Positions 1 to 64,000 of a stretch of DNA of 64,000 bases are shown here, piece after piece; the stretch's first letter is position 1, and each line of letters opens with the position of its first letter. The notes beneath the pieces are model-generated. The model was not told the DNA's origin, did no database searches, and saw only the letters and a program-made list of their open reading frames with translations. Made by a program: the position numbers and the translations under genes. The stretch is from the human T2T-CHM13v2.0 reference genome, Homo sapiens: the NCBI RefSeq assembly GCF_009914755.1, contig NC_060925.1. The stretch is one strand, 5' to 3'.

Positions 1-1005
1 CCTGGGACAACTAAATATCCACATGTAAAAGAATCAAGTTAGACTCCCTCCTCGCACATAAAAATTAACTCAAAATGGATCAGAGACCTAAAGGTAGGTG
101 GTAAAATTATAAATCACTTAGAAATAGTAAATCTTTGTAATGTGGGATAAGCAAAGTTTTCACAAATATGACTGAAAGCACAAGCAACAAAAGAAAAAAT
201 AAATTGTATTCCATCAAGTTAAAAACATTTGGGCTGAAAAGTATATCATCAAGAATGTGAAAAGACAGTACATAGAATGACAGAAAATATCTGCAAATCA
301 TATTATCTGATAAGAGACTTGTATTTAGGATATATTTTTTAAAAACTATTACAGTTCAATATTAAAAAGATAAACCAATTATAAAGTAGGTAAAGGATCT
401 GAACAGACATTCTCCAAAGAAGATACATAATGACTAATAAGTATATGAAAAGATGTTGAAAATCATCAACCATCAGGGAAATGTAAATCAAAACCACAAT
501 GAGATAAACACTTCACATTACAGATGAATATAATAAAAAAGACAGACAATAACAACTGTTGATGAGGATGTGGAGAAACTGGAATTCTCATACACTGCTG
601 GTTGGAATGTAAAATAATGTACCCACTTCAGAACAGTCTGACAGTTCCTGAAAAGGTTAAACAGCATTACCATCTGACGCAGCAATTCTGCTCCTAGGTA
701 TATATCCAAGAAATATGAAGATAAATGTCTACCAAAAAATTATACAAGAATGTTCATAACAGAATTATTGATAATACTCAAAAAGTAGAAGCAACTCAAA
801 TGTCAATCAACTGATGATGGATAAATAAAATGATAAAATGTGGTAAATCCATATGATAAAATATTATTCAGCCATAAAAAGGCACAGAGTACTGACAAAT
901 GCTACCACATCAATGAACTTTGAAAACCTCATGCTAAGTGAAAGAAGCTGTCATAAATTACTACATGCTGCATGTTTCCATTTGTATGAAATGTCCAGAA
1001 GAGGC
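1..1005 (+). mobile_element. Old L1 (L1MB-like), ORF2 3' end and 3' UTR fragment
   Basis: AAAATTAACTCAAAATGGATCAGAGACCTAAA, GAGGATGTGGAGAAACTGGAA, CCATTTGTATGAAATGTCCAGAA. Confidence 0.8.
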
Positions 1006-1850
1006 ATTTCTGGAACAGAAACTTTACCCAATTGCAGTCCATATGTTTTCTGGGATCCCGGAGTTCCCTTTCAACAATGTAAAATACAAACTTAGGTCAA
1101 AAGTTCCCATGTCTGAGAAAACTCAAGCCAAATCAGTTCTCCTCCAAAGTTGACAGGATTTATGCTTTAAAAATACAGATACAGAATTCTCTTTGGAAAG
1201 ATCTACCAAATTCCTGTAAGAAACAGTCTACCCAAAGTAGGGGAAAGGCTATATGAAAAGTTACAAGGCACTTCTTAAAAATATATCTTAGGTTTTTAGG
1301 GAAAGGTAAACAGACAAGTTTCCAGACCCGTGGGTGGAATGGATGTAGCAGATTCACTGAGAGGCTCACAGCGCCGTACTAAAGGGAGTCTACTGCTTAA
1401 AGCCAATTCACATCCTTAAAAGGTCAAATGGAGAGAAATTAAACTTGGGAGAAGCATTTTAAGACTGTGCTGTTATAAAACCTCGGGCCACTTAACTGAT
1501 TAATCATGGCAATGAGGGCAGGGACCAGAAAAGAGTCTTTAGAACCTGTCATCCCCACACAGAAGAGCAACTTTCAGGGAAACACCCTTATCTTTCCATT
1601 TTCAGACCCCGGGAGGTGTGAGGGTGGAAAGGCTAGGTAGAGAAGAGAGCAGAAAGGAGATGAGATGACACAACCAGGATTCTCCGAAGCTGGGCTTGAA
1701 GTCCTCAAGAAAAACTCCCATGAACAAGGAAGGAAGAGTGAAGAAAAAAACAGGGATACCTGGAACTGGACAAAAGTAAAAAGATAGAAGGATACTTTTT
1801 TTCCCCCAGAAGAAGTCTGTCACAAAAGCAAACCTGCAAATATACGATCA

Positions 1851-2304
<454 letters not shown>

Positions 2305-3123
2305 TCACTGACCCCTGTGCCACGTATCTCCCACTCCATCACCCGCCCAGGCTCACTGCTTCCACCTGCATCCCTTCATATCTCCCTACTGACCTCCACT
2401 TTTTTCTAACTTTGTCATCAAAGAAGTCACAGAAATAAATAGGAGGATTCAAAAAGAATAATTTCAGTACATTTAAAAAATTGTAGAATATAGGATTCTC
2501 ATCTATGTTTATCACGTTCATTCATTTTTCAAATTTTCATTGTGGCACCATTTTATGACAGGCACTATGCTGGGGATGCTGGCGACTAGGGTAGGGAGTT
2601 AAAATGAGAGTGTCTACTTGGAAAGATGAACAGATAAATAATCACCGTGATAAGTGCTGTGCTAGAGATATGCAGATGTCAAAAGACCTTAGAAGGTCTA
2701 CAATCCACTTGGAGGGTAGGGAATATAGAAGGCATTTCAGTGAAATAGGGTGCCTTTGACAAATCATTAAGAATGAGTTCTACATTAAAAAGGGGAAGAG
2801 AGGGTGATAGCTGAGGAGGCAGCATAGGCAAGAACATCCAGCATGAAAGAACAGTGAAGGACATCAGGAACATCTTTCAGGAACATCAGGTAAAACAGAC
2901 TTAGGGCCCAAGTCAAAGGAGCTAAAATAATACACCCTGGAAAGTGGTATGATCATTTCTGCATCTGCTCCAGAGAAACCTGCCAAAATATGATTAGCAT
3001 AATACCCAAGAGAACATCACATTCCCCATGTGTGAAAATGCAAGAGGGAGTTATTTCTAATAGTTCATAAGCTCAGCAACAACAGAGTAGACACAAAAGC
3101 CATAGAATGTGCTTAGGCTTTAC

Positions 3124-3129
3124 TTTAAT
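3124..3129 (-). terminator. Candidate distal polyadenylation signal ATTAAA for a ~4 kb last exon
   Basis: tttaat on the plus strand. It fits my recollection of a long NOTCH2NL 3' UTR, but such hexamers are common here. Confidence 0.3.
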
Positions 3130-4846
3130 GATATAGGGATATCACATATCATCAGCCTGTGGAGTACAGAGGTAGTTTACAAAGGATAAACCTTCATTGT
3201 TTGGAAAGGAAAGATCAGAGAGCTCTTTATGAAGTTTAAACAAAATCAGAGAAATAAAGAGATGTGGGAAAGAAAGAAAAAAAAAGAAAGTACATTGAGG
3301 ACAGTCCAATCTAACTGTGAACTCATAAGGGACAGCCAGTAAATTCAAAACAGCCTACTGTTTTTTGATTACTTGTGCTACTCTATTAAAATAGCCACAA
3401 ACACAAAACTAGTCTACCTCTTTCTCTCCCCATTATTGGCCCTAACCCAAAAATAGTGGGAGTAAATGATTTAATAATTTATTTTCATGCTCCATTTTGT
3501 TCTTAAGTTAAAATTACTGTGGTTGGTGCCCCTCCTTTAGCTTCTGCTAAAGACTTTACATAATGAAAGCTCATGAAGTGTCTGGATTACTAACAGTTAC
3601 TTATCCAAAAAGATGAGACATGGTTCATTGATTTGATTCTATTAGTTCTCTCTTGAAGATATTTTTCTCCTCCCTCTGTGAAGAAACATTTCTTTCTGTG
3701 TCATACAAGAGGAGTCATTTTTGTAGTTTTAATTCCCTCTTGAGTCCTACAATAATACTAAAATACTCACAGTGACTACAGTATCCTTTGCAGGGAAAAA
3801 ATTGTAAATTAACCATTTAAATATAGTCACTAAGTTATGTGGCATTCACTGACTCAGAGTTGAAAAAGACTCCAAAATTCTTATCCAGTATTAGAGTATA
3901 CAAGGACAAAAGGAGAGGCCAAACTAAGTCTAGGACGCACAATACAAAGAAGAAAATGAGAAGACCAAAGTTACAGTCTCAATACTATGACATGATACTA
4001 AACCATACAGTCAGTCAGCCAATATATATTTGTGGGCCTAGTATATACTGGGCACTGTTTGTAGGTGTTTGGGTTACATCAGTAAACAAAAACAAAGATA
4101 CTAGTTTTCATTCTGGAGAGGGTAAGAGGCAGTAGAACTTGGAAAAGACAGACAATGAACAATAGACATAATGAAGTAAATTATATAGTATAAATTATAT
4201 AGTAAGAAGATAAGAGTTACAGAAAAAGAAAACAAAAAGTAGACCAGGGTTAGTAATTAAGGGGGTGGGGGACAGTTACAATTTTAAATAGGGTGGTTAG
4301 AGTAACCCTCAATTAGAAGTGCCAAGACGTGAAATGCAGTGGAAGCAACCATTTGAAAGTTGCAGAATACTTTAACAAGCTACTTTGCCTCCTGCTGACT
4401 TTGTTTCCCCATTTTTAGAACTGAAATAATAATTCTCATCAAATAAGGGTGCTATTTACATTGAGATAGTGACTATTACTATAAGTAACATTTTAGTCTC
4501 TTGACAAGCATGGGAAGCAATGGAATGAAGGGCAATGGAAGGAAGGGCACTGCATTATGAAAAGGACTTTTTAAAAGAAAACCATCTCCAGGCACTATTC
4601 CCCTTTGTGGAAATGAAGAGAATATTTTCTGAACTCCACCTGGGACATATGAACAATGAGCATGAAATCTTACAAACTGTATAAATAACATTTATTCACA
4701 GTGTCACTGCATCATCTATTGTTTTGAATTCTCTTTAAATTTCCTTCTATATATTTATCCAAAGCTGAAGTCATCTGGTTTAGATTATGGGACCCTGAAA
4801 AGCAAGAACTAGTCTATGTAACTACTTTTAAACATCTGCACAACGC

Positions 4847-4849
<3 letters not shown>

Positions 4850-4904
<55 letters not shown>
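4850..4904. repeat. (AC)n microsatellite
   Basis: Uninterrupted CA run of about 27 units. Confidence 0.95.
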
Positions 4905-4907
<3 letters not shown>

Positions 4908-5059
4908 TGATATGTAACAAGTACTATTTGATTATAATTAGGAGTGTCTTGGTTTTCTTATAACATGAACATATATTTTTAACCCAAACAGCTTAAAGCA
5001 TTTAACGAAAAGTTTTACACACCTACAAAGTGCTTTCAGGAAGCAGATGTGCAGTGCAA

Positions 5060-5295
5060 TGTGGCGCAGTAAGATGCACAAAGCAAAGGCTTTGAAAATA
5101 AACTGCCTCGGTTTCAGGACCCAGCCTAACCACATATTAGCTGTACAACTTTGGGTGAATCACTTAACATCTCCAAACTTCAGTTACTTCATGTGGGAAG
5201 ACTTGAAAAATAATACCTGGTCCCAAGATTTTTGTGTAATTGAGCTAATAAGCATGGAAGTACCTGGCACAGTTCCTGAGTCACCAAAAAAATGT
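5060..5295 (+). mobile_element. MIR
   Basis: Core-like TTAGCTGTACAACTTTGGGTGAATCACTTAACATCTC...CAGTT; boundaries approximate. Confidence 0.6.
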
Positions 5296-6965
5296 TAGTT
5301 TTCTCTTCATCGAATCTCCCCATTCCCACCCCTCATGCTAATCTCCCCTCCCACACACACACACACCATCAGTGAGTAAATAAGTGTCTTGCGTTAAACT
5401 ACAACCAGAGAATAAGAGACAGCCAAGATTTCCTTACTCTATTTCACTAGCCCTGGCAGCCTCTCAGCTGCGGAATCCTTGGTTATTTCCTTTCTCAAGG
5501 AGGAGATACTATTCTAGTTTGACAGATCCTTTCCTGGACACACTCTCAGAATTCCCTAAGGTTCTTATCGTGGCTAATGGATAACAATGCAGAGGCTATG
5601 GGAGTGAATAATCACTCTCTCTCAGCTAAAAACTTCCTTTATTGACTTCTCTAACTTCCCGTCAACATCTTGCTGCCAAATCAACCTCTTGTTCTAGGCA
5701 ATTATTAAAAGCAATTTTCTTGAAACTGAAAAACACATTTAGCCTTCAACAATAAATCACACTAACATCAATTACTAGCCAATTAGATTACTAGAATATC
5801 AGACCCAGAGATATTTGCAGTGTTGAAATATTTTCAAAATAAAGTTGTTTACATTTCTATTTCTGTCTTTAATCCTTAAAATGCAAACAAATACAGGAGT
5901 GAAGACAGATGTATTTTAGTTATTTCTTCTACAAGATAAAGTGGATAGTAATATTATGTTAAGAAAATACTTATTTAGTATCTAGAATGATAGCATTATC
6001 TATTCTTTATTAAAAGAGAAACTAAAAGTAATATAATTAAATAGCTTGTTCTTGTGACTTAAATAATATAAAATTTTCATTTCAATTATGTGACAATGCT
6101 TTGTATAGCTGTATTCCAAATACATAGCATGGTGCCTAGAACATAGCAGGCAGTCAATACATTTTTACCAAATGAAATGAATAAATTACCAGTTGATTTT
6201 ATACTGAGGACCAAACTATGACCTTTAATCCCTCCAAAATAAAACACACAATCCCATTATATGTGAACCATATCCACAATACCAGAATCTAAGATTCCCA
6301 CTCTGAAAGAGTAACTAGAACAACTTCTTTTTGAGGCAATTCTGCTTACTTAGCACATTACTCCCCCCTACAGTTTTCCTTCTTTTGTTTTTGTACTAAG
6401 GATATTTGTATAAAAACAGGATCTTTGTTGCTTAGTAATTCATCTGATTCAGCTGCTTGTATTCTGTTCCCAATCAAAATTCTTGGTTTTCAGCCTCCTC
6501 ATCATTTTTATAAGGAGTTGAATGAATTGGTCAAGCTTGTTCCTTTCTCCCTCTCCATGGAACACCAGGCCCCAAGCTCCCCGACACTGCTCCTCTTTTT
6601 ATTTCTATCTTTGGGTTGTGTGTACACTCTAGAACACTTGTATCAGTGAAGAGTGTAACAAAGTATTGTGCCACGCATAGTCTCTCATATATCATCTATC
6701 AGCTCATCAAAAAGTGCTCACTGATTAACAGAGGATCCCCTCCTCAGTTTCAGAATTCTCTAGCTTTAAGTTAGGGGAGGGTTACCCCAAAGTCAGAGAG
6801 GGTACATGGGAGAGGGTTGTGAAGGCCAGTAGCCCAGAGAAAATCAAGGGCAGCTGGGTGCATTTAGGTGGATAAGAAAACAATGAATTACTCCATCAAA
6901 AGCAAAAGCACAAGCACATAGTAAAGTTGATCACCCACTGTTAATGTCAATTCAGTTTAAAGCAC

Positions 6966-6971
6966 TTTATT
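6966..6971 (-). terminator. Candidate proximal polyadenylation signal AATAAA
   Basis: tttatt on the plus strand, about 27 nt downstream of the stop codon on the minus strand. Confidence 0.5.
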
Positions 6972-6997
6972 AACCACACATACATATTTTCCAGTGT

Positions 6998-7074
6998 CTA
7001 ATTCTCATCGTGTTCTTTTCCATTCCAGACTTCCCTGTCTCTTTCCCAGAGCTCTGTTCCTCTTCTCACTGTTT
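6998..7074 (-). CDS. NOTCH2NL: NOTCH2NL terminal exon 5, coding part (derived from NOTCH2 intron 4)
   Basis: ttgtag|AAACAGTGAGAAGAGGAACAGAGC...GATGAGAATTAG gives [25 protein letters not shown], the known NOTCH2NLA/B/C tail. Met40 to stop is 38+260+336+77=711 nt, or 236 aa. Confidence 0.95.
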
Positions 7075-7324
7075 CTACAAAAGGGACAATAAACAATTTT
7101 CTAGCCACTCATCATCATAAACCCTGACATGCTAAATTATCCCCTGCTCAGTTTATGGACCACAGTGGGCCCATAAAACTCCTCCCTCACTAGCAACCCA
7201 CCCCCCACAAAATTCTCACTTCCCTTTTTCCTTGCGCTTCCTAAAAAAAGCAATTGAGCCACACCCACTACCTCCTGTGCTAGGGGTTTGTCCCCTAATC
7301 CTGGGACACTAGGGAGCTCCTTAC

Positions 7325-7660
7325 CTGGAAGGCAGTTGCACTCAAAAGTGAAGTCACCAGTCTGCCGACAGGTGCCTCCATTGACACAAGGCGAGGGTGC
7401 ACAGGGCACATACAGGCTGTCACAGTACTGGCCTGTGAAGCCCTGAAGGCACTGGCACTGGTAGGAACCAGGCAGGTTGAGGCAGGTGCCACCATGCTGG
7501 CAGTGTCCTGGAATGTCACACTCATTGACATCAGTCTCACACTTCTGCCCTGTGAAGCCTGTGAGGCATTTGCAGGAGAACTGGTTGGCCACAGTGGTAC
7601 AGGTACTTCCATTTGCACAGGGATGAGACAGGCAGGCATCGGTCCATTGGCACTCCTTAC
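7325..7660 (-). CDS. NOTCH2NL: NOTCH2NL exon 4 (336 nt), EGF4-6 with EGF6 incomplete
   Basis: cctttag|GTAAGGAGTGCCAATGG...TGCCTTCCAG|gtaagg; encodes [15 protein letters not shown]...[51 protein letters not shown] (Leu210, 7446-7448) replaces NOTCH2 CPQG. Confidence 0.97.
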
Positions 7661-8021
7661 CTAAAGGAAGGATAACAAAACTCAGTACTGGCCACAGAAA
7701 TAGGAGATGGCCCCATCCTCAATACCTCATTGACATCAGCGAGCTCTTGCGTGGAGAAGACCTCAACTCTTTGCATTTTACAAAAGGCTAAATCAGAGCC
7801 TCCTCAAGGTCATCTGACACAGAGCCCTCTCCAGTAACTCTCCAAGGACCTCAGCAGAGACACAAGGACTCAGTGGGTGGAGCACCTGGAGGCAATTGTA
7901 GGTTAGTCACATTGAAGCCCAATCCTGCAGGACGCTATCAGCAATAGGAGTCTGGATCCATCTACTCTCTCAGAGCTCACTGTCTTTGCATATGCTGCTC
8001 CTGTTTGAATATCAACTTCCG

Positions 8022-8336
<315 letters not shown>

Positions 8337-9009
8337 CTAGTGAACTCTCCCTATCTTGGCAACTCTACTCAAAAGTTCCAACCTCTGTAAAGTCATCCTT
8401 AGTGCCCCTCACATACATACATGTGCGCAAACACAGATACACCAAGTTTGCTATTTTCTTCTATTATACCACCTGCCACACTGGCAGGGTTGGGTCTCCG
8501 TGGTATGCTCTCAAATCATGTCTGTTGAATGGATAAAATATATCGATATTTTCCACAAAATATAGTTACTAAATAGACCTCTGGTGATAGAAACAAGTCA
8601 ATACTACTTCTGTTTCCTCTAAATGTAACACACACATATATTCTGGGAAACATTTTATTAATTGTGGCCTTGCTATAAATATCTGTTGATGTGTTTGAAA
8701 ATGATGAAGGACCTCTGGGTCCCTATATAACAAATGAAATAGAAGCCATCAGGAGGACAGAGGTCTCGAAGGTATTCCGTGGACTTTCTCAAGTAGGAAA
8801 GTACCAGCACTAGCAGGAAGACTCTGACGGGTTGAAAACTAAATCATGATGCCAGGGGAAGCAAAGCAGATTCTTTGAGGCAGAAAGAGAAAGAGAAAAA
8901 AATATCCTCACAGAACTAGTAAATTTGGTATTCACATGGCTGGCTTTTTGTTGTCATTAGTCTAAGTCGCTTATTATTTAAACTACAGAGATAAGAACTC
9001 CTTGAATTT

Positions 9010-9540
9010 TTATTATTATTATTATTATACTTTAAGTTCTAGGGTACACGTGCACAACATGCAGGTTTGTTACATATGTATATATGTGCCATGTTGGTGT
9101 GCTGCACCCATTAACTCGTCATTTACATTAGGTACATCTCCTAATGCTATCCCTCCCCCGTCCCACCACCCCACGACAGGCCCCGGTTTGTGATGTTCCC
9201 CTTCCTGTGTCCAAGTGTTCTCATTGTTCAATTCCCACCTATGAGTGAGAACATGCGGTGTTTAGTTTTTTGTCCTTGCAATAGTTTGCTGAGAATGATG
9301 GTTTCCAGCTTCATCCATGTCCCTACAAAGGACATGAACTCATCCTTTTTTATGGCTGAATAGTATTCCATGGTGTATATGTGCCACATTTTCTTAATCC
9401 AGTCTATCATTGATGGACATTTGGGTTGGTTCCAAGTCTTTGCTATTGTGAATAGTGCCGCAATAAACATACGTGTGCATGTGTCTTTATAGCAGCACGA
9501 TTTATAATTCTTTGGGTATATACCCAGTAATGGGATGGCG
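9010..9540 (-). mobile_element. 5'-truncated L1PA, 3' end
   Basis: TTATACTTTAAGTTCTAGGGTAC... L1PA 3' UTR and ORF2 C-terminal peptide (MFIAALFTIAKTWNQPKCP). 16-bp TSD AGAACTCCTTGAATTT at 8994-9009 and 9541-9556. Confidence 0.95.
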
Positions 9541-9920
9541 AGAACTCCTTGAATTTGTTAATACTCCAGTTGATTGTCTAGGAAAGTATCTAAATCTCTG
9601 ACCTCATAGAAAGGTAAATGGGAGACACAAGAGTTTTTCTATAAGGGAAAAAGATGCGAGATGTGACATATGAGCACAGAAAAGTGCTCTCTGCCTATCA
9701 AGGAATGTCAAATCAAAGGAGAAAACTATAACACAAATTTAGGCACAGCATATACATCTCAGGGAGCTAAGACAGAAAATGAAGGAACTGCAATTCTTCT
9801 TGTCTTTCCACTCATGTCACTAAGAGGCACTTATTTACAGTGGAGAAGAGATATAAATGCTCACTTCTAGCAAGTGTGATTTTCAGAGTGATGCCCACAA
9901 CTGAAACAGAAAGATCCCCG

Positions 9921-10185
9921 GGCCGGAAGTGGTGGCTGATGCCTGTAATCCCAGCACTTTGGGAGGCTGAGGTGGGCAGATCACTTGTGGTTAGGAGTTT
10001 GAGACCAGCCTGGCCAACACGGTGAAACGCCATCTTTTCTAAAAATACAAAAATTAGCCGGGCTTCATAGCGCATGCCTGTAATCCCAGCTACCTGGGAG
10101 GCTGAGGCACAAGAATCACTCGAACCCAAGAGGTGGAGGTTGCAGTGAGCCGAGACTGCGCCACTGTACTAAGCAACAGAGTGAG
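9921..10185 (+). mobile_element. AluS-type element with tail expanded into a purine repeat
   Basis: Alu dimer running directly into the GAAA repeat. Confidence 0.9.
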
Positions 10186-10238
10186 AAGAAAGAAAGACAG
10201 AAAGAGAGAGGGAAAGAGAGAGGAAGAGAGAAAGAGAG

Positions 10239-10293
<55 letters not shown>

Positions 10294-10331
10294 GAAAGAA
10301 AGAAAGAAAGGAAGGGAGAAAGAAAGAAAGA
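10186..10331. repeat. (GAAA)n / GA-rich simple repeat
   Basis: Long AAAG tetranucleotide run. Confidence 0.95.
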
Positions 10332-10532
10332 ATCAACCCTGAATTTGGTTTCCATATATATTATGTATAGGCACTAACTTGCTGCCTATGCTTCTTCATC
10401 TCTGAGTGGAGATGAGCTAGTAAGCTGACTGAGGTATAGCGCTATCACAAAAACCAAAAGGATGACCTTGATCTGTGATGATTCCTAAAGTGATAGACAA
10501 AAATAGCATATGTATAAAAGATGATCAGAATC

Positions 10533-10810
10533 GGCCGGGTGTGGTGGCTCACACCTGTAATCCCAGCACTTTGGGAGGCCGAGGCGGGTGGATCATGAGG
10601 TCAGGCGATCCAGACCATTCTGGCTAACAAGGTGAAAGCCCATCTCTACTAAAAATACAAAAATTAGCCGGGCATGGCAGTAGGTGCCTGTAGTCCCAGC
10701 TACTCAGGAGGCTGAGGCAGAAGAATGGCGTGAACCCGGGAGGTGGAGCTTGCAGTGAACCGAGATTGCACCCTGCACTCCAGCCTGGATGACAAAGCAA
10801 TACTCCATCT

Positions 10811-10847
<37 letters not shown>
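10533..10847 (+). mobile_element. AluY-like element
   Basis: CTGGCTAACA and GAATGGCGTGAACCCGGGAGGTGGAGCTTGCAG diagnostics; long A tail; TGATCAGAATC duplicated. Confidence 0.93.
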
Positions 10848-10850
<3 letters not shown>

Positions 10851-11181
10851 TGATCAGAATCTTGCAGAACACACCAAGAAGAGATCCTTCTTAACAACAA
10901 AGGAAGAAGTTTTAATTTGGGACCATTTCAGAGTGACATTTTAATTATGAAGAAGGCATTACTGTCATTTCCACTAGCCAGAATTAAAATATTTTAAGTG
11001 GGTATATGCCCCCCTACTTTGCCTCCTAATAGCAAAACAACTCAAAACTGACAATCAGGAAGAAATTATTCTTATAACACCAAATATTTTCAGTGACTTA
11101 CATCATCAATACCATCATCATCATGATGGAGATCATGGATCATCCTAACTACCCTCTACCCCACCAACACCTTTTGATGAA

Positions 11182-11531
11182 TGATATGGTTTGGTAGTGT
11201 CCCCACCCAAATCTCAACTTGAATTGTATCTCCCAGAATTCCCATGTGTTGTGGGAGGGACCCAGTGGGGTAACTGTATCATGGGGGCCAGTCTTTCCTG
11301 TGCTATTCTCATGAGAGTGAATAAGTCTCATGAGATCTGATGGGTTTCTCAGGGGTTCTGCTTTTGCTTCTTCCTAATTTTCTCTTGCCACCACCATGAA
11401 AGAAGTGCCTTTTGCCTCCCACCATAATTCTGAGGCCTCCCCAGCCATATGGAACTGTAAGTCCAATTAAACCTCTTTTCTTCCCGGTCTCGGGGATATC
11501 TTTATCAGCAGCGTGAAAATGGACTAATACA
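11182..11531 (+). mobile_element. THE1-family (ERVL-MaLR) LTR, left end of the chimeric provirus
   Basis: TGATATGGTTTGG...CCCACCCAAATCTC...CAGCAGCGTGAAAATGGACTAATACA, 350 bp, TG...CA ends; followed by the THE1 internal start GTAAATTGGTACC...GAGTGGGG (11532-11554). Confidence 0.9.
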
Positions 11532-11558
11532 GTAAATTGGTACCAAGAGTGGGGTTTT

Positions 11559-11798
11559 TGCGAGAGTGCCAGCTATCCCGAGGGAAACTTTGGAGGGAAC
11601 CAGCTACTAGATGGTTCAATTAGTCTTTCGCCCCTACACCCAGGTTGGATGACCGATTTGCACATCAGGACTGCTACGGACCTCCACCAGAGTTTCCTCT
11701 GGCTTTGCCCTGCCCAGGCAGAGTTCACCACCTTTCAGGTCCTAACATTTGTGCTCATGCCCCACCTTCCCAGTGCAGAAAACAAGATGGGCCGGTGG
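11559..11798 (-). pseudogene. Degenerate 28S (LSU) rRNA fragment, ~240 nt
   Basis: Plus strand GCTATCCCGAGGGAAACTTTGGAGGGAACCAGCTACTAGATGGTTCAATTAGTCTTTCGCCCCTA...GGACCTCCACCAGAGTTTCCTCTGGC is the reverse complement of the conserved LSU core (LR5 primer region). Many differences are CpG-type transitions. Confidence 0.93.
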
Positions 11799-13240
11799 AA
11801 AGCTGACCTGGCTACTGCCACCGCAGAGTGCCCAATTTGCCAGCAGCAGAAACCAACACTGCGCCTTTGATATGGCACTATTCCTCAGGGTGATCAGCCA
11901 GCTACTTGGTGGCAGGTTGATTATGTTGGACTTCTTCCATTGTGAAAAGGGCAGATGTTTGTCCTTACTGGAATAAACACTTACTCTGGATATGGGTTTG
12001 CCTATCCTGCATGCAATGGTTCTGCCAAGACTACCATCCGCGGACTCATGGAATGCCTTATCCACTGTCATGGTATTCCACACAGCATTGCCTCTGACCA
12101 AGGCATTCACTTTATGGCTAAAGAAGTGCAGCAGTGGGCTCATGCTCATGGAATTCACTGGTCTTACCATGTTCCCCAACATCCTGAAGCAGAACGGTGG
12201 AATGGCCTTTTGCAGTCACAATTACAATGCCAACTAGGTGAGAATACTTTGCAGGGTTGGGGCAAAGTTCTCAAGAAGGCTGTGTATGCTCTGAATCAGC
12301 GTCCAATATGTGGTACTGTTTCTCCCATAGCCAGGATTCACAGGTCCAGGAATCAAGGGGTGGAAATGGAAGTGGTACCACTCACCATCACCCCTAGTGA
12401 TCCACTAGCAAAATGTTTGCTTCCTGTTCCCGCAACATTAAGTTCTGCTGGCCTAGAGGTCTTAGTTCCAGAGGGAGGAACGCTGCCATCAGAAGACACA
12501 ACAACAATTCCATTAAACTGGTAGTTAAGATTGCCACCAGGACACTTTGGGTTCCTACCTTTAAGTAAACAGGCTAAGAAAGGCGTTACAGTGTTGGCTG
12601 GGACATCAAGGCTATCAAGACCCAGGCTATCAAGATGAAATCAGTCTACTACTCCAGAACGGAGGTAAGAAAGAGTATTCATGGAATACAGGAGATCCAT
12701 TAGGGCGTCTCTTAGTATTACCATGCCCTGTGATTAAGGTCAATGGGCAACTACAACAGCCCAATCCAGGCGGGACTACAAATGGTTTGGGCCTCTCCAT
12801 CAGGAAAAAAAAAAACACAACCTGCTGAGGTGTTTGCTGAAGGCAAAAGGAATACAAAATGGGTAGAAGAAGGTAGTCATCAATACCAGCTACTACCATG
12901 TGACCAGCTGCAGAAATGAGGACTGTAATTGTCCTCAGTATTTCCTCCTTCTTTTATTAAAAACATGTCTGTGCTTGCACACACTTGTACTAAGAAAATA
13001 TCTTCATTTTATTTCCTTTCTCCTTTATCATGTGACATAAGATTTATTGACTTCACATCAGCATTTAAGTATCGTTAACTTTATGTAAGAGTGTTTCAGT
13101 TGGGGACTAGTGTGTTTCCGGATGTATGAAGAATAGTTGTACTACATCAGGTGTAATTATGACCTAATTATTGTCTTTATTTGAAGATTATGTGTGATCT
13201 CAGGAGATGTGTACGGGTTCAAGTTGACAAGGGGTAGATT
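11799..13240 (+). mobile_element. HERV-L internal 3' fragment: defective integrase, dUTPase remnant and PPT
   Basis: Translations KADLATATAECPICQQQKP, WWQVDYVG, YSGYGFAYP, IASDQGIHF, ERWNGLL, then VLVPEGG..IPLNW*LRLPPGHFG. Stops and indels are present; ACAAGGGGTAGATT lies just before the LTR. Confidence 0.9.
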
Positions 13241-13749
13241 TGTGGTGGTTAAAACTGAGTGTGTCAACTTGATTGAATTGAAGGATACAAAATATTGATC
13301 TTGGGTGTGTCTGTGAAGGTGTTGCCAAAGGAGATTAACATTTGAGTCAGTGGGCTGGGGAAGGCAGATCCACCCTTAATCTGGATGGACACCATTTGAT
13401 CATCTGTCAGCAAATATAAAGCAGGCAGAAAAACATGAAAAAGCGAGACTGGCCTAGCCTCCCAGCCTACATCTTTTTCCCGTGCTGGATGTTTCCTGCC
13501 CTCAAATATCGAACCCCAAGTTCTTCGGTTTTGGAACTCAGACTGGCTCTCCTTGCTCCTCAGCCTGCAGACAGCCTATTGTGGGACCTTGTGATCATGT
13601 GAATTAATACTTAACAAACTCTCCTTTATATATATATAAAGATTGCCAATATATATATATTAAGATTGCCACCAAGACACTTTGGGTTGGAATATATATA
13701 CATACATATATATTCCATTAGTTCCATCCCTCTAGAGAACCCTAATACA
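13241..13749 (+). mobile_element. MLT2A-type (HERV-L) LTR, right end of the chimeric provirus
   Basis: TGTGGTGGTTAAAACTGAGTGTGTCAACTTGATTG...GGAGATTAACATTTGAGTCAGTGGGCTGGG...(TA)n...CTCTAGAGAACCCTAATACA. Confidence 0.9.
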
Positions 13750-15026
13750 ATGAAAAATTAATATAACAGTATTCTACACTAACTGATCCAGTATAGTCTT
13801 CTGAGTACATTTTTCACTTTTTTGCTTATTGCATTTATAGAACTCTTGGTTTAGTGCTTAAAGCAGGAGAAAAAATGAAGAATGTTCCTCCTTTTCTCAT
13901 CTAATTTAATAAACACTTTTGAATAAAGCTCAGACCCACCTAGAAAAACCCACAATCTATTCAGGTGAGATATGTGTAAAAAAAATTACAATAAAATGTG
14001 ATACATAAAACTAATAAAACTTAGAGACCATTTGCCTAAAGGAATCATGAAAGGGTCACTGAGACACAGTTTTAAATAACATTGGACAATCACCAGTTGT
14101 AGAAAAGGGCATTCCAGGCAAAAGGGTGTGTAACTGTATGGAAGCAATAATAAGTACAACATTTTCAGGAAATAAGGAGAATTTGGTGTGACTAGGCCTA
14201 GATGCTTGTGGGGAGGCCAGGCTATAAAAAGATGTAAAGTCTAGGCTGTAGAGAGCTATGGAAGTCATGTAAAAGAGTTTGCAGTTTATTCTGCGGATGA
14301 TGAAAAAATATTAGACATTGTAAGCAGGTGAGATTGTTAGAATATTTGCATTTATAATCAAAGATGTAGTAATATCATGGGTGAATGAGATGGGGAGAGA
14401 ATAAAGGCAAGAAAACGTATTCAGAAACTACTTCAGAAGCCCAGGTGAGAGATAACATGGCCTTCAACTACAGGGTAGCAGAGGAAATGGGAGGAATAGA
14501 CAGGTGAAAGGCAACTCAGAGGTTGGCTTGGGTGACTGAGTTGAAATGAGGTCAGAACAAGGGACAGGGAGTTTCTAGCGTGGGTATTTGGGATGTACAT
14601 GGTTGCTACGTATTTCTGTCAACAAGGTGAGCTGAAAGTACCTGTAGAATATCTCCAAGGAGAACATACAAAGGATAACTAGAAACATGAGCCTGAATGT
14701 CAGGGTTGGGTGGAGCTAAGGGAATGATGGTGAGATTCATCAGCAAGCTAATGAAGACAGTGGCAGTGGAGGCGAATACAGACAGTGAAATTCCCTAGGG
14801 AGAGCTGTGATGTGGCTCAAAAGAGGGCGCAAAACAGTGCTCCAGGGAGCACAAACATTTAATGGATAAGAACAAGGTAATGAAGAAGCAAAAGGAACAG
14901 GGTTCAGAAAACCAGAAAAGCCAGTGCCCTGAATGTCTAGGGAGGGAGATTTCTAAAAGCAAATAGTCAATAACATCAGCAACTTTTCCTCTGGTGACAG
15001 TGTACTTATTTCTTTTAGTGAAGTAA

Positions 15027-15362
<336 letters not shown>

Positions 15363-15603
15363 CTGACATATATACTTTAAGCAGTCAAAGTATTTGGTCC
15401 TTTTTCTTTCTCTTTCTCTGCCCCCTGAAACTCTTAAAAGGAAGTTAGGGATAGTTGTCTGGAACATCCCAGTTCCTTATCATAATGTTAAATGTGCACC
15501 AGAGCTGGGGGACATTTAAGAGCCAGACACCATGATCTAAAAGATGCTAAATAAAGGTATCTGCTGAAGGTAGGAAAGCACTGGCTTTGGTCTCATTAGT
15601 TAC

Positions 15604-15863
15604 CTGTAAACCCGACTTGACAGGTGCACTCATAGGTATCCCGGCTGAGCATATGGCATGTGCCGCCATTCAGGCAAGGTCGAGACACAAAGCATGGATG
15701 AGATGTCGAGTACTGGCAGTCCTCTCCTGTAAACCCTGAGGCACATCGGCACGTGGCTTTCCCCAGCATGGCCTGGGCCACACAAGTCCCACCATTCTGG
15801 CAGCGGTTCTTCTCACAGGGGTCTCGATGTTGACAATATTCCCCCAAGAAGCCTTCTGGACAT
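15604..15863 (-). CDS. NOTCH2NL: NOTCH2NL exon 3 (260 nt), end of EGF1 plus EGF2-3
   Basis: catacag|ATGTCCAGAAGGC...GGGTTTACAG|gtaact; encodes [27 protein letters not shown]...[10 protein letters not shown](G). The phase fits exons 2 and 4. Confidence 0.97.
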
Positions 15864-17680
15864 CTGTATGGAAAAGAGAAGAGTCCATGAAAACACCTGA
15901 CTTCTTGTAAGTCCAAAAAATTACAGTAAAACAATACAGTCCAATCAAGAAAGCACGAGATTGTGAATCAACAGACCTACAAGGACCACCTATAAAACTG
16001 CTTCCCTTTAGAAGAAAGAGTCCTTAGAGAACTTAACCACATACTCCCATGTCCTTTTGAGTCCTGGCAGGTGACAGAGTATCAGCTGTATGGTCTAGCA
16101 GGGTCTGCCATGGCCAGTCAACATGACCCTTATTCAAACGCAAAATGCACCCCAGCTTTTTTTCATGTGTGTACAGGTTGGGATGGTGTAACAGCACCTT
16201 TTTTAGAGCACTGTTCGTACTTGTCTGCTTAAATTCATTAACTTTCTCATTTTGACTAAGCCATTTGATAGGATTAAGATGTCCACAATATAATGCATGA
16301 ACTTGACCCTATTATCCCCTCCAATTTAAAATATGTAAGATATCATGTGCTTTTCCTCAATTAAGCATTGAGAAATAGTAAGTGCTTCTTTCTCTTATTT
16401 CCACTGAAACATCAATTGGATGATACCTAGTTTTCTGGGTTATGTTCAGGTGGCTGACATTACAACGGAAAAAGGGAAAGGAGGTACAGGAATGGGGAAG
16501 AGTTCAAAGGGATATTTAAAAATCTGTTAATATTTAAGTAGGCATTTTTAACCAAATAAAAAGACACAAAATATAATTAAAATAACATAAAATATCTAAG
16601 ATACCATATAAACACCAAAGTCAAGGAAGGAATCAATTGAAGAATAACATTCTATGATATTTTCCACATTGAGGCACTGAGGAACCTTTTTACATGCCAC
16701 CCCTTGATTCATAAGATGTACAACCATTTCAAACTGTGTGTATTATTTATGACAATTTTCTCTGAACAATATCAAAAAGGCATGGTAAGTCTCCATTTTC
16801 ATAATGAAGTTGTTTAAATGGAATCTCTGAGAAGCATTTAAATTAAGAAACACAAACACTTTGATTCTAACTATAAATGCTGCTATATATTTGGCTGGTG
16901 CCCCAAATATGTGATTCAACTTATTCCTCGTTTTAGTTTTCAGGGACTAGAAAACTGAATCTAGTAGGCTGTTCCACCATTACCTCAAAGATTACACATT
17001 TAAACCAAACTCTAAATCCCCCTCTCAAAAACCAGCTTTTCTGTGCCCAAGCCTTGTTGTCCTGATTTTCCTAATCATTGTGACCTGAAACATTGGGGTC
17101 ATGAGTGCTTTTGTCTTTGACAGTCATATCCAAGACCTTTCATTAACCATTGGTTGGCAAGGCTAGCTAGCAGGGGTCACAGTTACTGAGAAAAGAGGGA
17201 AGGCCAGATACTAGGGAACTAAGACAGAAAATGCCCAGAAGAATTGTGTAGTAGCTAAAATGGCTAAAGGAGAAAACAGGGTGGTGAATAGCTATAGTGG
17301 TAGTGAGGTAACTGGCCACAGCCTCTTCACCCCTCCCAGAGCTGCATAAGATAAGCATGGCAGAGCAAGGAGCGGCTAAGGCTCTGGGCATCTTCATGAG
17401 TAGGTGTAGCTACAGACCAACAGGCAGTGAAGAAAGTTCATAGCACTGAAACCAAAGATGGCATGCAGGTGACTGTGAGGAGTCTGTATCAAGAAGGTCA
17501 GAAGGTCTGGTTTGGAGTTCTGGTGCTGTGACCTTGGACAAGTTACTTATCTTCATTGACTATCCATTTTCTCACATTGTAAATAGTTAATAAGGTCACC
17601 TACATCATGAGATTATTCTAAGAACTGAACAAAATCAAGTATGTAAAAAACCTTATAAATGTTAAAAAGTTTTGCAAGTG

Positions 17681-18014
<334 letters not shown>

Positions 18015-18591
18015 TTATTGAGGAAAATACAATGCCCCATCCAAATCACAGCTTGATTTGAGAATAGTTTCTTGTGTTGGTTTTTTGAAGTGGAGGAGCA
18101 AAAAGTGCCAATGTAGCATAGCTAAAATTAACTCTGAGATATATTATTAAAAGCATTTGCAGCTTATTCAAGAAATGTGTTATGAATGTTAAAAACTGCA
18201 ACACAATTCTCACTCACAGTGCAGCCCTCTGGGCATTATTAGATGACTCTTCATTCTCCCATATGGGAATTATGCACCTTCTAAATAATGGCAAATTTTT
18301 AAACGTGGGTGGGCTTTGCTCAGCTTTGCTCCTGAACTATTACACCACCCTAACACTATCATGTGGCATATGCTAAGAGAATGCAAAGTCATTTAAATGG
18401 TAGCATCATAAACATATAATGGAAATATAAGGTTCCCAGGAAAACAAAAATGAAGCAAAATGGAAGTTTCTAAAGCTAAACAGATGTATTTCTGAATTAT
18501 TTGTTTCTACAGTTTAATTCACATTGTTGCTCCCTATCAAGTATGGAAAAATAAGTTTTAACCTAAGATATATTTAAGAAATCAGTAAAAC

Positions 18592-18915
18592 CAGAGATTG
18601 ACAAAGTACAGTTTGCAAGTCTAATTTGGACCACTGCCTGTTTTTGTTTGGCCTGTGAATAGTTTTTTACATTTTTAAATGATTAGAAAAAAAGAACAAA
18701 AGAAGGATATTTTCTGACATTTCAAAATTATATACAATTCAAATTTCAGTGTCCATAAATAGTCTTACTGGAACACAGCCATGCTCATTCATTTATAGAT
18801 TGTCTATGGCTGATTTTCCACTACAACAACAGAGTCAAGTAGCTGTAATGAGACCACAAAGCCTGCAAAAATAATTACTCTCTGGCACTTTACAGAAAAA
18901 GTTTGCCAACTTCTG
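18592..18915 (+). mobile_element. MER58-type hAT-Charlie DNA transposon
   Basis: TTACTGGAACACAGCCATGCTCATTCATTTA...TTTACAGAAAAAGTTTGCCAACTTCTG. Confidence 0.8.
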
Positions 18916-19034
18916 AGTAGAGAACATATGAAGGCTAATTCTATAAATACCATCCAATATGCTTATTAATAATGATCGGTTTCTGATAGGAAATCAACCT
19001 TATTAGTTTCCACAAAGAATATTAAACTTATAAT

Positions 19035-19520
19035 CGTTCATTCACACAACAATTAGTAAATGCCTATTATGTGCCAGGCATTTTTCCAGTGCTAGAAAAA
19101 TTCTTACACTCTTGGAGTTTACATTCTAATAGCGGAAGACGAAAACAAAATTACTAAGTAAAAGATGCACAATAGATGGAGTTAAGTGCTGTGAAAAAAA
19201 ATTAAACAGGAAGGAATGGAGCTGGGGATGAGGGTGTGGGGTGAGCAAAGAGAAGTATCTCAGTTTAGAATAGGAAAATCAGAGAAGACCTTCACTGACA
19301 ATACTTGAGTTGAGACCTAAATAAGGTGAGAGTAATCATGCAGGTATCTTAGGAAAACACATTCATGAGAAAGGGAACAGCAAATGCAAAGGCCATAACA
19401 CAGAGAGCAGCCCTAGCGTGTTTGAGAAACAGCAAGAATATCTGGAGCAGCAGAAAATAGATGAGAGCTGTAACTGGGATGTGGATCAATTGGGGCCTTT
19501 AAGCCACTGTAAAGAAAGAC
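19035..19520 (-). mobile_element. L2 fragment
   Basis: TTCATTCAC...AAATGCCTATTATGTGCCAGGCA...GGAGTTTACATTCTA; boundaries approximate. Confidence 0.6.
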
Positions 19521-20719
19521 TTAGGGTTTTCCTCTAAATGGGATAATACTTACATATGAGGTACAACAGACTTACTCTCCTAAAGCCCGTGTACAGAACC
19601 ATATATTTGCTTTACGTGAAACTAGACCTACTGTATTAATAAAGTTTGATTTCTATTTAAAATGTTTTAGAGGGCTGGACATCAGCTTAGTTCTTTACTT
19701 TTACCTTAGAAGATATACAAGTCTCTTTTAACCCACACTTTCATGAGGTCCCATTTCCCTTTCCAAATTATTGTTTCACAGCTAACCTTCTATGACTGTA
19801 GCCTAATTTCAGATATTCCTCTTTCTTTTCCATCTACTTCTTACTTATCCCTCTGCAACAAAACTTTAATTCTAATTATTGTTTAGAAACTGTTTTCTAA
19901 AAACAATGACTTTCCTCTAGTCAAGTTCAGTGGTCTCATCTGAAACTTCATAAGGAAATTCTCTCTCCTATAGGGAGAATTGCTAACCACTCCATGTACC
20001 GTTTTAATCATTTTACCTTGGCTTCTATGCCTCCCTCTGTCTAACTCAAAACCCAGTGAAGTCTTAGTCTGGATTGCTGATTTCTCCTTCTTCCCCATCT
20101 ATTATGGCCACCCTAATGTTTAAGTCTGGACTGCACTGCTCTTTCTCTCAAATGCATTTGTTACTGTTGTTGTTCACTTGGTTTTAAACAACTTCCTTCC
20201 TGTAACTGACTCCAAAATACACTGTTCCAGTCCCATATGTTCAGTTTTCTAGAAGTCATCTCTCTATCCTAATATGTGCTGCCACTATTTGAAACTAAAC
20301 ATTTGTAAAAGGAGATCATCTTCCCAAGAAACTTTAATTATTCAATTTTTCTAAGGCTTCCACACACAATTTAAAGTAACTTCATCTCTTTAAGTTGTAT
20401 ATAATTTATTACCACATTCTGACAAGACTTGTTAACTGAATTCCTATAATACTTATCATTCGTGTTCACAGTTTCCTTTTTGATACAAATTCTGATCATC
20501 TTAAAAGCCTCAGGCCAGACATCATCTTGTTGCTGGCTTTTCCCCCATTTCCAGCCATCCTTGGAATAACAGAACCTTCAGATTCAAGAAATTTAATTTC
20601 TATCCAATTAAGTAATCATTTCTAAAATATTTCTAAAAGATGATCACCAGCCTCTGCTTGAATACAAGCATGTAGCATGGTGCCGGATAAATCTTGAGAA
20701 TTTAATAAATGCTTGGAGT

Positions 20720-20940
20720 TATTATTGTTCTGCTCTTAAGAGTACAGACTCTGGAACCAGACCACCTGGATTTCAATCCCAACTCCACCATTTACTCAAT
20801 GTGTAATCTTGGGCAAGGTACTAAACTTCCCTGTCGTAAAAGAGATGTAATAACAGTGCCTACTTCATAGGATTTTTAAATAAGGGTAAAGCACTTAGAA
20901 CACTATCCAGCACATAGTAAACACTATGCATTTGTTAAGT
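20720..20940 (+). mobile_element. MIR
   Basis: AGAGTACAGACTCTGGAACCAGAC...TGTGTAATCTTGGGCAAG...AAAGCACTTAGAACA. Confidence 0.7.
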
Positions 20941-21039
20941 GAAATTACTGGCTGACTACTTCAACAAAAGAACAGTCTTCAATGTGGGTGGATTCCACTG
21001 TGAGAAAGCTCTTTCTTAATTCTTCAAATTCTGCCTCCC

Positions 21040-21560
21040 TTCCTAGGTATATACCCGAGATAACTGAAAACATATGCCCAGATAATAAAAATGTTCATAG
21101 CAGCATTATTCATAATAGCTAAAAAGTAGAAACAACCCAAATGCCTATAAGCGGATGAACAGATAAATAAAATGTGGTATATCCATAAATGAAATATGTG
21201 GCCATGAAAAGGAATGACATTCTGATACATGCTACAACATGGATGAACCTTGAAAACATGCTAAGTGAAAGAAGCCACACACAAAAGGCCACATATTATA
21301 TAATTCCATTTATATGAAATGTCCAGAATATGCAAATCCGTAGAGATAGAAAGTAGATTAGTGTTGCCAGGAGCTGTAAAGAAAGGGAAATAGACAGTGA
21401 CTACTAAGCAGTAGAGAATTTCTTTCAGGGTGATAAAAATGTTTCGAAATTAGATAATGGTGGTGGTCTCATAACTCTGGAAATACTGAAGTCTACTAAA
21501 TTAAACACTTTAAAAGGGTAAATTTTATGATACATAAATTATGTCTTAACTTTGAAAAGA
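21040..21560 (+). mobile_element. L1MB-like 3' fragment
   Basis: CCTAGGTATATACCC...ACATGCTACAACATGGATGAACCTTGAAAACATGCTAAGTGAAAGAAGCCA...CACTTTAAAAGGGTAAATTTTATG. Confidence 0.85.
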
Positions 21561-22002
21561 ACAAACTTTGTCTCTCTACAATTTCCAGGTTATCTCTACC
21601 CTCTAGAACAAAAAAGAACAAGCCTTCTGCTTCTCTTACACGTAGCCCTTCAAGAATCTGAAGATAGTTATGTGGACCTTTTGTTTTCTTTTTTCCAGGA
21701 TTCAATGGTTTGGCATATTCCTCAGTATAGGGTTATTTCCAGGCTTCTTCACCTTTTTAGTGGTGCTTCTATGCTTAACAGTAGTAATAATAATCAGAAT
21801 GACCAAAATTTTCTGCCTCCCTTCCCAGGTATATACCCGAAGTAACTGAAAACATATTTTCTAAGTACTTAACTATGTATTGTATATTTGCTAAGCATTT
21901 GATAGCTATTGTCTCTTGTATTACTCGCTCCAGTGCTATATTATAATCTCCATTTTATATATGAGGAACTCGAAGCTTAGAAAGATTAAGATTTTACAGC
22001 TA

Positions 22003-22298
<296 letters not shown>

Positions 22299-24544
22299 TC
22301 ACAGCTAGTAGATGGAAGAGGCAGGATTCAAACCCAAGTAGACTCTAGAGTGCGTGTGCTTCAACACTAGGCTATCCTGCCTCCCCATCACTGGATGACT
22401 CCAGTTCATCAAAAACCTCTTTAAAAAGTGAGGCTCAAAATGGAAAAAGGCTTAACACATGTTCTTACCAGTGCAGCACAGAGCTGAACCATGACCTCCT
22501 GATCTGGACACTATGCTTTTACTATTTCAGAGTAAGTTCTTAAACTGAGGAGGCATCGTGAGAGCGCAGTTCAAGAAAGAATAACGCTCCGACTCATACC
22601 CAATGGATATGTGTACTTTTTTAGAAGCCACAAAATACTACTATGTGCTATGGAATACACACTCAGCTAAAATATTCAGAGCCTTATTTCACATGAACTA
22701 CTAGTGTACCCTATTTTTCTCATCTTATACTTGTAGCACATGTTTTTTGAACCCAATAATTGGAACTATCATTCATTCCTTTTAAATCCATCATATTGAG
22801 TCTTTACTCCAAGTTTCCTTGATTGAGACAACTTTTACATTATACTCATACAATCACAGAATTTCAGCAGTGATCTCAGAAACCAAATGGTCTGAACCCC
22901 TATAGCACTGAGAAGGACACCAAAGCTAACTGATCTACCCAAAGTTGGTTATCTGTGAATCTAGCAATTTCCCCAGTTTTACAAATATATCCCTATCTTC
23001 ACCTAGACCTTGCAATGAAACAGTACTTAACTGAAAGTGTATGACTAAGTCTTGCCCCAAGACTAGCACTTATTCAATCAGCTCTAACATCCTAAATGGA
23101 CCAGCATCCTATCCATACCTCTCCTCTCCCTAAGGACAGTCTGGAAATTCCTTGCTGAACCTAAGCATATGACTAAAAGAATAATCTTTCCTAAGCATAA
23201 TTTTCATGTCATTCTTCTGCTCAGAAACTAGCAACAGTATTAATACCAAGCCTTTCAAATCCAAGTTCTTTACAATCTCTGATCTGCTTGTCTGTCCCAT
23301 TCCAATCATCTAACCATCTTACTCTTTAGTAATCCATAACTCGAACACTCCATATTATTTCCACAATCTTGTTTACTGTCCCCTATATTGAAATCTTTTT
23401 AATTTCCAGTGAGAAACATCATGCTTCCCTTCTGGTATATCTCCAACTTAGGTTCCTTTCTTCCACCCTTTTTTCAAAAATCTGCTGTAAACCTGTCCTA
23501 TAGTAAGCCTTCTACAAATCATCCCACCTGTCTCTGATCCTTCCAACAGCAGATGTAGTGCCATGTCATGCACTACATTGTCTCCGCTGGTATGGTTCTT
23601 CTTTATTTAAGCCACTGTTATGTCTTTGCTGTACCTTTCTCAAACTCCCATCTAGATAGTTTTTGTGGGGAAGACCCTGTCTTGAACCCTTGGTGTAGGT
23701 TCCCTGAATACCTGAGTACATAAACCCCACTAAGCAGCTGGTTCCAAAGCAGGCTAAATTTCATGTGATGGATAAAGTCAGTCTCTCAATCCAAATGTTC
23801 CACAAAATCCATCTCTACTCTGTGATCTGTCTGGTAGAATAACAGGCCAAATCAACCTAATAGTCATCCTGAGGTATAGAATTATCCTTCACACCCCAGG
23901 AAGCTAAGCAGCATTATGGACATGGGAAGAAAGGGGAGTAATAGCTAAGACAGTCAGAAATAACAGACCCTTGTTTCCTAAGGCAGGAGATCTTTCAACT
24001 TGCAAATCCCTGTTCAACTGTGGTATAAGGAGAAAATATACTCTGTTAGTCTTGGTGGAAAGTAAGGTTCTCTGCTTGAAAACAAGGGCTTAAATAGCTG
24101 TCTTCTTGAGATGGCTAAAGTTGAATTTGGTTAGAGAGTGAAAACATGGCTAAACACCCAACATCCCTTACGTATCTATAATTCCATTAAGCTACCCAGC
24201 ACACATTTTGGAAAATAGTCTACCACTTGAACTAAAGGTGTATATTCTAAAAAATAACCACAAAAATCTAACAGATGCCTTTCATCCGCAAAACTATATG
24301 AATGTTTCCCTCCTGTAGGGAGTTTATTAATTATTTTCATAACTGTCTCTTCAATGTCTCTCAGTGACTTCTACTTACTCTCTCTTCTCTAGCATTGGAA
24401 CTCTGAAAGAACATACTTCGCAGATGAGGTTGTGAATACAGAGAAAGGTTTGGGGAGCATTTTTCCATTTTAAACTCTATAAACTAATCTGAATACTTAC
24501 CAGGTCCATAAAGATATATTTATGACTTTTTCTTTAAAAGTCTC

Positions 24545-24680
24545 AGCTGGGCACAGTGGCTCACACCTGTAATCCCAGCACTGTGGGAGGCCAAGGCGAG
24601 CAGATTGCTAGAGCAGAAGTTCGAGACCTGCCTAGGCAATACGGGCAACATGGTGAGAACCCCATCTCAAAAAAAAAAAA
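24545..24680 (+). mobile_element. Alu left monomer / FLAM
   Basis: Single monomer ending in an A tail. Confidence 0.85.
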
Positions 24681-27600
24681 GTGTCATTTCTGACATTGAG
24701 AGGTCCACATTTCCATTGTTACTGTTCAAACATACGCATGGGGTTGGATGTAGAAAAGCAAAGGAAGGAAGAAAACAGAGAAAAACAAGGGATTCCTCCT
24801 AATGGAACTAGAAAACATTCCATTTGAAGGATACCCCTACAGTTTCCTCTCACTTAAGCAGATGAAAACCAGACCCCAACCCTCACATCTCACTAGCAGC
24901 CTGGATTAGTTTACATGTAGCCACTTTACAGATTTCAACGAAGCTGGGATCTGAATAGCAATTCCAATCTATCTGGCAATGGCTGCAGTTCAGGATCAGT
25001 CTCTCTAGTAATACAGGACAGAAAAATTTGTTCTTTCACGTTTCCTAAGTGAATAGCCACTCGTCTACAGAAAAGCTTAAAACAGTGTAGCAGCTTGTGT
25101 CAGCTCCAAGATGACTGAAGTCTGAGCAGGAAATAAGCCCCTTTTCCAAATAAAAGCCAGTGTTCTCTCCCCTTGTTTTCTCCACCGAATGTTCTGTATC
25201 AGCAGGTTGAGGCCAAATTGCATCCAGGGCTTTGCTGCAGCTCTGTCTTTAGCTTTTTTTTTTTTTTTTTTTAAAACGAGGATTTGGCCATTCAAGAAAC
25301 AACAACAACAACAACAAAGCAAAATCCCACCACATACAAGAAGAAAAAGAGAGGCATGCTTTACAAAACAGCTATTTCAAAGTCATGATTTTTAAAAAAA
25401 CTATACAGAATGTGGAACGAAGGGGAAAAAAAAGTCTCATGTGGGTTGCGTCGGCACTGCAGCTGCTCCTCATTAAAGCTCCTCTTTACTCCCTCTGGGC
25501 TAGTTTCCAGCAGAAAATTCTTTAAACAGAACTCTGCTTTCAACCCACTTTCTTCTTGCACTGGGCCTCTTGGCCCCCCAATCCACAGTGGCAGCCTGCC
25601 CTAGCTGAGCTCTAGAGGGGGGAGCTGTCGTTAAGGTAAATGAGGTAAGGGCAGGGGAAAAAACTAACAAAACCCAGAAACCAAATTAAGCATCGGTCAG
25701 TAACAAAGGTCTGCAGTTTGAAAGGCTCCAAATCAGTCTGTTCTTTCCTGTGACCATAATGCCAGCTTAGTTTCCTGCCCCCCTACTCTGTCCCCCCTGT
25801 TAAAGTAGATAAAAATAATTGCTAACAGCCAAGGCTAGCTGGAACCAGTGAAAGTTCCTATGTAACATTCAATTCCCAAGGCTGCGACTACAAACTTGTA
25901 GGTACCCTAGAGCCTATAGAATCAAGTCTAAACTTCTAGGCTGGCATTCAGGAGGCCTAACCCACCTATTGGTCTAGACTCACTGGTCTCCCTCCTTTCA
26001 GTACCTCCTGGCTGAGGTCTGATGGGCTTGTCAACTTTTTAATTCTGTCACTCTGTGTAAAGGTAACTAACTAGGTTATGCTAATTACCAACTTTGTTTT
26101 AAAAACATGCATGAAGACTTCTAGTTAACTTCCTGGTAAAGAGGGGAAAAAAAGAGAAGAAGCTCTGTCATACTACTTCTTGCCATTCCCACTCTACTCT
26201 CAACCCCCCCTTCTCTCAAATAAAAAGAAAGAAAAAAAAGGAAATACTATAGCTTACTCAGCAAGAAGGAAAAACAAAAAGAACTTTAAAAAAAAGTATT
26301 TGTGTATAGATTGGTGTCCAGAACTGGGACGCTTGTGGTAAAACACACTTTCTAGTGTAGTTTTTCTAGGGCCTTACTAGTTGTATGTGAAGGAAACAAA
26401 GACAAGTATACAATCTCTCACTCTCACACACGTACACACACACATACACACTTTTATCACAACCAATACACAAAGACTACCAAATACTGCAGGGCAGCTC
26501 ATTTTTCTACTATGTAAATTCAGCTTCCTGGACAGACCATTTCTGCTTTTCTTGTAGAAGTATTTCAGAAAATGTTAATCTTGGTTCCCACATTAGGTTG
26601 CATGCTTCCAAATTAAAAGTTTCCCACAGGAAAAGAACTTCATGAGGAATTGTGAGGCTGGGAATTATCTCTGAAACCCCACCTCACTTAGTTTACATGT
26701 GTTAGGTTTTTCACCCCCTCATCTGAATAAAGCATTAAATACACACTGATTTTAAGAAACCTAAACCAAAAAGAAGCTGAAGTGGTACGGACTTTAAAGC
26801 TGTTGATTCACAGCATCATTCATCTTCACTCAGATTATGAAATCAGTAACCACTGCAATGAGAAACCATGCTTTATTTATACAAGAACTTTACAAACATC
26901 CTTATCTTCCAGTTTACAGTCTGGGCTCATTTATCAGAACTCAAAGGCTGAGCTGAGCACCTAGTCTCTTCAATCATCACTTGAAAGATTGGGAAGGGGC
27001 ACACAGTGTTAAAAGACTTGTGTTGTTGCTATAACAGAAGGTGGTCTTTCCTCTGTGTTCCAGAACACAATCAGGATCTTACCATACTTCACTGCACTGG
27101 ACTCTGAGAAAATATCTACTTGTGATTAAAACATGGCAAACACATTCTAGACATATGAGTTTACAAAAAACACCCTTCGATGTAATGGACAAAACTGAAT
27201 GAGTTAGCTCAGTTGTTCCCAAGGTATGGGCTGTGGAGTTATTGCAAGGGATTGCAATCCTCATAAATCACTTTCTAAACTACTAAACAGTATCTTGTCC
27301 ATATTTAAATATATGTATATGCTTTTATGACTAGTAAAACATAAAGATATATTAAATGATTCTTGAATTCTTAGATTTTGACAGTATACATTGTATTCAA
27401 ACAACACACTGAGAAATTGTTTCATCTCAAGCTCTCTCCTTTATGCGCTATACTCTTGCTAAATGCCTTTCAGCTCCTAGAAAATGCTATAGTACACTAC
27501 TTCTCACTTCCAGACCTCTGTACACGCTGTTCAGTCAGCCCAAAATGCTTTTCCCCACCTTCTCATGGCTAAGCCCTAAAATTTCATTGTATCAACTTAA

Positions 27601-30600
27601 ATGTTATTTCCTGTGAAAAACAGCCTTGACACCCCCTCTGTTCTTATAACCCTGAGCCTGTGTTACTCATTAGCCCTTATTATGATTATCTGTCAACAGA
27701 CTAAAATTATTAATTCTCATACTCCCAGTGCCTAACACAATGACTGGCATATAGAAGGCATTCGACTATTCAGTGCAGAAGCAAAAGGTCAAAATGAAGG
27801 GCTCTGTGGAATCTTTACCCCTTAAAAAGACCCTATAAATACACTTGAAGTTTGGGAACAACTGGGTTGAGCTATTTACCTAAAGGATTTTCAAAACTAA
27901 TTAAGATTCCTGATATATAGACTACTTCTTAACCCCCACTCACCCCTATATCAGTCAAATTGGGCCAACTCCATGCAAAGTAGATTATTTTTTAATCACC
28001 TTCCCTCCCACCTACCAAATATGAAGTTAACCAACACACACAGAGAGGCATGTGTGCATGTGCAGACATACACACACACAGTCCTCATTCCCTCTTGCAC
28101 TTTTATTGGTCTTTCATCGGTTGTTGATAAGACTGACTACATAAACCACCAGGGACCTGGAGCCCTGACTAAAAAAAAAAAAAAAATCCTACAAAGTGGC
28201 CTCAATAGCATGAACTGCTAGATTCTGTAGTGACTGCCATTGAAAATTAAAGAAGATCTCTAGAAAGAAAAGTGTTGGAGCCTTCTTTCCATTCCCCAAT
28301 GTTGGTGGATGACCACCTTCAAAGTTCTGAAGTCCAAAAAATATCTAAAAGCAGAGTAATTTAAAAAGCTTACTGTTTAGTCTAAAAGGATTTTCCTAGA
28401 TCAAAACCAACTGTACCTATTTGGATACCAAAAATGAAAAAGAAATAGTGCAGAATCTTTAGATTGCCTAATGGGATCTGGAGAAACAGCTCTTAGTCCC
28501 AGTCTACATCCTAATGAGTTATGTAATAAAGGCTAATTCGCTTAGCTGTATTACACCTCAGCCTCCTCACTTATAAAACAAAATGAGTGACAAAGGTGCT
28601 TTCCAAAGTCCCTTTGACCTCCTAAGTGTGATGACTCTATAATCTTGGCCTTTGAAGTCCCTTGGCAATACCACCCAAGGATGTAATGATGCTTGTTGAT
28701 GTTAATGTTTGGGTGTTTGTGGTTGTATATGTCTTGACCACTGTCCCACTCCAAGCAGGGGATCCTAGGGTAAGAACTGTACTGTGTCTCTTTTTTAATA
28801 TCCCTCACAGTGCCCATCACCCTCTAGGTGCACAGATAATTCAATATACACTTATGTAAATGAATTGTTCCACAACTCACACTTTCAGCTAGCCCCTCAC
28901 AGATGCATAAGAAAGCAAAGAACAACCAAAGAGAAGGAACAATATATTTAAACAAGATAAGGGGAATGAAAAAGAATCTTGTGTTTAAAAAGGATAGAAA
29001 GGTCTAACCATCTTCTATCCCAAACAACTGGCCAACATGAGAGCCTGTTTTCTTGAGCATAGAATGGTGGTAGGTATTTCAGCCTCGATGGAATCTGACC
29101 TGCTGATTAGTTATACAAGGCTAAAACTGACTGAAGTGTGTATGTAAGACAACGGTCTGGGAAGAGAAGCACTAAATTTAAGCTCACAGGGAATCAACCA
29201 CTTAAAAAGGTAAATTCAGATAGAACTTTATCCAGATTTCATTTTTATGCATCCTCTCTACAAGCATAAACGCTTATCTTACTCACTTCCCATCTCATGA
29301 TGCTATCATCAATTCTTATAAAATTTAGAAAAGAATAGGTGATGTCTCCTAATTAGAGAGTCTGCTTCTGTCACAAACTGTGACAGTCAGTGTCAGCCTT
29401 TGCCTGGAAGAAAATGAGTCACTTTTTCATTAGTAATCAAGTTATGTCTATTTTTTAAGAGTGACCCAGAAATTCAAGGCCATGAGTTTCAGCAATACGA
29501 GACAGAGAATCAGACACCACAAACATTGTATACAAATAGAATTAAGACAGAAAAATTAAAGTCAAGGAGGTACAGAGTTACTTTTCAGGATGACTGAGGT
29601 TTCAGAAAGGGCAAGTTGCCCCGTAAAATATTCTCAAGATGTGTCTGGCTTACACAACAAGAACCAGTATTTCAAAATCTTAAAGTGACAGGCAGTTAAA
29701 CGACTAAGGCACTACCATCGTCTAGGCAAGAGAATCTTAACCACCATCAAATGTTTTCCACACAGAATAGGCAGACCTAGTTTATTCTGGAAAATTGAGG
29801 GTTTGGATATGTACTATATAATCAGAGGAAACAAGCAGTAAAGGACCTGAGCTAATTTGGGGTAACCAAAGACTTGGCTAACAGATGCTTCCTTACTCTG
29901 GATCCCTCATATGAATCAGATCTGGCCAGCGATATGCTGGACAGAAGATATCTGAGGTTGAGATACCTGATTTCTCAACTAAGGGAATGAACTATGCAGT
30001 ACATGAAAACCAACCCTCTTCTTAGTGCCTCTGTTTTCCTATCACTTCCCCTATCCCAATCCATTCTTGCTCTTGCCTTAGAGATTCTTAGATTCTGATT
30101 TTCCTCACAAAACATGGCCACAAGCCTACCGCCTCTCTGTCTGGTAGAAGTACAAGAATCAAGAGTCAAGGCCAAAAAGGTCTGAGGGAAGGAGCATAAT
30201 TGCTCCCAGCTGCCCTCTCTTCCTGTCCCCAGGTCCTCTCCTTCACCCTCACTCTAGGCATTCTACCTCCAAACGTTCAAGTTAACATGTGCTAAAGGAA
30301 TGATTTTCTAAATCACTTACCTGTCACTGTGAAACTAGATTAATCCACATACTGGTTTAGTAAAACCTCACACAAACCAGCATATACACAGAAGACAGCA
30401 ATCAAGATGAAGAAAACGTTTGAAACCGTGTCATTAAGAAAACGTGATGAAGAAATTGGTAATGATTATTCCAGGAAATAACAGTCCCTTCTAGTCTCCT
30501 CAGCTCCCTTCCTCTCACCCTTCTCCTACCTATCCATCTTCTAAGGCACCACTAATATTCAAAGATTTAGGATCTAAGCAGTGCACCAAAAGTCCTCTGA

Positions 30601-32160
30601 TTTTACTCTTTTGTCCCACAGTACTTGTTCCTTTGTCTGAGTGTCCATAGTTATTATCTGTGCCCCTACACTGGGATATTACAAACTGTTTTATTTTACA
30701 CATCTCTGTATGCTTCATCTCCCCAGCAAGACTTCAGAAGACTGCCACCATGTCTTATGCAGGAGAAACTGCATTCACTGTCAGACAGTCTCTGGGTACG
30801 TATACTTGTGAATAAAGAAGTCAGGTAACACAGGCCTCTTGGGCTTTTCTGTCTATTCACAATACCCAGTACAGTGATCAGTTATAGTAGCCTGCTCAAT
30901 AAATACTAGTGTGATAAAAATTAAACTTTTGTTTGAAAAGTGAGGATTCTATAGCGCTTCAGAGTCCATCTAACTTTCAGTGTTCAGCACACAGGATTAT
31001 AGACAGTGACTGCAGGAAAATGACCTGAATCTATACAGATTTAATACCCTAAATGCTACCATTCTACATAAATCCTAATCAGATTATTTTCTTATTAACA
31101 CCTACCTTTCTCCTCATATTTACGTGAAGGCAAAAAACTGGATAGAATGCTATAGTTGAATGTGTTCACTGAATAATATCACCCATCACTTAAATAATGT
31201 CTTTCTTAGTCTTTATTTTCACTTTTCTTTCATAAAACTCTTTTCATAAAGATCAAGTAGAAGACTGTTTAGGAGAAGAGCATTTTGAGCAGAAATTAAC
31301 TGCATTACTTTTTCATAGGAGAAGGCTGATGGAGTCTAAGAATTGGCAATACATTTTTGGACTCAGAGGACTAAGTGCTAGTGAAGGTCACTGACAGTGA
31401 ATAAATAGGATCTAGAAAATGTGCGGAAATCCAATAGAAATTTTAATTTACCTTACGTTGGGTTGTAAGGTAAAACCCAACTAAAAGAAATATGAAAACA
31501 AAATGCATAACACAGTCGCATGTGCACACGTGTGCATACACACATATGACAGGAGGACGGAGAGACACTAAACTTCATTCCTAACTACTGTATGTTGAGA
31601 GGAGGCCTAATGAAAACCTCTATCACACCCACATATTTATGCTAGCTTAATAAATTTTAAAGTGCTTGGAAATTTTTAGATGATTACTTTTTCTCATATT
31701 CTGATATCCCCCATTCCTTTGCTATCATTCATAAGGGCAGATGTAGACAAAATTAAAGAATTTAATTAAGCCTCTCCATATCCTGAAAGAGAAATATTTC
31801 TCATTTTGCTTAGTCACAAAAAAAGGGAGAAAAAAAGAATTCCTGTGTGAAATTAATGGTGCTAACGAGACATGCCTGAATAAGAAACTTCACATAAGAT
31901 TACGATTGACCTGGAGACTGTGTTGAAAGAAACCTAGCTAAATTCACATCTATTAATGCCAGACTGCAGGCCAAAATTTGTTGATTTAATTTCTTGGCAG
32001 TTACCCAAGACAGGTAAAAGGATATAGGCAGAGCCTAAGAACCAGATTCTCCTACTTCTTCACTGAACACTGAAATATATAAAGGTCCCAACTGAAAGAA
32101 TAAAAATTAGTTGAAAATAGTATGGAAATTATGTTGCTATGTGTTAAGAAGCTACTAACT

Positions 32161-32397
32161 GGCCAGGCACAGTGGTTCAGGCCTGTAATTCCAGCCCTTT
32201 GGGAGGCAGAAGTGGGAGGATCACTTGAGCCCAGGAATTCGAGACCAGCCTGAGCAACATGTGAGACCGTGTCTCTATAAAAAGTTTTAAAAATGGGAGA
32301 CTGAGGCAGGAGGATGGATGGCTTGAGCCTAGGAGGTGGAGGCTGCAGTGATCCATGATTGCTCTACTGCACTCAAGCCTGGGCCACAGATGGAGAT
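32161..32397 (+). mobile_element. AluJ-like element, internally deleted and tailless
   Basis: GGAGGATCACTTGAGCCCAGG diagnostics; the start of the right arm is missing and there is no poly(A). Confidence 0.85.
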
Positions 32398-33413
32398 GCT
32401 AGTAACCAAGACTTCCTTTACAAAAGACCCCTTAGGGAAACATCATATTTGATAAAGGATTTTAATAGGACATAAGTATTAATAAGAATCACTTAGGAAT
32501 GGTACTGTTAAAGGGTCCAGATCTCAAGTCCTAATACAAGGAAAAGCCTCACAGGACATACTCCTATGCATCTGTAACTCACTATGCAAATGTAAGGTGC
32601 CATATTCAACAACTTGTGACTTTTGTGCTGGCAACAACATTTATCAAAAATCACTGAATTTAACCTGTCTCAATTTCACAACTGCATAAATCTGTCTGGA
32701 CTTGCTCCTGTTCCATTAGTAAAAAGAAAGGAGAAGTTTCAAATTAGTTCTCTCTACTGAAGCACACTTTAATAGACAATATCCTCTATCCCCACCTTCA
32801 CTGCCCTCTTCTTCTATTTCATCCACAGTTATTACATTGAGCTTTCATGTTAAAGGCCATTTCTCAGAAATGCAGTATTCACCAAACCTGGCCCATGTAC
32901 ACTCATGTAACTATATGCAGATTTAGTGTTCTAGAATGATATGAGGTACTCAGGCCTACCTAATGCTACTGTCTTTAAATTTAGAAATTACATAAAGCAG
33001 TGTTTTAATCATATTCCTGATCTGAAAAGTCCCCTTTTTGTATACTTTCAAATGTTCCACACTTCCTTTTCAGAAGGTTCCATTTGAACTACCAACTTAA
33101 AACAGGTAATTCTGTCCCATTTTATTGACAGGCAAACTGAGACTCAACGTGACAGTACATTTTCCACGAGTATATCTCAGGTTAGCTACAGAGTGATGGG
33201 ATCTTGAGTGAATTATTTAACTTCTCTTAGCTTCCATATAGTCTCTCTCTCACATGAGGACTAAAGTAAATACATGTAAACTACTTGAGAACAGACCCTA
33301 ATACGCAATAATGTTAGCTAGCATTATAGACTTTAACTTGCCAAAGATCCAATTGTTAATAGGAATCAGGACTCAAACTTAAGTCTATCTGGCATAAAAA
33401 AACCTATGTCCTC

Positions 33414-33732
<319 letters not shown>

Positions 33733-35079
33733 TCACCAGTCAAGGATCTTCCAGGACCCTTACTCCACTCACCAGTGCAGGCTGAACCATACTAGGTCAT
33801 AAGGCAAAAGAAAAAATCAGTACTACTGATCTCCTTATTTAAAATTTTGATAATTTTCAACTTATTTTGCATTAATTTTGATTTTTTGAACAACTACATA
33901 CAAACATTATTTTGATTAGTGAGTTTTTTGGCACTCTCTTAAATTTCACAAGAGAGGCCTGTGCCTTACTTGCCTCACCATGGTCCCAGCCCTGCCATTC
34001 ACTGGTGGCCCCTGTACAGAAGGCCACATTATAGTCAGTTTTTTTCATACTTGGCTTTACTCTGAACCTCTCTAAGAAGCCCAAGTTAATGAACTGGTAA
34101 TTATTTTATGACTTCCCAAAGAAGTGTGAAATAATATGATAACAATATTGATTAACTGCAACTACTACCACAGACTTGAGTTATCTATTATATGTGGTAC
34201 GCATAAATAGCATGCAATAAATAACTCTTGAATTAATAAAACCTGAACATATTACATTTTAAGAAAAGATTACTCTATGAGAGGTATTTAATGAGCCAAA
34301 AAAACAGCATTCTTTGTTTTATGTTAAAAAGATAAATGAACTATGGAAAACTGGCCAAGCTTCTGCTATCATTTTCCAGAAAAACTATACACACAATGTT
34401 CAGCTAAATAGGCACCGTACTTGAAGGAACTAGGCTGGCAGAACCAGTTTCAGCTGAGAAGAAAGAGAAAGTAATTTAACAGTTGATATTTTTCCCTGTC
34501 TATTTCTTTGATCTGACAATGCCCCTGTGCCTCCCTGAATGCACTCACAAGAAGGTGAAGGAAAGGGGGAAATGCTGAGTCAGCCATGACTTCTGAAAAC
34601 GCCTTTTTGGGGGAGAAGCACCACAACAGAAACATTGCGAATGCATCCTCCATAAAAAGCTAAGTTCTAAGGGATTATGAGTGTCTCTACTCTCTACTTA
34701 CTATACAGACATTTACCAAGAAGACAAAGAAGGCAATGGCTCTAGTTTTTCTTGGATGGATTCAGGAAATCTGGACCACCAACATGACTGCCTAATCCTG
34801 GCAAGGAGAATTGTTAGCTGTTAATGTTTAATGTTTATTACAGCTAGCAGACAAGTTTTAGACAAAATGTGACACAAAGTTATATTTTATAACACTTTAT
34901 ATTTATAATAATTTACCTTAAAGTGTAGTTTTTAGATCAGCACTTTAGCAAAAAGTGGACATTCTCAAATGCAAGCACCCATCTACAGGAACGTATACAA
35001 CTCACGGTGACTTTCTGCTGTTTTACAAACACTATGTTAGATATTTACCAAGTGGTATGTATGAAATTCTGAAAGGCCC

Positions 35080-36020
35080 CTTTATATTTCCAATTTTCAT
35101 CATTAAAAATAATTGCAGAGTAACATATCAGACTAGCCCTCTTGCTCTGGACAAAATATCAAAGGCACTGGAGAATCACTGAAAGCAGGCATAAACTAGA
35201 AGGGATATAAGCCTCAGAAAAAGCGAAGCAAACTATATGAAACCCACATTTACAGTTTTGTTTTTGTTTTTTTTTTATCGTGAAGGTACACCCCAGTTCA
35301 TGCAGCAGAAGAGGAAGAGTGTGCAAGCAGAAAACGGAAGTCCTGCGATACTGAGGAGTCAGAGGTATCTGGAGCTGTCACAGCAGCTAGAATATGAGGA
35401 GAAAAATTCCTGGAAAAGACAGAACCACAGAGTGGGTAGCTTCAAAGTATGCATACAACTCTGCTCAAATCCTTAAATAATTCCTGACTATGCATGAGCA
35501 AGATAAGATTCAGAAACCCAAGAGAAAGTAAGAGCTGGACGGCTGAAAAGACTGAGCAGAAGGCTCCTGGGGCTGGGAGGACAAGTTCTGCCTTAGAGGG
35601 GCTTAATGAACACCTCAGGGCTTGGTAGGCCCCTCACACTTTCCACTGAACCCCTAGAAGGGTCACATCTTGGGAATAAGAGCCCTATCCCATGACTAAG
35701 ATTTGTGTCATCGGACTAAGGGCAGAACAGAAGTAGGCCCACCCTAACGTGTCCTAAAACCTAGCATCCATAGGATCAAGATGATCTGCCAATCTTGACA
35801 AAATTCAACATTCTTTAGTGGGAGATAAACTTTAAAATCTATCACCCACAATGTCCAGTAAGTAATGTAAAACTACCATACATGTGTAAAGTAAAGGGAA
35901 GTCATACCCATGGTCCAAAGAAGGAGCAGGTGATAGAAACAGAAACACATCCATAGACAACCCAGATGTTAAGAACCAGCAGACAAAGATTTTAAATAAC
36001 TACAATAAATGTCCTTAAAA
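35080..36020 (+). mobile_element. Probable ancient L1M 5' region / ORF1 start
   Basis: CCCAGATGTTAAGAACCAGCAGACAAAGATTTTAAATAACTACAATAAATGT resembles the L1M ORF1 start; boundaries uncertain. Confidence 0.45.
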
Positions 36021-36990
36021 TACATATTTTGTCAATTATACAAATCATAACCTAACCTACCCCCAGAATCCTAGTGAACTTGAGTTGTCCATGATCTTTA
36101 ATCAAATTGGGATTTAGAATGGTTTATATTTGAAAATCTGAAGCAAACAACTTGAAAGTGATTAATGACATCAAATTTAATTACATATTTACACCTCCCA
36201 GTAGGACAAGGGAAAGAATAAAATATCTTATCTCCCTGTAGTGAGAGGGCTTTATTAAGATTTGACAGTAGTTATTTAACAGCAATAATTGAGTTTTATG
36301 CAAGATTATACAAGTTCTCCTAATCTGGCATCAAAATCTAATCACAGACTGATAGGGTACTTAGGCTCCTAACACTGAGAAAAAACAGTTGAGCTGAGTA
36401 CAAAACTAATCTTCAAAAGTAGTTATCTTCATCTGTCAATGTGATCTTATCAAGGATTTTTATAATTTCTATAAACAATCATTATATTTTAGCTGAATCA
36501 GTAGCATTATGCTGTCTAAACAGATAGTCAGATTCCTTCTATTTTAAAACACTTTCTACCAGTTCCCATCCCACCACTCACCACTCACCCCCACGCTGGC
36601 CCTGTAAAAGGAATTTGGCTTCAACTTTCTTTTCTTAATCCACTAAGCAATCGCATGAATAAAAAGATAATCACATGCCCTGCATGCCTGATAGAATTTT
36701 TATAAATCTTCTGTTTTAATATTTATTTTCTATTTTGTGAAAATAATATTTACTGAACAAGCTAGATCATCTTCTTTCTCCACAGAAAAAAAGGTAAGGT
36801 TGGTGAAAATACACTGAAAGCTCTGCTAGGTACACATTATTTTTGCATAAAATTTTGCTTAAAATTCTGTGGAGGCTGGCAAAGCACTGTAGAATGATTG
36901 ACGTGGCTGCCTTGATATTGTTCTTGCTTTTTCTTTGTCCACTTATGTTGACCCTGCCACTCCTAAATATGCTAATATTACTTTTGCTGA

Positions 36991-37423
<433 letters not shown>

Positions 37424-37710
37424 CAACCTTGGTTGGAGAGTATGAGACTAGCAGCCCAACAGTCCAACAAAGAACTATTGGACTTCTTCCCAACAGTGAC
37501 CCTTAGGTGTCCTCTCCTGGTAAGTGCTCAGAGATTAGTCTCCCCTAGAAACCTTCTCTCCCCATGTCAGACCAAAAATATATAGGCGAACACTTAGAAC
37601 ATATTTGAAATTCTCCATATATAAGTCACCAAGTTGAATGATCTTCAAATAGAACCAATTTGCCTCTCTGTATGGTATTACCACCCTGAATGCTATGTGA
37701 AATAAATAAA

Positions 37711-38305
37711 TTTTTTTTTAATTTTGCTTTTAAGTTTTGGGATACATGTGCAGAATGTGCAGGTTTGTTTCATAGGCATACATGTGCCATGGTGGTTTGC
37801 TGCACCTATCAACCCGTCATCCAGGTTTTAAGCCCCACGTGCATTAGGTATTCATCCTAATGCTCTCCCTCCCCTTTCCCCCCACCCCCTGACAGGCTCC
37901 AGTGTGTGATGTTCCCCTCCCTGTGTCCATGTGTTCTCATTGTTCAACTCCCACTTATGAGTGAGAACATGCCGTGTTTGGTTTTCTGTTCCTGTGTTAG
38001 TTTGCTGAGAATGATGGCTTCCAGCTTCATCCATGTCCCTGCAAAGGACATTAACTCATTCTTTTTTATGGCTGCATACTATTCCATCGTGTATACATGC
38101 CACATTTTCTTTATCCAGTCTATCACCGTTGGGCATTTGGGTTGGTTCCAAGTCTTTCCTACTGTAAATAGTGCTGAAGTAAACACACATGTGCATGTGT
38201 CCTTATAGTAGAATGATTTATAATCCTTTGGGTATATACTCAGTAATAGGATTGCTGGGCCAAATGGTATTTCTGGTTCTAGATCCTTGAGGAATCGCCA
38301 CACTG
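37711..38305 (-). mobile_element. 5'-truncated older L1PA, 3' end
   Basis: GATACATGTGCAGAATGTGCAGGTTTG...GAGGAATCGCCACACTG; ORF2 C-terminal peptide WRFLKDLEPEIPF. Confidence 0.93.
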
Positions 38306-39527
38306 AAATTTTTAAAGGAGAGAACCAGTGTCTTCTTATTTAACATAAATAGATAAGAAACATGTGCATGACGGTATCTACTTAGCACCTTTTAGTTTAA
38401 GAAACACATTGCTGAACAATAACTACACCAGGCACTGTACTAGGCATTAACTATGCAAAAAATGCATAAGACTAAGACCTCACATTCTAGCAAAAGAAAC
38501 ACATCAACAAATGACCATAATGCAATGGGGTTAACTACCACAAGAGTTGCATAACAGAATAAAGCAAGCATCTAACGCACCAAATGCCACAAAAAGACTA
38601 AACAAGATTTCAGTGGCCTACTCTAAGGTATTAAGTTCCCTCCCTTATTATCTCCAGTTGTATCTCCATTCTTAGAGGAGAATGCACCACATTTTTTTTT
38701 CCCCCAGCTAGAAAAACTAAATGAGCAGCCCATAATAAGCTACATAAAACCTTTATTTCCAATGTTATCTTTATTCCAATCCAAACAACCTATTGTTAAG
38801 CTTTACTGTCATCACAGCTTAATTTTCACTTTAGTGAAGAAAATTATTTCTGACTTGAAAAAAAAATCTTGTTTATAACATTAAAAAACTAAATCCTGGT
38901 GTCAGAACAGATCTCACTGGAAAAAAGTTGTAATTACATTCCTGGTAAGAAATAAAAATGTGTTGGATAAACTCACTTAAAATGCTTACTAAGCAAGTAC
39001 CTCCACCAAAGCAAAGAAGAACTACTCCTCACAAAAATGAAGGAAAAGAAGAGAAATTTCATATTACCAAATTTTATTTCTCCAGCATCTTCCCTGAAAT
39101 AAACAGAATGGATACATATTCCTCTTAAAAATTTTCAATTGAGGCAGAAGAAAAAAAATTATTTGCAGGAAACATAGAAAAGCTATTATGAAATTATCTC
39201 ACAGCCTTCCTCAAACAAACAAAACGTCTTGGCTAGAGTAGATGGTTGGAGAAAAAGGAAAAAAAAATGCTCTTAAGCCAAGAACTAGCCTACATTTTCC
39301 TTCATCCTTACTCTTTTATCCCCATATAATAATACACACCCAAAGCCCCTGCTCCCCCTCAATCTACACATATGCACACATCTTCCTCTCTCACTGTCTC
39401 ACTTTCAGAATTAGATTTTTTACACTAGAAAAAAATATGAATATAATATTCACATATACTGGGCCGAATATTAAAGTTGATATCTATTTGGTTTTACTTA
39501 AAAACAAGATAATAGGTAACATGTTAA

Positions 39528-39890
<363 letters not shown>

Positions 39891-40147
39891 TACCCCATAT
39901 ACATTAACTAGCCACTCACTGAAAAGTCTTTTTCATAGTGAGAAAGATAACAGTAAGATAGTAAGAAGTTCTTATTAGCCAATTATCTGGCATCCACATC
40001 CTTCCATCCTCACCCCCAACCAAAATCTGTACCAGGAAAGCTCAAGAACCAGTAACATTCCACAGAAGCATTAAAAATAGAGGAGTAGAATCAAATCTTG
40101 TCCAGTGTTCTATCGCAAAAAGAAAATATATGAAGAGAAAAACTTAC

Positions 40148-40229
40148 TTGCAGTATCCTGTGCCATTGTGGTAGGTAACACACATTCCTTCATTTACACA
40201 GGGTTCATAGCCATCTCGACACTGCAATG
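40148..40229 (-). CDS. NOTCH2NL: NOTCH2NL exon 2 (82 nt), most of EGF1; contains Met40 (ATG 40185-40183), the start of the short isoform
   Basis: Minus strand reads tttttag|CATTGCAGTGTCGAGATGGC...GGATACTGCAA|gtaagt and encodes (A)[26 protein letters not shown](K), matching the NOTCH2 N-terminus. Confidence 0.96.
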
Positions 40230-42852
40230 CTAAAAATAAAAACAAATGCACATTAGAAGTAAGTCACTAATCATAACCCTCAGACACCAAAGAAGTGTAA
40301 TCCAATCCAGATCAGCATTCATTCCCACCTAATCTGGGTTTCTTTTTAGAGTTTTAATCAGTTTTTTATGTTTTGGCTTCTAGCACAGAAGCCCATCCCA
40401 AAACTATCTTCCAACAATAACCACGTTTGTGGTCTTGAATCATGCTCTTATTTCTCTGTGTTTCAGTATCTCCAGCTGTTACATCTCCATCTCCCAATTA
40501 AAAATTAAAGCCATACCATCTATGACATGACACATCATCTTGGGATTTAGATACTTCAGATGAGTATTATAAGGATTCATCAATGAGTGTTTAGGAAAAT
40601 GCTAGATAAATAATAGATCACCATTATACTGATGAATTACTTAGCCTTCAGGTGAAGTTTTAAAACAGACCGCTTCAAGAAGTAATCAGAAACAGCAATA
40701 ACAGTAATTCGACAAACTAAAATTGAGAGCCTAGTATGCACCAGGCACAAAATTAGGATCCAGAAAAAAGGAGAAATGGAATACATAAATAAACGAATAA
40801 ACATAATCTCTAGCTTTAAGGGGCCCATAAAAAGATGGGGAGTAGATCATGAATAGAGACTGCAGAGAGAGTATCAAAAGAAATAAAAGGAGAAGGCAAT
40901 TTTATACATACAGATAAAACAAAAATTCTCAAACTGTTGATTCCCCCATTCCCTTTAAGAGACAATAAAAAGGCACTTTACCATCTCAGGCCCTCCCAAA
41001 AACAGACTTTTCAGAGAAAAGAACAAAAACAACAGCAATAGTAGACATTTTCATTGATTTCAGCCAAGAATGGAAGAAGTCTACTCGAAATCTGCTAATC
41101 ACTTGCTGGATAATTACAATATCTTGATTGTTTAGCTTTTAGAGTTGAAATTTTCATCACCAAAATACATATCAAGAACCCTAACAACTGGAAAGGTAAG
41201 ACAGAAAGAAACCTAGTCAAACAATAAATATCAAATTGAAGCTCATGAACTCTTTCTTGGAAGTTATTAAGATGTCCATCTCTTATGATAGTTAATGTAT
41301 AAATACCTGAAAGCAAAACTGAGAAGTTCCCCCCTCCAAGTTTCCTCTAACCACACCACTCTATGCATAAATTGTGCAAGATCAGAGACGCTAGGCCTGG
41401 CCATCCCTGGCCACGAAACCAGTAGCCCAGGTGCAAGCTGGATGTCAGAACAACTCCTCCAACAACAATTACTGCATAAAAGCCCAGTATTGTATCCAGT
41501 AGTAGAATCATTTGAGAACATGTTTACAGAAAATGCATCCCATCCTTGAAATAGTATTTTTAAATGGTAATAGTAATAATAATAGGCTAACACATAGAAC
41601 TTACTAAATACCAGGCACTATCCTAAGTACTTTACATAAATTAGCTAACTAATTCAATCTTCACAACAACCCTTAGAAGTAAATTTCATTATACCCATTC
41701 TCAGGTGAGAAAACAGGGAGGATAAGTGGCCTGCCTACTGCCATGCCAGTGAGTTAGAAAGCTAGAATTTGAATCCAGAGACTCTGCCCTTAACCACCAA
41801 GATACACTGCTTCCCACTACCTGAAATTTCTCAGGATTGGCAGGGTGGATATTATTATACCCATTTACCAATAGTAGAGGCCAGAGAGAATAAGTGGCCT
41901 CTTTACGGGGCATCGCGCCACTAGCTGGTGGCAGTGCTGGGCCTAGGACCCAGGTCTCAGTAAAAGTCCAACCCATCTCTATGACAGCTGTTGGGATCAC
42001 GCAAAGAGTCACCAGGCTGCAGGCCCAAACAGGCAAATTCAGGAAGAGGGTCATCTTGTTGTCCATATCCCACTTCCCTGTAAGGCTCAAATGCTCCCTC
42101 TTCCCACACTGATAAGCCCAATGCAACAACTATAATTAAAACAGTTAATGTCAGGTTATTTCCTCCATACCAAAGTTCTCAAACTGATTTTTTCATTCTC
42201 TTTAGACACTTTTATTAGTTTCAGTGAGAACTTCCGGGGTTTTTTCTATTTACTTTTTTTCTTTAAATAAAATAATAAATAAATAAAACCCTCACAGTAG
42301 GAAAGGAATGTCCTGTAGGCACAGAAAAAGCTGTAGCTCTGTCCCCCTGCAGGAATCCTGGTGCAGTGGAGGGACTCAGGAGACCTGAAATCCTGTCTGT
42401 ACCCCTAACTGCAAGCAAAGCACAACTTCATGGGGGCTCAATTTCCCTACCTGTACCAAGCTGAGAGCGAACTAAATGTCCCTAAAGGTTCCCTGTGATC
42501 CACCAGCGACAGCTCCCTCCTTATAAGTACATGAATGGCATGCCCAGTGCCTGAAGAAACCTGGAGTACATAATGACCCAGCCACCCATGACTCAGAATG
42601 CCATGGGTGCAAAAATCACGGCCTGTTCCTATTAAGTGTCCTGACAAATCATTACAGTGACAGGTTCAGAGAAATACAAACAACCCAAAGTCAATATGTA
42701 GCAATCAATCTAGCAAATAACTTTACAGCCTAGCCCTAGTGAACCAATCAAACTCAGTGACTGAAAAGAAGGTGGGCTTACCAGGCTAATAATTAATGCC
42801 ACTTGGCTGATGTGTGGGATCATGCTACCTTGAACCTTTAGCATTTACTGAG

Positions 42853-43025
42853 CCACGGTTCTCAAACTTTAGTAAGCATTGGAATCACTTGGAGGGCTTT
42901 TTAAAAAAGAGTGTTAGACTCGACCCCCACAATTTCTGACTAAGTCTGCAGGGAGCCTGGGAATCTGCATTCCTAACAAATTCCCAGGTGATGTTGATAC
43001 CACAGGTCTGAGGAACCACACACTG
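42853..43025. mobile_element. MER5A-type hAT element
   Basis: GGTTCTCAAACTTTAG...GAATCACTTGGAGGGCTT...AATCTGCATTCCTAACAAATTCCCAGGTGATGTTGAT. Confidence 0.8.
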
Positions 43026-43129
43026 ACTATGACTATATGAACGCTTGAGTGTCCACTTTTAAAAATACTCAAAAGCTATATAATATAGAGGTCTTAGATG
43101 ATTTAGATGATAACATATCGTCTGAATAA

Positions 43130-44170
<1,041 letters not shown>

Positions 44171-44729
44171 TCTTGAGACTCGTGGCTTTACTCAGGAGCA
44201 AAAATGAATACTATAATTATCTTCCATACAAAGAGAAATTAAAACTTTGATAACCTGAAGCCATGAAAGTGAGACCGGGACAGACCTCATTTCAAAATTC
44301 AATTTACTTTTTTCCAATGTAAAACACTTAAATTTAACAATAAAATTGAAGGCAGCTTCATGCTTATAAAGTAAAAAAAGAAACATTAATCATACCATAG
44401 AGAATTGATGTTTAAACTGATGCTTTAATAGACTCCAAGAAACTAGTCACTCACAAAGAGTCACATTTAACCCCAATTTTCATGTCAATAAATACTTGCT
44501 GGCTGAAATAAATCTTATTTACTGTGTGTGTATCTGCTGTTTGTGCAGGCCCTCCTCTACTCCACCAAAAAAAAAAAAAAAAAAAAGGCAAAAAGAAGTA
44601 GTAGATTTCAATCTCATCACTCCATCATTTGGCAATATAATACAAAAATCTAGAAGCCAATTTCCAATTTTCATACACTTTCAGTGCAGTGCATTTGGGA
44701 ACTAGCTATCTAATATTCAGAACATATTT

Positions 44730-45270
44730 AGAAAGCATCTACTATCGGCAGGCACAAGCCCTGATGTCAGGGATACCGTAGTATACAGAATAAACTCCCT
44801 GTCCTCAGGAACCTTATTTCTATAAGAGAAAGGTGGCTAAAAAATTAATAAATAAAATAATTTAGGACAGTAATAAGCGATAAGTTCCATTGGAAACAAA
44901 ACCCAGTAATGTATAAAAAGCAATCATGAAGGCTGGGGGTGCAGGAGTGTACCTCAGATAGTGTCTAGGAAAGGCCTCCCTGAGGAGGTATGCTTTGAGC
45001 TACAATGTAAATGAACAAGTGTCATGAAGATATGAGGGAATAGCACCCCAGGCAGAGGAAACAACAAGTGTAAAAGCCTTGAAGTGGGAATTAGACTGGT
45101 ATTCCAGGTTCATATGGCTAGAGGTTATTAAGCAAGGACAGAGGCCAGGGAGGCAGGCTGGGGTTAGATCACAAGAGCCCATGATAAGGATCACAGCTCT
45201 AAGTAGGAGAGTAAACTGCTCAGCTGTTTTAAATAAGAAAAATGACACAGATTTATGTTTGAAAAAAGTC
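44730..45270 (-). mobile_element. L2 fragment
   Basis: GGAAAGGCCTCCCTGAGGAGGTATGCTTTGAGC...CCAGGCAGAGGAAACAACAAGTGTAAAAGCCTTGA. Confidence 0.65.
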
Positions 45271-46120
45271 AAGATTATGAAATGGTCCAGTGAGTAAAAA
45301 GGTTTTTCTTTTCTTTCTTATATAAGCTTATTCAAGTCATCCCTTTTTAGACTAGACTGAAGACATCCATTTTCCCAGCTCCCCAAAATGGCAATGATTT
45401 TATTCTAACCGCATCTAACCTTCCAGAAGCACTACTTGTAACATGTTGCCCCACTACTTTCTAACCTACAATGGCTGTCAGTTCTTACTTAGTTCTCAGA
45501 ACTTAGCCTCAGTTTGGCTCTCCTAAGAACCAGTTGGGAGGTCTGTGCAGTACCTTCACACAGTACCAAGTTTGACACTTTTTCTTCCAAGGACAAGCCA
45601 TTTCTTACTTTAACCAGTCTAGGCTCCCATGCTGGCCTTCCAGATCAGAGCTTACCTTACGTGCCCAGTATTACTCCCCACCACTTCCACTGCATTCTCT
45701 GCCCAGTTTATGCCCTCTTTCCTGAACAGATCGTCATTGAACTCAGTTCCATTCCTCCATGCATGTCTGTGCTTCCACTGATTTCTGCCTTCCTCATTAC
45801 TATCTAAATTCTACCCATTCCTTCAAGGCCCAGTTCACCTCTTGCCTCACCCAGAAAGCTTCCCCTGGAGGGTTCTGGTCCTCACAGGGCCACCCCCCCA
45901 CCCATCCTTGTAACACTCATGACTCTCAATTCAGCACTACAGGGTCTTCTAGCTCTCTGCTTTTTCACTTTTAAGTTCCTGGGATATGGAAAACATTTCG
46001 TCTTTTCTGAGTATTGGAAGCAATGCAGTTAAGCAGTTGAAAGCATGGATGCAGAAATCAGACAAATCTGGGTTTGAATACTAGCTCCACCATTGACTAT
46101 CTCTGTATCTTCTTTGTGCT

Positions 46121-46519
46121 TGATACAGTTTGGCTATTTTGTCCCTTCCAAATCTCACGTTGAAACATAATCCCCAATGTTGAAGGTGGGGCCTACTGGG
46201 AGGTGTTCAGGTTATGGGGGCAGATCTCTCATGAATAGCTTGGTGCCCACCCACAGTAATGAGTGAGTTCTCGCTACCATGTGAGCTGGTTGTTTGAAAG
46301 AGACTGACATCTCTCTTGCTCCCTCCTCTCTTGCCATGTTACATACCTGCTCCCTCTTCACCTTCAGCCACGAAAGTTTTTTGGGCCCTCACCAGAAGCA
46401 GATGTTGGCTCTAAACTTCTTGTACAATCTGCAAAGCTATTAGCCAAATAAACCTTTTTTCTTTATAAATTATTCAGCCTCAGGTATTCCTTTAGAGCAA
46501 TGCAAAACAGACTAACATA
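46121..46519 (+). mobile_element. MST-family (ERVL-MaLR) solo LTR
   Basis: TGATACAGTTTGG...CCAAATCTCACGTTGAAA...AATAAACC...CAGCCTCAGGTATTCCTTTA...AAACAGACTAA. Confidence 0.85.
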
Positions 46520-49358
46520 CTTCTTTTAAAAAACTATAGCACTGAAGGCATAAGGAGAAGTGATCCACTAAAGGTAAAATAAACAATATATGTGAGCAAA
46601 AACTCAATTTTAATACAGTTCCACTAATATTTGTCGAGAAACTACTGTCAGCATTGTCCCCTACTAGGCACTGCATGAAAACTAAGCACAAATAAAACAA
46701 ACAATCTCTGTCCTCATGGTCCTTACAATCTAATGAGAAGTTGGGAGTAGGGGCAGAGAGAATGTGACCTACCCAAATGACTCTAAGATAAATACAAACA
46801 AAATAAAAATTGCCAATATATACCCTTGGCATACCCTCTTAATACCAATCTTGGAATCACTCCAAAAAGAACTTTTAAGAAATACAATAGGAACCCTTGA
46901 TGTTTAGCACTAACTGTAACTCAATCCAGACAAGGCTCTTTTATTTATTCAGGTTTATCAGCCCCAATTATACATCAAAACTGCCAACAACAGAACAAGC
47001 TGCCATTGATTTTAACCAGTTCCAGCGCCTCAGAAATTTATTCATTTAAGGATAAGGCTAAGGTATCCAGACTTGATGGACTCTTCCTTAAAATTTCCTC
47101 TAGGCATTTACCTAGGTTTTCCAATGCTTTTCAATATCATACCAGCTACATATCACTGGCTTAAAAGCCTCCCTTTGTTTTAGGAATCTCTAACATGAGT
47201 AATTAAGTCTGTACTTCAGCCAGTGTAATCTGAGCAGCCTTCAATGTGTTTTACTTGTTGCATTAACATGTAATCGTTTTAAACTGGCATTACTTGTTGC
47301 TTTGTAGCTTCTTCAAATAAGCCTCTGTCGTCTATCTCACATGATTTTTTTCATATCCTTCTCCCTATCTGCAGTGTGGTATCTGTGCTTAGACCCACTG
47401 CTCAATCGGAAGGTATTTTAATGTCTTGACTGTCTGAGGCTCCTAAAATACATGAAGAGGAGTTATACAGGCTCTTTTAACTTTTTCTTCAATGTTTATG
47501 CAAATTTCAAGTAGCAATATTTGAGAGATGAAGTCTGAGTTTACGCCCTAGGATCTTGGCTGTGGTTGGCTGCTGTTGATTCTGGCACATGGCCTCTGGA
47601 AGAGGCTCAGTAAAATGAACAAAGCAAAGTTTTCTAAAATGACTGCCTGCATTATTACCAAAAATAGGAGAATTGAGGGCAGACAAAGAGACATCAGGGA
47701 TTTGCAATAATTCTCATAGCGCCCTGCAATTTCAAACAAAACTTTCTCTAAATTTTGTATTCCATTTTTTGGGACCAAGCCATGAAAAAAAAATCCAAAC
47801 AAACAGAAGAAGTGCGGAAGCTTCAAATCCCAAGTGGTACATTTAAATAAAAACGAAGCGGAGAAACATGTCTTCCTCCTTGAAATTTGTCTTGATTAAA
47901 AGGAAAAAAAAAAACCAAAAAAAAGCAATAAGAGATAAATCGATTTTGTTTTCCTAATAGTGTTCCAAGGATTTATGTGCTCTTTACAGATATTATCATA
48001 TAGAAAGTGTGTTTTCTACCTAAGAGATGCTAGTATCAGATCCAGATATTAAGAACTGGGCTATAGGGTCATAGCAAATTATTACTGCTTTTCAAAAACT
48101 GAAAATATACCTTAAGAAAATATAATCAACGATAACAACTTATAAATGAATATTTTTTGTATTACTAACAGACTTTTCATACTATAAAAAAATCATTCCA
48201 GTTAGCTGATAAATCTAGAATAATTTTTGGTTTTAAAAATTCCAATTTTGTTCTATTTTATAATATTGAACTCATTGCAAAAAAAATTCATCAGTGTTTG
48301 CTGTGCTATATTGAAATCTACTATACACTGTGTAGTTTTTCCTTTTATTTTTCTCTTATTAAAGACTTCAGAAAAAAATTCAATTTATGCATGGGTTAAA
48401 TTTCAATACCTGGATCTTGGAGATGAGACTAATGCATTCAGCTCTTCTACATGAAATATAAGGTTTGAAAAATCCACAAATACTTACAAATTAGGATGTA
48501 GCCAATTTGCTAATAATGATCACCTCTATACCCATGTACATTCTTTTACCTGAAAAATATTTTACCTCCTTTTCCTTTTTCTCTATCTTGCTAAATTCCT
48601 ACTATATTTCAAATCACAGATAAAGCATTATTTTCCTGAAGAAGCTCTCAGAGACCCACTGATACAGATGTTCCTCTTCTGTGCTCCCATTTTATCCTAG
48701 GTAGATGTATTATAAGTGCTGGCTCACTCATCTCTCTCTCTCCCACTTCTAGGCAAATTCCATAGAGGCAGTAACCACAATTGGCTCCTCTTTGTACACC
48801 TGGGACCTAAGAAGATGCCTGGACCACAGCAGGTACTCAATACTCAATAAGATATTCAATAAACTAAATATCTATAATTAAGACAAAACCTATGAATAAA
48901 CCCAACCTTCAGCTTGCATGTTTATGTGTGGAATTTCACTTTGTGTAACAAATTAGAAAAGTAAAATAAGAAAGAAAAAAATGCTGCAAATTTCCAGGCC
49001 TTTAACAAGGATGAAAAGTTGAGAAAGTAGAATTGTACTTTTCTAATCTTTGCAAAACTAAAACAGTTTTGAAAGTTCCTTTCTTACCATTTGTTTGAAT
49101 GAAGATACACTCTCCACTCTTAGCCTCCTATAAATCTTAAGCCATGTGTATTATGGTAAAAACTAGCTGAAATAGGTTGAATGGAAGCCAAAATAATTTA
49201 CATCTAAATGAAAAACATAGAAAACAGAGTAATAAAAAAATTCCAACTGAATGGGAAAATTCATTGTATAGTATTATCTTCCCCATGAGTAGGTTCACTA
49301 ATACACATCGGCAGAACAATAAGCACCAACGAGATCCAAATGACACTGACCAACATGA

Positions 49359-49919
<561 letters not shown>

Positions 49920-50673
49920 TTAAAGCTTTCTAAAGATTATTTTGTTAAATACAGCTTAGTTTTTTTAAGTCCTTAATTTTAAGTACATGCTTTTAAGTAC
50001 ACTTGCTGGAAAAAAATTTATAAATATATATAATCTTCTTGCTATACACACAAAAGAAACAACATATTCTTTTAGCTTAAATTGCTCAGGACACTTTTTA
50101 AATGGAGTACACAATTTCTCATGTTTGTTAATTTAGAGGTAGACACCCAAACAGAATGAATAACAAAATTATGTTAAAAATGAAAATGGAAAAACCTAAG
50201 ATTGCTACATATTATTATATAAAATCATGGATACTTCCTAAAACAAAACAGGGAAAATCCAAAGAACAACCTCAGATTTCCCTACATGCATCCTTCCTCA
50301 TAGCCTTTTTAAAACATCCTTGGGTGGTAGCAATGAAGGCTACTCACAAGGATGGGGACAGAGGTCATCAGGGATACCATAATCAATGTACTGTGCAAAA
50401 ATAGTGCAGAGGAGATTGGTTAGTCCTACATAAAGTCCAACTACATGTATGGCTAACTATTCTCAAGTCAGGGTTCGCAGAAGCTAAGGTCCTAACATTT
50501 GGATTATTTTTATATTATTATCTGGATCAAATAATATGCCTTCAGCCAAAATCAAACTCTGTTCACCTGTGAATAGTATTCCTGTACCCAAATTCCTGTA
50601 CACATCACTGAGAATTGTCTAAACCCAAGTGCCTCAAAAGGTCCTAAACCCTTGACTCATAGCCAGGATATTT

Positions 50674-50797
50674 CTTTTTTTTTATTATTATACTTTAAGT
50701 TTTAGGGTACATGTGCACAACGTGCAGGTTTGTTACATATGTATACATGTGCCATGTTGGTGTGCTGCACCCATTAACTCGTCATTTAACATTAGGT
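50674..50797 (-). mobile_element. Very short young L1PA 3' end
   Basis: TTATTATACTTTAAGTTTTAGGGTACATGTGCACAACGTGCAGG...CATTTAACATTAGGT. Confidence 0.9.
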
Positions 50798-50988
50798 TCT
50801 AATAAGCTCAGAAACTAGCACTGTGAGGGAAATATCTAAATATGGAGATTATAAATGCCTATCATTGCCATTTCCAGAGAACACACCTGAGGCCAAAAAC
50901 CTTGGAACAGAGGAAAGCAGATAATAGAAAAATATCAAATCTTTATTAAATACCAAAGGGAGAAGAAAACATAAAATATAGCCCTAAA

Positions 50989-51336
<348 letters not shown>

Positions 51337-52057
51337 TTATTTTATTCTCCCTTGCTTTGTTTCTTCAGACATACAACTATGTCCCACATCAACACAACTT
51401 GGGTCTCCTGGTCAACAGAAAAAAATAATAATGTGTACTTAATGATATTTGATGAGGAGCTGATAATCTCAATGTCCAAATCAGTTCCTCTTAAAAACGC
51501 CAGTCCTCCAACTCCATCAGCCTTTTGATTACTCATATTCTTTCTTTATTGTAAATGCAAGCAAGAATTTATCTTCAAGACTACTCAGATTTCTGCAGAG
51601 TTGTAGCAGTCATTTTAATAAAAAAGCAGCTCAACACACTAACAGTCACAATTTGGTTTGCAAGTGCTCACAATCATTCTATTTGCTCATCCAGTTGTTG
51701 CTGGAATGACAAAGACAGCAAAGACAGAAAATTTTGTATATATTAAGTGACCATATTGGAACTTAAAACTTTCCATGTTTGTGTCTTTAAGCACAGAAGA
51801 GAACTCTAGGTTTCTCCATTTGCAGCAACACCTAATTTGGCAAACTCAAAAAGTTACATTGTCTTTGATAAAGGCTTTCTTTGTTCTAGAGAGGTCAAAA
51901 GATTTCTCTCCAGCTTCAGCCTGAAGATCTCGGATCAAAAGAAACAATATAAATTCCAATATATTAAATTTTAAAATGGGGGGTAAGCCCTAGAAGGGGT
52001 ATTGGCTTTCTTGAGCCCAGTGCTTCCCTGATTCTCACAAATGAGTAATAAACTGCT

Positions 52058-52240
52058 AAAGAAAGAGAGAGAGAGAAAAGAAAGAAAAGAAAAGAAAAAA
52101 AAGAAAGAAAAAAAGAAAAGAGAGAGAGGAAGGGAAAGGGAAAGAGAGAGGAAGGAAGCAAAAGAAAGAAAGGAGAGAGAGAAAGGAAAGGAAAGGAAAG
52201 AAAAGGGAAAGAGAGAAAGAGCAAGCGAGCGAGCGAACGA
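52058..52240. repeat. Polypurine GA-rich low-complexity tract
   Basis: About 160 nt of almost pure A/G followed by (GAGC)n. Confidence 0.9.
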
Positions 52241-53499
52241 GCAGATGCCCTGGCCTACCTTCCATTTCATCTGCTTTGTTGCCACTCCTGTCTGGAAGCC
52301 TAAGGGAATTCCACCAGAAGACAGATTCTGGAGCTAGGCAACACCTAAGTGAGGTCTGCTCCACCTAGCTTCAGCCCAGCTATAATACCATGGTAAGTGC
52401 TTGAAAAATGTCAGCCAAGCTAAACTGTTAATGAGCAGGCCCAGTAGTTTTCTATCTTCCTCCGAGAGAGGATAACCAAGTCTTTAATTTCCCATAAGAC
52501 AAAAAGAAAATCTGCAAAATTACAGTTTATTCTAGTCTTTAATGGTAACAATGACCTGGCACAGGAGATATTTCCATCTCTTTTGTTTATCACTCTTAAA
52601 ATTCTCTCTTCAATAAAACTCCATTCTACTTTAGGGACATGGGAGTGACACTCATGTTGAACAAGAGGGACTTACAAAGGGAGTTTTACCAGTTTCACCA
52701 CTTCGGGCCCAGTGGGAATGTCCTTCCCATCATCACCTCATCACATTAACAAGATTAAGTCCTTTGGAAAACCAGTATAAAAGCAAGGAACCCTCAGTTC
52801 AAGCAAAGGGACAAAGGATTTAGTAAATGTGGTTATTAGTGTAGTGCTGGTGATTAAATAATATTTCTCCTCCTCCCCACTAAAGCACACATTACCTCAC
52901 TGAAAATATTAAAACCAATGCATTGTAATCACTTTGGCTATGAGCCTAAATATATGTTACCACATAAAGTTTCAAATACAAAGTTTTATATTAAAAAACA
53001 CTAAATCTAGTATCCTCCCCTCCCCCAATCCAATGTAATCTGGCTTTAAAATTGTTAAGAAGAACAAGTTTATAAATTTGAGCACAGTGAGTTTTTGTGT
53101 GTGCCCACCCACCTCCACGGAAAATACCCCAAAAGCAGCAACCTTCAGAAAATACAAGACTTTACTCTCAAGGAGTAACTCTAATGTGAGTTCCAGAAGA
53201 TAGCCAGCCATATCCTAAATCAGTTGGCTGGTCAGTTTCTTCAAGTAAAATGAGAGTAACAGGCACCTATGCTACCTGAAGATGAAGCTAATAGGGCATC
53301 ATGAAGAAAAGCAAGGCATCTGATAGTACTCCATAGAATATATTTAGGATTAACATCTCAGCTTCTAATAGGCAGGGATTTTCAGCTGATTTCCATCTAC
53401 ATTCCTCCACCCAAGCCTACAAAGCATTCTATGGCTTGTGTGAACACCTCAGCCAAACAAATCAGAAAGTCAGCTCACAACCCTCTATTTCTCACTCCT

Positions 53500-53690
53500 G
53501 AGAAGGCTGCTCATAAACAGTGATCTCATTTGATCCCCACAACAACACTATGAGGCATGTAAATTGGTATTAGCACCATTTTACACAAGAAACTGCAACT
53601 CAAAGAAATAAGGGGCTTGCCCAAAGTCACACAAATCAAGATGTCTGAACCAGGACCAGAGCACAAGTCTTTTACCTACTGACCCAACAT
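53500..53690 (-). mobile_element. MIR
   Basis: ATCTCATTTGATCCCCACAACAACACTATGAGG...CCATTTTACACAAGAAACTG...CTTGCCCAAAGTCACAC. Confidence 0.75.
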
Positions 53691-56600
53691 TCCTTTCACT
53701 CACTACATCTGTAAATACGCAGTTAGAAAAACCTGATATCCACCATAATCTGCAAACTTCCATAATATACATTTGTGACTACAACATTCTCAGGTAGGTA
53801 ACCACCCACATACCAGCTATGCACATCAAAAACATTTACACGAAAGATCAGCTAATGACCTGCTTATTAAAACAAAACCAGGACTTGCTTATCAAAAACA
53901 AAACCAGGGACAAGAGGGGCTGCCAATGCTGTATCTCAGAACTACCACTCATACACATGCCCTAATGACTAACACCCATTGACTAGCATCACCCCTACCT
54001 ACACAACAAAAGAACCCCACTTTTGAAAACCTGCCAACTCTAGGATTCAACATACTACACTATGCATTATTTCTCCAGGAAAAAAAAAAAACTACCCTAT
54101 GACTGAAATTGTTTAGAATTTTTTCTTTGTAAAATTGACACTGACAAGATACCATCTCTTCTCAATAATAGAGTAGCAACACAGGAGCACAAGGAAATTA
54201 TGGAGTTAGAGATGGAACCAGATCATAAGTATGATATACCCTATCTTGACAAGATTTTACTCTTAAAAATGATGGCCCTATTAAAAGTAGGTAACCCATC
54301 ATCATTTTATCCAAGTACCCATAATTCAATTGATTAGAAATAAATCCCTCCAAGAACACATCTGCAGTTAAGTTAGTGAAAACTGAACTACTGAACAGAG
54401 AAGCATGGCCTGCTGCTCAGAGAAGACGGGTCATCACTAATGTGGTAAACCAAAAATGCCATAAGAGATAAAGTATTTTCTTCATCTGGTCTGCTTCTCT
54501 CCAACTAAAGAAATCAACTCAGAGGGGGAAAAAAGACAAAAACTCACCTTCCCAAACCAACAAATAAACTATCCAGACACATACCCTTCATGATGTTGAA
54601 TCCCAATTTAGGAAACCTCAGACAGCTCAGAGCACTGTCTTATCCACAAGGCTGAGAATACAAGACTTTTGTCCTCCAAAATTAAAAGTATAAATTTTAT
54701 CACTAAGTTTGGTATACTGTCCCACAAAATGCCACCTTATTCCATGTCCATACCACTAAAGAACTATAGAAAATAATGACATATTAAAAAAGATCACTCC
54801 TCTGTTTTCCTTATGGCATTTTTATTATCTGACACATATAGCAAACGTGGATCTTGAAATGGGAGATAAATTAAAATAAAGTTTTAAACTATAATAAGTC
54901 TATAATAAATAATATACTCTATAAATAAATTATCAAAATTCAGGGTATTTGGTGATAGAAATCTAAGGAGGAAGTGAATTTTTGAAATGTCTCAGGCCAA
55001 AAGAAAACTAAAAGGCTATAATCAAGAAAGAAAGGAGATGGGCAACTTCTTTTTAGAGCCCCACTTCCGAAAGAACAGCTGTCTTTGCTCAGCTGTAGGA
55101 AAACCACAGGACTTGGAATAACTCACTTCATGTACTGTCCTTCTTATGTTAAAATGACACTGTTGACTCACCCTCAGTAGGATATGTGCTTGGTTAAACT
55201 TGTTTTTCCAGTAACAGTAATGAACTGAGTTACTCTACTATTGAAATGATTTGCACCCCCACAACTGAAAAAAATATTTGGAAACACCTACATATCTAGT
55301 ATGCATGTCCTTGAGTAGTAGGTCTGGTTTGACTATGCAGCCAGAGCTTTATCCTTCTTCAGAGTCTCTCCACAAATGATGATCAGTGTAACAAAAGAAT
55401 CTTTCACTGCATTTGCTCAGTGAATCATTGTCTTAGCTAATAGCTAATCCCCACAGTCCTGGGCTTCCAAAGTCTGAAATGAAATAAACTGTCTAATTTA
55501 TTTTTCTTACTTTTAGTTACATGTACTGCTCAAATTTGGGTGATACTGCAGAAGGCCCACACCAAATCCACAACCCTTGCATGCAGCAGTAGCATTCAAC
55601 AAGGTCCTGTAGGACACTCTGGTAGATTCCCCCTTCTACTGCTCTGTCATTTCTAGCTTACTTGCTAGTTAAGGTGGAAAGACTTTAAAAAAAAAAAAAA
55701 AAAAAAAAAAGGAGCCTTTACCAAGCCCTAACTCTAGCTTATGAACCAAACTAATCATCATATGGGTGGGAAGGCTTAATAACTTCAAACAAGGATTTTT
55801 ACTTATACCAACCCAGACAATGAAAGGGAGGGTTGTTAGTTCTCCTTAGATAAAAAACAGTATTCCCTCTTAAGGAGAGATACAACCTAATTCACATATA
55901 TCTTCTATCTTTATCTTTTCTACCTCAAGGATACAGTTTTTTAATTGAAAATTTTAACTCAAAAATTATTTTGCAAACGGATATTTGAAACGTGGGGAGT
56001 AAAAGATAAGCTACAAACAAAAGAACAAATATCTTAGACATTAAACTCTTCAATTTACATTCTGGACCAGTGGTCTGCAAAATTAGATGTGTGTATCCCA
56101 GAAGCACGGGAGGTGTAAGATCATCCACTGGGGCACTGGAAGAAATTTTAAAACATCTCCATATTTATGGGCTAAAAAACATATAATAAGCTTTACTTAG
56201 AGTTAACATATGCATACATGGTTTAATAGCCAGACATTTATATAATGTATAAATATGTATTTACTTGAGGAAGCGTTCATGCTTTAAAAATGTTTTTCTT
56301 GGGGTATACATTTTTTAAGGGTTTGAAGGGTCCTGCTTTACCCCCAGATTTCACAAAGTAGGATACATATGCGCTCAAGAGTATACAGTATGCCAGAAAA
56401 ATGCAAAGAAACTGGATAAACCTGGTATATCTTCCTGGCATCTCTATTTCACTCACTCTAGGGTAAGTGACATTCATTCTTCCCTATAATCAGGTGCTTT
56501 GGAAGACACCTCTGGCTAACATGTCATTAGGATAAAAGAGGCCACAAAATGATGGCCTGGATTCTGGGTTCTATGCCTGGCTCTCTATCTTCTAGCCATC

Positions 56601-57616
56601 TGACCAAGGGCCAATCACTTCGCACTTCCAGGCCTTTCCAGCTCCTTCCTACTCAAATTTTGCGATTCACAAGTTAAGTTTTTCATCCCATCTTTAGTTG
56701 CTTCATGGCCCTGCACATGTCATTCTTCTAATTAGAATGTAACAGCCACTCCTCTCCACCAATCTCAGCCTCCTTTCCGCTCTCCAATGAGGCCTTGACT
56801 TTGCATTCCCTCAGCTTCCCATGATCTGTTTATATGATGTGAAAGGGCACTTTCTGGAAGGCTCTGTAAGTGTTCTCAGGTTATTACCAGTGTCCCCCAG
56901 TACTTCTGGACAGACTGTAGAGCTCCTTTGGCTAAAGTGCTAGAGGCAGCATTCTGCATGGGGGACCAACATGTATTATCACCTCACCATGCTGAAAATC
57001 TACAGCCTGGCCCCTGATCCAAATCAGCAATATACTAATATTAAGGAAAAAGTAACAGAAACCAAAATCACCCACCTAATGAAGATATATGATCTAGCAA
57101 AAGAAAATGAGGCTGAGAACATCCACAGGTAAGCCAGGCTATGAGGAACATAGCTCTGAACTCAGCAGGAACAAAATGAGGAACCGGGGAGAGTACAGAG
57201 AAGTGTTAACTCACACTGGTAGGATGCCCCTTCTCACTCAAAACAGCTGAGTTCATATCCCAGGCATGGCCGCTGTATCAAAATAATTAGTAATTAAACA
57301 AGTTAATATATGCAACATGCTTACAGCTTGGCACTGTTAAGATTATTACCCTCTTTCCTTCAAGCACAGCAGAACACGAGAAATGTCACATCTTTATCTG
57401 CAGACTTTGGGGGATCCAAGGCAGAATTTTCACCTACTCAGAGCAGGCTGAGATTCAACTTCCCTTTTCAGGTTTCACCGACATCCCTGAAGGTTCCATA
57501 GCATATCTGCCATCATGTGGAAAGATAAAATTCAATTCCCAGGCATTCCCAGGTGCACTTCTAAGGAAGTGGTATGGTGTGAAGAATAAAGCAATGGACC
57601 AAGGGCTAAAAAGTCA

Positions 57617-58294
<678 letters not shown>

Positions 58295-58515
58295 GAAAAA
58301 TTACTTACCTTTCTAAGGCCTACAGTTTGTAATCTGTTTTTAAAAAGTGATTAGATGACATATAGTCCCATAGCCAAGAAAATAGTAGCTTACCAACATG
58401 TTTTACTGTGACCTACAGTGAGAAATATATCTTGTACCAGACCTCAATATTCACATATATACGTGCATAGCAAAAACAAAAATTTCAAGAAACAATGCTT
58501 GTCCATACTATGTGA

Positions 58516-59008
<493 letters not shown>

Positions 59009-59546
59009 TAACTAGCTGCATAATCTTGGGTAAACTACTAACCTTTCCAAAGTACATCTTTTAAATTAAGACTAATACACCAGGGTTTTTTCTAAGGATT
59101 AGATGAGATAATGTATGTAAAGCACTTAGCCACACTGTGTCTGACATAAAATACATACTCAATAAAAAGTTATAGTGATGACTAATAACATCAATATTAT
59201 TATTATTAAATTCAAGAATTCCAAAAGAAAGTAAATTAAGTGGAAGAAAGCTAGAAAGAGAAATAGGCTCACCTATAAGCATCAATAAACAGTAGGACTG
59301 TTGTCAGGTTAACCCAGGACTATGCTCACTGAAATTCTACAAACAAAGGGGTTTTGCTTACTTTCTTCACAATATCCCCTCGCAACTTAAGCAGTGCCCA
59401 GCACACAATAGGTACATATATTTGTTGAATGAATGAAAACATCTGGAGGCTCACCTCTATGCAGTGGAGGTGCTGTGAAGAGATCCCAGCAACGCCTGCA
59501 CAGCACCCCTGCCCAAAAATCCAAACACCTTGAGATTGCTGTAAGC

Positions 59547-59725
59547 CAGTGACTCTCAAAGTGTACTTTCCCAAACAGCAGCAGTATTACCTGGATGCTT
59601 TTTAGAAATGCAATCTACCAGGTCCCGCTCCAGACCTACCAGATCAGAAACTCTGGGGGTGAGCCCAGCAATCTGTATTCTAACAAGTCCTCCAAAACTT
59701 GATGTGCACTCAAGTTTGAAAACCA
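59547..59725. mobile_element. MER5A-type hAT element
   Basis: CAGTGACTCTCAAAGTG...TTAGAAATGCAA...TCAGAAACTCTGGGGGTGAGCCCAGCAATCTGTATTCTAACAAG. Confidence 0.8.
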
Positions 59726-61476
59726 GCATTACAAACTGATGATTTAGGGACCAATAGCAATTCCAGGGAGCTACATGTACAATCAAACGGACTCCTGCAA
59801 AGTTTATTGATTCTAGGAATTAGTTACTTACCTAGTTCAACCCAGACTTTTCAGAGTTAGCTGCAACTTCCAAGGAAGTTACCAAGAATTGCTTCTCCTC
59901 TCTGCTTCTCCTTAGTGCACCAATAAAGCCTAATTGCTGCAAACTCTCTGAAACAACCACTCTAATATTCAGCACAAAGCCTGATTGCTAAAAAAATGCA
60001 AAACCTATTTGTTAAATGATCTTTTATCTAAGCACATTCCCTGGGCTCACACTATCCATACCAGAACTTCTGGAATGCAGGCTTACGGTGTTTTTTCAAA
60101 CTCTACATTAGTTCTCAAAAAATGAACAAGGTCCCACAGCCAATCTGCATGCAGCAACTTTGCACCAAAGTTATAACAGTACTGATCTACCAATACCTTG
60201 CATTTCACTATTTGCCAAAACAACAAGACCTTATTTAGCATCAATTTTGTGTACATACACTTCAGAAAGAAGATAACCAGATATTAAAGATAACCAGATA
60301 TTAAAACTCCAAAGTTAAGGTTTGTAATGTGTTGATAAATCAAACAACACATATTTGTATCACTAGATTGAGCCCAGTAATTTCTATAGAACCTTAATTT
60401 CCCAAAAGGTACCTTAATCAGACTCTAGTCAAACACAACAAGATTTAGAAAAAACACACTGTTTTTTATCAAAAGGCAGGAAAATATAACTGTCTTCTTT
60501 CTAGTCTGGTAAAGGATTTCTAAATATACCTTCCAAGGGCAAAAGGGTGCCTTTGAAAAATAAGAAGATTCCTTATTTCTGTCAATAGAATAATGATCCA
60601 GTTATATACCAAAGAGCAGATAGAAGACCTGGCTTTGGAGTCATGTGACTCTGCATTAGATCTCATGGGGTCTCTGTCTCAGTCTCCACAAATAAAAACA
60701 TGGCCTTGTCTCTATAAAAGATACAATGTACATAGAAGTGTTTTGCAAACTATTATATATTATCTTCTCAACATGCAAATTTATCCCTGTGAACTGATTC
60801 TTTCCCTCCCACTCACAGTGGCCAAAATAATTTATATTAGAATGTGTCCATAGGTGGCTTAATAGCAGTTGTGACAAAAGTGTAAACTAGAAAAGATACT
60901 GAATATTTACACACACATAAAGCAGCATGAAGCCACAGAAGGCTTCAAATGACAAAGAAATGAATTAGAAAAATCACCCACAGTACACTGGCCCTTCCTG
61001 GTTTTGGCAAGGATTTCAGCCAGAAAGACATGGTATTTAAGAAGAAAAATTAATAAAAAGAAAACATAAAATGAATTCTTTCAGAACTTCACAAAAGGTT
61101 ATGTTTAAAAAGAAGTTTGGGAACAAGGGGATGCAGAGGGCTATGTTTTTTTCAGGTCTGACTTATCCTTTGCTATGGGTACACTGTCTTTTCATGTGGC
61201 CTCAAAGAAATAGTTGAGCCATTATTGTTGTTGATAATGACGAGCAGATGCTGATGGGATGATTGCACATCAACAGTTCTCAGACTCAGGTCTTGTGTAA
61301 TTGGGTGTGTCAATCTATGTCACTCCACAGATGGTTATTAAACTAGTTACAACTTCCCTAAATCTTTTCACTAGATCTATGCAGCATTCTGGACAGCTAT
61401 TCCTTGCCAACTGAGATTAGGCACTATTATAAAAAAAGTTTTGAAAAAACAATTCCAAGGTCTATTCCTCCTCCCA

Positions 61477-61511
61477 ACACACACACACACACACACACGC
61501 ACACACACACA
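61477..61511. repeat. (AC)n microsatellite
   Basis: CA run with one interruption. Confidence 0.9.
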
Positions 61512-61707
61512 GAGTTAAATCAGAGATACTTAATTCAGATATTCAAATTTTTTAATTTGAAATTTAAAATATTACCAAAGCCATAAATATTCCTTTAATG
61601 CAGTGAATGTAAGAAATCTATTAATTTCAACCTGTCTTGAATAAAAATTATAATACATATATAATTTTCTATGAAAAAATTGTATGTATTTTAGATAATC
61701 TATGTAC

Positions 61708-62003
61708 CTCACGAGTAGCCCTTCTATCAAAGCTCTTCTCAGGATGGTGGAGAATGGTGAATCTCAGCTCTCACAACATAAAAGTGCCAAATTCTTCTTA
61801 GTGAAAGAGGTGTATAGCCTTGATGTGCTAGATAAAAGTGGCCTTCAGAGAAGAAGCTCTCCACTGACCACGGGGCATGGTCAAATGTCCAGTTGGATTG
61901 CTGTGAGAGTCAAAATGATCCACTTGGCATTTTGTTGATATTGAGGTGTCAAACCTTTAACTAGTTGGCCACTCCTTCCAGTAAGCTTCTGTACACTGGA
62001 CAA
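61708..62003 (-). other. Candidate 296-nt alternative cassette exon in intron 1
   Basis: Non-repetitive, less AT-rich block with acceptor aactttctttcag|TTGTCCAG and donor GTGAG|gtacat. Confidence 0.45.
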
Positions 62004-64000
62004 CTGAAAGAAAGTTTGTTAAGAAGGCTCCCTTAAACAAAAGGTACAACTTATAAAATACACTGTTGTGGAAAGACAAGTATAGCTTCATTATCATATA
62101 GATGTAAACAAGGCAGAGACTAGGCTAAAATAAAGTGTAAAATGTGAGTTTGTTAATTTTTCTTTCCCCGTGAACATTTGGCAGAGTTAAAATTTTAGCC
62201 ATCATACATTTTATTCCCTGAAATGTATCAGTCACAGTTCCCACAGACTCTAGATACACATTTCCTTGTGGGTGTATGTGTAAAACTACCATAACAAAAC
62301 ATTTTCTATTTCCTCATTTTGATTAAAAGGAAAGAAGAAATGCTAAACTGCACTTACATAAGTGACAGTGCAATAGTGACACACCATCTGTGTACACAAT
62401 TTGTATTCTGTTTAAATTTAAAGTTATAATGATAAGGTGAGAAATGCTAAGAGCTAGGAAATAAAAATACACTTAGAAGCAGCCTATGTTGTACGCTCTT
62501 GAAAAACCTTAAGGAAGCTTTAAAGAGCAGCAAAATCACTTCAGGCCACTCAGGAAGAACTATGGCTTGAGACATTAAAAATGGCTGAGGAAAAATACTA
62601 AGAAATAGACATCAGAAAATTAAAAACGCCTGTAAACGAGGGTGACGTTATAGACCCACTAGCAGGACATATGAAAGTTGTGATGAGTTAAGCTGAGTCA
62701 GACACATATTCCTGCCTATTTCACATGTATCAACATCCTGTCTAGGAACCAGGGACAACTGATTAACAATGTAAGCACAGAATAGCTTTAAGAAAAGCTA
62801 ACTGACCCATCTGGGGAAAGAATACTCAAATTCTGCTCCATTTCTGTCATGCTCTGATGCAGCTAACCAAACAGAAATAAAGAGAATCCTTTCACATCAT
62901 GAGAAATGAAATTCGGATTTAGGGACATTATAAAATTATGCGGTATCATGAAATAAGAACTGCTCTGGAAATCAGAACCTGGGTTCTAGCTCTGGCTTTT
63001 CCATATACTAACCATATGGTCTAAAGGAATTCCCTTAAGCTATTTGAGACTGATTATTTTCATCTGTAAAACTAAAATAATGTAACCAGCCCTCCATTCT
63101 TACCAGAGTTCATTTGTGGCCCAAATAAATCATGTCTATTAAGGTGATTACAACCTAGATAGCATTATTTAATGTAAAATATTATTTTATAATAGCACAA
63201 TTCCCAGTCTAAAAATCTGTGAAACAGAAAATCCTTACCATCTAACCCAGAAATGATAAATGATTACATGATTCAAATTAGATCACAAACACCTATATTA
63301 TTATTAGATCCATTCCTCCAGCCCAAATGGGGGTGGTAAGTATACGTTGTTAGACCAGTGTAACTAACTTCAACAACTTTTTGTTTTGTTCTGTTTTGCA
63401 AATCCACCCAAGAATGCATTAACTTCAACAATTTTTTAAAAACAATTTCCACAATCCTCTCCTTGTGTCTCAACCATGCTCAGGAATTACAAGTACAATA
63501 ATCTCCTCAACCTCCCCTAGCCTTTCCTAGCTCAGAAATCCGACATAGGCCACTTCGCATGTCTGATCAGATAAGCTTTCCCAATGCTGAAAACCAACTG
63601 CTTCTAACCTTTTAAACCTGATTTCCATGAAAACTCAGGGGTGAAAGAAACAAATAATCCAACCAAATCAGTTCCTTCTTATTGAAAGAGTTCTTCATCT
63701 TTAATCTGAAATCCTAAATAATTTTTTCTATGAATCAATTGCTTCTGAGATGAGAGGTACAAGACACTACAAACTATGACCACACAAAAGATTTTTAAAA
63801 GCTTTTGATTCACAGTGAGTTAACCTACAAACTTGAAGTTACTAGACAATAGTACTTTTAGTCTACTCTTTAGGTGATCCATAATCTTGCATTGGCCATG
63901 AAGCAGAGCCTAAAGGGAGTCATTAAAAGAAACTGAAACAAGGTCTAGAGACAAATGTTCCCAGGCTATATATTCCAAAGGAGGAATTACCATGAAAGTA

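What the first reader, a model, noticed from the sequence alone, without database searches (positions are those of the whole stretch)
11177..13754. Single provirus with two different LTR families joined through a 28S rRNA cDNA (THE1 / rRNA / HERV-L chimera)
Seen: ATGAA (11177-11181), a complete THE1 LTR, ~23 nt of THE1 internal/PBS region, ~240 nt antisense 28S rRNA, HERV-L integrase-dUTPase-PPT, a complete MLT2A LTR, then ATGAA again (13750-13754). Established: ERVL/MaLR integrate with 5-bp TSDs, normal reverse transcription gives identical LTRs, and MaLRs lack pol and are thought to borrow ERVL enzymes. Inference: the shared TSD means one integration. The left part looks like a THE1 plus-strand strong-stop DNA (LTR+PBS). 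The rRNA orientation is what results if that DNA was extended on 28S rRNA and then jumped onto a HERV-L minus-strand cDNA. This would be direct fossil evidence that THE1 RNA, HERV-L RNA and host rRNA shared a particle. Standard annotation would split it into four unrelated repeats.
Basis: partly seen in the sequence, partly recalled or inferred. Interest (0 to 1): 0.88.

Follow-up and report, generated by a model that had tools for sequence, protein, structure and literature searches.

The report
Two-family LTR chimera bridged by rRNA
An ancient retroelement insertion in intron 3 of NOTCH2/NOTCH2NL joins the left end of one family (THE1) to the right end of another (HERV-L) through a backwards piece of 28S rRNA, and looks like a single botched reverse-transcription product that caught helper and passenger elements together.

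Summary
ATGAA (11177-11181) precedes a full THE1-type LTR (11182-11531), a 6-nt spacer and an 18-nt tRNA-Leu(UAA) primer-binding site (11538-11555). Then come three Ts, 240 nt of antisense 28S rRNA (11559-11798, 88% to rDNA), the last 1.9 kb of HERV-L (from mid-integrase), an MLT2A-type LTR (13241-13749) and ATGAA again. Both LTR ends are exact. A 5/5 flank match has a chance of about 0.0015. THE1 homology stops at the last PBS base, which is where plus-strand strong-stop DNA ends. Of 115 listed genomic sites with this spacer+PBS, only the five NOTCH2-family copies leave THE1 there. Both junctions and both flanks occur only in those five chr1 paralogs. Own-branch divergences of all four parts agree (about 4-6%). 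Caveats: NOTCH2 itself has ATGAG on the left (4/5), no primate orthologues could be examined, and co-packaging is inferred. This is a natural case of known retroviral "patch" recombination, unusual for its mismatched LTRs. No description was found in print.

The parts
11177..11181 (.). Left copy of the 5-bp target-site duplication, ATGAA. It reads ATGAG in NOTCH2 proper.
11182..11531 (+). Complete THE1-type LTR, TG...CA, 350 nt.
   Evidence: full-length alignments to other copies at 89-91%; the start TGATATGG and the end CTAATACA match other copies.
11532..11537 (+). THE1 spacer GTAAAT between the LTR and the PBS.
11538..11555 (+). 18-nt primer-binding site. It is 17/18 complementary to the 3' 18 nt (with CCA) of tRNA-Leu(UAA). 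THE1 homology ends at its last base.
11556..11558 (+). TTT of uncertain template at the first junction. Candidates are non-templated bases, read-through of tRNA A58, a short A-tail on the rRNA fragment, or slippage.
   Evidence: The origin is inference only.
11559..11798 (-). 240-nt fragment of 28S rRNA, sense on the minus strand and so antisense to both LTRs.
   Evidence: Rfam 160 bits; 212/240 to rDNA, ungapped; 8/194 non-CpG changes.
11799..13240 (+). 3' part of the HERV-L interior. It begins in the second half of the integrase zinc-finger region. It holds the rve core (about 11952-12185), a frameshifted dUTPase region (about 12420-12750 by homology) and a purine-rich tract just before the LTR (about 13229-13238).
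   Evidence: It equals positions 4609 onward of a 6546-nt provirus (L056).
13241..13749 (+). MLT2A-type 3' LTR, TG...CA.
   Evidence: boundaries set by 5'/3' LTR comparison in provirus L056.
13639..13691 (+). Insertion inside the LTR's TA repeat that other copies lack. It has a 10-nt and a roughly 30-nt copy starting at the same point of the element's own dUTPase region; 13660-13688 equals 12525-12553 at 28/29.
   Evidence: D1, D2; other LTRs skip query 448-500; found only in the 5 paralogs.
13750..13754 (.). Right copy of the 5-bp target-site duplication, ATGAA, in all five paralogs.

Best explanation
This is one integrase-mediated insertion of a chimeric reverse-transcription product, made roughly 40 million or more years ago in a simian ancestor. 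It is now a dead passenger in intron 3 of NOTCH2 and was copied into the NOTCH2NL genes by segmental duplication.

Shown: the outer ends are exact THE1 and MLT2A LTR termini with a shared 5-bp flank. The THE1 part is LTR + spacer + an 18-nt tRNA-Leu PBS and nothing more. The 28S piece is antisense. The HERV-L part is the 3' 1.9 kb including its LTR.

Inferred mechanism:
1. A THE1 plus-strand strong-stop DNA (U3-R-U5 plus the 18 nt copied from the tRNA primer) failed to make its normal second jump.
2. Its 3' end was extended on a fragment of 28S rRNA, giving 240 nt of antisense rRNA.
3. At the end of that fragment the growing strand jumped onto a nascent HERV-L minus-strand DNA that had reached the integrase region. 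It then ran through dUTPase, the polypurine tract and the LTR.
4. The HERV-L minus strand copied back across the rRNA patch and the THE1 LTR.
5. The resulting linear DNA had one THE1 end and one MLT2A end. Both end in ...CTAATACA and were acceptable to the same integrase.

This implies that THE1 and HERV-L nucleic acids and host rRNA were in one reverse-transcription complex.
For: - Flanks: ATGAA on both sides directly abuts exact LTR termini. Chance is 0.0013-0.0016.
- The 5-bp rule was checked here. A normal HERV-L provirus has CCAGG on both sides. Of 6 THE1 solo LTRs, 3 have perfect 5-bp repeats and 1 has 4/5.
- THE1 homology ends at PBS base 18. Six normal THE1 copies continue into THE1 interior exactly where the window departs.
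- Of 122 genomic sites with the exact spacer+PBS pattern, 115 were listed. Only the 5 NOTCH2-family copies are followed by non-THE1 sequence (one apparent outlier proved to be normal THE1).
- The PBS is 17/18 to the complement of tRNA-Leu(UAA) nt 59-76.
- The rRNA is antisense and ungapped.
- There is no other THE1 or HERV-L piece in the 64 kb.
- Both junction 65-mers occur in 5 of 5 and 5 of 11 scored candidates. The other 6 of the 11 are normal THE1 copies matching only up to the PBS.
- Concordant own-branch divergence: rRNA non-CpG 8/194 = 0.041; THE1 LTR 0.048 (0.039 CpG-masked); HERV-L interior 0.051 (0.041); MLT2A LTR 0.056 (0.059).
- THE1 and MLT2A LTRs share the terminal CTAATACA, and both elements use a tRNA-Leu PBS.
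- Host-RNA 'patches' at non-homologous retroviral recombination junctions are described experimentally (PMC4997597, passages read).
Against: - NOTCH2 proper has ATGAG on the left, so the 5/5 match is seen only in the NOTCH2NL lineage and the ancestral base is unknown.
- There is no microhomology at the rRNA/HERV-L junction. At the THE1/rRNA junction there are three unexplained Ts. The tempting pairing of the PBS end with rRNA (7 of 9) works only if two Ts are removed.
- The PBS carries an A where most THE1 copies and the tRNA complement have G. It is therefore not a perfect tRNA copy today, though one substitution in about 40 My is expected.
- None of 30 examined HERV-L 5' leaders is preceded by a THE1 LTR (30 loci from 40 scored of 736 candidates). 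There is therefore no independent second example of THE1/HERV-L mixing.
- The age estimates use copies chosen for similarity to this one, so they are biased low. They cannot separate two events a few million years apart.
- No orthologous primate sequence was available.
Confidence: 0.68

Rival explanations
1. This is still one integration, but the three pieces were joined as separate DNA fragments by end-joining: a THE1 strong-stop DNA, an rRNA cDNA and a truncated HERV-L cDNA. They were not joined by polymerase template jumps.
For: There is zero microhomology at the rRNA/HERV-L junction and a short filler (TTT) at the other junction. These features are typical of end-joining.
Against: It needs a free double-stranded rRNA cDNA and a double-stranded strong-stop DNA. 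It also needs re-capture of the ligated product by integrase so that both LTR tips are processed with a 5-bp duplication. The rRNA orientation would be arbitrary, whereas it matches the extension model. End-to-end template jumping by reverse transcriptases also needs no homology (established knowledge).
Confidence: 0.12
2. There were two independent insertions, a THE1 element and a HERV-L provirus close together. A later deletion ran from the THE1 PBS to HERV-L integrase and picked up rRNA-derived filler. The ATGAA match is coincidence.
For: THE1 and HERV-L copies are very abundant (6045 and 1733 first-look candidates). NOTCH2 shows only 4/5. The age estimates cannot exclude two events in the same era.
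Against: It requires four coincidences together:
- a 5/5 flank match, p about 0.0015;
- a deletion breakpoint within a few bases of the PBS end, roughly 4 in the length of a THE1 element, and seen in 0 of 110 other listed sites;
- a 240-nt rRNA filler in the predicted orientation;
- complete loss of the inner LTRs with none left in 64 kb.
Confidence: 0.1
3. A pre-existing THE1/HERV-L hybrid later received an L1-mediated rRNA pseudogene insertion at the junction.
For: On the rRNA-sense strand the fragment is followed by a run of five As.
Against: Five As is not a poly(A) tail, and one of them matches rRNA itself. No direct repeat flanks the rRNA piece. The THE1/HERV-L junction would still need the same explanation. 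The insertion would have had to land exactly at the PBS end.
Confidence: 0.03

Closest known systems
Non-homologous retroviral recombination with tertiary-template 'patch' insertions (MLV and other vector studies reviewed in PMC4997597, passages read)
   Same: A stretch of host RNA-derived sequence bridges two unrelated retroviral sequences. It arises during reverse transcription of co-packaged RNAs.
   Different: This is a natural germline fossil. The two partners are different families, a non-autonomous MaLR and its presumed helper. The donor end is a strong-stop DNA terminus. The product keeps two different LTRs. The patch is 28S rRNA and lies antisense.
LTR-mediated retroposition (Tan et al. 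2016, PMC5131818; abstract and passages read)
   Same: Host RNA replaces part of the interior of an LTR element. The whole is flanked by LTRs and was formed by template switches in a virus-like particle.
   Different: In that work the two flanking LTR pieces are described as belonging to one retrotransposon. The host sequences are mRNAs, and most junctions show microsimilarity (25 of 29 in Drosophila). Here the LTRs are from two families, the host RNA is rRNA in antisense, one junction has no microhomology, and the switch starts at the PBS end.
Canonical HERV-L provirus (for example locus L056, 6546 nt)
   Same: The 3' 1.9 kb is the same: integrase core, dUTPase, purine tract and MLT2A-type LTR. 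The LTR terminus and the 5-bp duplication also match.
   Different: It lacks the 5' MLT2A LTR, the HERV-L PBS and leader, gag, protease, RT and the start of integrase. The left LTR belongs to THE1.
THE1 (MaLR) element
   Same: A full LTR, the spacer and the tRNA-Leu PBS are identical in layout to normal 5' ends.
   Different: There is no THE1 interior (gag-like ORF) and no 3' THE1 LTR.

Membership tests
Integrase-mediated LTR-element insertion (class III ERV type) | Element ends exactly in TG...CA | tested here: met
   Left TGATATGG..., right ...CTAATACA. These are the same termini as other THE1 and MLT2A copies.
Integrase-mediated LTR-element insertion (class III ERV type) | 5-bp target-site duplication | tested here: met
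   ATGAA/ATGAA in four NOTCH2NL copies and ATGAG/ATGAA in NOTCH2. Chance is 0.0013-0.0016. The rule was verified on L056 and on THE1 solo LTRs.
Canonical provirus | Two LTRs of the same sequence family | tested here: not met
   The left LTR matches THE1-type copies only and the right LTR matches MLT2A-type copies only.
THE1 / MaLR element | THE1 LTR followed by spacer and tRNA-Leu PBS | tested here: met
THE1 / MaLR element | THE1 internal (gag-like) sequence and a 3' THE1 LTR | tested here: not met
   The window departs from THE1 after the PBS. There is no second THE1 LTR in the window.
HERV-L provirus | pol with integrase core followed by dUTPase, and an MLT2A-type 3' LTR | tested here: met
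   rve at E 1.3e-11. dUTPase at E 5.6e-14 in the homologous ORF of copy L020, but not detectable in the window's own broken frames. LTR.
HERV-L provirus | 5' LTR, PBS/leader, gag, protease, RT | tested here: not met
   Only positions 4609 onward of a 6546-nt provirus are present.
LTR-mediated retroposition chimera (Tan et al. 2016) | Host RNA-derived insert replacing interior sequence, flanked by LTRs | tested here: met
LTR-mediated retroposition chimera (Tan et al. 2016) | Microsimilarity at switch points | tested here: inconclusive
   None at rRNA/HERV-L. It is possible at PBS/rRNA only after removing two Ts.
L1-mediated rRNA pseudogene | Poly(A) tail and a 7-20 bp duplication flanking the rRNA piece | tested here: not met
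   There is only a 5-A run and no flanking direct repeat.
Eukaryotic LSU rRNA (Rfam RF02543) | Match above gathering score | tested here: met
   160 bits against a 50-bit cut-off. Only about 240 nt align well, at 88% to rDNA, so this is a fragment and not a gene.

The most novel reading that the evidence does not exclude
The element is a molecular fossil of a single reverse-transcription complex that held THE1 RNA, HERV-L RNA and a 28S rRNA fragment. This would be the first direct sequence evidence that HERV-L machinery processed THE1. It would also show a route of host-RNA capture not described for endogenous retroviruses. A stranded plus-strand strong-stop DNA primes cDNA synthesis on a host RNA, giving an antisense insert, and then end-jumps onto another element's nascent minus strand. 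The T run at the first junction could be the copy of a short oligo(A) tail on an rRNA decay intermediate. The twin dUTPase-derived insertions in the right LTR could be further jumps of the same erratic plus-strand run.
Probability: 0.5. Interest if true: 0.75.

Novelty: new variant of a known kind. Interest (0 to 1): 0.66.

Why it matters
MaLR elements such as THE1 make up about 4% of the human genome. They encode only a gag-like ORF, so they cannot have replicated alone (PMC10735291, introduction read). ERV-L is the assumed helper, but that rests on sequence kinship. A single-integration chimera whose left end is a THE1 replication intermediate and whose right end is HERV-L would be physical evidence that the two were reverse-transcribed and integrated together. 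It also shows that mismatched-LTR elements sharing one target duplication can exist. Standard repeat annotation would split them into unrelated pieces, which gives a search image for finding more. The element has no evident role for NOTCH2NL. It overlaps none of the listed RefSeq functional elements and lies antisense in an intron.

Tried and rejected
- Paralogous empty site: both 200-nt flanks are single-copy apart from the 5 paralogs, so no internal empty-site test is possible.
- Other loci with either junction: none. In one search only 40 of 782 candidates were scored; 5 were full-length matches and 35 were rDNA.
- Simple THE1-LTR/HERV-L-leader hybrids: 0 of 30 loci examined (40 scored of 736 candidates).
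- Other PBS-end junctions: a pattern demanding three non-native bases after the PBS gave 1 hit, which is ordinary THE1 with a small insertion. The wider listing gave none beyond this locus (7 of 122 matches were not listed).
- Pfam on the window's own dUTPase fragments: no hit even at E 10.
- L1-mediated rRNA insertion: rejected, because there is no tail and no flanking repeat.
- Minus-strand template switch onto rRNA: rejected, because it would give sense rRNA.
- Vargiu et al. 2016 'unexplained' MaLR chain rvnr 5922: it clusters with HERVL32/HERVS and no coordinates were seen, so it is probably not this locus.
- Literature searches that found no description of this element or of THE1/HERV-L/rRNA chimeras: (0 papers). 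One search failed on syntax and was not repeated.
- Subfamily assignment (THE1A-D, MLT2A1/2) was not possible without a repeat library.
Full report
**Anatomy**

Reading the window and comparing each part with other genomic copies gives the following layout on the + strand.

- 11177-11181: ATGAA.
- 11182-11531: a full THE1-type LTR. It aligns over query 1-350 with other copies at 89-91% (40 scored of 6045 candidates). It starts TGATATGG and ends CTAATACA like them.
- 11532-11537: spacer GTAAAT.
- 11538-11555: an 18-nt primer-binding site.
- 11556-11558: TTT.
- 11559-11798: 240 nt antisense to 28S rRNA. It is 212/240 identical and ungapped against the rDNA arrays. Rfam LSU_rRNA_eukarya scores 160 bits on the minus strand.
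- 11799-13240: HERV-L interior.
- 13241-13749: an MLT2A-type LTR.
- 13750-13754: ATGAA.

The HERV-L part corresponds to positions 4609 onward of a 6546-nt natural provirus (L056). It starts in the second half of the integrase zinc-finger region; seven other copies continue upstream with integrase sequence where the window has rRNA. It contains a Pfam rve core (E 1.3e-11). Its dUTPase region is broken in the window (no Pfam hit), but Pfam recognises it in the homologous open frame of copy L020 (E 5.6e-14).

I first placed the right LTR start about 50 nt too far left, working from memory. Comparing the two LTRs of provirus L056 fixed it at 13241.

No repeat library was available.

**Is the flank repeat meaningful?**

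Both LTR tips are exact, so there is no freedom in where the 5-mers are read. In this window 98 of 61,422 equally spaced 5-mer pairs match 5/5 (0.0016). Random TG-preceding versus CA-following 5-mers match at 0.0013.

The 5-bp rule holds for these families in this genome. Provirus L056 has CCAGG on both sides. Among nine THE1 LTR loci, three are 5' LTRs and six look like solo LTRs. Of the six, three have perfect 5-bp repeats, one has 4/5, one has none, and one could not be aligned at its start.

One fact counts against the reading. In NOTCH2 proper the left copy is ATGAG, while the four NOTCH2NL copies have ATGAA. The right copy is ATGAA in all five. With only two lineages and no outgroup, the ancestral base cannot be called.

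**The key junction**

Six ordinary THE1 copies share the LTR end, spacer and PBS with the window, and then continue into THE1 interior exactly where the window departs.

A genome-wide pattern search for the spacer+PBS (two positions widened) found 122 sites. Of the 115 listed, 110 continue with recognisable THE1 interior. Only the five NOTCH2-family copies continue with the T run and rRNA. A stricter pattern gave one outlier, which proved to be ordinary THE1 with a small insertion.

The human genome holds four tRNA-Leu(UAA) genes with matching 3' ends. The window's PBS is 17/18 complementary to nt 59-76 (with CCA) of two of them. Most listed THE1 copies carry the exact complement of one of them.

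Eighteen nucleotides is what reverse transcriptase copies from the tRNA primer before the modified A58 (textbook knowledge). The THE1 part is therefore exactly a plus-strand strong-stop DNA. Extending such a DNA on rRNA must give antisense rRNA on the LTR's sense strand, and that is what is observed. A minus-strand switch onto rRNA would give the opposite orientation.

**Junction details**

At rRNA/HERV-L there is no shared base between the partners. This fits an end-to-end jump from the 5' end of an rRNA fragment onto the 3' end of a nascent HERV-L minus strand.

At PBS/rRNA, three Ts are unaccounted for. The last 9 nt of the PBS resemble the rRNA antisense sequence just upstream of the match (7 of 9), but only if two Ts are removed. 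Non-templated addition, read-through of A58, homopolymer slippage, or copying of a short oligo(A) tail on an rRNA decay fragment are all possible. Such tails are reported in human cells (PMC1474067, search listing and abstract start only). None of these can be shown.

**Uniqueness and context**

- A 331-nt probe spanning both junctions matches in full only five places on chr1: NOTCH2 and four NOTCH2NL paralogs. The other 35 scored matches are rDNA covering only the rRNA part (40 of 782 candidates scored).
- The two 65-nt junction probes match in full only those five places. All candidates were scored: 11 of 11, of which 6 are normal THE1 matching only up to the PBS, and 5 of 5.
- Both flanks are otherwise single-copy. 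The genome therefore offers no empty-site paralog.
- The 64-kb window holds no other THE1 or HERV-L piece.
- The element lies antisense in intron 3 of NOTCH2NLA, between the exons at 7325-7660 and 15604-15863 in the hub's table.

**Age**

The rRNA piece has a known source, so its decay can be read directly. It has 28 changes. Twenty fall on the 46 positions that are CpG in rDNA (18 of them C>T or G>A), and 8 fall on the other 194 positions, or 4.1%.

For the other parts I avoided any consensus. I estimated this copy's own branch from pairwise distances to 7-9 other copies: THE1 LTR 0.048 (0.039 with CpG-like sites masked), HERV-L interior 0.051 (0.041), and MLT2A LTR 0.056 (0.059).

The four values agree, as one event requires. 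However, the comparison copies were chosen for similarity, so the values are biased low, and the test cannot separate events a few million years apart.

THE1 families are reported to be simian-specific and extinct for more than 40 My (PMC10735291, introduction and passages read). This fits.

**Shared machinery**

THE1 and MLT2A LTRs end in the same CTAATACA and start similarly. Both elements use a tRNA-Leu PBS, though 30 of 30 HERV-L leaders carry a variant that matches the tRNA for only about 15 nt. MaLR interiors encode only a gag-like ORF (PMC10735291). These facts fit one integrase acting on both ends, but they do not prove co-packaging.

**Comparison with what is known**

Host-derived patches at non-homologous retroviral recombination junctions, and recombination of co-packaged RNAs, are established experimentally (PMC4997597, passages). 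LTR-flanked retrocopies formed by template switching are documented in animals, including a few in human and mouse (PMC5131818, abstract and passages).

This element is of that kind, but it differs in four ways: it has LTRs of two families, it starts from a strong-stop terminus, it carries rRNA, and the host insert is antisense.

Five literature searches found no description of it.

**Verdict**

The decisive cross-species test remains to be done.

Noticed in passing
window 13639-13691 (source 12525-12553): The right LTR's TA repeat holds two inserts copied from the element's own dUTPase region 1.1 kb upstream. One is a 10-nt copy and one a roughly 30-nt copy (28/29 identical), and both start at the same template base. 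Other MLT2A copies lack them, and they occur only in the five paralogs. The pattern looks like repeated abortive template switching. It could come from the same reverse-transcription run or from a later repair or replication event.
   Followed up: partly
L005/L045 (NOTCH2 proper) versus window 11181 and 11560-11575: NOTCH2 differs from all four NOTCH2NL copies at the last base of the left flank repeat (G versus A). It also differs at two bases just inside the rRNA piece. The T run and both junctions are otherwise identical in all five.
   Followed up: partly
loci L061-L090 (HERV-L 5' ends) versus the listings: HERV-L leaders carry a PBS that matches the tRNA-Leu(UAA) 3' end for about 15 nt and then diverges (12 of 30 share the commonest form). 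Most intact THE1 copies carry the full 18-nt complement. The passenger therefore seems to keep a better primer site than its presumed helper.
   Followed up: no
window 11182-11189 / 11524-11531 and 13241-13248 / 13742-13749: THE1 and MLT2A LTRs share near-identical tips (TGATATGG versus TGTGGTGG at the start, CTAATACA at the end). This is consistent with recognition by one integrase.
   Followed up: partly
window 11177-13754 versus the hub's repeat mask: According to the hub's table, only 11976-12180 of this 2.6-kb repeat-derived cassette is soft-masked in NCBI's file. Most of the chimera is therefore unmasked sequence.
   Followed up: no
G000 chr9, chr2 and chr14 sites listed (for example L091): A group of THE1 copies shares the same small insertion right after the PBS (eight near-identical sites). 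They probably spread by segmental duplication and not by retrotransposition.
   Followed up: no
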